A DNA stretch of 64,000 nucleotides from an uncultured archaeon (GTDB taxonomy: Archaea; Asgardarchaeota; Thorarchaeia; Thorarchaeales; Thorarchaeaceae), in NCBI GenBank assembly GCA_964473825.1, contig CAYYQL010000008.1, positions 35,374-99,373 on the forward strand, written 5' to 3'. Positions 1 to 64,000 of the stretch are shown piece after piece (position 1 is the stretch's first letter; every line of letters begins with the position of its first letter). A program made the translations under genes and the position numbers. A model generated the notes under the pieces. It did not search any database. It saw only the letters and a list, made by a program, of their open reading frames with translations, and was not told the DNA's origin.

Positions 1-114
1 TTGGGTATCGATTCTCACGAAGTAGTCCTCGGCAAACCATGGCACTGTGAGTCACGTCACGTTCTATATCTAAGTTAATCCTTAACGTCTCTTCTGGAGA
101 TTGCTCACTGCCTC

Positions 115-492
115 TTAGTACCGTTTTGACTTGCGTGCCCAGTTGGTCAGATTCTCACACGGAAATTGATCGCACTCTGCACAGTGATCCAAGTGCTTAC
201 CATCTACACAGCAGGCCAGAATCCAGCAGTCGGGAGACCAGTGTTCGTCTCGAGGGCCGTGGCATCCCTTGCTGTAGAGTCCTTTCTGAATGGCCTCTGT
301 AACTCCTTCTGTTTCTTCCAGCCAGCCTTTCTCTCTGAACCATGATAGAGCCTCTGCTGCAGCCTCCGAATCGAACTGAAATGTTCTCAAACTGCATGAT
401 TCACAGTCCAGTCCACATGCAGCCATATCCACATTTGGAGCTTTCATTCCAACAGAGTATCTCTCGTCAACCTTGATATATTCTTGCAGCAT
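115..492 (-). CDS. Cys-rich DUF3795-like protein
   Basis: AACGLDCESC...KGCHG...CWILACC...HCAECDQFPC pattern; the true start may be the internal Met of MKAPNVD. Confidence 0.75.
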   Translation of the reverse strand: MLQEYIKVDERYSVGMKAPNVDMAACGLDCESCSLRTFQFDSEAAAEALSWFREKGWLEETEGVTEAIQKGLYSKGCHGPRDEHWSPDCWILACCVDGKHLDHCAECDQFPCENLTNWARKSKRY

Positions 493-552
493 TCTTTTTC
501 ATCGTAATAATAATTCAGCGTACGACAGAGTGCTTGACTCTGTGCATCATGT

Positions 553-1152
553 ATGGGATGTATCGATATGAACAGTCCGCGGCTATCCATTACAGACGAA
601 CAACACGATGAGCTTCATTCTTTTGCCTTTGATAGATACAATCGCCTAGACCCCACTCACGGTAAGGCCCACGCTGAGAGGACCATGCGTCTTGCAGAGT
701 TCATCGCAAAGAAGGAAGAAGCCAATGTCATGATCTCGCGATTGGGTGCATTGCTTCATCAATATCACCCTGAAGAGGCTGACCTCGTAGAAGACTTCAT
801 GAGAAGAATCGGAATAGACGAACAGATTGTGACTGCGGTCATCCATTGCGTATCCTGCGTCGAGCCCCAAACCATCAAGAATGCATTGACGAGAGAGGCA
901 AAGGTTGTCTTTGATGCTGATAAGCTGCAGACGTTGGGACCCTTTGGCCTGATTCGAGAAGTAGTCTACAGAATGGCGACAAGACAGTTGTCTATGGAAA
1001 AAGCCGTTCGTCAGGCTGAAGAGCTACAAGAGAACATGATTCATCTGCTCCAGACGGAAACAGGACGCACCCTCGCTCAATCCAGCCGCAGGACCACGAA
1101 GGAATTCCTCGAATGCTTCTGGAGATGGGAAGGACTCTCATTTTTGAAGTAA
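553..1152 (+). CDS. HD-domain protein (degenerate HD motif)
   Basis: HGKAHAER...ALLHQ...VFDADKL follows the HD-fold pattern, with HD replaced by HQ. Confidence 0.7.
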   Translation: MGCIDMNSPRLSITDEQHDELHSFAFDRYNRLDPTHGKAHAERTMRLAEFIAKKEEANVMISRLGALLHQYHPEEADLVEDFMRRIGIDEQIVTAVIHCVSCVEPQTIKNALTREAKVVFDADKLQTLGPFGLIREVVYRMATRQLSMEKAVRQAEELQENMIHLLQTETGRTLAQSSRRTTKEFLECFWRWEGLSFLK

Positions 1153-1166
1153 CTACTGGGAATCTC

Positions 1167-1637
1167 CTACTCGAGAGGAGGCCATGAGCCCTGCATCTTC
1201 CTGTTTAAGATAATCTGGCCCAAGTGGTAAGAGTTGTGTGTCGCGAGGACAGCGAAGGCCTTTCCAACAGGTTCGTTCCCCCATGTGGGCATTGGGAGTC
1301 TGAGATCTAATGACCCAACCAGTCTTTCTGCCTCTTTGAGTCCTGTCAGGAACCTCTTCTTCAACGTATTCCAATCACTCTCTTCTGTTTCTGCATATGA
1401 TGGCCAATCTTTACCTTTCGCCTCTTCCCAGTCGTATTCCTGTCCTCTTGCTATTGTGAGTGTTGCGTCTTGCCAGAATATCATGTGGTAGAGGATCTCA
1501 TATGTACTGAAGGCATCGCCGTTTATCTGCTGCGTTGCAGACTCGTGTGTGAGCCCATCCAACGCTTTGGTCGGATTAACATGGGAGTGTTTCCCGTGTA
1601 AAGATTCGCGGAGTATCTCAACAAGAGGGTCTGTCAT
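1167..1637 (-). CDS. DinB/YfiT family protein
   Basis: STYEILYHMIFWQ...DWP...ATHNSYHLGQI; start placed at MTDPLV (1637). Confidence 0.85.
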   Translation of the reverse strand: MTDPLVEILRESLHGKHSHVNPTKALDGLTHESATQQINGDAFSTYEILYHMIFWQDATLTIARGQEYDWEEAKGKDWPSYAETEESDWNTLKKRFLTGLKEAERLVGSLDLRLPMPTWGNEPVGKAFAVLATHNSYHLGQIILNRKMQGSWPPLE

Positions 1638-1765
1638 GAGCGTAGGTTGTCCTCCATTGCTTCTTATGTTTGTCTGACTTGTTCCATCATTCCTCACTCA
1701 TCGAAGATATGTTCCTTTCCTGATGTTTTTAACTACCTATATTATAGTTAACCTGAGATACAAGC

Positions 1766-2194
1766 ATGGCTAATACAGGCGTTAGATCGTTAGACAGTAC
1801 AGTTCAGAAGACGATAGAGTGGTTCAATGCGATGAACGAGGTTCTCGGTTGGCCCGATAATGAGCGGACCTATGCAGCAACGAAGGCTGTTTTGCATGCA
1901 ATCCGAGACCGTCTACCTTCTGGAGAGGCTGTTGAGTTTTCAGCACCCATTACGATGCTGATGAAAGGCATGTACTTCGATCAGTACGAGCCGGATGACA
2001 AACCTCTCAAGATCCGAAGTCGCGACGAGTTTTTCGACCTCATCAGAGAGAATTTCGACCAAGGTCCACTTGATGCAGAGAATGCTCTTCGAGCCTTCGT
2101 AAAAGTCTATGGTGACAAGACCCAAGGCGGAGAGTTGGAGGACGTAAGAAAGACCATGCCTGAAGATCTCAGGCCACTCTTTGACCCGGCATGA
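1766..2194 (+). CDS. DUF2267 family protein
   Basis: TVQKTIEW...AVLHAIRDRLP...DVRKTMPEDLRPLF. Confidence 0.85.
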   Translation: MANTGVRSLDSTVQKTIEWFNAMNEVLGWPDNERTYAATKAVLHAIRDRLPSGEAVEFSAPITMLMKGMYFDQYEPDDKPLKIRSRDEFFDLIRENFDQGPLDAENALRAFVKVYGDKTQGGELEDVRKTMPEDLRPLFDPA

Positions 2195-2219
2195 ATGAAT
2201 CTGGGTCAGAGGAAGCCCG

Positions 2220-2246
2220 TGGGCTCCGACAATGTTCGGAGTCCCA
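2220..2246. terminator. GC-rich hairpin between convergent genes
   Basis: TGGG-CTCCGA caatgt TCGGAG-t-CCCA, just after the DUF2267 stop. Confidence 0.45.
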
Positions 2247-2367
2247 ATTCCATTTGTCAGCTCATTCTAGTTGTTGATTATGAATTAGAAAGTGTGCCTC
2301 TCACTTGGTGAAGAACCCTTCATTGGTCTTTTCGGCGTCGAAATCAAGTAACCATGACCCATTATTT

Positions 2368-2589
2368 CTAGTCAAGGTGGATTATGGCTACGGGGCAAGC
2401 ATCAGCAGCTTCCTGTGCACAGTCCTCGAGGTCATCAGGGATTTCTCCGGTAGATCTATCGCCCTTTCGATACTCCTTAGTGACTGATGCCCAATCGTCG
2501 TCGCTCATAACAAACACTTCGGGGCATATATCTTCACATGTCGCACAAGAGATGCATTCCTCTCTATCAATCCTTATTCCCATCGTCAC
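2368..2589 (-). CDS. single-cluster ferredoxin
   Basis: CISCATCEDICP plus C-terminal AADACPVAII. Confidence 0.9.
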   Translation of the reverse strand: MTMGIRIDREECISCATCEDICPEVFVMSDDDWASVTKEYRKGDRSTGEIPDDLEDCAQEAADACPVAIIHLD

Positions 2590-2871
2590 TTCAAATTTAC
2601 CTCAAATCAGTTTGGAGTAGACGCATGCCTTTATCAGTGGTAAGTAGGCGGCACTTTGAGAAATTGCTAGATGATTGATGTCCCGGAGAATTGCTAATCA
2701 AGATTCTGAGAAAGACCTTCATCTTGTGGCTTGTTATTTGCTTCACTGCACATTGAAAGAAGGCATAGATTTATGATTTAGCTATCGCCCTCCGAGAACG
2801 CCTCGAGAAGAGATTTTATGACGTAAATCGAGACTGATGCTTCGACCAGCCTAGAGCTTGTGGGATGAGAA

Positions 2872-3282
2872 ATGGACAAGGACGAACTGTTTGAGTTTTG
2901 TGAGAAATGGCTTCACGCCTGGACGGGCAACAATCCAGAGAAACTAATGGATTATTACACTGAAGATGCGTTGTACGTCGATCCCGCAAATCGGGACGGA
3001 CTCAGGGGCAAGGCTGAGATCAGAGAGTACTTCGAGAAACTTCTGGATGTATACCGCGACTGGGTCTGGAAACCGATAGAGGTATTCCCGATCGAATCAG
3101 GAACTATCGTCAAATGGGAATGCACAATCCCTGTAGGTCCTGAAACACTTTATGAGGTGGGTCTCGACATCGTGGAGCTCGAAGGAAAGAAGATATCCAG
3201 GAACGAAGTCTACTTCGACAGAACGAGGCTTGTTGCGGCTGTCAAGCAGAAGCGAACTAAGCAGAGGCTCATCAATCTTTAG
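2872..3282 (+). CDS. SnoaL/NTF2-like protein
   Basis: YTEDALYVDP...GKAEIREYF...GKKISRNEVYFD. Confidence 0.85.
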   Translation: MDKDELFEFCEKWLHAWTGNNPEKLMDYYTEDALYVDPANRDGLRGKAEIREYFEKLLDVYRDWVWKPIEVFPIESGTIVKWECTIPVGPETLYEVGLDIVELEGKKISRNEVYFDRTRLVAAVKQKRTKQRLINL

Positions 3283-3309
3283 ATTTTTAAAACCTGTTCG
3301 AAAGGCATC

Positions 3310-4053
3310 CTACTGTGAGTACCATCTTGTGATTGCAGTGTTCACCGCGGTCGGTTGTTCAAGCATTACGCTGTGACCAGCATTCGGAACCACAACGAGT
3401 TCTGAGTTCGGAATCTTGTCATGAAGATACTCAGAGTACTTCAGCGGGGTCATCACATCATCTTCTCCAACCACTAGCAGTGTGGGCACATCAATCTTTT
3501 CAACCTCATCCATAACATCAAACTCATTGCAGACAGAGAAATCCCTCTTTATGACGCTTGGACTGCACTTTCTTACTTCCACCTGAGAAGCCTCAATTAG
3601 CTCTTGTGACGTAGATTCAGAGAACATGTATTCTCCCACCGCCTCGACATAGCCCTCGAAATCGTTGTCCAGGAGATCGAATATGAACGGGGCACAACGG
3701 AGTCTAGCTCCTGTCCCTATCAGAATGACTCTCTCAATGTTCTCCGGATGTTTCAGCAGATATAGCTGCGTGAGGGCCCCACCCATTGAATGGCCACCCA
3801 CGATAGGTTCATCGAACTTACTGACGACCTCATCGATATCCCGGAGATATGCAGAGAGTGTGTCATCTTCATGACAGTCGGGCGTCTTTCCGTGGCCGTT
3901 GAGGTCAGGTGCGATGACGTGAAATTTTCTTGCTAAGCCCTTGAGTTGCATGAACCATGTTGCCGATGATCCCCCTGCGCCGTGGATAAGAATCAAGGGT
4001 GGCGAATCTGGGTCTCCGGTCTCTTCATAGTGTACTTGCATTTTCTTCGACAT
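3310..4053 (-). CDS. alpha/beta hydrolase
   Basis: IHGAGG oxyanion motif, GHSMGG nucleophile elbow, GEDD, AGH. Confidence 0.92.
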   Translation of the reverse strand: MSKKMQVHYEETGDPDSPPLILIHGAGGSSATWFMQLKGLARKFHVIAPDLNGHGKTPDCHEDDTLSAYLRDIDEVVSKFDEPIVGGHSMGGALTQLYLLKHPENIERVILIGTGARLRCAPFIFDLLDNDFEGYVEAVGEYMFSESTSQELIEASQVEVRKCSPSVIKRDFSVCNEFDVMDEVEKIDVPTLLVVGEDDVMTPLKYSEYLHDKIPNSELVVVPNAGHSVMLEQPTAVNTAITRWYSQ

Positions 4054-4100
4054 TGAAAACTACCCTCGATACTTAATCTATTCGGCGAACTCCGACCAAA

Positions 4101-4601
4101 TTGGCCGCTTTGACCGCAGTTACCCTTAAATTGATAGCCTCTGGCCTCTTCGATGCATTGAAGGAATTCCATAACAAAACGCCATTCTTCCTATGTTTGA
4201 CGGGAGGATTGCTGTTGGTGCTATCTGGAACAAGTGGTTCGCTGGCTCTAGCGCGGGAGCTCTCAGAGGATTTTGGTTTCCTCTTCGGCCCTGAGGTTGT
4301 CATGTCGTTCGAGATTATCATGGGAATCCTTGGAGTTCTGACCTCCATGACGGGAGCGGCAGTGATTATCGGGGGGCTGATTCTCACTACTCACAGGGTA
4401 GAATTGGGGAGGAATGTGATCCTTGTTGCTGTGGGTACTGGAGTACTAAGCCTGGTCATGACACTTGTGGAGTCTGCGATAGCTGGCAGAATCATGATGG
4501 ACTTGGGGTTACAAGTCACCCAGTCTATTGCTTGGATTGGCGCAATCCTCGCACTCCAGGCCCGAATAATCGCCTCACAGAAACCTATGAGGATGCAGTA
4601 A
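4101..4601 (+). CDS. hypothetical 4-TM membrane protein
   Basis: Four hydrophobic segments; start uncertain (several TTG codons). Confidence 0.65.
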   Translation: MAALTAVTLKLIASGLFDALKEFHNKTPFFLCLTGGLLLVLSGTSGSLALARELSEDFGFLFGPEVVMSFEIIMGILGVLTSMTGAAVIIGGLILTTHRVELGRNVILVAVGTGVLSLVMTLVESAIAGRIMMDLGLQVTQSIAWIGAILALQARIIASQKPMRMQ

Positions 4602-4619
4602 GATCAGTGAAGTGGTATA

Positions 4620-4859
4620 ATGGACGCTGGACGTATCAATCAGATTCTTGGACCGTTGATGCTCTTGATATGGGCTCTTCTTTGGTTCATCTACTGGCTA
4701 TCTGGAAGGTCTCTAGAGCTGGGCATCATGCTGATAGCCATAGGGATAGTTGTGAGCATAGTAGTAATAATGGTTAGAGACTATCTCTGGAGAAAATATC
4801 CCGCTGAGCTTCTTGGTTTGAAGAAGAGTGAAGAGCGTAAACCTGAGAATTCGCCTTAG
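4620..4859 (+). CDS. small 2-TM membrane protein
   Basis: Two hydrophobic helices and a charged tail; starts 18 bp after the previous gene. Confidence 0.6.
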   Translation: MDAGRINQILGPLMLLIWALLWFIYWLSGRSLELGIMLIAIGIVVSIVVIMVRDYLWRKYPAELLGLKKSEERKPENSP

Positions 4860-5245
4860 ACATCAAGAATCGAAACTGAGGTTTCTAGGTTCTTCGCAGC
4901 CTGAACGCACTCTTTGAGGACTCCTTCTTTGTTCTCATCCATTGGGACAAAGACGGCAACGAACCAGACACCTTTGCCGGTACCGCATATCAGGCTGACT
5001 GCACCATCGGGATTCAGACCGACCAGACCGTTCTTCGTGGCCACTGCTGTGAGAAACGGGATCTGTTTGACTGAGAACTCGGCCAGATTGTTTCTCCAAG
5101 CGTGTACGATAGTGCTTGTATCTATCTCGCTAATCGCCATGTTCTCGCTGGTGTAGACGACTCGTCCCTCGTAAGTAAAGACCGCTGCGCCAAGAATGCA
5201 CTCGTAGTTACTCATAGCGATATCCACGGTTCTTCTTATTCTCAT
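4856..5245 (-). CDS. profilin-like protein (divergent Asgard profilin paralogue)
   Basis: 129 aa from ATG 5245; ILGAAVFTYEGRVVYTSEN...IVHAW...FSVKQIPF...LVGLN...GAVSLICG...WFVAVFVP...CVQAAKNL matches the recalled element order of Asgard profilins. Confidence 0.6.
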   Translation of the reverse strand: MRIRRTVDIAMSNYECILGAAVFTYEGRVVYTSENMAISEIDTSTIVHAWRNNLAEFSVKQIPFLTAVATKNGLVGLNPDGAVSLICGTGKGVWFVAVFVPMDENKEGVLKECVQAAKNLETSVSILDV

Positions 5246-5321
5246 CAAGGCACATGACCATGTCAGTAGCCGAATTTGGAATTGAAATAGGTATGTAGGG
5301 TTTCGTGCAAGGAGTATATCC

Positions 5322-5930
5322 TTAGCCCGAATTCGTTGCCAGCCGCATGGCACGAGCCATCAATAGAAGGCGACTATGAAGCTCATCATTACTCATAGAC
5401 GTTGTGATTCTGTCATTCTTCACATGCATACCATGTCGGAGAGCCAGGTTCTCCAGTCGAGGATTCCGAATTCGTGATGATTGCACTTGATAGAGAAACC
5501 ATTGATCCGTCCCCCTCTCCTTGATTCTGCAAGCGATGTCAATGTATGAATCATCACCAGCTTTGACGCGAAATCTCTTACCAATCAATCTCTCGACCAC
5601 TGACTTCGATCCAAAAATCCCCTCTAGGATTGAAGTCGTGAAGGATGCTGCCGGAGCAGGGAGAAACGCCCATTGCCAGAAAGCGTACGCAAAAACCATG
5701 AGTGATACGGCCAAAACAAAGCCTGCTGTGTTGAACGAGTAGACCACTTCGAACCCTTGGACCCAACCCTGGGGGATCCCTTCAGGTGGTTCAATTCCGA
5801 TGGTGTAAATCCCTGGGCTATAGAAGATGTAGGACGTAACGGCAAAGACGATGATGAGTGCAGCTAACGCTATCTTCATCCTCTCTTCATAGAGGCTGCG
5901 TGCATTTCTCAACCGAATGTCCATCATCAT
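5322..5930 (-). CDS. hypothetical 2-TM membrane protein with C-terminal soluble domain
   Basis: Two TM helices in the first 90 aa; 4-bp overlap with the upstream wHTH gene. Confidence 0.7.
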   Translation of the reverse strand: MMMDIRLRNARSLYEERMKIALAALIIVFAVTSYIFYSPGIYTIGIEPPEGIPQGWVQGFEVVYSFNTAGFVLAVSLMVFAYAFWQWAFLPAPAASFTTSILEGIFGSKSVVERLIGKRFRVKAGDDSYIDIACRIKERGTDQWFLYQVQSSRIRNPRLENLALRHGMHVKNDRITTSMSNDELHSRLLLMARAMRLATNSG

Positions 5931-6286
5931 TCCTCCAATGCCTGCTCGTAGAGCTCTCGGGCGTCATCTCCGTGCTCTTTGCAGATTTCGACAAGAAACT
6001 CCAGCAGCGGGTGTTCGTGGTTGATTCTGATTGCATAGAGCTTCGGAGTTAGCTCGTCAATCAGGATCAGCCGGTCCTCGCTTAGATGGGACAGTACACC
6101 TCTGTAGAGGCTCCTTGACTTTCCGCTATACCCGATCAGGCGGCTCAGTTGGACACCACTGACACTTCTTGGGTAGATATGAGCCAGCGCAATGACAATC
6201 GCTCGTCTTGTATCGTTGAGCGACGACATCAGCTGAATCACTTCATACGTTTTGTGTCGTGTGTCCTGATTCATATTCCATCTCAT
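5927..6286 (-). CDS. winged helix-turn-helix protein
   Basis: TRRAIVIALAH...SVSGVQLSRLIGY...VLSHLSEDRLI...KLYAI. Confidence 0.7.
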   Translation of the reverse strand: MRWNMNQDTRHKTYEVIQLMSSLNDTRRAIVIALAHIYPRSVSGVQLSRLIGYSGKSRSLYRGVLSHLSEDRLILIDELTPKLYAIRINHEHPLLEFLVEICKEHGDDARELYEQALEE

Positions 6287-6514
6287 TCCGCTATCTAGCT
6301 TCTTGTGTCAGTAGGTGCACAATGGGATCTCACGGATTAACCATTGGCTTAGCTCTTAGATCGCTTATTGTGAGGCGGTGTATTTCTGTTTATCGAATCC
6401 ATTTTGAAGGATTGGTTAATCCTGTCTTACTGTCTACCATCTGAGCACCATAATGTTAATAGTTCAAGATGCGGCTTCTTGCTTGACAAGATTACTCTAT
6501 AGGAGGTCCTCAAT

Positions 6515-7081
6515 ATCAGTTTTGGAAGCAAATACTTTGGTTGGTTGGCCGCATTGGTTATAGTCTTGGCCGGTGCCTGGTTCCTCCTTCCATATGGTTA
6601 CAACACGCTCATACTATGGCTAGCGCCGCAGCTGGGAAATTATATCCGGCCAACCCTAGTCATGGTTAACGCGCTCTTAGTGAATCCCCTGAATAATGTC
6701 ATAATGGTCGCCATATGGGCCATCGCTGGTCTTGTTGGAGGCATCATAGCTGGCACCAAGAAGGGTGCATTCGTAGTAGGTCTCTTAACCTGGTTGAGTT
6801 GCATCGGCATACTCGTGTTCTGTGCGTTCCAGCTCTTTCAATCAGGAGTTGAGCTGGGTACTCTTCCTCCAATGCCACAGGGTGGTTCAATTGTTGATGT
6901 ACTGTCGATACCGCTCGTTCAATCCCTTATCGGTGATTTGCTAGGTATCATCGGATTGGGTTCTGGTGGCGAACCAGATATAATGGCGATTTTAACTCCA
7001 CTGGTCATCTACTTGATTGTACCCGTGGTTGTTGTCATCATCGCTGGAATGATTGGGGCCACCATTCGTCCAAAGGAGTGA
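6515..7081 (+). CDS. hypothetical multi-pass membrane protein
   Basis: 4-5 TM segments; frame is open from ATC 6515 behind AGGAGG (first TTG is at 6545). Confidence 0.75.
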   Translation: MSFGSKYFGWLAALVIVLAGAWFLLPYGYNTLILWLAPQLGNYIRPTLVMVNALLVNPLNNVIMVAIWAIAGLVGGIIAGTKKGAFVVGLLTWLSCIGILVFCAFQLFQSGVELGTLPPMPQGGSIVDVLSIPLVQSLIGDLLGIIGLGSGGEPDIMAILTPLVIYLIVPVVVVIIAGMIGATIRPKE

Positions 7082-7082
7082 G

Positions 7083-8765
7083 ATGAAAATGAAGTTTCAA
7101 TATAAGCACGCGTTTGCAATAGCACTGTTGGCTTTCTTGGCTGTCGCACCATCAGTAGCAGCAATTAGCAATTCGGGTTTCACCCCTGCACAGGAAGGAG
7201 AGGATATTCTCGAACTCATCCTAAACGAAGGTGCAGAGATAGTATTCACTCACATTGATGACCAGGGCGTTCCCGGAGTAATCTACGGACAAGTCGGAAT
7301 ACCTTCAGATGCTTTAGCTCTCGACGATCCAATGTATGATGGATGTCTGGCGATGGCTATGGTGTCAACTCATGGCGAGTTCATTGAAAAGGTCTTTGAG
7401 CTTGTCGGAGGAGATCTCTTCGGTGGAGATGGAGGCATAATGGGAGCTAGAGGCCTTTCTCCGCTTCAGGATGGCATGGACTTCAATCCTGAGGATATCT
7501 TCGAGTTGATTGGAACGGAGTTCAACCTGCTCTTCAATGTCTTCGTCAACGTTGACGAGGCAACATCACAGCAGAGGATGGCTTCAATTCTAAATCATCT
7601 TGGATCAGAGTTCCAGTTCAGTTTCTCCGAACTTTTTAAACTACGTATTGACGAGAATATGTTTCCTCCAGATGAGGAGTTCGATCTGCCATTTGAATCT
7701 CTTGACATCTACATCTACCAAGTAGCTGTTTCGTTCTCTAGTGCTGTAGCATCAGTGTTCTCCGTGATGGATGACTCTGGCTTTCTTGGAGCGATTGACC
7801 AGAGCGTATTCACCGAAGCCCCTGCTTCAGCGGCAGGCCTGTTGGTCATTCCCAGCATGGAAGACCTTGTTTCAGTGTTTGAAGGAGATGATGGAGATGA
7901 CGGTGGCGAAGGCGACACATTCGCACTATCACAAGACGCCTCGCTCAGTAGGTTCTTGACTTCTCAGGCACCGAATATCACAGGTCCTCTTGCTGTGGCT
8001 GCGGCAGGCTACCTTGGAGACCAAGTGGTGACATCTGAAACCGTCAGCATTGGTATCAAGGAGCTGCTGTATGCAGACACGGCTTTCTCGCCACTTGAGA
8101 GTGGCCTCTCAATGGTCATCATGCAGGTTCCTGTGGGCGTCAACATAACAAGCTACCAACCTGCGGCGGAAGAGGCTTCGTTCTACAATGAAGCAGATGC
8201 AATGGTGATGTGGAATGCAACCCACTTTGGCGATGAGCTTGACTACAAGATTTTCTTCAGTAGCAATGAGTTCCCACCTCCAATAGCCATCACCCGCACT
8301 TTCAATCCTGCGAGTGTCAGTGTGGGCGGCACAACTGAAGTCACGGTTACCGTGACCAACGAAGGCGATCTTGCAATACAGAATCTCACGCTGTCAGACC
8401 TCGGCATAAGCCAGACCTACAGTAAGGTTTCGGTTAGCGGAGACCAGGTCTTGCAGTATCTCGAGCTTGAAGGCGGCGAGTTTGTGTCAATAACTTACTC
8501 GGTGACATTCCCCAATGAGGGCAGTTACACATTCCCGAAAGCGAGTCTGCTCTACGAATATGACGGTGTTGTTTACGAGAAGAGGAGTTCAACCGGTTCT
8601 GTGGTTGTTGAGGCAGATCCAGTATCGGTGCTCTCACAAGCCGTTTCTGATGGCTGGCCTTATACAGGAGGCATCATCGGCCTAGTGGCTATCGTGGGTA
8701 TCTGGCAGATATTCGGGCTTGTTAGAGGCTCGAAGTCTGGTGGCGGACAATACTACGAAGTATAG
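7083..8765 (+). CDS. secreted cell-surface protein with Ig-like (BatD/CARDB-like) domain and C-terminal membrane anchor
   Basis: Signal peptide MKMKFQYKHAFAIALLAFLAVAPSVAA, acidic body, VSVGGTTEVTVTVTNEG Ig-like strand pattern, C-terminal TM helix. Confidence 0.8.
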   Translation: MKMKFQYKHAFAIALLAFLAVAPSVAAISNSGFTPAQEGEDILELILNEGAEIVFTHIDDQGVPGVIYGQVGIPSDALALDDPMYDGCLAMAMVSTHGEFIEKVFELVGGDLFGGDGGIMGARGLSPLQDGMDFNPEDIFELIGTEFNLLFNVFVNVDEATSQQRMASILNHLGSEFQFSFSELFKLRIDENMFPPDEEFDLPFESLDIYIYQVAVSFSSAVASVFSVMDDSGFLGAIDQSVFTEAPASAAGLLVIPSMEDLVSVFEGDDGDDGGEGDTFALSQDASLSRFLTSQAPNITGPLAVAAAGYLGDQVVTSETVSIGIKELLYADTAFSPLESGLSMVIMQVPVGVNITSYQPAAEEASFYNEADAMVMWNATHFGDELDYKIFFSSNEFPPPIAITRTFNPASVSVGGTTEVTVTVTNEGDLAIQNLTLSDLGISQTYSKVSVSGDQVLQYLELEGGEFVSITYSVTFPNEGSYTFPKASLLYEYDGVVYEKRSSTGSVVVEADPVSVLSQAVSDGWPYTGGIIGLVAIVGIWQIFGLVRGSKSGGGQYYEV

Positions 8766-8772
8766 ATTATAG

Positions 8773-8824
8773 ATGTGACATGGGGGTTCAAGCCGACCTT
8801 CAAGTCACATACTCTCTTTCTTTC
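8773..8824 (+). terminator. hairpin plus pyrimidine tract
   Basis: ATGTGAC...GTCACAT stem followed by ctctctttctttc after the surface-protein gene. Confidence 0.45.
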
Positions 8825-8891
8825 ATGGCAATACCAACGGTCATTCAGTATTCTTTATAGTTGAAACAGACCAAGAGATGGATGATTTAAT

Positions 8892-9836
8892 ATGCCTCTT
8901 CGCGACGTCCTGAACGGATTCTTGAAAACCCCTGATGCTTTCTTTGGCATACCAGGCCCGAATGAGGGTGATTCAGATGTCGGTATCCTCGGGGTTCCAT
9001 ATGACCTCACATCGTCCTATGGTCCGGGCTGCAGGTTTGGACCAAGAGAGTTGCGGCTCGCAACCACATTGCAGAGGTCTCACAGCAGACCGACGAGTAT
9101 TGGATTCGACTCCTACGAGGAGCGGCCCCTTCTATCAGAGGTTATCACTGTGGAGGATATTGGGGACCTCGACGTCGATTTACGATTGCCGGAGGCCGCG
9201 ATGTACGACATGTCCGATGCAGCAGAGCGGCTAGCCAAGCGAGATAGCTACTTGCTCTTCCTGGGTGGCGACCATTACATCACTTATCCTCTATTGAGAG
9301 GGCTGAACCGTGGTAGAAAAGGCAAGTATGGAATTGTTTGGCTCGATTCTCATGCCGACTTCTATGAGGACTACGGCGGTTACAAGCTCTCCCATGCTAC
9401 TACTCTTCGGAACTGTGTGAGCGAAGGTTTGGTTTCTATCGAGAATGTTGTTGGTCACGACCTAAGATGTGCACATCCCTCTCAGAGAAGAGAACTTGCA
9501 GGGGGAAAAGACATCCCTGTGTATGACCTCAAGAGCTTCTCAAGAAAGGTTCAAGACATCGCCGAACGTGTTGATCATCTCTACATCTCGGTTGATTTGG
9601 ACATTCTCCGCCCCGAGGTGGCCCCTGGAGTGAGTCACCCAGAATCAGGTGGATTATATGTCGAAGACGTCTGCCGTTATCTCAGAACTGCATTTGCCAC
9701 GCAGAAGGTTCTCTATGCTGATCTTGTGGAGTTGAACCCCATGCTCGATTCAGGCGGTATAACTGCAGTCGCAGCAAGAGACATTCTCAAAGAGCTTCTT
9801 GCTGGCTTCGCATTGCAGAAGAGTCTTAAAGAGTAG
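8892..9836 (+). CDS. agmatinase/arginase family ureohydrolase
   Basis: GVPYD, GCRFGP, GGDHYIT, DSHAD, SVDLDIL, ELNP metal-binding motifs. Confidence 0.9.
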   Translation: MPLRDVLNGFLKTPDAFFGIPGPNEGDSDVGILGVPYDLTSSYGPGCRFGPRELRLATTLQRSHSRPTSIGFDSYEERPLLSEVITVEDIGDLDVDLRLPEAAMYDMSDAAERLAKRDSYLLFLGGDHYITYPLLRGLNRGRKGKYGIVWLDSHADFYEDYGGYKLSHATTLRNCVSEGLVSIENVVGHDLRCAHPSQRRELAGGKDIPVYDLKSFSRKVQDIAERVDHLYISVDLDILRPEVAPGVSHPESGGLYVEDVCRYLRTAFATQKVLYADLVELNPMLDSGGITAVAARDILKELLAGFALQKSLKE

Positions 9837-9904
9837 ATGGGACACCCAGGGTTAGGTTCGCGGGCCATATATGAACCCAGAGATAAGGAAGTGAGGTTCA
9901 AGCC

Positions 9905-11275
9905 ATGGTTGACTATGACGTAGTGATCGCCGGAGCCGGAACAGGTGGTTCAACCACTGCATATACTCTCGCTAAGAGAGGCCATTCGGTTCTCGTGCTG
10001 GATCGGAAAGACCGAGATAAGATTGGTGACAAGACATGTGGGGACGCCATCGGACAGCACCACATTAATGAACTAAAAGAACTAGTTGACCTGCCAGACT
10101 TGCCCCCGGGCATCATCGAGCACGAAGTCAATGGTATTGACCTTATCGCGCCCGATAGAGAGAATCGCCTTCGACTGAGTGGTCCCACAACAAAGGGTTA
10201 CTCGTTCAACCGTTTGAAGATGGGACAATGGTTTGTTGAGTTGGCGGAACAGGCTGGTGCAGAGATCATGGCTTCGACTAGAGCGAAGCGGCTTGAGTTT
10301 GAGGGTGGCAGGATTTCTGGACTCAAGATTGCAGCTAGTGATGGTTCCGAGAAGACCCTCACCACTCGGATTGTTGTCGACGCTACTGGTGCAACAGGGA
10401 TGCTGAGACGACAACTCCCTGAAGAATCGCCTATTGAGAAGACGATCGACAAGGCCGATATGATGGTCGCGTGGAGGGACATCTACCGGACTCCAGAATA
10501 CACCTTTGAGCATCCTGACATCCTTGAGATCTACTGGAACCAAGACGAGACCCCCGGTGGTTATACGTGGGTATTCCCTCAGGGGAAACACCGTGTGAAT
10601 GTAGGTCTCGGTTTGATGACCCTGCCAGGACATAGAAAACCTCAGGAGATATTCGATAGTTTTGTGAAGGAAGACTGGGATTTCATGAAGACGCCTCTCG
10701 AAACGATAGACAGCAGCGGAGGGATAGCACCCGTAAGGCGTCCTATCGATACGCTCGTCGATGACAATTTCATGCTCGTTGGCGATGCAGCTTGCCAGGT
10801 GAATCCGGTCCATGGAGGAGGCATAGGCTCGTCCATTCTTGGAGGTGCGTTAGCAGGCATAACCGCAGCTGACGCTCTTGACAGAAACGATACCAGTATC
10901 AAGTCCTTGTGGCCATACAATCCTAGATACATGGAGGTCTATGGTGCAAAACAAGCATCACTTGATATCTTTCGATGGTTCCTGCTGAATATAACAAACG
11001 ATGACATCACCTTCGCATTCGAGAAGGGTATTATCAAGGCATCCGATCTGCTTGATACAAGCACGACTGGGAAGATGAAGATCGGGACTGGCGAGAAATT
11101 CCGAAGGCTTGTTTCGGGTTTTGGAAAGCTTCCACTTCTGCTGAGAGTATCTAAGATTGCAAAGATGATGGACGAAATAAGAGACCTGTATCTGGAATAC
11201 CCTGTTGACCCCAAGGACTTGCAGAAGTGGAAGGCTAGGATTATGCCCATCTATGAAGAGGCAAAAGTTGTATAG
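9905..11275 (+). CDS. geranylgeranyl reductase family FAD oxidoreductase (DGGR-like)
   Basis: GAGTGG, KTCGDA, DATG, PGGYTWVFP, VGDAACQVNPVHGGGI. Confidence 0.9.
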   Translation: MVDYDVVIAGAGTGGSTTAYTLAKRGHSVLVLDRKDRDKIGDKTCGDAIGQHHINELKELVDLPDLPPGIIEHEVNGIDLIAPDRENRLRLSGPTTKGYSFNRLKMGQWFVELAEQAGAEIMASTRAKRLEFEGGRISGLKIAASDGSEKTLTTRIVVDATGATGMLRRQLPEESPIEKTIDKADMMVAWRDIYRTPEYTFEHPDILEIYWNQDETPGGYTWVFPQGKHRVNVGLGLMTLPGHRKPQEIFDSFVKEDWDFMKTPLETIDSSGGIAPVRRPIDTLVDDNFMLVGDAACQVNPVHGGGIGSSILGGALAGITAADALDRNDTSIKSLWPYNPRYMEVYGAKQASLDIFRWFLLNITNDDITFAFEKGIIKASDLLDTSTTGKMKIGTGEKFRRLVSGFGKLPLLLRVSKIAKMMDEIRDLYLEYPVDPKDLQKWKARIMPIYEEAKVV

Positions 11276-11342
11276 TTTCTGAGAGGACTGCGCTCTTGGA
11301 CAATCCATTTTGGGACTGAATCTTAACCAATGAGGCGATCAC

Positions 11343-12296
11343 ATGTTTTGCGTTGGTTCATCTGCAGGCATTGAGATCTTGGCGCCAAGAGACTCTTATC
11401 TCTCGTACTTGAACAGCCCGTATGTCGGACATTCGTTGGGCGCGGCGGTGGATGTCTATCCTGGTCATCAGAAATGGTCAGGTACTGTATTCAGCCCTGT
11501 CACTGGTATGGTTAAGAGGATCCAGAGGATTCGAATGGGCAGACCGAGACCGTTTCCAACTGACGAACTAGATTATGCTGTTGGCATCGAACCAGAGGGA
11601 AGGAATGACTACCTTGTAAGAGTGCTGCATTGCAGACCAAAAGTCTCGGTTGGAGAAACTATTGCAGCTGGTGAATCAATTGGTTCATGCATCCGTTCTC
11701 GATACTTCAACTATTGGACTGGGCCCCATTATCACGTGGAGATTCTCTCTGAGGAGGTGTTCTCAAGGTCAACTAAGTCGCTACTGCTTGAGTTGCCAGT
11801 TGAGCAGGTCAGGGTTGTGAGGCCTTCAGAAGAGCGAGAACACATCTGCACTGTCATTCTCAGTGAACCGGGGCGGCTTGTGTGTGTCAGTGACACATTG
11901 CCTGTTTCCCGTTCTGGACCATTTCTGGGGCACATGGTCAGGACCAGCTCGGGACGGGCGGGTCTTGTCGACGGTGGCATTCCCCACTATACGCGTGGTG
12001 GAGTTGTGATAGATGAATGCTTGGAGGATGAGGTGGTGACGTTGTGGCACTCACAGATAGGTGCGATTATCGACGAGTGCTCTTCTCCATCTGTCTTTGC
12101 AACTAATCGAGAGCTGAAGGTATTCGTCAATGATGAGCGTGCACTCGGTTTGTCGCTCTTCCTGTATCCAGCAAGCTCGTTTAGTCCCTCGGGATTGCCC
12201 ATTGTGATAATTCCTCGAGAGTTCGGTGCTTACTCTGAGCGCATTAACGCGGACGATACCATCTCCCTCAGGATTGAGGACAGGAGTCTGGACTGA
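11343..12296 (+). CDS. hypothetical protein with M23/LytM-like N-terminal domain
   Basis: H..AVD, SPVTGMV, VLH...VSVGETI...IG, GPHYHVEI. Confidence 0.6.
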   Translation: MFCVGSSAGIEILAPRDSYLSYLNSPYVGHSLGAAVDVYPGHQKWSGTVFSPVTGMVKRIQRIRMGRPRPFPTDELDYAVGIEPEGRNDYLVRVLHCRPKVSVGETIAAGESIGSCIRSRYFNYWTGPHYHVEILSEEVFSRSTKSLLLELPVEQVRVVRPSEEREHICTVILSEPGRLVCVSDTLPVSRSGPFLGHMVRTSSGRAGLVDGGIPHYTRGGVVIDECLEDEVVTLWHSQIGAIIDECSSPSVFATNRELKVFVNDERALGLSLFLYPASSFSPSGLPIVIIPREFGAYSERINADDTISLRIEDRSLD

Positions 12297-12349
12297 CTCT
12301 CACTTCCGCCCAGGATTCGTTTCTTTCCCTTTCGGTATGATTATAGCAA

Positions 12350-13354
12350 GTGAGCGGTAGGAACCTCATGATGACTTCAGTGGAAGAATTGCGTCTGTCC
12401 CTAGGCACTGCAATAAGAATGGGTCTTTCAGAGGGTAGACTCGACGTTGCTCCCACCACTGCGTTCTTCATGACCTATCACGAGGGCAAGTGCAGTGCAA
12501 ACTGCGCTTTCTGTCCACAGGCTCAATCGAGTACTTCGAAAATTGACAGATTATCGCGAATAGCATGGCCAGAGTTCATGCTATCAGAAGTCATAGACCA
12601 TCCGGATTCTCTCGGCCTCTTTCAACGAGTATGCCTTCAGTGTTTGAATTACCCCGACGTTGACAAGGATGCAACAGAGATCATTCGACAAGTACGTCAG
12701 GTGTACGATGAGCCCATTTCAGTTTGCATCCATCCCATTCCCAAGTCAGCAATGACGAGGCTAAGAACAGCGGGCGCAACTGATATTGGCATTGCATTGG
12801 ATGCCTGTACAGCAGGGTTATTCGATGAGATCAAGGGCCACGAACGCAAGAGCGGCTACTCCTGGACGACTCACTTGCACTCATTGAGAACGGCTCTGGA
12901 CATCTTCGGTCAGGGTCATGTAACTACGCATCTCATCATTGGTCTTGGTGAATCCGAGGAAGACGCCGCAAGGATGATTCTAGAGCTCTACTCGATGAAT
13001 ATTCGCGTTGGGCTCTTTGCCTTCACAAGCATCGAGGGGACTTCTCTTGAGCATGAGCGTCCGCCTTCACTTTCCTCCTACAGGAGGCTTCAGGTAGTAA
13101 GGCATCTTGCCTCCACTGGGAATATCACTCAAGAGGACTTGGTTGTGAGTTCGAACGGAAGACTGACTCTTGACATTCCCAAGCCTCAACTCAAGGAAGC
13201 CTTATCACTCGGAGTACCGTTCATGACCTCGGGTTGTCCCGGCTGTAACCGACCGTATTATAACGAGAGCCCTAGAGGAGCAATGTACAATTACCCCCGT
13301 CCTCTTAACGATGAAGAGATTCAAGAAGCAATCCAGGAGACCGAGCTGTTTTGA
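12350..13354 (+). CDS. lipS2: radical SAM lipoyl synthase subunit, LipS2 type
   Basis: CSANCAFC radical SAM motif plus TSGCPGCNRP; directly upstream of lipoate ligase genes. Confidence 0.8.
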   Translation: MSGRNLMMTSVEELRLSLGTAIRMGLSEGRLDVAPTTAFFMTYHEGKCSANCAFCPQAQSSTSKIDRLSRIAWPEFMLSEVIDHPDSLGLFQRVCLQCLNYPDVDKDATEIIRQVRQVYDEPISVCIHPIPKSAMTRLRTAGATDIGIALDACTAGLFDEIKGHERKSGYSWTTHLHSLRTALDIFGQGHVTTHLIIGLGESEEDAARMILELYSMNIRVGLFAFTSIEGTSLEHERPPSLSSYRRLQVVRHLASTGNITQEDLVVSSNGRLTLDIPKPQLKEALSLGVPFMTSGCPGCNRPYYNESPRGAMYNYPRPLNDEEIQEAIQETELF

Positions 13355-14124
13355 AACAGGAAACCTTCAGACTAGTTGAACTCGAAACACACAGCGCAAA
13401 GGAGAACATGGCTATAGACGAGGCTGTCATGTTATCCGTGAAGGATGGATTGGCACCCCCTACACTTCGATTATACAGATGGAAACCATCTGCAGTTTCT
13501 ATTGGCACGTTTCAGAGCATGAAGGAAGAAGTTGATATTGAATACTGCAAGAAGAATGGTATTGATATGGTCCGACGCCTTACAGGGGGTGGAGCCGTCT
13601 ATCATGACTATGATGGCGAAGTGACCTACAGTGTCATCGTTCCCAAAGGCCATCGCGTAGCTCCTTTTGACATCCAGGAGTCATACAAGATTCTGTGTGG
13701 TGGTGTCATCTCTGCGCTTGAGGTGTTTGGTCTCGAAGCGGAGTTCTGTCCAATCAATGATGTGATTGTTGAGAGACGGAAGATATCCGGCAACGCTCAG
13801 ACCCGTCGGCATTCGTGTGTTCTCCAACATGGAACCACACTGCTTGATTTGAACATCGAAACAATGTTCTCAATATTGAAGGTTGACCCTGAGAAGATAT
13901 CTGACAAACTGGTGACCGACGTGAAGCAGAGGGTTGTTTCTCTTCGGCAACTACTCGATGAAGATGTTTCAGTTGAGGAGCTTAGTGAAGCTCTCAAGAC
14001 CGGGTTCTCTCATGCTCTTGATGTTGAATTCGATGCTGAAGGTCTTACAGATCTTGAGATGAAGCGCGCTTCTGAGTTCGCAGAGTCGAAATACGGAACA
14101 ATGACTTGGAACTTTCTGAGGTAG
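13351..14124 (+). CDS. lplA: lipoate-protein ligase A, catalytic subunit
   Basis: NMAIDEA, LRLYRW, VRRLTGGGAVYHD, KISGNAQ, QHGT. Confidence 0.93.
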   Translation: MKQETFRLVELETHSAKENMAIDEAVMLSVKDGLAPPTLRLYRWKPSAVSIGTFQSMKEEVDIEYCKKNGIDMVRRLTGGGAVYHDYDGEVTYSVIVPKGHRVAPFDIQESYKILCGGVISALEVFGLEAEFCPINDVIVERRKISGNAQTRRHSCVLQHGTTLLDLNIETMFSILKVDPEKISDKLVTDVKQRVVSLRQLLDEDVSVEELSEALKTGFSHALDVEFDAEGLTDLEMKRASEFAESKYGTMTWNFLR

Positions 14125-14126
14125 AA

Positions 14127-14405
14127 ATGGTGTACGAATCCAGCTATAAGGTTCCCGGAGGCAAGCTCATCAAGGTGAGGGTTGCCGTAGAGGATGACCG
14201 GATATCCAGAATTATCATTACTGGAGATTTCTTCTTGCACCCTGAGAGCACACTCCCAGAGATAGAGGAGAGTTTGCTTGGCTGCACTCTTGACAAGGAG
14301 AAGATTGCCGGCAGAGTACAGTCTGCTTTAGATGCAAATTCTGCCTATGCAGTTGGCTTCACTGCTTCAGATATGGCCGAGGCGATCATGAAGGCTTTCG
14401 GCTGA
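14127..14405 (+). CDS. lplB: lipoate-protein ligase accessory subunit (LplA C-terminal domain)
   Basis: KVPGGKLIKV...ITGDFFLHPE...IEESLLG; ATG 2 bp after the lplA stop. Confidence 0.88.
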   Translation: MVYESSYKVPGGKLIKVRVAVEDDRISRIIITGDFFLHPESTLPEIEESLLGCTLDKEKIAGRVQSALDANSAYAVGFTASDMAEAIMKAFG

Positions 14406-14520
14406 GGGGTCATGAGACTGTAACAATACATCCCGTGAAAACGCTAAAATAGTCTTCAACGTCTTCTAAAGGTAGTGTAGGTGGCCTGGTTGAAGGTCAC
14501 ATCTAGATAATAATCGGGAG

Positions 14521-15516
14521 ATGCTTAGAATAGTGAACGCATATTTTGCTCTAGTCTTGATTGCAGTGGTTCTTTTCTTCATTGTGTGGGGGCTCGGATG
14601 GCTACTCGAGAAGATATCCCAACGCCTTCTTAGTACAGTGAGCAAGATAGGTTCCAGAGCATGGTATCTCCTAGTAGGTCCGGGAGTGGCGCTGCACGAG
14701 TCTTCGCATTGGCTGGGATGCATTCTCACCGGAACTCAAGTTGTCGAGTTCAAGCCCATCAACGTTGAGGTCACTGATGAAGGAATCGTTCTTGGTTATG
14801 TCAAGTATAGGCGGCCCGCAAGTGCTATCAAGAGCACAATCATCAACCTGGCCCCTGTAGTAGTTTCACTTGTACTGCTGGTCTTCTTTGCCCTGGGTGT
14901 CACATACTTGGTACCCGGGACTCCAGGTATAGGAGGTCAGGCATTAGTGTTGCTTGGCGAGTTGATTGAGATGAAGTCTAATCCTATCCTTCTCAATGAT
15001 CCAAGCTATCCAATTACTCAAATTGTAGATTTTGTATATCTGTTCCTTCAGACATTTGCGGGGTTTACTGTCCTCAGCCCCGTTTTCTGGATTGTGGCCT
15101 TCTTGGCAATGACGATAATGTTCTCTAATGCTCCTAGCGATGTTGATATTCGTAATGCAATTCCCGGGCTCAGAGCAATCATTGTGTTCAATATCATTTG
15201 GTTGATAATCGCCTACTTCGTTCCTCAGGCAGGAATACTGCTCTATGGCCTCTTCGAGTTCTTGGCTGTGATGTGGGCTTTGGCGCTGGCCTTTGCAGCA
15301 CTGGGATATGGATTCTTCATTCTAGTCTTTGCTCTATCTCGCTTGAAGACACCCCTTCAACTCATTCCTCTTGCTCTATGTCTCGCTTCAGCATTTGTCA
15401 TCTTGTATTTGGGATTCGGAACTCCGGCATTTTCCACCATTGGGGCCGTTGCCGTGCTGGTGGCGAGTACGATCGCCATGCTTGGAGTTAGGTCTTTTCG
15501 CGTGGGAGATTCATGA
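14521..15516 (+). CDS. membrane metalloprotease-like protein (M50-like)
   Basis: PGVALHESSH (HExxH), LGYV, NLAP, APSDVD; many TM helices. Confidence 0.7.
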   Translation: MLRIVNAYFALVLIAVVLFFIVWGLGWLLEKISQRLLSTVSKIGSRAWYLLVGPGVALHESSHWLGCILTGTQVVEFKPINVEVTDEGIVLGYVKYRRPASAIKSTIINLAPVVVSLVLLVFFALGVTYLVPGTPGIGGQALVLLGELIEMKSNPILLNDPSYPITQIVDFVYLFLQTFAGFTVLSPVFWIVAFLAMTIMFSNAPSDVDIRNAIPGLRAIIVFNIIWLIIAYFVPQAGILLYGLFEFLAVMWALALAFAALGYGFFILVFALSRLKTPLQLIPLALCLASAFVILYLGFGTPAFSTIGAVAVLVASTIAMLGVRSFRVGDS

Positions 15517-15593
15517 TCTTTCCCGTAGAAACTGCATATAGTAATACACACCCTTATGTTCGGTGAAAGGTGGATTGTATTCGGTTTCCGAAT

Positions 15594-15941
15594 ATGGCTA
15601 AGATTGACTTGGTAAAACGGCCATCACTGATCACTCCTAAACATCTTCTGCGTTACATCTTTTTTACAGAAATGCAGGTGGAACAAGCAGCGAAGATACT
15701 CAATGTGATTGTGAAGTCCGATGGCGTTGTTCCTGATTCAGAGTGGGAACGGTTCGTACTATCGAGCAGAGGTCTATATGTCAAAGTCATGCGAAAAATG
15801 CGGGACGTTGGGCTCGTTGAGAAACGTCTTGGAGAGTATCGTCTGGTAACAGATGTGTCATCGGCACTGGAAAAGATGGCTCATTATTGGTCGGAGATAG
15901 TTCAGTCCTTTAGAAACGGTGACAGGTCTATCGAGTTCTAG
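15594..15941 (+). CDS. hypothetical winged-helix-like protein
   Basis: YVKVMRKMRDVGLVEKRLGEYRL wing pattern; ATG at 15594. Confidence 0.6.
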   Translation: MAKIDLVKRPSLITPKHLLRYIFFTEMQVEQAAKILNVIVKSDGVVPDSEWERFVLSSRGLYVKVMRKMRDVGLVEKRLGEYRLVTDVSSALEKMAHYWSEIVQSFRNGDRSIEF

Positions 15942-17512
15942 TCTACTTTGACTTCTCCTTCTTCGATGTCCAAATCTTCGAGAGTCGATATAGCCCTTTC
16001 ATTATCGATTTTCAGAACGCCCTGTTTCTCAAGTTCGCGTGCATACTTCGCAGCTAGACCCGCAGGAACCCCCAAAGCCTTTCCCAGGTCTCCAAAGCTG
16101 ATAGAACCCACCTCATCCACCAGAAGCAACACCTTAGTGTTAGCCTCTTTCCCGAGAACCTGAATGTAACGCCTTGTCCTCTCTTTCGCAAGGTCTCTCT
16201 CCTGGAGGGCCATATCTCTTTCTTTCTCAATGAGCCTAGTTGCCTTCTCGAAGGCAGTGGCCTGCATTTCGAGGATGTGCATCTCCTTTTCTTTCTCAGC
16301 AAGGGTCTGCTTCAGGTCGTAGACTTCCTCTTCGAGATCCTTTACTTCCATTATTCGATCCTGCATCGACTCAAGCTCATCAAGACGCTTCTTTGCTTCC
16401 TCTTCTGCTGCCTTCTGTTCTTTCACAGCCTCCTCGAGTTTGATTTCAAGCTCCTTGGCAGTAGCTGCGATTTTCTCTACTTCTTCACGCTTCTCGCCAA
16501 GCTTGTTCTCTAAGAGCCCGACTTTATCTTGAAGTGCCTCGAACTCAGCATCTGTCTTACTTCCAGCTGGAGTCTCCATCTCACGTTCAGTCTTGTAGAC
16601 CTCAAGCTGACTGAGGACCTCGCCTAGCTTCATCTGGACTTCCGCTGTTTCTTCCTTGGCACTCTTGATTTCTTCTTCACGGGTCTCTATGACTGTGTCT
16701 TTTCGCTCAAGTTCTTGCTCAATCTTAGCTACGTGTGCCTCTAGTTCCCCTACCTTTCTGCTGAGCTCTTCCTTGTTTGTTTCGGAGGCGGCCTCCATGT
16801 CGATTCGGGCATGAAGTTTTTCGATCTCTCTTTCGAGCCTCTTGATTTCATTCTCCTTTTCTTTTACTTCCTGCCTGATAGATGCACTATCTTCTTCGAG
16901 ACTCTCCATGAATGATCGGACCACATCTTGTTGCTCGACAATGGTGGACCGTAGATCCACTTCTGATTCCCTGACCCTGGAAGCAAACTCCTTGAACCTC
17001 TCTTGAGTCTGTTCAACTATCTTGTCAACAAGTTCCTTCTCTAGTGCCCCAAACTCCTGATCAACAACCTCAGCAAATGATGTTTCGATGAAACCCTTCA
17101 TCATGGGCATCTTCAGTTTCTCGACCATTTCTTCAGATATGCTTGACTTGATTTCGATGACGCGTCCCCTGAAAGCAAGCAGCTGCGATGCGAAGACTCC
17201 TACTACTCCTCGCTGTAGTGAGGAGATGTCTGACCTGAGAGTCTCCAGCTTCTGGAGAAGGGCATCAAAGCCTGCTACTGCGTCTGCACCCCGTATCTCG
17301 GCCTTAGGCTCGGGAGATTCTAACCCCTCCACAAACTCCAGTGCTGAAGCTGCAGCCAAAACTATGTCTTCTGCCTCGTCGGTCGAAATGGGCTCACCGG
17401 TATCAGTTTCGCCCTGAACCATCAGCCTGATATCTCTGTCCGAGAGAGAGGCCTCTCTGAGGGATTCCTGCAGCGCAGCCTTCTCCTTTTCGGTCATCTT
17501 ATCATCGGGCAT
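15938..17512 (-). CDS. long coiled-coil protein with C-terminal winged helix
   Basis: ~300 aa of E/K-rich heptads, then KVLLLVDEVGSISFGDLGKALGV...YARELEKQGVLKI. Confidence 0.8.
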   Translation of the reverse strand: MPDDKMTEKEKAALQESLREASLSDRDIRLMVQGETDTGEPISTDEAEDIVLAAASALEFVEGLESPEPKAEIRGADAVAGFDALLQKLETLRSDISSLQRGVVGVFASQLLAFRGRVIEIKSSISEEMVEKLKMPMMKGFIETSFAEVVDQEFGALEKELVDKIVEQTQERFKEFASRVRESEVDLRSTIVEQQDVVRSFMESLEEDSASIRQEVKEKENEIKRLEREIEKLHARIDMEAASETNKEELSRKVGELEAHVAKIEQELERKDTVIETREEEIKSAKEETAEVQMKLGEVLSQLEVYKTEREMETPAGSKTDAEFEALQDKVGLLENKLGEKREEVEKIAATAKELEIKLEEAVKEQKAAEEEAKKRLDELESMQDRIMEVKDLEEEVYDLKQTLAEKEKEMHILEMQATAFEKATRLIEKERDMALQERDLAKERTRRYIQVLGKEANTKVLLLVDEVGSISFGDLGKALGVPAGLAAKYARELEKQGVLKIDNERAISTLEDLDIEEGEVKVD

Positions 17513-17593
17513 TTCATTACCTCAAGACCAAGTCAATGAATCAACTCTATTCTCTTAGGTATAAGCTTTGTGCGAATGGTTAGTTTCCAGTTG

Positions 17594-17926
17594 TCACTGG
17601 TTTATCTGGGGGAACTTGACCTCAAATATCTTGGATTCCAGTTCGTCTGTCAGGATGTAGTGTTCCTCAAATGCTTCCAGAATAACAAAGTCGCCGGGTC
17701 GTAGTTGAAGAGTTGCCTTCTCACTTTGAATTCGCGGCCTACCGGTGACAACATAGATTATCTGGGCATCAGCATGGGAGTGTGGACGGGCTGGAACCTC
17801 GCTATTCGGGCCCACCAGACGAACACCTGCGGTGACCGAAGTATCAATTGCATCCATCACATCTACATAGCCCGATTGCCCGTGCACTCGATTGGTTTCG
17901 AGTTCGGATTCATGAATCTTCTTCAA
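17594..17926 (-). CDS. cupin domain protein
   Basis: PHSHADAQIIYVVTG...LRPGDFVILEAFEEHY. Confidence 0.85.
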   Translation of the reverse strand: MKKIHESELETNRVHGQSGYVDVMDAIDTSVTAGVRLVGPNSEVPARPHSHADAQIIYVVTGRPRIQSEKATLQLRPGDFVILEAFEEHYILTDELESKIFEVKFPQINQ

Positions 17927-17994
17927 GTCAAATCATCTCCATAGTCGTCGATGTTCTTATGTGGACAACGTGTTCTTGGCTTACCGACTATGTG

Positions 17995-19218
17995 ATGAAG
18001 CAACCTTTGTCTGGGAAAAGAATTGCGGTAGCTGGCTTCAATGCACGTCCGCTGGCCTGTTCAATGAAGACGGCAGGTGCTGAAGTGTACGTGTCCGACT
18101 ATTGGGGTGATGAAGATCTGTCCTCGTGTTGTTACAGATGGGTCTCTGTTCTGAATCCACATCCGAACCAGCGACATAGAACTGAACTCGAAGAGCCCGT
18201 CCACCGTTCTCTTGCTCAGAATCTAGTCGACAACTTCGACTGTTCCAATATGGATTACGTCATCGTGGGGAGTTCTTTTGACGATCATCCCGAGAGCCTT
18301 AAGCTAATAGAGGAGGTCTGTCCTTTGACAGGGAACAGTTCAGATCTGTTCTTGCGAGCGAGAGATTCCAGTAAGGTAGCTAGGTTGGCAAAACAGGTGG
18401 ATCTTCTGACACCAGAGAGGCACTCAGTATCGTCGCTCTCAGAGGCACTCAAGTCGGCTGAGCAGATTAGCTACCCCTGTCTGATACGCTCTCACGAGTC
18501 TGGAGGCGGTGCTGGCATTCGGTTTGTGAGAGATAGTAACTGCATGGAAGATATCGGAAAACGCATTCTGTCCTCAGAGGGAAAACTGGACAGAATCATC
18601 GAGCAGTATATACCAGGGCTAGACATCAGTTGCAGCGTATTGGGGACAGGAGATGATGCCATCACTCTCTCACTACAAGGGCAACTCATCGGCCTCCCTT
18701 CCGCAGGTAGAAACTGTGATTTCATCTATTGTGGCAACTACTTTCCGGCACCAGTAGATACGGAAATTACTGAGCACCTGAGGTCAGCGTGTGCCTACAT
18801 ATGCGCGGAGCTCGGTCTTCTTGGATCCAATGGGGTTGACTTGGTCACAGACTATGATGGCGCCGTCTGGCTCATGGAGGTCAATCCCAGAATCCAAGGC
18901 ACAATTGAAATGCTTGAATCTTCCAGTAACATCAATGTCAGTCACATGCATATCTCCGCATGTGAGGGAAACCTGCCCGTCAGAATCCCAACGTACCTGC
19001 CCGCAGTGAAGATGATTGTTTACTCTCGGCGTGCAGGAACATTGCCCGACCTTTCACAATGGAAGGGAACACATGATAGGTCTCCCAGGGGTGTAAGGGT
19101 GAACCGAGGCGACCCCATCTGTACAATAGTTGAAAGCAGTGCCCCCCTTTCACAGTGCTATGGTGTTGTGTGCGAGCGTGCTGCATCTATTCAAGCATCT
19201 GTTACACCACTGAATTGA
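17995..19218 (+). CDS. ATP-grasp domain protein (COG2232-like)
   Basis: GFNARPLA, DYWGDED, SGGGAGI, EQYIPG, YCGN, GSNGVD, EVNPRIQG; start at ATG 17995 or GTG 17992. Confidence 0.85.
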   Translation: MKQPLSGKRIAVAGFNARPLACSMKTAGAEVYVSDYWGDEDLSSCCYRWVSVLNPHPNQRHRTELEEPVHRSLAQNLVDNFDCSNMDYVIVGSSFDDHPESLKLIEEVCPLTGNSSDLFLRARDSSKVARLAKQVDLLTPERHSVSSLSEALKSAEQISYPCLIRSHESGGGAGIRFVRDSNCMEDIGKRILSSEGKLDRIIEQYIPGLDISCSVLGTGDDAITLSLQGQLIGLPSAGRNCDFIYCGNYFPAPVDTEITEHLRSACAYICAELGLLGSNGVDLVTDYDGAVWLMEVNPRIQGTIEMLESSSNINVSHMHISACEGNLPVRIPTYLPAVKMIVYSRRAGTLPDLSQWKGTHDRSPRGVRVNRGDPICTIVESSAPLSQCYGVVCERAASIQASVTPLN

Positions 19219-19506
19219 GATGTTCGCTCAATCTGGGACAGAACTAAGTACAAAGCCTGGATTGCGAACGGTCTCCTGTACATAGTTGCTCTGCAATTGC
19301 CATCTTCGGTCCATGCTTCTGGGGTTCGGAATCAGCATCTTCAATTCCGGTATGTCACAAGGCAGATGCCCTTAGCAGTCTTTAGAGCCTCATCAACCAC
19401 TCCCTCAGTGGTATTTCACCTTCACGGCCTGCATTCCTAATATAGCAAACGTATATCAGAATCCGCATACAAGATACAACCAGTATTATCTCTTGTAGGT
19501 GATTAC

Positions 19507-20550
19507 ATGCGGGTATGCGAGGAATGTGGAAAGGCCAATCAAGACCTGCGCAAGTTCTGCATCAGGTGTGGGGCAAAGCTGGTCAAGGCTGGCAAAGCCA
19601 CTGAGATTTCGAAGCCTTCTGCTCGCGAAACGGGCAAAGTCACCACGAAGGCAACTTACGACAAGGAAGAGTCGAAGGAGCCTCCGCCTCCCTCTCACTC
19701 AGCTTCGGTTACAACAGAGGACAGATGGGTGAGACCTTCAGAAGTGTCTCGGGACCGAGTTCGCAAGATCGGAAAGAGTCGTGGGATGACGGAACTTGAG
19801 AAGGCACAAGAGGCCTTCCGCAGAGCCGAAGAGGTTGGTTTTGACGAACCAAGCTCAGGGGTTGTTGAGTCTAGGATGCTCAGAGCGAGTGATGTGAGGG
19901 GTCTGCTTGAAGAACAGGAAACAGCAGATATGCTCTCTGAAAAGACCGAAAGCAGTCACGCTGCAGGTATCTCGGAACCGATGGAATCTGACCAGATTGC
20001 ATCTGAGAGTATAGATGATGAGTCTGACGAGGCAGAGAAGAAGATACTCGGATCTCACTCGGCCATTGTCAGAGATTCTATAGATTCGAAAGAGACTGAG
20101 GAGTTATCCAAAACTCTGAGTTCAGAAGGTGAAGAGATGAGCGAGTTTCGATCAGCCAGGTATCAGGAGGTCGATGACGACACTCCTGTGATATCTGCCG
20201 TAGATAAGGACTCTGTCGGTCTAGAATACGAGGAGCTTGCCGATGCGGACGTTCAAGAAAAAAAACGGGCTCCTGTCGTCACAAGAAGCGAAGTCACTGC
20301 TGATACTCTCATTCCGTGCCCGAATTGTGGAGAAATGATAGTAGCCGACTCGTTTGATTACCCGTCTGAGGTCTACAGCGCGATGGGTCATGCTCGTCTG
20401 AAGCAGGCGCGATTCTTTGTGGTGCAGGGAAAGGACGATGAAGCGATGCGTTCGGTAAGAATAGCACGATTTCTCTTTGAGAAGTCTCAGGACGAAGGTG
20501 GACTCAAGGAGGTCTCGCGTCTTGTAGATTCGATGGCCAAGTCACGTTAG
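19507..20550 (+). CDS. zinc-ribbon protein with acidic linker and C-terminal helical domain
   Basis: CEECG...FCIRCG at the N-terminus; CPNCG near the C-terminus. Confidence 0.8.
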   Translation: MRVCEECGKANQDLRKFCIRCGAKLVKAGKATEISKPSARETGKVTTKATYDKEESKEPPPPSHSASVTTEDRWVRPSEVSRDRVRKIGKSRGMTELEKAQEAFRRAEEVGFDEPSSGVVESRMLRASDVRGLLEEQETADMLSEKTESSHAAGISEPMESDQIASESIDDESDEAEKKILGSHSAIVRDSIDSKETEELSKTLSSEGEEMSEFRSARYQEVDDDTPVISAVDKDSVGLEYEELADADVQEKKRAPVVTRSEVTADTLIPCPNCGEMIVADSFDYPSEVYSAMGHARLKQARFFVVQGKDDEAMRSVRIARFLFEKSQDEGGLKEVSRLVDSMAKSR

Positions 20551-21338
20551 GCCTCAAGCCAGAGCTTCATGAACTTCTCTCGTTCTTCAGGAAATCTTGA
20601 TGGATCCGCACACATCATGAGGAAACGTCCATCATAGTTTCGTTGCTTTAGCTGCTGGAAGATGGATTGAAAGTCTATATCCCCCTCACCAATCGGGAGA
20701 TGTTCATCATACTTGTTTGCGAGTTCTCTGATCTCCTCGCGGGACAACCTTCGCTTCTTCCGCTCTTCTAGAACCTCCTTAATCATCTTCTCGCCATGAT
20801 TGTCATGAACATTCACCATTGCTATTCGGTCAAAAAAGGAATCTACGTGGCCCAATGACCGGTTCCTATGTGCCATAATCTGCCCATGGCCAATGTCTAG
20901 GCAGAGCTTCATCGAAGGTTGTGAGTCAAACAGCAAAGTCAGTTCCGTATAATAGAGTCCAAGGGTCTCTACGGCAATTGGCACTCCGGCGTTTTCTGCT
21001 GCATGTACTGCTAGGTGTACAGCGTCTAGAAATGTGTCTATGTCCTTGTCTGTGTACATGAGGGTGGAGAGGGTGGAATGAATTGTGACAAGCTCTGCAC
21101 CAATATCTGCTGCGATGTCTATGTAGGGTACGATTTCCTGACTGAGGTCCATCGGTTTCCAGTCTGGGTGACTGGGCAAGTGGAGCGTGCAGGGAACGCC
21201 TGCATCTTCGAGGTCTTCGGTTGCTTCACTGAAGGTTATGCTGTGAGGAAAGTCCATCCGAAGGTCGATGAAGTCCGGGGAATGCTTCAATGCTTCTTTG
21301 ATCTGGCTGTTGTTACGTGCGAAGGTGCCTATCTCCAT
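20547..21338 (-). CDS. sugar phosphate isomerase/epimerase (AP endonuclease 2 TIM barrel) family
   Basis: AVET, CLDIGH, VHDN, HLPIGEGDIDF; start at MEIGTF. Confidence 0.85.
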   Translation of the reverse strand: MEIGTFARNNSQIKEALKHSPDFIDLRMDFPHSITFSEATEDLEDAGVPCTLHLPSHPDWKPMDLSQEIVPYIDIAADIGAELVTIHSTLSTLMYTDKDIDTFLDAVHLAVHAAENAGVPIAVETLGLYYTELTLLFDSQPSMKLCLDIGHGQIMAHRNRSLGHVDSFFDRIAMVNVHDNHGEKMIKEVLEERKKRRLSREEIRELANKYDEHLPIGEGDIDFQSIFQQLKQRNYDGRFLMMCADPSRFPEEREKFMKLWLEA

Positions 21339-21752
21339 TTGAAGACCCGGGTTCTCGTTGGATATGTGTCTTTTGTTACTTTTGGTACGAGTGGCTCTGT
21401 GTGAAAAGTCGACGAAGGGACAAGAATTAGAACCATTCACACTATACCGTGCACGAATCTCAAAGGCATCATCACTCTTTGTGACCATAATGATTCATGG
21501 TTGATGAGTTTTCACACAGCGCCGGTACGAGTGGTGATTTTTCATGACTCGCGTCTTCAGCGTAGAAAGCATATCGGGACTGGAGGCAGAATCAGATGTT
21601 GAGAGGACTGGCTTCAGCATGATGCCACTCTAGTTTCCTAACCTCTTCTATCTCCAAATGTACTCTGGTTCGATAGTTTTATCTGAGCATCGTACTCTAG
21701 TCAATCAACCAATGCCATCTGGAGAGTAAAACTGCTGCAACCCGCCGACTAC

Positions 21753-22268
21753 TTGTTCAAACTTGTTTTTCTGGGTGAGGGGGCGGTAGGCAAGACATCT
21801 CTGGTTGGCCGTTATGTATACGATAGCTTCGAGGGCGATTATCTGGCAACGATTGGCACGGACATACACGTCAAGACCATGGATGTCAATGATACCCGAG
21901 TCAAACTCGTGGTGTGGGACATCGCAGGCCAGAATGACTTCGCGCAGCTCAGAAAGGCTTACTACCAGAACGCTTCCGGTGCCTTTTTTGTCTTTGACAC
22001 GACACGCCCGGAAACACTTGAGCGGATTGATGAGTGGATACAAGCTCTTTACAGTGTTACCGACAAGATTCCTCTGGTGCTCATCGAGAACAAGATTGAT
22101 CTTGAGAGTAAAATGACTGACGGTCTGGCGGAGTCTGTGGCAGAACGCCATAGTCTGACGCTCATTCGAACGAGCGCCAAGGAAGACGAGAATGTGGAGC
22201 GTGCGTTTGAGAAGATGACCCGTGAGATGCTTGAGAAATCCCGAAGTAGACCCATGAAACACACTTAA
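21753..22268 (+). CDS. Rab-like small GTPase
   Basis: G1 GEGAVGKTS, G2 YLATIG, G3 WDIAGQ, G4 NKID, G5 TSAK; frame extends upstream as LQPADYLFK. Confidence 0.93.
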   Translation: MFKLVFLGEGAVGKTSLVGRYVYDSFEGDYLATIGTDIHVKTMDVNDTRVKLVVWDIAGQNDFAQLRKAYYQNASGAFFVFDTTRPETLERIDEWIQALYSVTDKIPLVLIENKIDLESKMTDGLAESVAERHSLTLIRTSAKEDENVERAFEKMTREMLEKSRSRPMKHT

Positions 22269-22291
22269 GGCCAATTCATCATTTTGATGTA

Positions 22292-22870
22292 GTGGTCTAT
22301 ATCAGAATCAGTGAGGCATCCCACTTGAAACATCGACAACATGATTATGTCCACAAGATTGTGTTCTTAGGGGACACAGCCGTTGGGAAGACTTCACTTG
22401 TTCAACGCTATGTTTACGATAGCCTCTCCGAAGAGATGGGGCGGACCATTGGTGCAATCCTACATGTGAAATCAGTTGAGATAAGGGATCTAATGAACAA
22501 ACTCGTCATCTGGGACCTTGGTGGTGGCGAGTCCTTTGCAGAGCTTCGCGAGCAATATTGTTCTGAGGCCTCCGGTGCGTTTTTCGTATTCGACCGAAAC
22601 CGTCCTGACACTCTTATGAACTACAGCAAGTGGTTGAGAGCATTACATGCAGCTGCTGGAAGTGTTCCGGTGGTGTTCGTTGAGAACAAGATTGACTTGG
22701 AGTCAGAACTGGATCCTCAGAATGTGATAGAAATCGCCGAATCGCATGCGACCCGTCTCATTCAGACATCAGCCACAGAGAATCTCAATGTTGATTTAGC
22801 TTTCAAGTACTTAGTCGAGGCCATCTTGGCCCAGGTTGAAGGGGAGGATGTCAAGGTCATAGAGTCTTAA
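22292..22870 (+). CDS. Rab-like small GTPase (paralogue)
   Basis: GDTAVGKTS, RTIG, WDLGGGE, NKID, TSAT; start may be TTG 22325. Confidence 0.92.
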   Translation: MVYIRISEASHLKHRQHDYVHKIVFLGDTAVGKTSLVQRYVYDSLSEEMGRTIGAILHVKSVEIRDLMNKLVIWDLGGGESFAELREQYCSEASGAFFVFDRNRPDTLMNYSKWLRALHAAAGSVPVVFVENKIDLESELDPQNVIEIAESHATRLIQTSATENLNVDLAFKYLVEAILAQVEGEDVKVIES

Positions 22871-23556
22871 TGAGGCCCTATCTCTGTTTCTTGTTTCTTA
22901 TAGGCGAGACCTAACTTCTTGCGTTCACCTGTCACCGTGTAATATGCTCTCTCAGCTATCGCAAATGCTTGGTCAGCCGCTCGTTCACAATATCTACCAA
23001 TTATCACATAGAACATTGACATGGCTTCGATATTGTCCATCTTTTTGAGAAACTCTGCAATCTCCTCGAACATCTCAGCAGTTTCACGGTCACTCTCAGC
23101 CTCCAGCTTCTCAAGTTCATCAAGCTCTGATAGATCCTTTTCAACCAAGGCCTTCATAGCGATGTCTAGAGTTGACTTTGCAAGCTCGGCTAGATAGGGC
23201 AATGACTCGAGTTCCTTGTAGTGGTCCAGACCATTGCAGAGTTTGGTGATGTAAGCAATCTTGTACGCATAGCGCCCCACTCGATGCAGGTGGTGAGCAA
23301 CGTGGCTGTATGTTGCCAGAGCTCTGAGGTCGCTTGCGACCGGTTGTCTTCTTGCTATTGTTTCGAAGACATTGCTCTCAATCCTGTTTGCGAGCTCCTC
23401 TATGTCGTCTACTTGTTCTTGAACCGCAGTGGCGGCGTCTTCGTCAAGGTCCTCAAAGGACTTCATCGAGTCGGTCAGCGCCTTGCTTGCCAACTCATGC
23501 ATTCTTTCCAGTCTTTTGACAATCTCTTCCATATAGAACTCAAGTTGCGATCTCAT
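22867..23556 (-). CDS. phoU: phosphate signalling protein PhoU
   Basis: ARRQPVASDLR, ERAADQA; last gene of the pst operon. Confidence 0.9.
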   Translation of the reverse strand: MRSQLEFYMEEIVKRLERMHELASKALTDSMKSFEDLDEDAATAVQEQVDDIEELANRIESNVFETIARRQPVASDLRALATYSHVAHHLHRVGRYAYKIAYITKLCNGLDHYKELESLPYLAELAKSTLDIAMKALVEKDLSELDELEKLEAESDRETAEMFEEIAEFLKKMDNIEAMSMFYVIIGRYCERAADQAFAIAERAYYTVTGERKKLGLAYKKQETEIGPH

Positions 23557-23566
23557 GACTTCACCT

Positions 23567-24328
23567 CTAACCTATTCGACCTGTAATGAAGGCTTCTGTT
23601 CTTGGGTCACTTGGTGCTTCAGCTATTCTCGAAGTCTTGTCGAACTCGACGAGCTCACCAAGATAAAGAAAAGCTGCACGATCAGATACTCGAAATGCCT
23701 GTTGCACGTTGTGGGTTACAAGAATGATTGTGTAGTCCTTCTTCAGCTCCACAATCAGGTCTTCTATTTTGGCTGCGCTCAAGGGGTCCAGTGACGAGAC
23801 AGGTTCATCCATCAATAACACCGGTGGATCGACACTCAGAGCGCGTGCGATGCAGAGTCTCTGCTGTTGCCCTCCTGATAGCGTTGTTCCCGGTTGGTCT
23901 AGATTGTGACACACCTCATCCCAGAGTGCTGCCTTCTTGAGGGTGGTTTCCACAATCTCCTCCAGTTTCTCGTTGTCGGTAATCCCATGAAGTTTCGGTC
24001 CGAATGTGAGGTTGTCCTTGACGCTCATCGGGAACGGGTTCGGCCTTTGAAATATCATGCCCACTCTTTTCCTAAGATTGTACACGTCGGCTGTGGGATC
24101 ATAGATGTTCTTTCCCTCGATGAGAATCTTCCCGGTCATGCTGAAGCTGCCAACCGTGTCATTGAGTCTATTGATGGTTCTCAAAAATGTAGATTTTCCG
24201 CACCCCGAGGGCCCCATGACCCCCGTTACGCAGTTGTCTTCGAAGTAGCATGTTATGTCTTTGAGTATATGCTTTCGCCCAAACCATGTGTTCAGGTTCT
24301 TGACTTCAATCTTAGTTTCTTCAGCCAT
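23567..24328 (-). CDS. pstB: phosphate ABC transporter ATP-binding protein
   Basis: GPSGCGKST, FQRPNPFPMS, LSGGQQQRLCIARAL. Confidence 0.96.
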   Translation of the reverse strand: MAEETKIEVKNLNTWFGRKHILKDITCYFEDNCVTGVMGPSGCGKSTFLRTINRLNDTVGSFSMTGKILIEGKNIYDPTADVYNLRKRVGMIFQRPNPFPMSVKDNLTFGPKLHGITDNEKLEEIVETTLKKAALWDEVCHNLDQPGTTLSGGQQQRLCIARALSVDPPVLLMDEPVSSLDPLSAAKIEDLIVELKKDYTIILVTHNVQQAFRVSDRAAFLYLGELVEFDKTSRIAEAPSDPRTEAFITGRIG

Positions 24329-24331
24329 CTT

Positions 24332-25324
24332 TCAGACCAATCTCCTAGTAATCTTCCTTGAGATGAAGTTCGCAATGAGGTCGATGAACAGGACCATCCC
24401 CATGAGGGTGAGTGCTGTGGCCTGTGCCTTGACGTTGACGTAGTTTCGTGGATCACTGATGTAGCTCCACACAGTGTAGGGCATCGATGCTACCCAAGAA
24501 GCTGGTCCACTGACGCCTGTTGGGAGTCCCAGATTATTGCCAGATGTGAATATGAGTGGAGCAGTTTCGCCCATCACCCTTCCCATTGCCAAGAGGACAC
24601 CAGTGATGATACCCGGAAACGCCGCGCGAATAGTGATCTTCCAGGTGGTTGTCCATTTTGTGGCTCCTAGGGCCAGGGATGCCTCCCTCAACGACATGGG
24701 CACTTGCCTGAGAGCTTCTTGAGTTGTTCGCAAGACAGTCGGTATCATCATGAAGGAGAGTGTGAGCCCACCGGCTAGCATCCCCATTCCCATCTTGAGA
24801 TGAATAACTAGAAATGTGAACCCGAATGCGCCGAAGACAATACTGGGTATGCCCGCAAGCACATCAGCGGCGAACTCAACGGAGCTTCGAACGAGTCCCG
24901 GCTGAGCATATTCTGTGATGTAGATTGCCCCAAGAACACTGAGGGGAACTCCAACAAGTATGGCCAACGCAATGAGGTAGGTTGTCCCCGCAATTGCGTT
25001 GAGTATGCCTCCTTCCAACCCTGGTCCAGGGGTGCTAAAGAAGAAGTCTAAGCCCTCACCAGGACCAGAACCTAAGAACACTTCGAGTCCCACAGATCCC
25101 ACTTGAATCAGAATCAAGAAGAAGGGTGCACAGACGATGAGTACCGCGAGTATGAGCGCAATCCTAAATATGAGATCCTTGAGGTCGCGTCTTGAGTTGA
25201 TTGCAGTTTGTCGCTTGATCCATCTTGCAAACTGAGTCAGCATATCTGTCTTTGGGATGGCGAACCTATAGTCCTTGTACGCCTTTTCTCTATCAAGATG
25301 GAGTGATGCGTCTCGTTCGTCCAT
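24332..25324 (-). CDS. pstA: phosphate ABC transporter permease
   Basis: GGILNAIAGT, LAGIPSIVFG, REASLALGATKW, GETAPL. Confidence 0.94.
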   Translation of the reverse strand: MDERDASLHLDREKAYKDYRFAIPKTDMLTQFARWIKRQTAINSRRDLKDLIFRIALILAVLIVCAPFFLILIQVGSVGLEVFLGSGPGEGLDFFFSTPGPGLEGGILNAIAGTTYLIALAILVGVPLSVLGAIYITEYAQPGLVRSSVEFAADVLAGIPSIVFGAFGFTFLVIHLKMGMGMLAGGLTLSFMMIPTVLRTTQEALRQVPMSLREASLALGATKWTTTWKITIRAAFPGIITGVLLAMGRVMGETAPLIFTSGNNLGLPTGVSGPASWVASMPYTVWSYISDPRNYVNVKAQATALTLMGMVLFIDLIANFISRKITRRLV

Positions 25325-25336
25325 TACTCTTCCCTC

Positions 25337-26395
25337 CTATTCCATTCCACGAGTTCTCATCCCCCACTTGATGATCAGCTTGGCTGCAGCTGTAAAGAGT
25401 ATGGACATGAGCATCAGAGTCAGTGCAACTGCAAATAGGGCAGAACGCCAGAGCTCATATGTGTACGCATAGCCAAGCTGGTTTGCGATAATCGAAGTCA
25501 TGACGTACACTGGGTCAAAGAGCGAATATGCGATTTGGAACGAGTTGCCTGTGACCATGAGTACCGCCATGGTTTCACCCACAGCCCTTCCAAGAGAAAG
25601 TATCACTGCTGCTCCGATTCCTGGGATTGCAGCTGACAAGACAATGCTTCTAGCGGTTTCTCCAGTTGTTGCGCCGAGGGCTAAAGATGCCTCCCGGTAT
25701 GATTTTGGCACTGACCTAAGTGCGTCATCAGAAACAGCGACAACCGTAGGCAGGAGCATGATTGCCAGAATGATTCCTCCAGCCAGTAGACCTAGACCAT
25801 TGGACTGCCCGCTAAACCACGGCATCCAAGCGGTGAGAGGATTCGATTGGACTGCGAGAGCAAATTCATACTTGATAAAAGGCACAAGAACAACATATGC
25901 CCAGAGACCGTACACGATAGACGGGATTGCAGCCATCATCTCCACAATCATCCGCAGCCCCGTTCTAATTCCGTGTGGGCAGAACTCGCTCAAGAAGATG
26001 GCTGCGCCAATACCAAGTGGCACTGCCATTGCTATTGCAAGGAATGTACACATAAACGAGCCCATGATGAAGATGGCGATTCCATAGAGGTTGCGATTGG
26101 GATCCCACGTTGTTTCAAAGATAATGCTAGGTCCACCTTCCGGACTCGTGAGTATCGGCACTGATTCGTACCATAAGAAAGTTAGCACAAGGATGATGAC
26201 ACCAATGCTGGCTATGGCCGGGATGAACAGCCCGAAGCGTCCCAGTAAATCAACTCTTGCTCCTCCCCTTGCAGTTCTCACTTCATCTATGAAACACCTC
26301 ACCGATATCTTCAGACTCTCAATGCTCTTTCTGAATCTGTTTTGTGCTTTATCAGTCAGTCTTGGTCCTTGATGCTTGCATTGTTGACCGTTCAT
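25337..26395 (-). CDS. pstC: phosphate ABC transporter permease
   Basis: AAIPSIVYGLW, REASLALGAT, GRAVGETMAV. Confidence 0.94.
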   Translation of the reverse strand: MNGQQCKHQGPRLTDKAQNRFRKSIESLKISVRCFIDEVRTARGGARVDLLGRFGLFIPAIASIGVIILVLTFLWYESVPILTSPEGGPSIIFETTWDPNRNLYGIAIFIMGSFMCTFLAIAMAVPLGIGAAIFLSEFCPHGIRTGLRMIVEMMAAIPSIVYGLWAYVVLVPFIKYEFALAVQSNPLTAWMPWFSGQSNGLGLLAGGIILAIMLLPTVVAVSDDALRSVPKSYREASLALGATTGETARSIVLSAAIPGIGAAVILSLGRAVGETMAVLMVTGNSFQIAYSLFDPVYVMTSIIANQLGYAYTYELWRSALFAVALTLMLMSILFTAAAKLIIKWGMRTRGME

Positions 26396-26468
26396 TGGCT
26401 TTTCACCATTTTTGTTGTTTTCTGCGAATTAAAAGTCCGACGCTTGTGCGGGTCAGAAATATTGGGGT

Positions 26469-26490
26469 GGAAGTGCCTTGCGGCACTTCC
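26469..26490. other. perfect 9-bp hairpin between pstS and pstC
   Basis: GGAAGTGCC-TTGC-GGCACTTCC just downstream of the pstS stop; typical position for an mRNA-stabilising or attenuating stem. Confidence 0.6.
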
Positions 26491-26503
26491 GGGAAGGAGT
26501 AAA

Positions 26504-27559
26504 CTATGAAGATGGGGCAAGACTGCCCACAGCTTCTAAAGAGTAAGCCATTGCCGATGTTCCACCGATTGGAACATAGCCAACATCAGCGATATACTGC
26601 TGACCGATGCTTAGAACCCAGTAGAGGTAGGTGAGTGTCTGCCAATTCAGGTTGTCCTTGTTGACCATGTAGAACAAGAGTCTGGCAATGGGAAAGGCAC
26701 CAGCTCTATCTGAATTCATCAGGTTTGCACCTGGATCGCTCAGTGTATCTGGTAGTGCTTTTAGAGCATTCTCAAGAGTGGGCTCAATCCATTCCTCGTT
26801 CCCCGGGTTGTAGAGAACAACTTGGGTTAGGTCGTCCATGAAGGCTAGGCCTACATATCCGATTCCGTTTTCATCGTTCTTAACACCTGATGCAACGCCC
26901 GGGTTACCTTCCACGGCATTACTGCCGGCAATCCACGAAATGGATTCCTTGTGTCCAAGACCCCACTCGTACTCTGCTCCGTTTGGATTCGTATTCTCAT
27001 CTGCCTTCTCGAGCCAAGTGGCAAACGTGGCAGTTGTGCCGCTAGCATCTGAGCGAACATAGACGTTGATGTCACCTGTCTGCTGGATTGTGACACCGAA
27101 GGTGGTTTCGAAATCCTCCCAGGTAGTGACATTTCTCTGAAATACTGCAACAGCCATGTCGCAATCCATCTTGAAGGTAGATCCATTAACTGAAGGATGT
27201 GCAACGATTCCAAGGGCATCTGCGCTTACCGGGATTATCTCAACATGCGTATTCGCAGTCCGATAAGTGCTATCAGGATACGAGCTTGTGGCACCAATGT
27301 CTATCAACCCATCTGCAACTTGTGATTGGCCCAAGCCGGAGCCTCCAGTGCCTGGTGTTACAGTGAACGAGGGCATATCAGCATGGAACTGACTCGCCCA
27401 CTCCTGTGATAGCGGATACACTGTTGTGGAACCTGCTGTAGAGATGGTGTAAGTCTCAGTCTCTGCGCCTGTTCCTGGATTCAGGATCCACATTGCACCA
27501 GCTCCGATGAGTAGTCCAATGATGATTCCGACAATGATTGACGTTTTTGAATCTGTCAT
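26504..27559 (-). CDS. pstS: phosphate ABC transporter substrate-binding protein
   Basis: AGSTTVYP, GGSGLG, RSDASGT, IGYV; N-terminal membrane anchor. Confidence 0.94.
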   Translation of the reverse strand: MTDSKTSIIVGIIIGLLIGAGAMWILNPGTGAETETYTISTAGSTTVYPLSQEWASQFHADMPSFTVTPGTGGSGLGQSQVADGLIDIGATSSYPDSTYRTANTHVEIIPVSADALGIVAHPSVNGSTFKMDCDMAVAVFQRNVTTWEDFETTFGVTIQQTGDINVYVRSDASGTTATFATWLEKADENTNPNGAEYEWGLGHKESISWIAGSNAVEGNPGVASGVKNDENGIGYVGLAFMDDLTQVVLYNPGNEEWIEPTLENALKALPDTLSDPGANLMNSDRAGAFPIARLLFYMVNKDNLNWQTLTYLYWVLSIGQQYIADVGYVPIGGTSAMAYSLEAVGSLAPSS

Positions 27560-27645
27560 TCTTGTTTCTCCATATTCTTTGGTGTCGTCGCAGTGGGCTC
27601 ACTATTTGAGTTAGGCCCATGAGATGCATGTGCGGTAAATGACTG

Positions 27646-27832
27646 CATATGCTACATATGCACATGCTGTAAATAGGAGAGTTCTCTTGCCAGTGATGGC
27701 CAAAGGGAGCAAAAATCGGAGCTATAGCGCTCGTGCGTCTCCCCGATCTGAATGAATAGCGCCTTTGAAGTTTCAATGAGAGTTCATGTTCATTCACATG
27801 AAGTGTGCATTAACTTCATATGTAATCATATG
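27646..27832. promoter_or_regulatory. clustered CA(T/C)ATG boxes in the pstS/regulator divergent promoter
   Basis: CATATG at 27646, 27655, 27817, 27827; CACATG at 27661, 27795. Confidence 0.5.
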
Positions 27833-27854
27833 CGAAATAGGCAAGTGCATTTGA

Positions 27855-28868
27855 ATGATTGTCACACGGAAGCTGAATCAAGTAAGGAACTCTTTCTATG
27901 TCTACCTCCCTCGTGCTTGGTGTGACAAGTTCCACCTAAACAAGGATTCTGAAGTGCGGATTGGTGAAACAGAAGAGGGTCTCTTGACCGTTTTCCCCCC
28001 GGAATATGAAACGAGGACCGGCGGGAATCTAAGCATAACCATGGAGAACACGAGCAAAGATCGCGTTGAAAGCATCTTGACTGGAGCCTATATTGTCGGG
28101 GCCAGCGATGTCGAGATTAGTTTCTCTGGCAACTTAGATATGGAAACCCGGGAGCGAATCAGCAAGTGGATTCGAAGACTTCCTGGATTTGAAGTTCTGG
28201 ACGAGCATAGTAGTAGCCTTGACATAAGCGACACCAGTGAGAAACAGGTGATAATCCCAGTTCTAAGGAGGCAGTTCGCAACCACCAAGTACATGCTCAG
28301 TGTTCTTATCAGTGCAACAAAGACGCGAGATCTTGAGGATAGTCGCCGCCTTGAGGAACGCGATGAGGATGTAGACCGTCATCGATATTTTGTCGAGAGG
28401 TTATGTCACCTTGCACTTCAGGATTCTGCCTATGCAAGAAAGATCGACGTGACTCCTTCAGACTGCCTGCATTTCAGCTTGGCTGCCAAGTACATCGAAC
28501 GAATCGCAGACCACATCTGCGGTGCTGCAGCTCAACTAGAAAATGCTGGACGACTCCCGTCTAAGATTGAGAAGGCCTGTCGGGAAACAGGGGATGCCTA
28601 TGAAGAGATGATGAAGGCCTTCTTCAGTGTCGAGAGCCATGGGCGGAAGAACCTCGACGTATATGCTGAAGACAATGAGGGTTTCGAGGCGCTCAAGAGG
28701 GCTAACTCTCTCGTTAACCGTTTCGCGGACTTCGAGTCTGCCAACAAAGGAGTGAAGCCTGAACATGTTCTGTTGGTCATGCACTTTGGCAGAATTGCAT
28801 CCTACTGTGCAGATATCGGAGAGGTTGGAATCAACAGAATAGTGAGCGCACAGATTGCAGGCCAGTGA
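27855..28868 (+). CDS. archaeal phosphate uptake regulator (AbrB DNA-binding domain plus PhoU domains)
   Basis: RKLNQVRNSFYVYLPRAW (AbrB), GAYIVG, DEDVDR, IERIADH; divergent from pstS. Confidence 0.88.
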   Translation: MIVTRKLNQVRNSFYVYLPRAWCDKFHLNKDSEVRIGETEEGLLTVFPPEYETRTGGNLSITMENTSKDRVESILTGAYIVGASDVEISFSGNLDMETRERISKWIRRLPGFEVLDEHSSSLDISDTSEKQVIIPVLRRQFATTKYMLSVLISATKTRDLEDSRRLEERDEDVDRHRYFVERLCHLALQDSAYARKIDVTPSDCLHFSLAAKYIERIADHICGAAAQLENAGRLPSKIEKACRETGDAYEEMMKAFFSVESHGRKNLDVYAEDNEGFEALKRANSLVNRFADFESANKGVKPEHVLLVMHFGRIASYCADIGEVGINRIVSAQIAGQ

Positions 28869-28919
28869 GTTGGCCTTTCCGAGAACACTCTTATCCTCCT
28901 TTCTCTAACTCGTTATCAG

Positions 28920-29750
28920 GTGATTATCCTGCCTCAGGATCGACTCAACAATCTAGATGGGAAGGAATGGGTAAAACACACAAAATCCTGGTTCGTCGTC
29001 AATCCTCCTCCCAGGTCAAGGTCTCAGCTCGAGCATCCTGCTAAATTTCCCGGCAAACTCGTCGATCGATTCGTGGAGTTCTTTACACAGGAAGATGGTT
29101 GGGTCCTAGATCCCTTTGCAGGAGTGGGCAGTACGTTACTGAGCTCCAGGAAATTGAGGCGGAATGCTGTGGGCATAGAACTCAATGACGACTTCGCGGT
29201 ATTGGCCAGGGCTGACCTCAGTAAGACAAGAGGCTCTGGTAATCAGGCAATGATCGTCGGGGACGCGCGTGAGACTGGGCGTCTGATTCGAGGGATCTTT
29301 GGTGATTCTTGTCCTACATTTGACCTCTTGGTCACTTCTCCTCCGTACTGGAATATGTTGCACAAGTCGCGAGGTGGGAACAAGACTGCTCACAAAGAAC
29401 GTGCTGAGCTCGGCCTGAAACAGACGTATAGCATGTCGGAGTCTGACATTGGCAATCTCGTAGGTTACGAAGACTATCTTGAAGAAGCCGTATTGGTCTT
29501 TGAAGAGATCCGGCCTTTGATGAAAGATGGAGCCTATCTGGTAGTAGTGGTACAGAACATGAGAGATACAGATGGGCGATTGCGGCCTATTGCCTGGGAC
29601 ATGGCCCGACGCCTGTCTGAGTACTACGAGCTCCGGCAGGAGCAAATCTGGTGTCAAGATAACAAGCGATTGGGCTGTTGGGGCTTCCCGACAACATATG
29701 TGAGCAACGTCCATCATCACTATTGCCTGGTCCTGCAGAACAAGCCATAA
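28920..29750 (+). CDS. orphan DNA amino-methyltransferase (N4C/N6A)
   Basis: HPAKFP, VLDPFAGVGST (motif I), TSPPYW (motif IV); no endonuclease nearby. Confidence 0.88.
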   Translation: MIILPQDRLNNLDGKEWVKHTKSWFVVNPPPRSRSQLEHPAKFPGKLVDRFVEFFTQEDGWVLDPFAGVGSTLLSSRKLRRNAVGIELNDDFAVLARADLSKTRGSGNQAMIVGDARETGRLIRGIFGDSCPTFDLLVTSPPYWNMLHKSRGGNKTAHKERAELGLKQTYSMSESDIGNLVGYEDYLEEAVLVFEEIRPLMKDGAYLVVVVQNMRDTDGRLRPIAWDMARRLSEYYELRQEQIWCQDNKRLGCWGFPTTYVSNVHHHYCLVLQNKP

Positions 29751-29804
29751 CTGTCTTTACACATCCTCAAGTTCTTAAGATTGTCACCTTGTGGGGATTA
29801 CACC

Positions 29805-30680
29805 ATGAATTTCGAGACCCGAGAACTCACTCTTGACGACCACGAAGAGGTCAAGCGACTCGCCAAGACCGTGTGGGATGGTAGGGACTACACACCCAGA
29901 ACCTTTCCTGACTGGATCAACAGCAGCAATAGCTTCACTCTCGGAACCTTTCACAACAACGAGCTGGTCGCTCTTGCGAACCTAGAACTCGTACCTGACA
30001 CTGAGATTGCCTGGGTAAAAGGTCTTCGTGTCAAAGACGGTTATAGAGGGCAGGGACTTGGAACAGAGATTGTCCAGAAGATAATCGATATCGCCAGGAG
30101 ACATCGGGTCAAAACGTTATGGTATGCAACAGGCAGTCTGAATGACGCTTCCATGCACGTTGCAGTTAAGGATGGGTTTCACTTAGCAACGAGAGTAGGC
30201 TATCTTAAGATTGAGAAACCCTATCCGGACCATCCCAAACCCTCTCCTTCGATTATTCCCATTGAGGTGGGTCCTGAACGACTGTTAGAGTTATTGCACT
30301 CTTCACCTGACTTGCTGGATGTGAAATACCCCCCTCTGGCATGGAGCTTCGACAAGCCCGACTTGGACGGCCTTCGCAGACTTGCCACACAGACCGACTT
30401 CAAGGCTGTTATTGGTGAAGACGGGATTGCTCAGGCGCTATACTATGCTAAGGTTATCGACTCGGACGAAGAGCAACGTTCAGCCTATAGTGTATTTGCC
30501 ATAGATCAGGCTATCTTTGTTGATGTCATGTCCCGGATTTTGGATGAGCTCACGGCATCTGACATCGACCGTGCTGCATTCTTCTTCGGACCTCGAGCGA
30601 AGGAGTGGTCTAAGACATTGGGTTATGTGGATCGGGAACAGGATGACAGAGCGTTCCTTTTGTATGAGTTGGATCCCTAG
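29805..30680 (+). CDS. GNAT family N-acetyltransferase
   Basis: GLRVKDGYRGQGLG, NDASMHV...GF. Confidence 0.85.
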   Translation: MNFETRELTLDDHEEVKRLAKTVWDGRDYTPRTFPDWINSSNSFTLGTFHNNELVALANLELVPDTEIAWVKGLRVKDGYRGQGLGTEIVQKIIDIARRHRVKTLWYATGSLNDASMHVAVKDGFHLATRVGYLKIEKPYPDHPKPSPSIIPIEVGPERLLELLHSSPDLLDVKYPPLAWSFDKPDLDGLRRLATQTDFKAVIGEDGIAQALYYAKVIDSDEEQRSAYSVFAIDQAIFVDVMSRILDELTASDIDRAAFFFGPRAKEWSKTLGYVDREQDDRAFLLYELDP

Positions 30681-30698
30681 GAATATGACGCTTGAGTT

Positions 30699-31403
30699 CT
30701 ACAGGAGGAAGACGGCCAAGATTCCTGCAAGAAACACACCATCCCACGTCCCTGCTCCACCTATTGACGCTTGACTTGTCCTTAACTCTCCCAGTCTCCC
30801 GAGATTAAGCAGATCTGCTCCAATCAAGGTGCCCAGAGTTCCCGACACGTATGCAATCACATAGGCATCAATCACACCCGGGAAGAGCATCGTTAGTCCC
30901 ATGGCTGATAGTGCTGCAATCAGAGGAGGCAACAACGCAGGAGTGACAATCCCAACCTCAGGTTCGACTCGTGCAATTGCCTTCACGAATACTGCAACGA
31001 GGCCCACCGCAAGAAGGGAAGGCAGAATGTCTACCAGGTTGATGAGAAGGAGATAGCAGCTCACGGCTACCGGAATGATTGCACCCCCAAGATTGATGCT
31101 GACTTTGGTTTCTCCGGGGCAGTCCTCTGGTGCCACTTTGTAGTGAATTCCCCAGATGCTTACGTACTCGTATTGACAAGCCTGTGAGTCGGACTGTACC
31201 GTTGTGACAGGGATATTGACAAGACTACCGAGAAGTGACCCGGGTACTATTATCAACACCAACCAGAGTGGGATTCCCAAACGAACAAACGCAAATCCAA
31301 TGCTTTGTATTAGCAAGAGCCCCATCATAAACATGACTAGTACCGCGAAGATTGAAAAGCTCCCCTTGCTATGTTGCATTCTTACATCGTTCATGTGGAC
31401 CAA
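30699..31403 (-). CDS. DUF1614 membrane protein
   Basis: GSLVNIP, INLGGAIIP, GTLIGADLLNL, SIGGAGTWDG. Confidence 0.9.
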   Translation of the reverse strand: MVHMNDVRMQHSKGSFSIFAVLVMFMMGLLLIQSIGFAFVRLGIPLWLVLIIVPGSLLGSLVNIPVTTVQSDSQACQYEYVSIWGIHYKVAPEDCPGETKVSINLGGAIIPVAVSCYLLLINLVDILPSLLAVGLVAVFVKAIARVEPEVGIVTPALLPPLIAALSAMGLTMLFPGVIDAYVIAYVSGTLGTLIGADLLNLGRLGELRTSQASIGGAGTWDGVFLAGILAVFLL

Positions 31404-31438
31404 GGTATCCTATTGAGAACCTGTTATTGAATTTTGGT

Positions 31439-31915
31439 CTATGGTTTGCCGTTCATCTCCTCAAACTCATCAAATATGCTCCATTCAGCTGGCTGGGGAA
31501 TGGGCTCTAGATCACGAGGTTCCAACTGTAGTCCTTCTATTCTTGCAATCTCCCTTCGAAGAGTGTAAGATCTTGCTCCCTCCCATTCGAGGTACTTGTT
31601 CAAATCCTTGGAGAACAAACCTTGATACGTCTTGCACCTGCCTGCGCAGAATACCTTCTCTCCTCGGATTTCGAGTTCACCCCCACACCATCTACAGCTG
31701 GCGTCTATTCCATGCACGATGATCCTGCCATTTTCGAGCTTGGCAAACATGACGGTCCCATCAAAATTGCAGATACCCCACTCTTCGTTTTGTGTAACAA
31801 TACGCTTCCAAATATCACCTGTGACTCTCTTGGATTTTAGCTTCTCAGAAGGGATACTCAAGTTTCCCGATTCTTCATCAAAATCGGTAAGTCGTGTCTG
31901 AAGTGGGGGGCTCAT
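31439..31915 (-). CDS. hypothetical zinc-finger protein with N-terminal PIP-like motif
   Basis: QTRLTDF; CRWC...CAGRC. Confidence 0.65.
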   Translation of the reverse strand: MSPPLQTRLTDFDEESGNLSIPSEKLKSKRVTGDIWKRIVTQNEEWGICNFDGTVMFAKLENGRIIVHGIDASCRWCGGELEIRGEKVFCAGRCKTYQGLFSKDLNKYLEWEGARSYTLRREIARIEGLQLEPRDLEPIPQPAEWSIFDEFEEMNGKP

Positions 31916-32003
31916 ACATAGTAGTCTTAAGGAACATAGATAAACGGCACATTAGGCAGATAATCCAATAATGGTTTCCTCATTATAGTCATGTACAGAC
32001 AAT

Positions 32004-34748
32004 CTACCTGTTTCTCATCTTTTGTTGCACGAACTTCCTTGCTTCGTCTGCAAAGAATACCGAGCTCGAAACAAGAACCACTAACCCCCAGTCCCACAAC
32101 GAGAGTGCAGTTGTACCAAGCGTCACTTGGAAGAATGGAAGAATGGTTGCAGACACCTGCAGCAATATTGAGGCTGCAATCGCAATGTAGAGGTACTTGT
32201 TAGTGAAGAGGCCTAGGCTGAAGAACGACTTGGTTCGAGATCTGCAGTTCAAGGAGTTGAATACCTGAAACATGGCCATAGTTGTGAATCCAAGCGTTTG
32301 AGCTCTGATGATTCCTCCTGTATCATATCCAGTTGTGAAGACCCACAACGTTCCTATCATCATGAAGACACTCACATAGAGGATGTTTAACAGAATCTCC
32401 TTGTTTACTATCCTAGCGGTTGACTTCCTCGGGGGCTCGCTCATAACGTCGTCCTCCTTAGGTTCCATTGCCAGAGTTACGTCGAGTATTCCGTCAGTAA
32501 CCAGGTTGACCCAGAGTATCTGTATCGGGGTGAGAATCAAGAGAGAGCCGGGAAGAAGAACGAGCGCTGCCAGGATGATGAGGTCTTCTCCTACATTGGT
32601 GCTGAGGAGGTATTTCACCACTTTTCTGATGTTGTCGAAAACAACACGTCCCTCTTCGACGGCATTGACTATACTGACGAAGTTATCATCTGTCAACACC
32701 ATGTCCGCAGTCTCCCTTGTGACATCCGTTCCAGTAACCCCCATGGCGATTCCGATGTCGGCTGCCTTCAGAGCCGGAGCATCATTGACACCATCACCAG
32801 TCATGGCAACTATGTGGCCTTGTCGCCTGAGAGACCCCACAATCCTGTGTTTGTGGGTCGGAGATACACGTGCGAAGACCGAGGTATCATCTATGACAGA
32901 GTCCAGCTCCTCGTCACTCATATTGTCCATGTCAGAACCGGTGAGAACCTCCGAGTCCGATTCCAGGATTCCGACTTCCTTTGCAATTGCTTCTGCCGTC
33001 ATCTTGTGATCTCCCGTTGCCATCACGATCTTGATTCCGGCGTCCTTGCACAGTCGTACTGCTTCCTTTGCTTCGGACCTAGGTGGGTCAATCATACCTG
33101 CAAGACCCACAAAGATCAGGTCGGGCTGTCCGTACTGTATTCTTTCTTTGAAGCCCTCAATTGCTTTCTTTTCTATCGTCTGATGGGCCATGGCCAATAC
33201 CCTCATTGCTTGACCCGCCATACGAGTGTTAGATTCCAGAATCTGCTTCCTCTTTTGTTCCGTCAGTTCCTTTACTTCGCTATCCTCCAATACATGAGAG
33301 CACTTATTCAAGATAGCCTCAGGTCCCCCCTTGACAAAGACTCGTACTGATTGATCTGATCTATTGTGGAATGTTGCCATATAGCGGTATTTGGAAGTAA
33401 AGGGTATCTCATCCACCCGGGGAAGTCTTCCCTCCAGACTGTTCTTTTCGAATCCTGCTTTTTCTGCCGCAACCACTAACGCTCCCTCAGTCGGATCCCC
33501 ATAGACCTCCCGTCGTTCCTCTCCACTTGCAGTGTCTTGTCTTATGCGGGCATCATTGCATAGAGCTCCGATTGTGAGTAGACTCCTGAGCGATCTATCA
33601 TTCTGGGTGTCAATCGAAGTGCTGTCCACTTTGAACTGCCCTTCGGGAGAATAGCCCACCCCCGTTACCTCGACCATTCTGTTGTCCACCCAGATTCTCC
33701 GTAGAGTCATCTGATTGCTTGTCAGAGTTCCGGTCTTGTCGGCACAGATGGCTGAAGCTGAGCCTAAGGTATCAACGGCCTGAAGTCTTCTTATGATTGC
33801 ATTGCGGTTGGCCATTCTCCTAACACCGATAGCGAGAGCGATCGTCGCTACAGCAGGTAGTCCCTCCGGTATAGATGAGACCGCAGAAGCTAAAGCATAC
33901 ATAGTCATCTCGTAGAACTCAAATCCTCGGAGGATACCGAGAAGCAAAGTCAATAAGGCCACTGTTAGGGCGAGTAGACCAAGCCTCTTGCTGAGAGCAC
34001 CAATTCGCTTCTGAATCGGGGTTTCAGATTCTTTGGTTTCTCTTACCAGTTTGGCTATTCTTCCCATCTCGCTCTTCATTCCGGTGGATACGACGACACC
34101 CTTTGCCCGTCCGTGGGTGACCAATGTTCCTGAGAAGACCATGTTCGCCCTGTCTGCGACTGACATATCTCTTTCGAGGGCACCGAGTGTTTTCCTTGCT
34201 GCTGTTGATTCGCCAGTCAAAAGGGATTCGTCTACCTCTAGATTCATGGCGTCAAACAGACGAATATCTGCAGGAATCTTGTCCCCAGTATTCAAGACAA
34301 CTATGTCGCCGGGAACTATCTCTTTCGCCTTAACCCTCATTTCGGTAGAACGACCCTTTCCAGAGAGGTTTCTGATCACTTCGGCTTCTGGAGCAGCCAT
34401 CGACTTGAGTGATTGAATGGCTGCCTCCGCCTTGTACTCCTGAGAAAAGCCTATCACGGTATTGAAACCTATCACGGACATGATGACTATTGTGTCAATA
34501 GACTTGCCAGCGATGAATGAAAGCACTGCCGCAATCACAAGCACTCCAATTAGCGGATTCTTTAGCTGGCTGGTCAGCAGAGCGAGATTGCTTATTGCTT
34601 CCTCTTCTACTAGCTCGTTTGGCCCGTATTCTTCCAGTCTTCTCTCCACTTCATCATCTGTCAGACCTCTTTCGTTAGTGTTGAGCTTTCTGAATACTTC
34701 CTGAACATCGAGAGCATGCCAAACGTCTTCTTGGACCAAGTCTATCAC
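32004..34748 (-). CDS. type II (Ca2+-transporting) P-type ATPase
   Basis: LTGES, IPEGL, DKTGT, KGGPE, TGD, GDGVNDAP, QILWVNLVTD. Confidence 0.95.
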   Translation of the reverse strand: MIDLVQEDVWHALDVQEVFRKLNTNERGLTDDEVERRLEEYGPNELVEEEAISNLALLTSQLKNPLIGVLVIAAVLSFIAGKSIDTIVIMSVIGFNTVIGFSQEYKAEAAIQSLKSMAAPEAEVIRNLSGKGRSTEMRVKAKEIVPGDIVVLNTGDKIPADIRLFDAMNLEVDESLLTGESTAARKTLGALERDMSVADRANMVFSGTLVTHGRAKGVVVSTGMKSEMGRIAKLVRETKESETPIQKRIGALSKRLGLLALTVALLTLLLGILRGFEFYEMTMYALASAVSSIPEGLPAVATIALAIGVRRMANRNAIIRRLQAVDTLGSASAICADKTGTLTSNQMTLRRIWVDNRMVEVTGVGYSPEGQFKVDSTSIDTQNDRSLRSLLTIGALCNDARIRQDTASGEERREVYGDPTEGALVVAAEKAGFEKNSLEGRLPRVDEIPFTSKYRYMATFHNRSDQSVRVFVKGGPEAILNKCSHVLEDSEVKELTEQKRKQILESNTRMAGQAMRVLAMAHQTIEKKAIEGFKERIQYGQPDLIFVGLAGMIDPPRSEAKEAVRLCKDAGIKIVMATGDHKMTAEAIAKEVGILESDSEVLTGSDMDNMSDEELDSVIDDTSVFARVSPTHKHRIVGSLRRQGHIVAMTGDGVNDAPALKAADIGIAMGVTGTDVTRETADMVLTDDNFVSIVNAVEEGRVVFDNIRKVVKYLLSTNVGEDLIILAALVLLPGSLLILTPIQILWVNLVTDGILDVTLAMEPKEDDVMSEPPRKSTARIVNKEILLNILYVSVFMMIGTLWVFTTGYDTGGIIRAQTLGFTTMAMFQVFNSLNCRSRTKSFFSLGLFTNKYLYIAIAASILLQVSATILPFFQVTLGTTALSLWDWGLVVLVSSSVFFADEARKFVQQKMRNR

Positions 34749-34909
34749 GCAACTGAGTTGTAAGACCTGCAGTTATCAAAGGGTGTTATAACGCTTGTTT
34801 TGCGACATCCTGATTAGATTACGGGCATTCCGGGTTTCCTATATGATAGAGCGGTTCCAAATTCCCTTGGTCTGTCTTTCTAGCTCCAGCGTCGCACATG
34901 GGCCGTAGA

Positions 34910-35875
34910 CTATGTAGAAAGCGGATCAATAAGGTCCAACATCCATTTATCCAACCTCTTCTCCTTGGTCCATGTATCTTTGAAGGGAGTCTCAACGATT
35001 TCCCCATCGATTTCACCAAGCATTACGCCGTCTATCCCCATCTTCAGACACTCAATTGCCTGTGCCCCCAATCGCGACGCCAGCATCCTATCCATCCGTG
35101 TAGGATTCCCCCCTCGCTGAATATACCCCAACACTGAGACCCTGCATTGTTCACCTATTCGGCCTGATAGTTTCTCCGCGATTGTGGCAGCATCGCCTTC
35201 TTCATCTCCTTCAGCAACGATTATGATTGAGCTAGTCTTGCCGGCTTTCCTTCCCTCTATGATTTTGGATGCAATCTCGTCCAGATCAGTAGGGGTCTCA
35301 GGGAGAAGAATGGCGGAGGCTCCGGATGCTATTCCCACATGTATGGCTATCTCACCTGCATGTCGGCCCATGACCTCGACGAGGAAAACTCGGGAGTATG
35401 ACTCTGCAGTGTCACGAATCTTATCAATTGCGGCGAGAGCATTGTTGACAGCTGTGTCGAATCCTATGGAATAGTCTGTTCCGTAGACGTCATTGTCGAT
35501 GGTTCCTGGCAAACCAATGGCTTTTCCCTTCCAGTGTTCTTGCAAGTGATATAGCCCTCTCATCGTGCCGTCACCGCCTATAGCTATCAACCCTTCAATT
35601 CCGACTTTCTCCAAGACTTCTGTGGCCCTCTCGAGTCCCTCTTCTGTCTTGAATTCCTCAGACCTTCCAGTTGTAAGACATGTCCCACCTCTGTGTATGA
35701 TATGGGCCACAGACCGTGGAAAAAGTTCGTGGATATCTTCATTGAGGATACCCCGATATCCTCGGCGGATTCCGAAGATGTTAAAATCCTGCGCGACGCC
35801 GATTCTCACAATGGCTCGGATGGCCGCATTCATCCCAGGGCTGTCACCGCCGCTTGTCAGAACACCTACTTTCAT
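34910..35875 (-). CDS. pfkA: ATP-dependent 6-phosphofructokinase, bacterial type
   Basis: TSGGDSPGMNAAIR, IGGDGT, PGTIDND, EVMGRHAG, LGYIQRGG. Confidence 0.95.
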   Translation of the reverse strand: MKVGVLTSGGDSPGMNAAIRAIVRIGVAQDFNIFGIRRGYRGILNEDIHELFPRSVAHIIHRGGTCLTTGRSEEFKTEEGLERATEVLEKVGIEGLIAIGGDGTMRGLYHLQEHWKGKAIGLPGTIDNDVYGTDYSIGFDTAVNNALAAIDKIRDTAESYSRVFLVEVMGRHAGEIAIHVGIASGASAILLPETPTDLDEIASKIIEGRKAGKTSSIIIVAEGDEEGDAATIAEKLSGRIGEQCRVSVLGYIQRGGNPTRMDRMLASRLGAQAIECLKMGIDGVMLGEIDGEIVETPFKDTWTKEKRLDKWMLDLIDPLST

Positions 35876-35933
35876 GGGTCTTGGTATAAGTCTTGTTTCA
35901 TAAAGGATTTTGGATGCAGAACGCTTAGGTATT

Positions 35934-36923
35934 CTAAACTAAGCTTTTCATCCTGAGATAGAAGAGGAGGGGTATTGTGATGATGAGACTCAACATGATG
36001 ATGACCAAGAATGCGAGAGGGTCCCTTTCTAGTGGAAGATTCACGTTCATACCATACAGACTGGCAATTAGGGTCGGTACACTCACAATCAGTGAGATTG
36101 AGGTAAGCGTCTTGATTACTAGATTCAAGTTATGGCTGACAATCGAATCATATGCACTCATTGCGTTCTTAATCAGGTCTCGATAGATGACACTCAAATC
36201 CATTTGCTGCTGCAAATCAACCTCTAACTCGTCAAGTCGGTCAGTATCGAGAGTCATCCTACCTATACTTGTGATTCGTTTCAGCCTTCTCAGAACCTTC
36301 ATGTTTGCTTTCAAAGCAGCCTCCATGAAGACCGAGTCCCGTGAGAGCTGAAAGAAACGGTCTAACTGTGTCGGATATATCTCCGTTACAAGACTGTCCT
36401 CCATCTCGTTAATGGTATCCTCAATTATGTCCAGCATGTGTTCGAATGAGTTGATGACAATTGCCCATAGTGTATAGATCACTTCACTAGCTGCTGTTGC
36501 GAGTCCTAGCCTCTTGACAAGCCGCTTCTTCTTGACGGGAATCTGTTGGTTCTTCAGAATGATGATGGCTCGTCCATTTGTGATAATTCCGATCGGATAA
36601 GTAGAGTATTCTCTCTCTGCTATCTGTAAGTTGACTGGAACTCTCAGGATCAGCATAGTGAACTTGTCTTCGATTTGAAGTCGCGGCCTCTCATCAAGGT
36701 CCTGAAGGTCTTGGAGGTCTTCCAGGTCAATCTGGAATCGCGTGGAGAGCTTGGCCAATGTCGGCTGTTCGAGACCAGTGATGTCGACGAATAGCGGCTC
36801 TTCTGGAAGGTTCTCAAGATTAGAGAATTCAACACCGCTCTCAAGAGCTAAGATTACTATACTCTTCGTTTGAATATCTACCCCTGACACATGACTCACC
36901 TTGTCGCTGATCAATTCATCCAA
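35934..36923 (-). CDS. corA: CorA family Mg2+ transporter
   Basis: ERPR; C-terminal PTLIASLYGMNV plus second TM helix. Confidence 0.9.
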   Translation of the reverse strand: MDELISDKVSHVSGVDIQTKSIVILALESGVEFSNLENLPEEPLFVDITGLEQPTLAKLSTRFQIDLEDLQDLQDLDERPRLQIEDKFTMLILRVPVNLQIAEREYSTYPIGIITNGRAIIILKNQQIPVKKKRLVKRLGLATAASEVIYTLWAIVINSFEHMLDIIEDTINEMEDSLVTEIYPTQLDRFFQLSRDSVFMEAALKANMKVLRRLKRITSIGRMTLDTDRLDELEVDLQQQMDLSVIYRDLIKNAMSAYDSIVSHNLNLVIKTLTSISLIVSVPTLIASLYGMNVNLPLERDPLAFLVIIMLSLIITIPLLFYLRMKSLV

Positions 36924-37138
36924 TGGTTCGACTGGTCCTCCAGGCTTCTTGCGAACAGACCCAGACTACTACCAGAAATCAATAAACGGAAACAAATCCA
37001 TCTCCCTTGAGATTCTTATAGGGTTTGCCGCTTCTCTTAGACTATCGGGTTCAATGCCCCCCTCGATACTTTGATAATAGGGTTAGATACAGCTCCCCTT
37101 GAAGACCGTCTGTTATTCACCAGAGGAGTTTGTGCCCC

Positions 37139-38248
37139 ATGCAAGAAATCTCAGTTTTAGCGAATCTTGGCCTCTTCGTCTTGGGACTAGTTGTTCTTGT
37201 CTATGGTTCTGAGCATCTCATACAAGCGGCTACTCGATTGGCAAGGTCGTTCGGGGTGTCAGATCTATTGATAGGTCTCACAATTGTTGCTATCGGGACA
37301 TCTCTACCTGAAATTGTTTCAAGTATTGCCGCACTATCTGTTGGTAAAGCCGATCTTGCCTTTGCCAACGTTGCCGGCAGCTCTTTGACGAATCTGACCA
37401 TAGTTGTGGGGATAAGCGCAATGGCTGCACCTCTCGCCACTAATCACATTGTTCTTGACCGCGACACCAAGATCATGATTCTAGCGTTCGTGCTTCTCAC
37501 TGTGGTGATCTTCAATCCTCTGGCGCCCGGTACAATCACTTGGTGGGAAGGTGCAGTTTTGCTCGTCCTGATGGTTTCTTATCTCTCATTCCTACACTGG
37601 GGACGTGAGGAGTGCGATACTTGCTACCAGTTCAGCATATTTGTTGACTTCTTTATTCGGCTGAGGTTCATCACGTCTCTTAGGAAGGGTGCTACTCGTC
37701 CATCGACTTCTCGGTCAGCCCAGCAGACTTCTGCTGACGACAGTGAGGATCTATCAACAGCTCAGTTTCGCCGTTTTGGGCGAGAACAGATATCTGACGT
37801 GTTGGTGATTGTGGTAGCGGCTGTTGGAGTCACGTTAGGCGCACAATGGGTGGTATCAGGTGCTGAATTCATCAGCCTCACTTTTGGAATCGAAGAGAGT
37901 CTCGTCGGGTTCACCCTCATAGCGCTCGGTACGTCTCTACCGGAGCTGACAGTATCGATTAACAGTGCTAGGCATGGTTTTGGTCGCCTCCTGATTGGCA
38001 ATGTAGTTGGAAGCAATATTATGAACATCACTCTAGGATTGGGATTAGCAAACATGTTCTTTCCTACAGCAAGTGTGAATCTGTTCTTGGCCGCTGTGTT
38101 GCTATCTCTGATGCTCGGTGTGGCGGCTGTCTTCTACTATGTCATCCGACAAGACTGGCGTGTGACTCGTCGAGAAGGTGTTCTGCTTACCATCTTGTAT
38201 TTCGTAGTTCTGGTGGTATTGATCTGGACTTCGGAATCGATGCTCTAG
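37139..38248 (+). CDS. calcium/sodium antiporter (YrbG family)
   Basis: Two GTSLPE alpha-repeats; GNVVGSNI. Confidence 0.92.
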   Translation: MQEISVLANLGLFVLGLVVLVYGSEHLIQAATRLARSFGVSDLLIGLTIVAIGTSLPEIVSSIAALSVGKADLAFANVAGSSLTNLTIVVGISAMAAPLATNHIVLDRDTKIMILAFVLLTVVIFNPLAPGTITWWEGAVLLVLMVSYLSFLHWGREECDTCYQFSIFVDFFIRLRFITSLRKGATRPSTSRSAQQTSADDSEDLSTAQFRRFGREQISDVLVIVVAAVGVTLGAQWVVSGAEFISLTFGIEESLVGFTLIALGTSLPELTVSINSARHGFGRLLIGNVVGSNIMNITLGLGLANMFFPTASVNLFLAAVLLSLMLGVAAVFYYVIRQDWRVTRREGVLLTILYFVVLVVLIWTSESML

Positions 38249-38757
38249 CAGATATCCTCTGAAGTGTCAAATCCCTGAATAACACCTATGACCTGATCGA
38301 GATTGGGAAGCGTATCGAGCTTCTCAGATTCCCAGCGATACATAATGCGCTGTTTTTTGTTAATCACAAAGACGGCAGGACGGGCAACATGCCTGAATCC
38401 GTCAATCTCCTCTTCAAAGACCCCGTACTTTTTGGCGACTTCTCTGTCAAAGTCACTACAGAGACGGAACGGTATCTCCTCTTGTTCAGCGAAGGTCTGA
38501 AGTGCTTGCACTGGTTCAGTGCTTATTCCTATCACCGTTGCTCCGAGAGTCTTCAGTGCCACATATGAATCGACAAAAGCACGTATCTCCATCGTATCAT
38601 ATGTTGCGAAGCTTTGAGAGAAGAAGACGAGAACCACACAGCTACCAGATAACTCAATAAGATGCACCTCTTCCTCGTCAACGGCAGGTAGAATGAAGTC
38701 AGGAGCAACCTGCCCCTCTTGAGGTGGGCCAGTGGTATGATCGGAGTCATCGGTCAT
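38245..38757 (-). CDS. peroxiredoxin-like (BCP/AhpC) protein lacking the peroxidatic Cys
   Basis: GQVAPDF, VIGISTE, SDFDREVAKKYGV, RPAVFVI; active site reads SQSFATYD. Confidence 0.8.
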   Translation of the reverse strand: MTDDSDHTTGPPQEGQVAPDFILPAVDEEEVHLIELSGSCVVLVFFSQSFATYDTMEIRAFVDSYVALKTLGATVIGISTEPVQALQTFAEQEEIPFRLCSDFDREVAKKYGVFEEEIDGFRHVARPAVFVINKKQRIMYRWESEKLDTLPNLDQVIGVIQGFDTSEDIC

Positions 38758-38807
38758 AGTCCGCACATCCTTGAGTTGCTATTTCTGTGTATCTGATGAG
38801 CCTTAGA

Positions 38808-40124
38808 CTAAATGATAACACTCTCGATCTCTACCTTTCGTTCTTGAAGGCTGAGTGCATTGGCCTCCATTGTCTTTCCACCGTAGAGCTCTGCATGAGT
38901 TTGTCCGCGGTAGAGTGCGTCAGCGATACGGGCCATGGCGTCTGCCTTCATGATTCCACTTCCACTTGCCCCGTTGGCGGCGATTATGCCGTTTGTCTTG
39001 TAGACGAGGGGTATGGCATCCGGACTATAGCAGTATCCGCCTCCCCAGCTATTCACCGGGCGCGAGTTCTGAAAGGCCGGGAAATACTTGGAGAGTACCG
39101 GATAGATGCTGTTCTCATAGTAGGCGGATTCACCATTCAGATAGTTATCTTGTTGCGTATAGTGGTAAGCCCTTCCGAACTTGTCTCCACAGCCAACCCA
39201 GAAACCCTTCTCCTGCAGCTGCGGTCTGAAGTATACACCAGCAGACGGAAGGATTGTGAAAGGAATGCAGCCCAAATCATTGAAGCCATTGCTGTGGAGA
39301 ATCTCCATCAAGGGTTCCTTGTCTTCGGCGTGGATTACGAACAACTGCCGCTTCTTCGCCTTTGTTCGACTGTCGATTCCAATCGGATCAAGTAGTTCAT
39401 TTGCCCAAGCACCTGTTGCTAAGACAACCGTTTCAGCTTTGAAGTCCCCCTCGGTAGTCCTGACAGCGCCTACGCGCTTATTCTGCCACACATAGGGCTC
39501 GCCTGGCAGATCAAGAGGCGGATCCGCAGCAAGAATTAGCCCAGTAACATCTACCCCAAAGAGCGGTTTTACGCTACTCATTCTCTTGAACTCCCCGAGA
39601 TAAAACTCAACCAGCTTTGTAGGGTCCAAGACTGCGCAATCTCCGCCAAACAGCCCGTAATCAACCTGTTCTAAGTTCATGAGTTCAGCTTCTTCATCTC
39701 CCTCAAAGTCTACACTGAGGCCGGGAATCATGGACTTGAGCTCCTCTTTCTCATAGACCCGGTGGTGAATATCTGATTCTCTCATACGCCGCATCCACAT
39801 CTGTATGCTCTCGTGCCCGAACTGGTTCTTACTGAGGAGCCAGAGATAGCCCGTCTTCTCGAACATTAGGTCATGGTTGAGTTCCGACTGGATGTGCTCC
39901 ATGAACTTCACGGAGGTGTCTGTAAGAAGCTGATTTGTTGACGAAGCAAACATGTTTCTCACAGCTGCCGCGCTCATTGCGGTATTGGCCTGTCCTGCTG
40001 CAGGCAGCCTATCTACCAGAAGAATTTCTTTCTCGGGATTGTTCTTTTGCAGATAGTATGCCGACGCCACACCAACTACGCCCGCACCTACAACAATGAT
40101 ATCGTATGTTTTTGGATTAGTCAC
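38808..40124 (-). CDS. FAD-dependent oxidoreductase (sarcosine oxidase/proline dehydrogenase beta-like)
   Basis: YDIIVVGAGVVG, VVLATGAW, SGSGIMKADA; GTG start at 40124. Confidence 0.9.
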   Translation of the reverse strand: MTNPKTYDIIVVGAGVVGVASAYYLQKNNPEKEILLVDRLPAAGQANTAMSAAAVRNMFASSTNQLLTDTSVKFMEHIQSELNHDLMFEKTGYLWLLSKNQFGHESIQMWMRRMRESDIHHRVYEKEELKSMIPGLSVDFEGDEEAELMNLEQVDYGLFGGDCAVLDPTKLVEFYLGEFKRMSSVKPLFGVDVTGLILAADPPLDLPGEPYVWQNKRVGAVRTTEGDFKAETVVLATGAWANELLDPIGIDSRTKAKKRQLFVIHAEDKEPLMEILHSNGFNDLGCIPFTILPSAGVYFRPQLQEKGFWVGCGDKFGRAYHYTQQDNYLNGESAYYENSIYPVLSKYFPAFQNSRPVNSWGGGYCYSPDAIPLVYKTNGIIAANGASGSGIMKADAMARIADALYRGQTHAELYGGKTMEANALSLQERKVEIESVII

Positions 40125-40275
40125 AGTTGAGCCTCCTGTCTGACATCTGCGGCTTCTTCTTGGCAACCTTTAACGTTTGCCTTGCTTGCGAAAGGCCCGA
40201 CCACTCCCGAAAGATAGGCATGATATAAAAGGTGCCAGCCGATTCACTGAAGGCAACCAAGAGGATGTAATAAGA

Positions 40276-42012
40276 ATGACAAGGGTCAGACTTCGATATA
40301 TTGTTCTTCTCATTGCGCTTGCTCTTCTGTTGGGTGGAACGGCAATTGGTCATGCTGTGCTGACAGATAGCGGCAGTGTAATAGTAACCGAAGAGCAGGT
40401 TGAGGCTGCTGATGGAGCATCGATTGTGTGCACTTTGCAGAGACCTGTCTATGCAACTGGCTCAGAACAGCTGCCAGGAGTTCTTGTTATCCATGGTTCT
40501 CTCCAAAGCAAGGAGTGGTTGATGGCCTTCGGAATCGAGCTGGCCCGCCGCGGTTTCGTTGTATTGACAATGGATGCGAATGGTCATGGCGAATCGGACC
40601 CCGGAGACCCCGGATTGGGCTCGGCAGCCGCACTTGAGTATCTGGCATCTCTTGAATACGTTGATAGTTCATCTCTCGGAATCATAGGTCACAGCATGGG
40701 TGGAGGTCACGCCTGGCGTGCTATCGCTTCCTCCCCAATACATGTTTCATCAATCGTCTTAGTCGGGAGCCGCGCACCGCGCAATGTGAGTACTGTGGCC
40801 TACATTCCAAACATGTTGGTTGCAGTCGGCGATTTTGATTCGCTTTCATCATATCCTAGAGATACGACTCCCCTGGAGGCCTCGTTCAATGTGACACCGG
40901 TAGAAGCGGGAGTGACTTATGGTTCATTTGAATCCGAGACTGCCCGGAGGCTCTTTGTGTCTAGAACGAATCATCTGTTCGAAACCGTTGATCCTGCCAT
41001 AGTGAGTGAAACAGTTGAGTGGATGAAAGACAGTCTGAAGGCCGGGGCAGAAGACGCCCACTGGCGTCCGAGTGATGAGCTTGTTTATCAGACTTGGCTG
41101 TTCGGAGGTCTGCTCAGCATTGGTGGTGCAGTTCTAACCATCTTTCCTGTTATGGCCGTTCTTCTAGGATTCTCATTTTTTGATGAATTAGCACAGAAAC
41201 CAATCACACGCGGATCGCCCTCATACCTGAAGTTCGGCTTGCTTTACGGCATCTTGAGTCTCGGCCTCTTCTATCCGCTGATGTTTCTGGGAATCATGCT
41301 TAGTAGTGTCTTGTACATACCCATGGCTAATGCGACTCCTATTGTTACCTGGCTACTAGGCACAGGGCTGATATCATTGGGGGTACTCCGTTGGCTCTCA
41401 GGTCGTGGCTCTCTGGATGGTCTGTCTTTCTCAGAGCTTGCACATAGCGAGGAGGGTCCAAGAAGTCTCGTCAGCGGATTGTTCAGACCTCTACTTCTGG
41501 CTGCATTGGTATTGGGCTGGCTCTATGTTTGGACCTCAATGGTGAGTTACGCCACTGTACTTGATCTGAGATGCTTCCTTCCGGGATTCAAGATTCTCAC
41601 ACCAACTCGAGCTCTGTTCATGTTGTTGTTCTTCGCAGTGTTCGTTGTGTACTTCTATGTGGAAGGTATGTGGCTTACGGGACTGCTACCATCGACTCTG
41701 TCTGGCAAGGGATTCCAATCGCATGTCGAATGGACTCTCAAGGCGGTCTTGGTTAAGGTACTGCCGTACGTTGTGATGATATCCATAGAGTTTGTTGGCG
41801 GTCTTCTAACGGGCTACCCCCTCATCCCTGGATTCATAGGCTACACTTTCCTGTTCTTCTATGCTTTCGCACCATGGTTTGTGGTGGCAGCAGCAGTTGC
41901 CATGTGGAGCTATCGGCTCACGAATGACTACAGGGTCGGCGCTTTCGTCAACGCGCTGATCTGCGCATGGTTGATTGCAACAATCTTGTCCCTTCCCGCT
42001 TCGCTTGGATAG
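40276..42012 (+). CDS. membrane-anchored alpha/beta hydrolase with C-terminal multi-TM domain
   Basis: PGVLVIHG, ELARRGFVVL, GHSMGG, then ~8 TM helices. Confidence 0.85.
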   Translation: MTRVRLRYIVLLIALALLLGGTAIGHAVLTDSGSVIVTEEQVEAADGASIVCTLQRPVYATGSEQLPGVLVIHGSLQSKEWLMAFGIELARRGFVVLTMDANGHGESDPGDPGLGSAAALEYLASLEYVDSSSLGIIGHSMGGGHAWRAIASSPIHVSSIVLVGSRAPRNVSTVAYIPNMLVAVGDFDSLSSYPRDTTPLEASFNVTPVEAGVTYGSFESETARRLFVSRTNHLFETVDPAIVSETVEWMKDSLKAGAEDAHWRPSDELVYQTWLFGGLLSIGGAVLTIFPVMAVLLGFSFFDELAQKPITRGSPSYLKFGLLYGILSLGLFYPLMFLGIMLSSVLYIPMANATPIVTWLLGTGLISLGVLRWLSGRGSLDGLSFSELAHSEEGPRSLVSGLFRPLLLAALVLGWLYVWTSMVSYATVLDLRCFLPGFKILTPTRALFMLLFFAVFVVYFYVEGMWLTGLLPSTLSGKGFQSHVEWTLKAVLVKVLPYVVMISIEFVGGLLTGYPLIPGFIGYTFLFFYAFAPWFVVAAAVAMWSYRLTNDYRVGAFVNALICAWLIATILSLPASLG

Positions 42013-42288
42013 GGAACACATGCTGCAGGCACAATGCCTCTCAGAGCGGATGATCTCAAGACGGCTGAACAGGATACAATCCCAACGGCTTGACTAGGCA
42101 GCTACTGTGACCTGTGAGCAGCTTAACCGAATCCTATCTGTGATATACTCTGACATTATGGGAACTATGCCCGAGGGTTCCGTGTTCCGACTGACAGTTT
42201 CGTCTTATGCATATCGGTCCACGAGAGAGGGAGAGGCCCCCTTGGAGGCCTATCCAGATGCGTTTCAGAGCAAGCTTGACTCTTTTTT

Positions 42289-43653
42289 CTACTCGTAGGC
42301 GCGCTCCACGATGGCTTCATCGTGAACCTCTCCTGTTTTGACTAGTGCAGTGAAGATGAATGCGACCGTGAGGAACACAAGTGCTAACGGATAGAGATTC
42401 CCGATCGAAGTCAAATCGAAGATAATTCCTGCAACCAACGGACCAAACACAGCGGCGCTCATACTTGCGAGGTAGTATAACCCAGTGCCAGCCCCAATCT
42501 TCTCTTGGCCAAGCATCTGCCACATCATCACAATACTGTTCACGTTTATCAATGCCCAGCCGATGCCTGCGACTGCAAGAATCGCCATTATCGTATAGTA
42601 GTCAACAGTGAACCACAAAGCAACTATTGCCACGGCCATCACTGCTAATCCCGAGAGAATTGTCCTCTTTCGTCCGAAGTAGTTTGCAATGTACCCAGCT
42701 GGCACTGCGAAGATGACGAAAGATAAAGCAATCCCATTGAGCAGGAATGAAGCGTCTGCAGTTGCGAAACCAAGGATTTCGTTTCCATACTTGGTGAACC
42801 AAGTCGAAATTGCATTATACGCAAGGAACCAGAACAATATTGCACCGAGCATGGTCATTGCGGACCTGTCCTCCGAGAAGGATATCTGCCTTATTGCGTC
42901 TACAATAGCAACTCGTTCTTGGTCTGGTTCATAGGGAACCTCAGGTTCTTTGATGACAATGAAGAGAATCACCACTGCAATGACCATGATTATTGATGTC
43001 GAAAGGAATGCCAAGATGGGGCCAACTTGGTTAGGTGCAACCCCAAGCACTGCCGCCAGATTTGCGTCCTCAATCTTGTAGATCTGCGATGCGACTGCGA
43101 AAGCGTAGATAGCTCCAATCCCTCCCATCAGGTTGATGACGCCGTTTGCCTGACTTCGATGTTCTGAAGCCACTAAGTCGGGCATCAGAGCTACCACAGG
43201 AGCCCGATAGAATGCCATTGAAACATTGAATATCGTTATCATAGCGAACATCAGCCAGAACAGAGACAATGCCCACCCATATGCTATCAGGGTGAAGAAT
43301 ACAGCAGCAATAGGCGTCCCAATCATGATATAGGGCATCCTTTTACCCCATCGACTCCGGGTTGAATCACTCTTGGCTCCAATGTACGGCTGCAAGAGCA
43401 GAGCAAGAATGTTGTCCATGACCATTATGGCGCCGATTATGGTATTCTGCAGGTCTCCGACGATGAAGGCAGGGAGAAAATCAGCCGGCAAGTAGCTGTC
43501 ATAAAGACTCCAGCTTATCCCTGTTGTGAAGAAGCCGAGCCCAATAGCTAAGACATAGAGCCATCGTAGACCAGGCTGAGATTGTGATGAAACGGGTGAG
43601 TCGTTGCCGCTATCATCGTTCTCAGCTGTTGTCATTCCATCATTGGTTTTCAT
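42289..43653 (-). CDS. MFS transporter (SLC45/GPH-like)
   Basis: QPYIGAKSDSTRSRWGKRMPY; ~12 TM helices. Confidence 0.9.
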   Translation of the reverse strand: MKTNDGMTTAENDDSGNDSPVSSQSQPGLRWLYVLAIGLGFFTTGISWSLYDSYLPADFLPAFIVGDLQNTIIGAIMVMDNILALLLQPYIGAKSDSTRSRWGKRMPYIMIGTPIAAVFFTLIAYGWALSLFWLMFAMITIFNVSMAFYRAPVVALMPDLVASEHRSQANGVINLMGGIGAIYAFAVASQIYKIEDANLAAVLGVAPNQVGPILAFLSTSIIMVIAVVILFIVIKEPEVPYEPDQERVAIVDAIRQISFSEDRSAMTMLGAILFWFLAYNAISTWFTKYGNEILGFATADASFLLNGIALSFVIFAVPAGYIANYFGRKRTILSGLAVMAVAIVALWFTVDYYTIMAILAVAGIGWALINVNSIVMMWQMLGQEKIGAGTGLYYLASMSAAVFGPLVAGIIFDLTSIGNLYPLALVFLTVAFIFTALVKTGEVHDEAIVERAYE

Positions 43654-43809
43654 CCTACTAACACTCCTCGTATTGTGACGAATATCGGTACTACAAACCT
43701 GTATAATAGGATGACGTCTCAGCACGTCAACTGGATTGTGGCATGATTCTATTTGCAGATGAGCGTTTTCAGGCTGTCGATTCCAATCCCCAGAGGTCTT
43801 AAGTGATGT

Positions 43810-44691
43810 TTGTCATCTCCTGACCACATGGATATTCTATGGGTCTTAACGCTGATTGTGGTGTTAATCATAGGTCTGCCTCTTACTATTCTGGGTTATG
43901 TCTTCTTTCAGGGCGATCGCCCTCACAAATCAAGACCTGCTACTTACCTTCAGAGCCTTCAAGATGATGCCGAAACAAAGCCCTTAGTTCTCTTTGCTGG
44001 AGATAGCCTTACCCATGGCAATATTGGTGTTGGGCATTTTGACATCATCAGTGAGGAATATGACCAACAAGCTCTGACTTTTGTGAATGCAGGTATCAAT
44101 GGGGATTTCGCATGGAATGTCTTGCAGCGAGTAGACGAGATGATCGAGTGCAAGCCCGACATTGTATTCATCCTAGTAGGGTCAAACGATGCCCTATCAC
44201 GCCTCCCGATAAGCTGCATTTCGGTTGCTCAACGAAGAAAGCATCTTCCCGAACGGCCCACTAAACGGTTGTTCGAAGAATCTCTCCGACCTCTCGTCAG
44301 ACGGTTTCTGGACGAATCTTCAGCTCAGATAGTCTTGATGTCCATTCCCCCTATCGGTGAAAAACTCCATTCCAATGCTCTTCAAGTGAGCAAGGAGTAC
44401 AGCAGTACTATCAAAGGAATCAGTCGTGAGTTGGGAGTAGACTACCTGCCCATTCATGAGGAGATGGTACAATACCTTCGCCATCATCCTCCAAGCCCGA
44501 CCTATCAGCTCAAGAATGCTATCCGTGGCATGGTAGTTGCGATGGTGCGCCACTTCGTCTTTGGAAAGAGCTGGGATGCAATAGCCCAGAACTCCGGGCA
44601 GGTTCTCCATGTGGACCATATCCATCTCAACTCGACCGGGGCCAGCATCATTGCGGATTCAGTTAGGGAGTACTTGACTTTGATGGATTGA
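43810..44691 (+). CDS. SGNH/GDSL hydrolase
   Basis: AGDSLT, NAGING, GSND, DHIHLN; N-terminal TM helix. Confidence 0.9.
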   Translation: MSSPDHMDILWVLTLIVVLIIGLPLTILGYVFFQGDRPHKSRPATYLQSLQDDAETKPLVLFAGDSLTHGNIGVGHFDIISEEYDQQALTFVNAGINGDFAWNVLQRVDEMIECKPDIVFILVGSNDALSRLPISCISVAQRRKHLPERPTKRLFEESLRPLVRRFLDESSAQIVLMSIPPIGEKLHSNALQVSKEYSSTIKGISRELGVDYLPIHEEMVQYLRHHPPSPTYQLKNAIRGMVVAMVRHFVFGKSWDAIAQNSGQVLHVDHIHLNSTGASIIADSVREYLTLMD

Positions 44692-44785
44692 AACAGATGA
44701 AAACCGACTGGAGAGTCCCATTCTGGATGGAATCACAGCTCTCTTTGGGGCTACCAAAACTCGAGGAGGGCTTAATGCAACACGT

Positions 44786-44810
44786 GTGATTGCAGGAAGA
44801 CCGCAATCAC
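44786..44810. terminator. hairpin between convergent genes
   Basis: GTGATTGC-9 nt-GCAATCAC. Confidence 0.4.
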
Positions 44811-44828
44811 CACGATAGAATGATGTGG

Positions 44829-45452
44829 TTACGGTCCATCTCTACTTACTAAAAAAGCCACGACTCTCTCCAAGAGATAGCATGGCGTCTTGCTTAATGA
44901 TCTGCTTACGTTTCCCTTCGATGTCCCCACAATCGATCCAATCTCTGTAACAGTTTTCTTCTCCCAAATATAGTGGTAGCAATGCTTTAGCTGAGTCGTA
45001 GTCATCCCGAGCAAGGAGGTGAGAAAGAGAACAGACACTATGACCATATTGGACTCTTCATCGGAGCTGTTCTCATCAATCCTGAAGTCGGCAGATCGCG
45101 TCATGTATTTCGTCTTCTTTATTTCGTTGAGAGCCTCTCTTGCATTCCAGAAGGCTGGGCCATCACACTCATCTGCGTTCTTCTTACGAATCGTGACTTG
45201 CCCTGTCCCGAGGCCGACGCGAAACTCCAGTTCCTTCATGAGAAGGCTATGAAATACGAATACAATGGGACGCCAACTGCTGACCAGCAGCTCAAGACTA
45301 TCCCCTTGGGTGAGTGCTGGTAGTGCTAGACAGTCCTCCTCATATCGGTTGTGTACGTACTTCAAGAGTTCTCGCAACGTCTTGTCAAGCTCTCTTCGTT
45401 TGCCAATCTCTGTCTCTCGTGAGGCTACAATATCGATGATCACTGCAATCAC
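44829..45452 (-). CDS. SatD family protein with C-terminal HTH
   Basis: IIDIVASR, TQGDSLE, RVGLGTG, DGPAFWNAR, HTH TVTEIGSIVGTSKGNVS. Confidence 0.85.
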   Translation of the reverse strand: MIAVIIDIVASRETEIGKRRELDKTLRELLKYVHNRYEEDCLALPALTQGDSLELLVSSWRPIVFVFHSLLMKELEFRVGLGTGQVTIRKKNADECDGPAFWNAREALNEIKKTKYMTRSADFRIDENSSDEESNMVIVSVLFLTSLLGMTTTQLKHCYHYIWEKKTVTEIGSIVGTSKGNVSRSLSKTPCYLLERVVAFLVSRDGP

Positions 45453-45456
45453 TGCA

Positions 45457-45957
45457 TCATCTCCCGACCAAGAGGAAGCGGAAGGCTGCCCAGGAGAGCG
45501 CTAAGGCCATTGTGATGCTCATGAGCGTCCCGAGGATATACCAGTCAGCGCAGGCGCGGTCATCCGTTTCTCGACTAGAGTATCTGAAGATTGCCTTGGC
45601 CGCAACTATCACGGAGAGAAAACTCAGAAGTGATGGAAACGACATGGTCTCATCGTAATGAGTGATCATCATTGCCAAGAACAAGAGGCTTCGCTCTGTG
45701 TATCCAATGAGATATCCTCCGTTCCGGAGACCACCGCATTTGTCACCGATGTCATCTCCGCTTCCCTGTACTGCAAAGATCAGGTCGATCAGCAGTCCTG
45801 GTAAGGACACAGTCAGTAGGTAAGAAAGAAGAATCAACAGAGTATCAGTAGGGAGTGTTGTTAACGGATAGACCCTCATCAGATACATTCCAATAACACT
45901 AGCGACAGTGAGCGATACACCAGCAATTCTCTGAGAGTTCTTCACGGGTAACCACAT
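45457..45957 (-). CDS. SatE/DUF3307-like membrane protein
   Basis: GGYLIGYTER, AAKAIFRY, YILGTLMS; adjacent to SatD; start uncertain. Confidence 0.7.
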   Translation of the reverse strand: MWLPVKNSQRIAGVSLTVASVIGMYLMRVYPLTTLPTDTLLILLSYLLTVSLPGLLIDLIFAVQGSGDDIGDKCGGLRNGGYLIGYTERSLLFLAMMITHYDETMSFPSLLSFLSVIVAAKAIFRYSSRETDDRACADWYILGTLMSITMALALSWAAFRFLLVGR

Positions 45958-46208
45958 CCATCGAAATCCTTGAACATTGTATGGGTCTATATCTTGACCA
46001 TTCGTTTTAAGTCTGTGCATTGTTAACCTAATATATTAACAAGGTGTATTGTTGACCCTAACGGTAATCTTTCTATTGGTCTTAGTGCTGAGTTTCAATG
46101 TTCCAGATTGAATTGTCCGCTTCTTGTAGGAAATCGTGCAGGCTGTGTAAGCTATGGCCACAGATAGCCTTCCTTGATACTGATCATAGTAAGTCACTTG
46201 AGGAGTGA

Positions 46209-47483
46209 TTAGAGAAACAACTGGCTGAGAATCATTACGTATATCGTAGATACAATGAGATGAATGATCCCGAGTGGGATTACAGTCTTATTGAACTCGT
46301 TCCAAGTTAGCGGTTTCTGCTTCTCCTCCGCAATTGAAACAGCCACCATATTCGGTGAATCACCAAAGGGAACACAATACCCTCCTATGTTCGTACCTGC
46401 GACAAGAGCAATGGGCAGCATCTCGTTGACATCACCCAGCACTTTGGCTACCGGGGCGACGAGTATGCCCACTGCTTTTTTGTCTAGTGGAGATAGCACT
46501 GCTCCGGGTAACCATAACATGACAACAACTCCCAGAAACAGATTGGTCTCAGCCACTCCCACAAGTAACTCAGAAAGAACATCTATCACCCCTGTGGCAA
46601 TCATTGTCTGGATGATACCCAAGATTCCCACGAGGAAGAATACACTATCCCACGACAGTTGTTTTAGAAGATCGTGTGCCCTGTCCTTTGAAGTCACGAG
46701 AAGTGCTCCTGCTATCACAAGAGCGACTAGTGGCGCATCTCTCGGAAGTAACACCAGACCCACCACAAGAGCAATGAGACCTGCGAAAGAGGCAAAGAAC
46801 CCAAATCTTGACCTAATCATGCTTTTTGGATCTATGCCAAGTAGGATAGTTAGGTTTCTCTTCTTTCTAGTGTTGAGGATACCTGCAGACTTCTTCAGCA
46901 TGTATACCAGCGTAATGGCGAATAGAATCAATGACAGTGGAAGCATTGTCACAAAGAGAAGTGCGGTGTCAAACTCTGCGAAGTACACTATTACAAGGTT
47001 GGGAACCGAGCCTATTGGTAAGACAATGGAACTGACCCCTGCCGTTACAGCCTCAGTTATCAGGTATGGTCGGAAATCAATGTCCAGCGCATTGCAGACC
47101 TCTACTGTGAAGGTACTGACAATCATCATCGTTGGCATTGGACTGAAGAAAAGCGATATGGAGAACGTCAAGAGCATGAAATAGAAGAATACTTTTTTCG
47201 CGTCACCCCTGGCCCTTGTTGCTATTACCAACGCGGTCCATTGAAACAGTCCCGATGAGGCAACTACTGCAACTATTATCATCATCGAAGCAAGAAACAG
47301 AACAACATCCCATGCCATTGCTTTTGCAATCACGGTGAATGAATGCCCACCGAATAAGTACGCTGCAACTGCGGCCACCGCAAATGCAAGAAGCGCTGCG
47401 GCAGTATCATTGGCATGTTCGGTTGTGACACTGATCAGCATCACAACAAAGATCCCAATGATTATCAGACCGACGGGCTCCAT
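46209..47483 (-). CDS. ArsB/NhaD (SLC13) family permease
   Basis: SSGLFQW, PIGSVPNL, NIGG...PFGDSPN; ~12 TM helices. Confidence 0.85.
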   Translation of the reverse strand: MEPVGLIIIGIFVVMLISVTTEHANDTAAALLAFAVAAVAAYLFGGHSFTVIAKAMAWDVVLFLASMMIIVAVVASSGLFQWTALVIATRARGDAKKVFFYFMLLTFSISLFFSPMPTMMIVSTFTVEVCNALDIDFRPYLITEAVTAGVSSIVLPIGSVPNLVIVYFAEFDTALLFVTMLPLSLILFAITLVYMLKKSAGILNTRKKRNLTILLGIDPKSMIRSRFGFFASFAGLIALVVGLVLLPRDAPLVALVIAGALLVTSKDRAHDLLKQLSWDSVFFLVGILGIIQTMIATGVIDVLSELLVGVAETNLFLGVVVMLWLPGAVLSPLDKKAVGILVAPVAKVLGDVNEMLPIALVAGTNIGGYCVPFGDSPNMVAVSIAEEKQKPLTWNEFNKTVIPLGIIHLIVSTIYVMILSQLFL

Positions 47484-47763
47484 GATTTCTCGCCATCTAC
47501 TGCAGATGTCTTCCTGTTTCTTGGCTAGGCAAATACCACCTTATGAGCTCTATGTATCTGTCATTGCATCCTAAACAGTAGATCCGTCCACTATCCCGGA
47601 CTGAGAGCCATTACGTGGACAGAGTTATGCGTAACGGATTCGCTCCCTCTTCTGGTTGTGGAGAACCCTCTATTTCTGTTTCAATGCGGCCGACCTCGTG
47701 TCTGAAGACCATCACCTGCAACATGTCTAGCACATGAACGTATGTCGCATCACCTCGATAAAA

Positions 47764-48594
47764 TTAACTCTCAGGAGGGGGAACCGTGATTTGGGCTCGC
47801 TTGTTGAACATCTCCTTCAGGAAGATTCTCGATGCAATGAGACCAGACATGATGCACGCAAGGAATATCATCACGAAGACAATCACTTGATAGAGGGCAG
47901 CGGCCAAGACGGGGGTGCCACCGATGATCATCCCTGACATTAGACCTGGGATGGAGACGATTCCGAGCGATGCATACCTGTTCAGATTGGGAAGCAACCC
48001 TGATCGGATTGATTCACGGATCGTCATGTTGGTTGCCTGTAGGGGCGATGCTCCCAGCGCTAGTGCCGTTTCCAACAATGATCTCTGTTTCTGCGCGTTG
48101 GACCACATCCTCTCCATGACTAGGGAGTTGATGCCCATCGCGTTTCCAATTACCATTCCTCCCATTGGGATGATGTATTCACCGACAGGGCGAACTACTC
48201 CAAGGAGGACGCTAATCACCATAACTGAGAGCCCAGAGAGAAGAATTGCTGGCGCGCCCGCTTTGAAGATGCCGGGAATGTCATCTAGATTCGATTGTGA
48301 GGTATGGGCCGCAAAGAGCGCCATAAAGGCAAGGACTGTAAAGATGATAAACAGGTTCTGGAGCGCGAAAATCTCTAGAAGTATTAGCGCCATGAGGATG
48401 ATCTGGATGGTCCCTCTGACTGTCCCTATGATAAGCTTCTCTTCTATTCCTATCTTTTGCCATCTGCTGAGTGCTATCAAAACAACGAGCAGAACCATTG
48501 CCGCAGCATAACTGAATGCAGCTTCGGATACTTCTGAATCCAAACTCTGCAAGAAGTTGAGAATCGCCTCGTATAGGTTGAAGTTAGTTTGCAT
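47764..48594 (-). CDS. fetB: UPF0014 ABC permease (iron export FetB-like)
   Basis: RGTIQI, IIPMGGMVIGN, LALGAS, GIVSIPGLMSGMIIGG. Confidence 0.88.
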   Translation of the reverse strand: MQTNFNLYEAILNFLQSLDSEVSEAAFSYAAAMVLLVVLIALSRWQKIGIEEKLIIGTVRGTIQIILMALILLEIFALQNLFIIFTVLAFMALFAAHTSQSNLDDIPGIFKAGAPAILLSGLSVMVISVLLGVVRPVGEYIIPMGGMVIGNAMGINSLVMERMWSNAQKQRSLLETALALGASPLQATNMTIRESIRSGLLPNLNRYASLGIVSIPGLMSGMIIGGTPVLAAALYQVIVFVMIFLACIMSGLIASRIFLKEMFNKRAQITVPPPES

Positions 48595-49249
48595 TGTAGT
48601 TGACCTCCTCTCCGGTAGTGATCTCAATGACACGATCCGTCAACCTCTCGGCTTGTTCTCGATTGTGCGTGACCACCAACACTCCAATGTCGCGGGACTT
48701 GAGTAGCCCCTTCACTGTCTTCTCAACTGCAAGGGTAGACTTCTCGTCTAGTGCTGAAGTTGGCTCGTCCAGCAATAGGCCGCAGGGCTCAAGCAAGAGT
48801 GCGCGTGCTATAGCCACACGTTGTTTTTCTCCCCCTGAGAGATTCTCAGCCACTCTATCCAGATACTCGCCGTTCAGGTTGACCTCCTTCAAAATGCTCA
48901 CAAGTTCTTCCTCTGATGCCTCTTGATTGTGAATCTTGAGACCCCAGAGCAGATTCTCCCGTACGGTGCCCGGAAACATACTGGCCTGTTGTGGTACAAG
49001 AATGATACACTTCCTGAGTTGCTGTGGATCCCAATCTTGGACATTTCTGCCTTGAAATACAACTTCTCCCTCATCTGGAGTTGCCAGGTCAACGGCAATC
49101 CGAAGAAGAGTGCTCTTGCCACTCCCAGACTCCCCGCTAATCCCGACAATCTCGTTTGTGTGTAGATCTAGTGTGAAGTTCTTGAATAGAGTCCTCTGTC
49201 CGTATGCCATCGAGACTCCTTTCATCTCCAAGATAGATTCTGTGCTCAT
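48584..49249 (-). CDS. fetA: ABC ATP-binding protein (FetA-like)
   Basis: GESGSGKST, LSGGEKQR, LLLDEPTSALD; overlaps fetB. Confidence 0.88.
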   Translation of the reverse strand: MSTESILEMKGVSMAYGQRTLFKNFTLDLHTNEIVGISGESGSGKSTLLRIAVDLATPDEGEVVFQGRNVQDWDPQQLRKCIILVPQQASMFPGTVRENLLWGLKIHNQEASEEELVSILKEVNLNGEYLDRVAENLSGGEKQRVAIARALLLEPCGLLLDEPTSALDEKSTLAVEKTVKGLLKSRDIGVLVVTHNREQAERLTDRVIEITTGEEVNYNAN

Positions 49250-49364
49250 GTGCAGTATTCCTCGTTCCTATTGCTGGATGAATCATACTAAAGAATACTA
49301 CTCTACATACAGTGGCACAAAAGTCATATTGGGAGCCCACGTTCGAGACTTGGAGCTGCTACAT

Positions 49365-50360
49365 ATGCCCGGACTAGTTGTCAGGAAGAGCAATGGGGAC
49401 CTGCGATGGTATCCATTTTTCAGACAGGGAGCGATGTATACATTCTATACTTCGAAAGAACATGAGCAGACCAGAACTGCATTCGAAGTTGGAAAGGGAT
49501 TCGATTTCGAGAAGTATTTTCCAGGGTTCTGGTTGAGGCCCTCGGATGAAATACTGCTCAGAGGCATTCCGGGTGGAAACTCATTGGTGGTCCTTGAAGA
49601 TGACGGTGACCTCAGATTCTATCCGTTCAAGAATGAAACCTTCTATACCGACGGACACGGAGAAAGGGTAGGCCGTGGCTTTCGAGCTGAGTGGGACTAT
49701 GTTGTTGCTGCGTGGACAGGGAATGGAACCTCAGACCTACTTGTGAGAGATGATGACGGGAATCTAAGATTGTTCCCATGGGATGGTACGCGGTTTCAGG
49801 AGCTTGGCAGAGATGAACGTGTTGGACAGGGATTTCATATGGAAAAATACACGCATCTCTTGCCGGGTCATTGGACCGGGGGACCCACTCCTGATCTATT
49901 GGTTCGCGAGGACAACGGAAACCTTTGGGTATATCCTTTTGACGGAAAGAGTTTCAAAGATCAGGCTAAACCCAGGAAGGTAGGTAGAGGGTTTGATGAT
50001 GGGTTCACACACTATCTTGTGGCTGAATGGACAAAGAATGGCAGTCCTGATCTCATCGTACTGAGTAAGAACGGAGATTTGAGGCTTTACCCCTATGGGA
50101 GTTTTGATTCAGATAAGGACTACCTACATTTCAGCGACGAACCTTACAAGAGAGTTGGTCGGGGCTTCCGAGAAGACTGGACATATCTTATTGGCTATTG
50201 GAAAGAACTTGGTTCACCCGAGTTGATTGTATGTGATGATGATGGCGAGATGCGGTTTTATCCATTCAGCGGCAGTGAGTTGATCGACCTTCCACGCAGC
50301 GAGAAATATGTCGGAAAGGGATGGAACTTTACTCATCTTTGGCCATTCTATCCGACGTAG
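49365..50360 (+). CDS. six-repeat beta-propeller protein (FG-GAP/tachylectin-like)
   Basis: Six repeats of DLxVxxxxGxLxxYP[FWY]...VGxG[FW]...W. Confidence 0.75.
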   Translation: MPGLVVRKSNGDLRWYPFFRQGAMYTFYTSKEHEQTRTAFEVGKGFDFEKYFPGFWLRPSDEILLRGIPGGNSLVVLEDDGDLRFYPFKNETFYTDGHGERVGRGFRAEWDYVVAAWTGNGTSDLLVRDDDGNLRLFPWDGTRFQELGRDERVGQGFHMEKYTHLLPGHWTGGPTPDLLVREDNGNLWVYPFDGKSFKDQAKPRKVGRGFDDGFTHYLVAEWTKNGSPDLIVLSKNGDLRLYPYGSFDSDKDYLHFSDEPYKRVGRGFREDWTYLIGYWKELGSPELIVCDDDGEMRFYPFSGSELIDLPRSEKYVGKGWNFTHLWPFYPT

Positions 50361-50510
50361 AGAAAAAGCGTGACCATGATCAGCCGCTAGTCATTCATTC
50401 GCCGGTATCCCATCTACCATCTTCACAGTGCCCGAGATGAAAATCTGAACTACGGGGTTTCTTCGCCCTTCTTACTCCCTTTGCTAAGTAGACCAAAACA
50501 ATATTAGCAA

Positions 50511-51305
50511 ATGCCCGGCCGTTCGAAAACGCCCGTTGTGATGCCCATGGACGTTCATGAGAAAGATGAGATAGGTGAGATGGAGCTCTTCGACAGCAGC
50601 GATGACAGCAAGCTTTCAGCCATCGGCATCATCTTAGCAGCGCTCTACGGAGTTAGCACCCTAGTTCCAATCAGTGCCTTTCTCGGTGCAGTTGGATCAA
50701 TCAGTCTAACGATCTGCATTGCTCCTCTGTTCGGAATACTACTTGGCCCCGGCAGAGGATTTGCCTTCGGTCTCGTGGCAGGCCTTTTGCAGGCGTTTCT
50801 ATCGGTCTTTGTTTTCAATATCAGCCTCGCAGTTCCTACCATCATTCTCGGTCCTGCCATATCAGGTCTATTTACGGGTCTTACTATTCAGAAAAGAGTC
50901 AGCACGGGACGTTTTCATATTCCCGGTCCGACTGTTACTGCTTGCTACTTGTTCGTCATCACACTGCTTTACCTTATTACAAATTTCTCGGCGTGGTGGT
51001 TCATGAGCCTTTACGTGGTTGCTGCTCTCGTATCTCTCAGTCTGCAGATTCTGGACATCCAGTTCGACTGGTCCAAGAGGGGCTGGCGGAGGTACCTTCA
51101 GATACTTCCATTCACTCTGATTGGAACCATGACTGACTTCTCCATGATGACTCTTGGTGCAGTCTATATTCTGAACCTTCCTGCAGAACTATTTGGATAT
51201 GTCATCTTTCCCCTTATGTTGAGTGAACGTGTTATTGCCGTCATCATCAGTTCGCTGCTCTCTGCAGTGGTTTTGACAACCTTCCCCTCCGTTTGGAAAG
51301 AATAG
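50511..51305 (+). CDS. ECF transporter S-component-like membrane protein
   Basis: AALY...PIS...APLFGILLGP...ERVIA; ~7 TM helices. Confidence 0.6.
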   Translation: MPGRSKTPVVMPMDVHEKDEIGEMELFDSSDDSKLSAIGIILAALYGVSTLVPISAFLGAVGSISLTICIAPLFGILLGPGRGFAFGLVAGLLQAFLSVFVFNISLAVPTIILGPAISGLFTGLTIQKRVSTGRFHIPGPTVTACYLFVITLLYLITNFSAWWFMSLYVVAALVSLSLQILDIQFDWSKRGWRRYLQILPFTLIGTMTDFSMMTLGAVYILNLPAELFGYVIFPLMLSERVIAVIISSLLSAVVLTTFPSVWKE

Positions 51306-51318
51306 TATCAGAACTATG

Positions 51319-51924
51319 TCACAGCTCTTGAATGAGAGCTCGAATTGTTTCGACAAGCTCATCTAGTCCCATATTCGGCATTGATTGACTCTGCTTCTCG
51401 ATTGCCTGAGCTGGAAGGGGTGGTACATGGACAAAGAGGACTTTGGCATCGAGAACTCCTTCGGATATCATGGCTAGAACTCTGTAAAAGATGAAGTTGC
51501 AGCCATAGGTGCCTGCGTGATAACTGGTAAAGACGGAGAAACCTCTCTCTCTGAGTTTCCTTGCTAGCGTGTTGACATCGACGTTTGAGAAATACCCGAC
51601 GGGTCCTGAAGACGATACAAAATCGTTCTCCGGTTTGTAGCCCTTGTTGTCCTCTCTCTCGGTGCTGACAGCGTTCACTGCCATTCTCTCTATTGTGACG
51701 GAGCCTCTGTTTGATTGTCCCATCAGTACGATAACACTGGGAGAGAACTCGTCCACGTACCGTTCGATCACAGAAACCATGGTCCGGTAGTCTAATGGAA
51801 GGACTCTCCCGATGATTCTACGGTCAGCTATCTCCTCGCCATCGAGTTGCTTAGCCACCTCTGCGGAAGGATTCAGGCTGTGGCCATCAAAGGGTTCGAA
51901 ACCAGTGATCAAGATTGTCTTCAT
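51319..51924 (-). CDS. pcp: pyroglutamyl-peptidase I
   Basis: ILITGFEPF, NPS, IERMAVN, AGTYGCN, FVHVP. Confidence 0.95.
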   Translation of the reverse strand: MKTILITGFEPFDGHSLNPSAEVAKQLDGEEIADRRIIGRVLPLDYRTMVSVIERYVDEFSPSVIVLMGQSNRGSVTIERMAVNAVSTEREDNKGYKPENDFVSSSGPVGYFSNVDVNTLARKLRERGFSVFTSYHAGTYGCNFIFYRVLAMISEGVLDAKVLFVHVPPLPAQAIEKQSQSMPNMGLDELVETIRALIQEL

Positions 51925-52072
51925 GGTTGTTCACCTGCTTGACGAGTTAGATTAGTCCTCCTGAATGCACAATTCATGGATACTCAATCATCAGTTCATG
52001 AATGCTAAGAATCACATCTCCTCGGCAAGGACTCTCTTCTGAGACGGTTTCTAAGCCTTTTCAAGGATTTCA

Positions 52073-52750
52073 TCACCCCGAAGTCAGTGCTATTTGTAGT
52101 GCTTGGAGCACAAACCAACCCCCCAGGACGAGCTGAAAAACGCCAATGACCACAGTGATCCAGTTGATACTTCCAAGCATAGCCTTCTTTGTGGCCTTCT
52201 CAGTACCCACTGTCAAAAAAACTCCGAACAAAAAGTCTGTGGATACATGTGTCAAGTAGATGAGGGTACCGGCTAGCAGCACAGTGCCAACACCTGTCTG
52301 AAGTTCGGCAACAAGCATAGTGACGGATGACAAGCCAACAGCGAACCACCAGAGAAGGAAGTAGGGACTCAGAACACTCACTGCTGCGCCCTGTGCAGTG
52401 GCCTCTAGTGCAGTGCTTGCTGGAATCTCTGAGGGACTGTCGAGCTTCTTCGTCTGGTCAGTTATGCGATACTCTCTGAGAGCAATCATCCCAAAGATTA
52501 CGATAACTGCCCCTCCAAATCCGAGTATGAGGGAGATTGCCACCTGTGTGAGAGGCAGTGCATGTACTCCAAGGACGATTGCAGCTACAATGCCAATCTC
52601 TACGATTGCATGGCCAACCATAGGCAAGATCCCGTGCAGCCTGCCGTGTCGGTTAGCCTGCATAACAACTGCAGCAGATAGGGGACCTGGAGCAAGTGCT
52701 CCAGTTAGAGAAAGGACAAACCATGCGATAAGAGTCTCAACGACTGTCAA
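52073..52750 (-). CDS. LysE family translocator
   Basis: SLTGALAPGPL, VGHAIVE, SPYFLLWW. Confidence 0.88.
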   Translation of the reverse strand: MTVVETLIAWFVLSLTGALAPGPLSAAVVMQANRHGRLHGILPMVGHAIVEIGIVAAIVLGVHALPLTQVAISLILGFGGAVIVIFGMIALREYRITDQTKKLDSPSEIPASTALEATAQGAAVSVLSPYFLLWWFAVGLSSVTMLVAELQTGVGTVLLAGTLIYLTHVSTDFLFGVFLTVGTEKATKKAMLGSINWITVVIGVFQLVLGGWFVLQALQIALTSG

Positions 52751-53014
52751 GTGTTTGACCTCAAAGCTACAGACTTAGTCTTTCTCTGAAATCCTTGTCG
52801 GTTGAGCTATGGTCCTTCGTCCATCGCAGCTTGATGAACTTAGAGATAGTTGAACCAAGTGGTCTCAATGTATCGTCAAAGAATCTCCGGATCCCTTTCT
52901 AGACATAGAATGCAGGAGCTTGGGATTTCCTATTCTCATGCTCTGACAAGAAGTGCGTTCTTGACCTATAGGAGGTCTTAATAGCTCGGACGTAACACGA
53001 CGAATTGCATCAGA

Positions 53015-53683
53015 ATGGATGAAAGCGACGAAGACGGCTATACTTTTGGCGATCAAGAGAACGGCGATTTTTCTTTAATATCAAGCATAGGTGATCAACT
53101 GGAACTCACAGGCGGAATGGAGATAGCCCGTAGGTATCTCGCCATGAATGCATTTGATGGCGTCTTACCGGTGATAGGAATCGTGATGGGTGCCATTATC
53201 TCAACCCTTGTACAGCCGGTTGAGGTGGTTTTTGCAACAACACTTCTGGCAGCAATCGGAACGAGTATTGCAATGTTCGTGTCCGGTATTGGCTCCTCGT
53301 ATCTTACAGAGAAGGCAGAGAGACAAAAGGAGTTCAAGGAACTTGAGAGAGCGATGTTAGCAGACATGAGTCGAAGTGCTTATGCAAAGGCTACGAAGAC
53401 AACCACGCGGATTGTGTCACTTATCAACGGCTTGTCACCAGCAGTGGCGGTCATCATCACAGTATTTCCCATGATTCTGGCATCTCTCGGTCTGATTCCT
53501 TACCTTGAGTCTTTCTATCTGTCAATCGTTGCAGGAGTAGCTCTACTTTTTGGTCTTGGACTCTTTCTCGGCAAGGTGGCTGGAGGGAATCGTTACGTAT
53601 ATGCTCTTAAGACGTTGGGAACTGGATTGGTGCTCATCCTCATTATGTGGTTGATTTCATTGTTTACGGGTTCTTTCGGATGA
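53015..53683 (+). CDS. VIT1/CCC1 family membrane protein
   Basis: RRYLAMNAFDG, SYLTEKAE, LFGLGLFLGKV. Confidence 0.85.
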   Translation: MDESDEDGYTFGDQENGDFSLISSIGDQLELTGGMEIARRYLAMNAFDGVLPVIGIVMGAIISTLVQPVEVVFATTLLAAIGTSIAMFVSGIGSSYLTEKAERQKEFKELERAMLADMSRSAYAKATKTTTRIVSLINGLSPAVAVIITVFPMILASLGLIPYLESFYLSIVAGVALLFGLGLFLGKVAGGNRYVYALKTLGTGLVLILIMWLISLFTGSFG

Positions 53684-53862
53684 CCTGTGCAAGCTGCTAT
53701 GCTTCATGCTGTCATAGGGTTGTTGCGAGGCTGATGAGAAGGCTGGCGATGTTCAAGGTATCAGAAGCTGCAGCGGACTTTGTAATACAACCAATACGGA
53801 CCATGACGATGTACAGAAGTGAGTAGTCGAGAAATCCTTAATAATCGTGCCAAGAGAGCATC

Positions 53863-55047
53863 ATGCTAGTTCTCGGAGCTGCTACTCTATTGAAGCAAGT
53901 CCAGATTGTGGTACCCTATGACAAAACTGAACCTGTGTTTGGTTTTGTGATAGATCACCTGAATGCCAAGAATGTACTGCGATTCGCCACTGATACAGCA
54001 CACATACTGCAGTTTAGAATACCCGACGACGCAGTTTTAGAGACCGTTGAGAAGCTGAAGAGTCGTGGTGTTGGGGTCGAATACGGTTTCATAGACATCA
54101 TGGATTTGAGAACATCACTACCCCGTGAGGCAGACGACACCGGTGAGAGGCGAATTCAGCGAGAGGCAGCCCTGGCAGTTGAAGAGATATATGATAATGT
54201 CAGGCAGCAGGCCTCTATCAGTTTCGATTTCATTGCATTCGTTGTGCTGGCAGCTTTGATGGCAGGGTTGGGCCTAGCACAAAACAACGTCACTGTCATT
54301 GTTGCCTCCATGTTGCTGTCGCCGCTCATGGGGCCGATGCTCGGTGCTGCACTTGGTTACGTAGTAGGCGACCGCTCTTTGTTCATCCTAGGTACTCGGA
54401 ATGAGATGATTGCACTTGTCCTATCTTTTGCTGTAGGCGCTGTTGTGGCACTGGTTCTACCCCTGGTATATCCCGCGTTGATTCCCACCGTTCTGTCAGA
54501 CATAGACGGCGGTGTTCTCACTGAGATCACCCGGAGAGCAGGTTTCAGCCCACTCGACGTCGGGGTTGCCATATTCTCAGGCGCAGCAGTAGCTGTTTCT
54601 ATGACACGTGGGGATATGTCAACACTCGTTGGCGTTGCGATATCTGCTGCTCTTATGCCCCCAGCTGTCAATGTCGGGCTCATGATTGTCCTTGGACTTG
54701 TCAGCTCCTCTGCGGCAATGATTCAAATCGGTATTGGATCATTGGTGCTACTCGTGATGAACATCGTGATTATCGACATATCTGCAATAATCATGTTCCG
54801 CATCAAGAAGCTAACTGCCATAGCAGACAAGTCTGCCACATGGAAGGCAGTGACAGAGTTTCAGAAGACTGGAACTACTACTCTTTATCATCATCCTCCA
54901 CCACAGGCTATCGCTCAGAGTCTGGAGAAGCCCCGAGAACCTTCAGCTGTTGCATCCTTCAAACCAGCCAATAGTTCGAAAGAGAAACCGTCCCAGAAGG
55001 ATATCTCTTCAATCGAAGACGAGGAGTCAAACCACAATCAGTCATGA
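53863..55047 (+). CDS. TIGR00341/DUF389 family membrane protein
   Basis: IVASMLLSPLMGP, LVGVAISAALMPP. Confidence 0.88.
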   Translation: MLVLGAATLLKQVQIVVPYDKTEPVFGFVIDHLNAKNVLRFATDTAHILQFRIPDDAVLETVEKLKSRGVGVEYGFIDIMDLRTSLPREADDTGERRIQREAALAVEEIYDNVRQQASISFDFIAFVVLAALMAGLGLAQNNVTVIVASMLLSPLMGPMLGAALGYVVGDRSLFILGTRNEMIALVLSFAVGAVVALVLPLVYPALIPTVLSDIDGGVLTEITRRAGFSPLDVGVAIFSGAAVAVSMTRGDMSTLVGVAISAALMPPAVNVGLMIVLGLVSSSAAMIQIGIGSLVLLVMNIVIIDISAIIMFRIKKLTAIADKSATWKAVTEFQKTGTTTLYHHPPPQAIAQSLEKPREPSAVASFKPANSSKEKPSQKDISSIEDEESNHNQS

Positions 55048-55118
55048 TTTTCTGTTCTCAGAGTATGACGCCTATAATACAGAGAACTATAGATGGTTAA
55101 CCCTCTAACCGAGTTAAC

Positions 55119-55403
55119 TTGGTGACGAATTTGAGGCAGATTAAGGGTTCAAAGAATAAGCTACTGAAAGGGCTCACAGAACATGACGTTCTTGTGTGGG
55201 AGGAGGAGAAGATGCGATACCAGCGGCGCGTGGGAGAGAAAGTCACAGATCTCCAGTTCCTGAGGTATCTTCTTGTGCGAGCTTCACGACCCGTTATCTC
55301 ATCCAAGGAGGGTGTTGCATCTGGGTTCCTGACAGGACATGGTCCTCTATACGATAAACGGGAGAATCTCACAGACACGGTCAATGCCGATGAGCGTAGT
55401 TAG
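55119..55403 (+). CDS. small hypothetical protein
   Basis: 94-aa ORF in an otherwise empty gap, with natural-looking composition; no motif recognised. Confidence 0.4.
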   Translation: MVTNLRQIKGSKNKLLKGLTEHDVLVWEEEKMRYQRRVGEKVTDLQFLRYLLVRASRPVISSKEGVASGFLTGHGPLYDKRENLTDTVNADERS

Positions 55404-55770
55404 CACCTCTCTCTATGCTATGTGGATCTGTTCAGCAAGATGGTTCCCTAAGAGCTGCTCTCTTTCGCGCGTCTGATTCAATTTGGTTTCTTTGGTGCTA
55501 GCGAATCGTTTTTAACGCTAGGGACCAAACAGACACTAGAGTCTGACTAACTGGAATTAGTGCTGAACGAGAGAACAGTGAACTACATGGAAACCTTACT
55601 ATCAAGAGAAGAGAGAGCTATCTTACCTGACTGGGCATCATCTTTCATGATGGTAGCCGGACACGCCTTTTCAAGAGTGGCTCGTGTTTCTCTGTACTAT
55701 ATGGAAAGAAGTAGACTACCTGTAATGGGCAGGTCAGAAGAACATACAGAGTGCTGATGTGGTGGTTGGA

Positions 55771-56445
55771 ATGTCCACTGATGAACAATATGACTTGGAT
55801 AAGGTCTTCAAGGCCCTAGGTCACACGACAAGACGCAGAATCCTAAGGCTGCTTGCTCAGGGGCGGCGCTATCCGTATGAGCTGAGTAAGCTTCTCGACA
55901 TGAATCGTCGGGTCGTCTTAAAGCATCTTGAGGCTTTGGAAGATGCGGGACTTGTGAGCCACAAGGCTGGAGCAAGTGATGTAGGGCCTGATCGCACATA
56001 CTACACGCTCACTGTTAGCTTTGGTCTCTCAACCACTATCCTCCCCAACTCATTTGTCATTAGGCTGAGTCCAGGTAAGACCGCTTCTCTACAAATTAGG
56101 TCGAAACCTAAGCCCCGCGAAACACGGTCCGTTGAAGTGGAGGAAATCCGGCATCTTTTGGATGATTTGGGAAGGATAAACCGAAAACTCTCCGAGCTTG
56201 ATGAGGAGAGGATGAGATATGCATACGAACGTGGTCAGGTCATTGCCCGCATCGAACAGATACTGTCGGATTGCTCCTTTGACTCCGATACGTGTAGAGA
56301 GCTACGTTCAATCCTGAATCCTGTGAAGCGAGGAATACCCGAAACCACTGATATCGTGAGGAGGACATGGGCTCAGTCCGTTAATGAAATACTTGGGCTC
56401 TTTGATGATTTCATGAATCGACTCGATGGACATCAGCGAGAATGA
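55771..56445 (+). CDS. ArsR-family HTH regulator with coiled-coil tail
   Basis: VFKALGHTTRRRILRLLA...YELSKLL...KHLEALEDAGLV...GPDRTYY. Confidence 0.9.
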   Translation: MSTDEQYDLDKVFKALGHTTRRRILRLLAQGRRYPYELSKLLDMNRRVVLKHLEALEDAGLVSHKAGASDVGPDRTYYTLTVSFGLSTTILPNSFVIRLSPGKTASLQIRSKPKPRETRSVEVEEIRHLLDDLGRINRKLSELDEERMRYAYERGQVIARIEQILSDCSFDSDTCRELRSILNPVKRGIPETTDIVRRTWAQSVNEILGLFDDFMNRLDGHQRE

Positions 56446-56703
56446 AGGTGAAGGAGAAACATCGGCTCTAATGTGATACGCTAGCCTAGAGCGACCATGT
56501 GTCTTGAGCGGAACAACGTGCCCAATTCGTCAAGATACGGCATTCCATATCCTTCCAGAGAAAACAACATGCATCGAAGGTGTTCTCATTTCTGCTTCAT
56601 GTCATGTTTCAGGAGGCAAAGAATGCGGTTTTCTGAAATGGACAGAGCAAGTGAGAGTGGGGCCACCCCTGTTGGGGATCATGTTTGTCGTTCAATTCTT
56701 GGG

Positions 56704-57096
56704 TCACTCGCGGGGTGTTGCCAGATGTTTCTTGACAATCTTAAGCAGCTCGCTGCCTTGGAAGGGCTTGACTATGTATTCATCGGCGCCTAGCTCCATT
56801 CCTTGCTCCCTATCCTCCATCAGCCCTCGTGCAGTAAACATGAGAATTGGAGTCTTTTCAAACATAGTCTGAGATCGAAGCCTCCGACAGACCTCAAACC
56901 CATCGAGTTCTGGGAGCATTATATCAAGTAGGATGAGATCGGGTCGGCTGGATTCAGCTATTTCTAGTGCTTCAGTACCGTCGTAAGCAGCGATAACACT
57001 GAATCCATGACGTTCAAAAAAAGTCTTTGCCAGCTTGACAGTTATCTTCTCGTCATCAACTATTAGGATTGTCTTTCCTTTGGTTTCATCCTTCAT
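56704..57096 (-). CDS. stand-alone response regulator receiver
   Basis: ILIVDDE, LILLDIMLPELDG, FTA, GADEYIVKPF. Confidence 0.93.
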   Translation of the reverse strand: MKDETKGKTILIVDDEKITVKLAKTFFERHGFSVIAAYDGTEALEIAESSRPDLILLDIMLPELDGFEVCRRLRSQTMFEKTPILMFTARGLMEDREQGMELGADEYIVKPFQGSELLKIVKKHLATPRE

Positions 57097-57225
57097 GGTT
57101 GCGTTCCTCTTCGGCCCGAGTCATACTTTCTTTTCGTCCCGGTGGCCTTATTGATACCAAACGGTGGATGTCCATGCCTTAAGAATAAAGCTATCAGTCA
57201 TGTCATTGCCTAGTTGGCCAATGAA

Positions 57226-58809
57226 TCATAGTGACTCAAGCGTATCGAGGAACTCATTGAAGTATGGACATAGCCCGCCCTTCCAGTACAGGTTCCCGAA
57301 ACACTCTTTTTCCAGAGCCGTCCGTTCAATTCTGCACTCGTAGTTCTTTTCCGGATCAAAGAAGATGCATGAGTCGCTATCAATCGAACTATCATCAAAC
57401 ACATTCCTTCTCACTTCTATCATCGGAGATGAATCACCGGCCTGATCCCATCTTCTCCGGTCAGGAAGACCCTTCCGAACCTTCTCAACGAGTTCTGAAG
57501 GAGGTGTTGTGTCTGTACTCAGAGCAGAGACCAGCTCGCTGACATCTGCGTGATACAGTGCTAGAGGATACAGTATCTCCTCAGCGACCTTTCTTGCCAT
57601 GGAATATGCATGTATTGCCTGATTCATGTTGCATTGTAGATGGTATGTGTCGCCTAGCTGGAACCGCACAGCCATATGTATTGCGAGTAGACCTGCCCTA
57701 TCGGCAATATCTATGACCTCCTTATAGAGACCAATCGCCTTGCTGAAATCTCCCTTTCGAAGTGCCACATCGCCCAGATTTGTCTTTGCAACGGCCATTC
57801 CTCGCATATACTCAGCTTCTTGGCTTATTTCCAAAGCTCGTTGGTTGTAGCTCTCCATTTGTTCGAGCTGCCCAAGTGCCTTGTCAACCTCTCCAACGTT
57901 GATCAGTGTCTTAGCTAGGCCGATTTGATTGTTCAGTTCCTGTTGAACCAGGAGAAGCTCTTCAAACTGGTCTCTTGCATCCTGCAATTGGCCAAGATTC
58001 AGATAGATGATGCCTCTCAGGTTTCTTGCATTGGCAACTCCCTGCAACACTCCCATCCGCTCATATTTACCGATGCATGACCTGAGATAGCTGAGGGACT
58101 TTTCGTATTCATGACTGTATGTCAAGACATTCGCTCTGTAGTATGTTATGTCCGTTAACGCCAGAACGTGGTCGAGAAGTTTCGCTGTTTCCTCTGCCGA
58201 GTTCAGTCTAAGTATCGCCTCGTCTCGCTTCTTCGCCAGACCAGCGAGATGAGCCAGTATCAGTCTTGTTTCAAGAAGAGCAGCCTGAACCTTGGAACGA
58301 AGCCCCTCATCGGCTGTGGTGGATTCAGTGACACGTTCAATCCCATCCTCTGCAATGGTCCTGGCTTGGTCTGCATAGCCGAGGTTCATCAACACCTCCG
58401 ACAGCTTGCCGACAAGCTCAGCAAACACCACGTACCTCTTAGACTGCCATGCGTGGTTGACATAGTTTCGAAGGTTGTTAAGCCATCGGGGGTCAAGACT
58501 CTGAGTGCAGAATGAAGCAGCTGCATAGCCTCGACACGCAAGGTTTTGGCAGTTGCTGGAAAGAACCTCATTAAGATCATATCTTCCTCGCAAGTAAGCT
58601 GCCTTGCCGCACATAGCCAGCATATCAGATGACGCTTTTTCCCACTCTTGATTGACAACGAAATCAATTAGTACGTCAGTGAAGAGTCTGAATCTGTCTT
58701 TTCCGCTACTGGCCTCTGCTTCGATTGACTCACGCAAATACTGAGTTTCATCATTCGTGAGCCCGGTGCTGTACATGATGAATTCGGGGATTACTAGGTT
58801 TATTGTCAC
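57226..58809 (-). CDS. tetratricopeptide-repeat protein with C-terminal Cys4 domain
   Basis: Repeats such as ANARNLRGIIYLNLGQLQDA, AKTLINVGEV, AVAKTNLGDVALRKGDFSKA; tail C-x10-C-x10-C-x10-C. Confidence 0.85.
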   Translation of the reverse strand: MTINLVIPEFIMYSTGLTNDETQYLRESIEAEASSGKDRFRLFTDVLIDFVVNQEWEKASSDMLAMCGKAAYLRGRYDLNEVLSSNCQNLACRGYAAASFCTQSLDPRWLNNLRNYVNHAWQSKRYVVFAELVGKLSEVLMNLGYADQARTIAEDGIERVTESTTADEGLRSKVQAALLETRLILAHLAGLAKKRDEAILRLNSAEETAKLLDHVLALTDITYYRANVLTYSHEYEKSLSYLRSCIGKYERMGVLQGVANARNLRGIIYLNLGQLQDARDQFEELLLVQQELNNQIGLAKTLINVGEVDKALGQLEQMESYNQRALEISQEAEYMRGMAVAKTNLGDVALRKGDFSKAIGLYKEVIDIADRAGLLAIHMAVRFQLGDTYHLQCNMNQAIHAYSMARKVAEEILYPLALYHADVSELVSALSTDTTPPSELVEKVRKGLPDRRRWDQAGDSSPMIEVRRNVFDDSSIDSDSCIFFDPEKNYECRIERTALEKECFGNLYWKGGLCPYFNEFLDTLESL

Positions 58810-58968
58810 TCTTAGTCATTCATCCATCTCGGCTAATCTGAATCCTCGCGTAGTATCCGTACTAGTCCTTTCATGATGGCTGAAGCTACGTGGCCAAAAA
58901 AAGGATTCTAGGATATCTATTCGCATTTCCTGATTTCCTTTCCAAGTCATCGCATGGTGTTGGCCGTG

Positions 58969-59412
58969 TTATTTCAGAGGTGCTACTTTGCGAAGGATAT
59001 CTACCAGGTCGAATGTAGTGAACGGTTTCTGCAGTATCCCCCGTGCGCCTGCTGCAAATGCACTCTCCCCCAGACCCCGTCCGGGTTCTGATAGTGATAT
59101 GACAGTGATAGACGGATTGATGTCCAAGATCGATTCTATGAGACGAAGACCATCCTCCTCATTGATCTCTAGGTCCAGAATCACGGTGGCGGGCTCAACG
59201 TCTCTGCACTTGGCCAGCAACTCATGGTTCGATGAAGCCTCTCCTACTACCTGAAACCCTTCGTCTTCTATTGCAATCTTAAGAAGGGACCTAAGAAATG
59301 GTATCTCCCCCGCTATGATAACAGTCTTAGCTCTATCTTGGCCGAGGATTGTAGATCCCTCCCTCGAACTCGAGGATTCTATGCAAGATTTAGTCGCTAG
59401 CGGCGCTTTCAA
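58969..59412 (-). CDS. atypical stand-alone receiver
   Basis: VIIAGE replaces the acidic pair; VILDL, LS, GARGILQKPF retained; start uncertain. Confidence 0.85.
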   Translation of the reverse strand: MKAPLATKSCIESSSSREGSTILGQDRAKTVIIAGEIPFLRSLLKIAIEDEGFQVVGEASSNHELLAKCRDVEPATVILDLEINEEDGLRLIESILDINPSITVISLSEPGRGLGESAFAAGARGILQKPFTTFDLVDILRKVAPLK

Positions 59413-59752
59413 CCAAGTCCAACATGTGTCTGATTGTGACCGGTTTCAGCCCAAAACTCACAGCCCCGCCTTTGAGCGCTTGTTCCCTGACATTCGCGTC
59501 TGCGCTGATGAAGACTATCCGTGCCTCAGGATCTATGCCTAAAATCTCGGACATAGCTTCGAGACCATCCTTGTTCGGCATCCGATGGTCTAAGATGATC
59601 ACATCAGGTCTTGGCTCGAGATTCTCATAGGTCCTGATTGCTTCCTCGCCGTCAAAAGCATCAGCTACAACATGGTGTCCCTTGATTGCAAACACGTCCT
59701 TGTACAATCTGTGAAGAATCGCTTCATCGTCGATTATGAATATGGACACCAT
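59390..59752 (-). CDS. stand-alone CheY-like receiver
   Basis: IFIIDDE, IILDHRMPNKDG, FISA, KPV. Confidence 0.92.
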   Translation of the reverse strand: MVSIFIIDDEAILHRLYKDVFAIKGHHVVADAFDGEEAIRTYENLEPRPDVIILDHRMPNKDGLEAMSEILGIDPEARIVFISADANVREQALKGGAVSFGLKPVTIRHMLDLVESAASD

Positions 59753-59890
59753 TTCTCCCTGTACGTCCCTTGCTGCTTTCGCACTTGTAGTCCCCTGACA
59801 CGAGGCGGTCAGTTGTCCTGTTCACGACATGCTCTTTTATCTTTCTGTCGCTTGAGTTCAATCTAAGTGGACGTACAGTCTACAGAGAGA

Positions 59891-59917
59891 AATACGTTAT
59901 AAATGAATACGTGATAA
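59891..59917. repeat. 12-bp imperfect direct repeat
   Basis: AATACGTTATAA (59891-59902) and AATACGTGATAA (59906-59917). Confidence 0.6.
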
Positions 59918-60004
59918 CCCCTCCTGTTTCTTCTATTCACCCTTTCTACACGATCCCTCATCTCTCATATACCAAGTGAAAACAAAATGACACTCACTTG
60001 TTGA

Positions 60005-60645
60005 CGATTTTTCGAAAGGTTTTCCTATCGCCTCGATATATACAACCATCTTTTGTCTAAACGTAAATCAAATTATAATACCGTAATGCACGCAGCTGTC
60101 AAAGGAAGTTGGCGGAAGTTTGAGGAAGCTTTGGGACAGGTCGACCAGCTTTACGATTTGCTAGTCATGATCACCATACGGCTTTTTTCTACTATGGTGA
60201 ACCTCATAAGGCAAATCACTCCAATCTTCTTGTATTCGATATATGGATACAGCTAGTGGGTCTTTCATGGTAGTAACCCCTGTTCCATACTCAGTAGGTG
60301 TGTATTGGGTAGCTTTCACGAGGATAATCCCCCCTATTTACCTGAGAAAATAGTGGGCAGTAGCTATATCACAATTACTGAGTATGTGTGGAGAGTGTCC
60401 TTGTTCATGCGTTGATCTCTCTTCCATGATTCTGCTACGTTGCCATGTCTTAGGATAGCGTTGCATTGATTAGAAGTGACATGTAGAATGACAAATGAAG
60501 TGTGAAAGAAGACTCCGTGAATTGGTACAAAAATACATTTTTAGCGGAAAGTATCGGGAGAAATCTATCAAAGCAACGTTTGAAATAAGTAAACTATTGT
60601 GAACGATTTTTGAAGACTTAGCAATAACAACCTTTCGAAAAATCG
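60005..60645. repeat. perfect 17-bp inverted repeat enclosing multiple hairpins
   Basis: CGATTTTTCGAAAGGTT (60005-60021) and AACCTTTCGAAAAATCG (60629-60645); internal 11-bp inverted repeat at 60286-60296/60376-60386. Confidence 0.8.
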
Positions 60646-60833
60646 AGAAGGTGTGAGAGGAAAGGAGGTGTGGTCATGTGGGTAGAGAGAGGTGTTGTAA
60701 GAGAATCTGGGAGGAATCAAAGAGGAGGAAGTCATCAATCGGGCACAATGACAGCGGTTGAGGAGTGGCCTATCCATGTGTGGAGTGTTGCTACACGGAT
60801 ATCTACAGCGCTACAAAGCCTCTGGAGAATATT

Positions 60834-60959
60834 ATGAAATCTGGTCGATTCCGGCAACCAAAGGGCGACGTCCGAGTTGATCACTGTCACTTTTGCGGTG
60901 CCAACCTGAATGAAGACATTTCCGTCTGCGTGTCGTGCAAGACGCCGGTCGTCTGGTGA
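60834..60959 (+). CDS. small zinc-ribbon protein (41 aa)
   Basis: GGAG upstream of ATG 60834; HCHFCGANL...VCVSCKTPV. Confidence 0.6.
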   Translation: MKSGRFRQPKGDVRVDHCHFCGANLNEDISVCVSCKTPVVW

Positions 60960-61075
60960 CCATATGACAGCCTGCCTAGTACATACCTCTCCAATTCGCC
61001 TGAGGGACTAGCAGTAACGGTCCCATTTGGAAGACTTATTATCACTCCAAGCGAGCAGATATTCTGCTGATTTGG

Positions 61076-62290
61076 ATGCAGAGAGAGCAGGCACCGACAA
61101 CGGCAAGCAGGCAGATTGTATTGCTTGGAATGCTCGTCCTGTTTACTGTGACGGGAGCGGCTTTGCTCTATACAAATGAGCCAGAGTTCATTCTGGCCCG
61201 ATTTCCGGCTGTGTCAAAGTTTCAGTACTCGCTCTTTGATACGGTCCTCTACCTCTCCTACCTCATCTTCGGATTGATGAGTGGTCTTCTTTCTGATAGA
61301 TACGGTAAGAGAAAGGTATTCGTGGTGACAGGCGCCCTTGGGGCATCGGCGTTCTACTGGCTCATGACCACGGTCCTCGATTACTCTTTGCTGCTCATCC
61401 TAAGATTCACTCAAGGGGCCTTCACAGTGTTGGTTTGGCAGACCTTGATGACACTCGTTCTTGACAATTCCACCTCTGAGAATCGAGGGAAGAATATGGG
61501 CATCTTTGGAGCGTTCATGGCCACCGCGATGGGCGCCGGACCAATTGTTGGAGGCGTTTTGGCAGAGCGGGGTGTCTTCCTCCCATACTACGGCGCTGCA
61601 CTCCTTAGCCTCACAGTATTCATCGTTGGATCCGCAGGGATAGCGGAACCGCAACATCTGGAATCCCGTCCCTCTGTGACCCAGAGCCTGCTTCTTGCCA
61701 GGCGATCCCCACAGGTTGTGATTCCTTGTACTGTCAACTTCGTAGATAGACTGCATATGGGTTTCTTGTTGACGGCGCTTCCGCTTATGCTGGTCCAGCT
61801 TCTGGGGCTATCTGAGTCGCTTCGTGGAATGGTCCTAGGTCTCTTTGCGACACCATTCATCCTTCTCCAATATCCAGTTGGCCGAATGTCTGACAGAATC
61901 GGACGGCGCAAACTCGTGATCTTCGGGAGCGTTTCTTACGCATTGGTTCTTGGATTGGTGGGGGTCGCTGGTCATCTATCTCTCTCCGCACTCATAGTAA
62001 CACTGATACTCTTGGGCATCTTCTCAGGTTTCACAGCTCCGCCTACTATGGCTTGGGTTGGAGACTCTGTTTCTCCCGTTGACAGTGCAACCGGGATGGG
62101 GTTGTTCAATCTCTTTGGGAACATCGGGATGATTGTTGGGCCTGTTGTTCTTGGTCTGGCTCTGTTCTATGCCGATTTCGTTACCGCCTTTGTGCTTGCG
62201 TCAGTCATCGAACTACTCTCTCTTCTGGTCATACTCATAGGTGGTAGGCTGTTCTCCACGACGAATGAGTCGGAAACGGAGATTGGTTAA
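61076..62290 (+). CDS. MFS transporter
   Basis: Motif A twice (GLLSDRYGKRK, GRMSDRIGRRK); 12 TM helices. Confidence 0.92.
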   Translation: MQREQAPTTASRQIVLLGMLVLFTVTGAALLYTNEPEFILARFPAVSKFQYSLFDTVLYLSYLIFGLMSGLLSDRYGKRKVFVVTGALGASAFYWLMTTVLDYSLLLILRFTQGAFTVLVWQTLMTLVLDNSTSENRGKNMGIFGAFMATAMGAGPIVGGVLAERGVFLPYYGAALLSLTVFIVGSAGIAEPQHLESRPSVTQSLLLARRSPQVVIPCTVNFVDRLHMGFLLTALPLMLVQLLGLSESLRGMVLGLFATPFILLQYPVGRMSDRIGRRKLVIFGSVSYALVLGLVGVAGHLSLSALIVTLILLGIFSGFTAPPTMAWVGDSVSPVDSATGMGLFNLFGNIGMIVGPVVLGLALFYADFVTAFVLASVIELLSLLVILIGGRLFSTTNESETEIG

Positions 62291-62317
62291 TCCTGCTCTG
62301 AGTCTTACAGCAGCTTC

Positions 62318-63187
62318 TCACATACTATCCAGAAGTTCACGAGCCTCTTCCTTGGCTCTCTTGGCGCGACGCACGAGTTGTTTTGAGAAGTAGGGCTGAG
62401 CTGGGTAAGACTCCAGATTTCCCAAGGTTCTTCTTACACCCTCTCTTCCCTCTTCACCAGTCTTCAAGCCACTCTTTACCTGAACCACTGCCTGATTCAA
62501 GAGCGTGACTAGCAGATAATACTCTCTCTCTGCATCGGTTCGTTTCCTCATACCTTCTCGGGCTTCAAGGACTCGTAGCCGAACGAGTTCACGGATTTCT
62601 TTAAGATCGTCAGCGAGGCGAGTATCTCCTAGGTTCACGAGCATATCCGTGAGCTTGTCGGTGAGTCCATAGCACTTCTGAAGCCATTCGTTTAGTTCCT
62701 TCTCCGCTACATCCGGATTCCACTTTTCCATATCCTCGTGTGGAATCTCTAGCATTTTTCTCGAGAGCCTTCTGACATCCTGAGCGCGCATATTGAATTC
62801 TGCCATCATAATCATGTGGTCTAGCTCATCACACATTGCTCTGTACTTCTCGGGACCTAGGAGGGTCTCTGCATCATCCTTCTCATCTAACACCTGCAGA
62901 AGGTGTCTTGCTTTGCGTGCAGCCCCCTTGAACTCGTCATTGTCAAGATCTTTTCTGACTTCTGCCTTCTCGTTTTTCAGCCATTTGAGTACTTTTCTGG
63001 AGTCTTCTGTTTCTGGAAGAGTAGCTGGAGCAACGTCCGCTGACAGCTCTGGTTCCTTTTTGAACGGCTCTCCCATTTCTTTCTCAGTACGGGTAAGGTG
63101 TATTCGGAGAAGGACTACCAGTACAACCGTCGCAAATATGACTGTCAGTGCCAGCAGTAAGAGATCTGTCGACCCAAGTGCCTGCAA
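62318..63187 (-). CDS. membrane-anchored helical protein (paralogue A)
   Basis: N-terminal TM helix; C-terminal domain shared with the next gene. Confidence 0.75.
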   Translation of the reverse strand: MQALGSTDLLLLALTVIFATVVLVVLLRIHLTRTEKEMGEPFKKEPELSADVAPATLPETEDSRKVLKWLKNEKAEVRKDLDNDEFKGAARKARHLLQVLDEKDDAETLLGPEKYRAMCDELDHMIMMAEFNMRAQDVRRLSRKMLEIPHEDMEKWNPDVAEKELNEWLQKCYGLTDKLTDMLVNLGDTRLADDLKEIRELVRLRVLEAREGMRKRTDAEREYYLLVTLLNQAVVQVKSGLKTGEEGREGVRRTLGNLESYPAQPYFSKQLVRRAKRAKEEARELLDSM

Positions 63188-63309
63188 TCTTTTTCCTCAC
63201 CTATTCATCAAATGGGCCTGAGATAATCTTTTCGTACTGGCATGCATGAACAGACTCGAACCGTTCTTGGTATCAGAGTTTGTCCAACATATAATGAACG
63301 GTCAGAGAT

Positions 63310-63966
63310 TCAGGCACTGTGCAAGATATCATGAGCCTCTCTCTTTGCTCTCTCAGCACGAAGAATGAGTTGCCTCGAAAAACAGGGCTGGACCTCCTTG
63401 GCCTCTAGGTTCCCCAAGGCCTCTCTTACAATCTCTCGCCCCTCTTCACCTGTCTTCATGCCGCTCTTTACTTGAAGAACCGCTTGATTAAGGAGGGTGG
63501 CTCTCTGATAATACTCTCTCTCTGCCTCGGTTCGTCTTCGGATATCCTCTCTAGCCTGCAGCATACTCACTCTTACTGTTTCCAGAGCTCGGTCCAGCTC
63601 CTCTTGTGGATTTGGTAGCTCGATGTCTGAGGTTGAGCTACGAATACGGTCGGCCAAGTCAGAGACTCTGTCTAGAAGTGAGTTGAGAGCACTCTCTGCC
63701 TCTCTTTCGTTCCACTTCTCAGACTCAGAGGTGGCTACCTCAGAGATAGAATCGATCATCTCGTGGATCTGTCGGAACAGAGCTGCTGTTTCATCACGCT
63801 CTTCTGAGTTCTCATCTTGCCTTTCTCGCGGAACTTTCTTGAAACTCCTCTCTTTGTTCGTTCCGTTCTCACTTCTGCTCTCGGCAGATTTCTTGCGCAT
63901 GAAACAGGCGAACAGGAGTAAGACATTTGAAGTTGTTAGCACTATTGATGCAATGAGGTTCTGCAG
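63310..63966 (-). CDS. membrane-anchored helical protein (paralogue B)
   Basis: Shares AEREYY..TLLNQAV.QVKSG.KTGEEGRE with paralogue A; frame is open to CTG 63966 behind GGAGGAG (GTG 63942 is the alternative start). Confidence 0.75.
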   Translation of the reverse strand: MQNLIASIVLTTSNVLLLFACFMRKKSAESRSENGTNKERSFKKVPRERQDENSEERDETAALFRQIHEMIDSISEVATSESEKWNEREAESALNSLLDRVSDLADRIRSSTSDIELPNPQEELDRALETVRVSMLQAREDIRRRTEAEREYYQRATLLNQAVLQVKSGMKTGEEGREIVREALGNLEAKEVQPCFSRQLILRAERAKREAHDILHSA

Positions 63967-64000
63967 ACTGATTCTCCTCCCATTATCGCCTGTACAAGGA

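Follow-up and report, generated by a model that had tools for sequence, protein, structure and literature searches.

The DNA analysed here is a window of 64,000 nt, within which an island of 1081 nt (59753–60833) separates two groups of genes. The left neighbour of the island is a gene for a stand-alone receiver protein of 120 aa, which is encoded on the minus strand with its start at 59752 and opens a receiver-receiver-TPR operon. On the right-hand side, the plus strand carries a small zinc-ribbon ORF and the gene for an MFS transporter. The island is present as one copy in the 3.27-Mb genome (103 contigs), and a tRNA search of the DNA found none. The preliminary description of this DNA had presented the whole island as gene-free, which does not hold for the right end, as this is coding or recently coding. 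A 53-codon ORF with no family match is located at 60676..60837 on the plus strand, with a GGAGGTG ribosome-binding site at 60664–60670, and is followed by the zinc-ribbon ORF of 64 aa (60765..60959, plus strand). The latter corresponds to the C-terminal two-thirds of a larger two-ribbon protein (106 aa) encoded by a genome of the same genus and was present only in the window's own genus.

The inverted repeats that had drawn attention to the island were verified in the sequence. The perfect 17-bp repeat (60005–60021/60629–60645) could be extended to 29 nt with 83% complementarity, the CTCAC/GTGAG elements being included, and a degenerate third copy of its arm, ACGATTTTTGAAG, was located at 60603–60615. 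A perfect 17-mer inverted pair is expected by chance within 1.1 kb at a frequency of about 3e-5 (own arithmetic). The perfect 11-bp repeat (60286–60296/60376–60386) could be extended to 17 nt with 88% complementarity. As the chance expectation for an 11-mer inverted pair within 1.1 kb is about 0.1 (own arithmetic), the inner repeat owes its significance solely to its conservation. The TGTATTC/GGATACA pair was likewise confirmed at 60231–60251. The stems proposed between 60126 and 60217, on the other hand, lie in a stretch that could not be aligned even inside the genus and is devoid of conserved 8-mers. The two perfect repeats have nearly the same centre and had been described as nested and concentric. 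Comparison with relatives showed that the repeats belong to different elements, which are described below. The mirror-image character of the flanks, pyrimidine-rich on the left and purine-rich on the right, is explained by the outer repeat, whose inverted boxes are a family-wide feature.

Distribution and Non-coding Character of the Core

Alignment of the island with genomes of the same genus was observed at the left edge and at 60276–60388, with one genome extending the alignment to 60710, while genomes of other genera could be aligned only at about 60277–60388. The stretch that is alignable beyond the genus coincides with the 11-bp repeat and the sequence enclosed by it. This conserved core of about 105–109 nt, a candidate small RNA, is located at 60282..60390 on the plus strand. 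The first covariance model, built from 6 core copies, was used to search 86 family genomes, and the core was detected in 47 of them, representing 14 of 16 genera and including 17 of the 23 high-quality genomes, almost without exception as a single copy. The second model, built from 48 core copies, was run against 26 sampled family genomes, the single genome of the sister family and about 120 others. It identified the core in 18 of the 26 family genomes and, at full length and with 70 bits, in the sister family, and the approximately 120 genomes sampled from other Asgard families yielded no core, save one weak match (E 0.02). The core of the window itself scored 121 bits with the first model and 79.8 bits with the second. 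Some of the seeming absences were found to be contig ends beside the operon. In one relative (G003), the operon is kept and the core has been lost together with all of the boxes. Four genomes carry a second core copy with the same flanks, which fits mixed bins or a local duplication.

An exact pattern scan of one genome per prokaryotic species retrieved 28 records designated Thorarchaeota/Promethearchaeota (or "archaeon"), one record titled Hermodarchaeota that proved identical with the genome of a family member, and one Clostridium match due to chance. Scanning of metagenomes with the core pattern added about 8 true copies, all from the same lineage. The same approach gave about 25 gut-bacterial matches with a span of 97 nt, of which the three tested (L065, L114, and L124) failed the covariance model and were set aside as chance. 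Within the genomes and metagenomes scanned, the core is thus far restricted to one order of Asgard archaea, the Thorarchaeales.

The 49 distinct copies could be aligned free of indels, apart from one 1-nt deletion, and the span of all true pattern matches was 98–99 nt. In 26 of 32 loci, the core is accompanied by the receiver-receiver-TPR operon in divergent arrangement, and the orientation of the core relative to the operon was identical in each of these 26 operon-bearing loci. Both strands of the core carry, in every reading frame, stops of all three kinds in most sequences, and three-base periodicity was absent from its conservation. With no open frame and no third-position periodicity, the identity of the core as a small ORF was rejected. 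Upstream of the core, no conserved ORF was found; a 29-codon ORF ending at the upstream palindrome was considered as a small gene and rejected, as it is not conserved. Searching the whole window against Rfam 15 at gathering thresholds returned no match, and searching the island at E values up to 10 returned two chance snoRNA matches with 16 bits against thresholds of 50–60. On sequence criteria, the core is an RNA candidate outside the known RNA families that has not been catalogued, and a full-text search of the literature revealed nothing about Thorarchaeota non-coding RNAs of such kind.

Pairing Within the Core

The 11-bp repeat forms the predicted helix P1 of the core, with the 5′ strand CAUACUCA(GUA) at 60286..60296 and the 3′ strand (UAC)UGAGUAUG at 60376..60386, both on the plus strand. 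The six inner pairs of P1 were found to be 94–100% paired in the 49 sequences. In a second helix, P2, the 5′ strand UGUGU (60299..60303, plus strand), placed inside an invariant GUGUA, pairs with 60369–60373. The preliminary description had noted that the 11-bp repeat continues inward as TGTG/CACA, TAGCT/AGCTA, and CTATTT/AAATAG. The pairs TAGCT/AGCTA and CTATTT/AAATAG appear in the minimum-energy fold of the window, but their pairing is not maintained over the 48 relatives.

Single-sided changes in the stems were counted in a tree-aware manner and sorted into changes giving G·U, changes giving A·C, and other breaks. The six inner pairs of P1 showed 17 G·U events, 3 A·C events, and 1 other break, and P2 showed 30, 8, and 13, respectively. 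The corresponding counts were 20, 22, and 3 for the palindrome located 35 nt upstream of P1, and 10, 11, and 14 for a tentative P3 hairpin, which was consequently discarded as unsupported. For 17 wobbles among 20 events, the binomial estimate is about 0.001 (own estimate). At the terminal pairs of P1, A·C events prevail over G·U events (14:4). In the sister family, one P1 pair is altered on both sides, from U-A to G·U. Equivalent DNA half-sites are expected to accumulate G·U and A·C events equally, whereas an RNA helix of the plus strand tolerates the wobble class alone. The plus-strand excess of G·U over A·C in P1 and P2 therefore favors the RNA reading of the core and points to these two stems behaving as plus-strand RNA helices, P2 being the weaker helix of the two.

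The pairing is specific, in that the named structure, i.e., P1, P2, the tentative P3, and the upstream palindrome, was 84.5% paired as compared to 27–47% with slid partners. The covariation was not significant, as column shuffles equalled or exceeded the observed value in 336 of 500 trials, and this arises because the stems are conserved in sequence. Analysis of 48 sequences with RNAalifold retained P1 alone. Folding energy contributed little: the core gave modest mean z-scores in 20 relatives, nearly equal for the plus strand (about −2.25) and the minus strand (−2.0), and 13 of these relatives had the more stable fold on the plus strand.

The interior of about 65 nt between the helices displays the strongest sequence conservation, in the form of the blocks GUGUA, UUU, CGAGGAUAAYC, UAUUU, AUAGA, and UAU. 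Its top-conserved block, CGAGGAUAAUC...UAUUU, lies at 60319..60339 on the plus strand with CG and A invariant, and the interior 11-mer CGAGGATAATC is common to 16 of 29 loci from other genera. Inspection by eye, pair statistics, and RNAalifold revealed no interior helix holding across the alignment. The candidates considered, namely, TAGCT/AGCTA, ACCCU/AGGGU, GGG/CCC, and a pseudoknot with a GGAUAA/UUAUUU hairpin, occur in some genera only and in shifting registers. Around the core, a confident assignment of a promoter was not possible, and the sequence after it lacks a consistent T-run.

The strands of P1 and the arms of the upstream palindrome share the half-site RTAYTCA, and hence P1 can also be read at the level of DNA. 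In the main rival explanation, the whole unit of about 650 bp, core included, would be a cis-regulatory array of sites bound by proteins, in which RTAYTCA half-sites occupy the palindrome and the two ends of the core, and no functional RNA would be made. In keeping with such an array, the three conserved kinds of palindrome in the unit show no compensatory change, the interior of the core is devoid of a consensus helix, its covariation is not significant, and its fold z-scores are similar for both strands. The wobble bias of P1 (17:3) and P2 (30:8) is nevertheless missing from the palindrome, and equivalent half-sites would not generate it. Moreover, an uninterrupted stretch of about 105 bases, of which 14 are invariant, with no indel across the order, would be unusual for an array of binding sites. 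A unit consisting of DNA sites only is thus considered unlikely, albeit a contender that deserves to be kept in mind. A pairing of the left palindrome arm with the 3′ strand of P1 was also considered and set aside, as the two have the half-site in common and no convincing co-variation was seen.

Boxes and Palindromes Surrounding the Core

The left arm of the 17-bp repeat corresponds to a box, GACGATTTTTCGAAAGGTT, at 60003..60021, a family-wide feature, and is preceded by CACTCAC at 59991–59997 and by ATCCCTCA at 59953–59960. The right arm, AACCTTTCGAAAAATCG with GTGAG (60629..60657), is the left-box composite in inverted orientation. The family consensus of the boxes is TCGATTTTTCGA(AAGG), usually with CACTCA or CCCTCA 7 nt before it, and the boxes themselves are short palindromes of the form TCGA-T4/5-TCGA. 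In most family loci, the left box is situated 254–330 nt upstream of the core and the right box 303–348 nt downstream of the core start, with AT-rich sequence directly inward of both. In one genus, the upstream box is reversed and lies beside a degenerate second copy.

The exact 11-mer of the box occurs in 8 copies in the genome, 7 of them intergenic, and 6 of these 7 are placed 78–250 nt ahead of a gene start in one orientation. Several copies follow a TATA-like sequence at a distance of about 10–30 nt; the left box, when read on the minus strand, is preceded by GTATATATC about 20 nt before. Owing to this recurrence after TATA-like sequences and before gene starts, the boxes are read as operators of outward-facing promoters. 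Symmetric operators for two divergent units, which the preliminary description had offered as an alternative, are probably the best fit for the outer repeat, and the boxes are probably promoter-proximal operators of two outward-facing units, as judged from their sequence context. The loss of the boxes along with the core in the relative that retains the operon fits boxes that belong to the unit of the core rather than to the neighbouring genes. Two other proposals for the outer repeat were rejected. Two convergent C-rich small RNAs ending at the T5 of each box would leave the right copy without a conserved promoter where one is expected, and the orientation of the box at other genomic sites suits promoters over terminators. 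A bulge-helix-bulge processing stem did not fit, as the repeat has internal loops and lacks 3-nt bulges separated by 4 bp.

The upstream palindrome, GTATTC-N7-GGATAC in the window (60232..60250) and GTATTC-N7-GAATAC in the family, has a fixed position in 49 loci. The earlier proposal of an RNA stem at this site was not borne out, as the substitution bias typical of RNA is absent from it, and it is probably a DNA site that serves the RNA gene as operator or promoter element. A similar palindrome was located at 15577–15595 of the window, between a TATA-like box and the ATG of a 115-aa ORF (15594–15938). The genome contains 15 sites matching GTATTC-N7-GAATAC with at most one mismatch, as compared to 1 for the control; a regulon is not established by these sites because only 3 of the 15 are intergenic.

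Three further elements recur in the alignments. A TATA-like box, TTATAAATGAATACGTGATA, is found family-wide at 59896..59915, and the TATAAATGA sequence within it (59898–59906) is common to 13 of 29 loci from other genera. On the plus strand, about 180 nt upstream of the core, an AT-rich ATTATAATA is followed by three GGAAG motifs (60070..60128). In the family, an AT-rich stretch with RGGMAG recurs at about −175, and the region may represent a rightward promoter or start region. Downstream of the core, at 60523..60549, a degenerate TGGTACA-N4-TGTACCA palindrome is followed by GGAA, and in most family loci the palindrome with GGMA is present at +235 to +265.

These elements bear on the proposal of one large RNA of about 640 nt, which would reach from box to box, be closed by the boxes of 12–17 nt, and carry the palindromes as hairpins. 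The preliminary description had suggested a large multi-helix RNA across 60005–60645, and what is retained of that suggestion, as the best reading, is an undescribed RNA confined to the inner repeat and the core enclosed by it. A large RNA would account for the boxes, palindromes, and core keeping their order and spacing in the family, as well as for their joint disappearance in G003, and the two boxes are complementary in every genome that carries both. Yet the box is near-palindromic, and two copies are therefore complementary by construction, so that this property comes for free. Compensatory changes are absent; in the box flanks, the identity between two copies in one genome equals that between genomes, which is not the behavior of co-evolving strands, and the box 12-mer is about 90% identical everywhere. 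The TGTACCA-type palindrome carries mismatches of the U·U, A·A, and A·G kinds in place of wobbles. Further, the sequence between the blocks is unconserved even inside the genus, the upstream box is flipped in one genus, and single boxes recur at other promoters. The 671-nt span did fold better than shuffled sequences, with a z-score of −2.5 on the plus strand and −3.4 on the minus strand, but the gain is modest and does not separate the strands. On balance, a single large RNA is improbable.

Placement of the core in the leader of the zinc-ribbon/MFS transcript, where it would act as a cis-regulatory RNA (riboswitch or attenuator), is somewhat less probable still. The core does lie on the plus strand, and the MFS gene is found downstream on the same strand in 12 loci. 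However, the start of the MFS gene, which is the next conserved gene, is at a variable distance of 830–2300 nt, with conserved promoter-like boxes in between, and the zinc-ribbon ORF is limited to the window's own genus. A riboswitch or cis-leader was rejected also for the expression platform, which is not conserved, as neither a conserved terminator nor a sequestering hairpin was found after the core.

A mobile element that left a fixed remnant, or an invertible DNA switch with the inverted boxes as its borders, has very little probability as an explanation of the unit. The unit is bracketed by inward-facing composite repeats of roughly 30 bp, and the entire unit is missing in one relative, as such an element might be. 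Against this, the genome has one copy, 26 of 32 loci share the genomic context, with constant orientation, and the second copies in four genomes share flanks, as in mixed bins or local duplication. The single copy and the constant context also tell against the MITE considered in the preliminary description. The neighbouring genes code for receivers, a TPR protein, and an MFS transporter, and no recombinase or transposase gene is nearby. A replication origin, also raised earlier and suggested by a large AT-rich intergenic region with inverted repeats, has next to no plausibility, as TTCCAGTGGAAA-type origin recognition boxes are absent from the island, no skew switch occurs at the island within the window, both orc1/cdc6 genes are on other contigs, and one of these two genes has a canonical box, TTCCAGTGGAAAT, immediately upstream.

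Proposed Function and Relation to Known Systems

Taken as a whole, we judge with some confidence, short of firm, that the island is a compound regulatory region surrounding one small RNA gene and not one giant folded RNA. Transcription of the core, the ends of the RNA, and every functional role assigned to it are what we infer from the patterns described above. The RNA gene would correspond to the core at 60282–60390, read rightward. The ends of the RNA would be joined by the P1 helix of 6–8 bp, CAUACUCA/UGAGUAUG, stacked on the second helix P2 of 5 bp, and both helices would probably protect the ends. The roughly 65 nt between them, conserved in sequence as well as in length without conserved Watson-Crick helices, would probably be the surface to which a protein partner or a second RNA binds. 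The GTATTC-N7-GAATAC palindrome would probably belong to the RNA gene, as operator or promoter element, and the two inverted TCGATTTTTCGA boxes would probably be operators at the start sites of outward-facing promoters, of which the left one would drive the receiver-receiver-TPR operon and the right one the zinc-ribbon and MFS genes.

For the core itself, we lean towards a protein-bound or RNA-binding small RNA with its ends protected by P1 and P2. A bolder version would make it the RNA subunit of a Thorarchaeales-specific ribonucleoprotein, in which the protein partner imposes the length and the unpaired interior; together with the boxes, it would constitute a self-contained, tightly regulated unit of about 650 bp, possibly transcribed as one long precursor that is cut to the 105-nt RNA. 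This version is speculative and rather improbable. If the core does form a protein-bound particle, the partner protein would be worth finding.

The closest relatives of eukaryotes known to date are the Asgard archaea, about whose non-coding RNAs, to our knowledge, almost nothing is known. The core adds an uncatalogued RNA candidate that is maintained in one copy and at one length across an order, and with the covariance model and the exact coordinates, RNA data sets obtained from sediments or enrichments can be searched for it directly. The three conserved palindromic DNA motifs may offer a starting point for studying how promoters are controlled in these uncultured organisms. Should the core not be transcribed, the region would represent archaeal control DNA under unusual constraint.

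Archaeal box C/D small RNAs resemble the core in being small, with a short terminal stem and a mostly unpaired conserved interior. The core is, however, nearly double their usual size at about 105 nt. No C box (RUGAUGA) was found near its 5′ end in the alignments of 48–49 sequences, CUGA is present at the 3′ end in only about half of the sequences, and none of the Rfam C/D families matched the core above chance. With the C box missing and CUGA not conserved, a box C/D small RNA was rejected. Y RNA and other end-paired RNAs of about 100 nt are similar to the core in size, in the terminal stem, and in the conserved unpaired interior that could hold a protein. The core differs in showing no match to the Y RNA of Rfam, and the sequence of its stem is one that we take to be unrelated to the Ro-binding helix of Y RNA. 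A search for a Ro60/TROVE gene found none in this genome, which is 95.7% complete, while control genomes were matched, and an identity as Y RNA was rejected as the TROVE partner gene was not found.

Some archaeal repressors, such as those of the MDR1, LrpA, and TrmB type, have operators that lie across the start site, on the downstream side of the TATA box. The TCGA-T4/5-TCGA boxes and the GTATTC-N7-GAATAC palindrome are comparable in being short palindromes about 10–30 nt after TATA-like sequences and before gene starts. The two boxes are distinguished by their loss with the core in one relative.

A parallel to the core in manner of occurrence is offered by the orphan structured non-coding RNA motifs obtained by comparative genomics of intergenic regions (e.g., the candidates of PMC5737381), which are defined by covarying helices. 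Similar to these motifs, the core stands out as a conserved block within a long gap between genes, present as one copy per genome in a narrow lineage, with a protein-coding signal being absent. Unlike them, it shows covariation that is not significant and two closing helices that are supported by wobble bias, and it combines an interior conserved in sequence and exact length with an Asgard host.

Genomic neighborhood and second copies of the RNA core

A gene set comprising a receiver, a TPR protein and two receivers is located at window positions 56704-59752 and lacks a kinase. The candidate RNA core (60282-60390, forward strand) was found to be syntenic with the receiver/TPR gene set at 26 of 32 loci; in one relative, G003, the operon is retained and the core is missing. 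Besides the core itself, four genomes of the family harbor a diverged second copy of it, i.e., L069 (G064), L070 (G045), L103 (G012), and L088 (G068), and a complete set of flanking boxes surrounds at least one of the four (L069). These second copies may represent true duplications or mixed bins. A recurrent exact match to the search pattern, spanning 97 nt, was also obtained in contigs of gut Clostridia (L065, L114, L124, and about 22 other loci). These loci were rejected as copies of the core and ascribed to a chance match with one widespread bacterial sequence, since the three tested (L065, L114, and L124) gave no match to the covariance model.

Related boxes elsewhere in the genome

The outer-repeat box CGATTTTTCGA occurs in five further exact intergenic copies in the same genome (G000; C4:53927, C4:146022, C34:3344, C53:1527, and C62:154). 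Most of these are present in a single orientation, 78-250 nt ahead of a gene start, which suggests that the copies constitute a small regulon. Within the window, the palindrome GTATTCGGTTTCCGAATAT (15577-15595), resembling that upstream of the core (60232-60250), has a TATA-like box (about 15535-15550) on one side and, on the other, the ATG (15594) that begins a 115-aa ORF, for which a Pfam search gave no match. Judging from this arrangement, the ORF could encode an autoregulated regulator. Outside the window, the canonical archaeal origin box GGTTCCAGTGGAAATG is positioned on contig C30 of G000 (about 15190-15215) with an orc1/cdc6 gene directly downstream, and this site is likely to be a replication origin of the genome.

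Zinc-ribbon ORF adjoining the receivers

To the right of the core, an ORF of 64 aa (60765-60959) encodes a zinc-ribbon protein and is adjoined by three stand-alone receivers. Its counterpart in the same-genus genome G001 (L010) is a protein of 106 aa that contains two zinc ribbons and whose C-terminal two-thirds match the 64-aa ORF; the first zinc ribbon is absent from the window. The 64-aa ORF showed a weak, below-threshold Pfam match (E 0.024) to TackOD1, which serves as an output domain in two-component systems of archaea.
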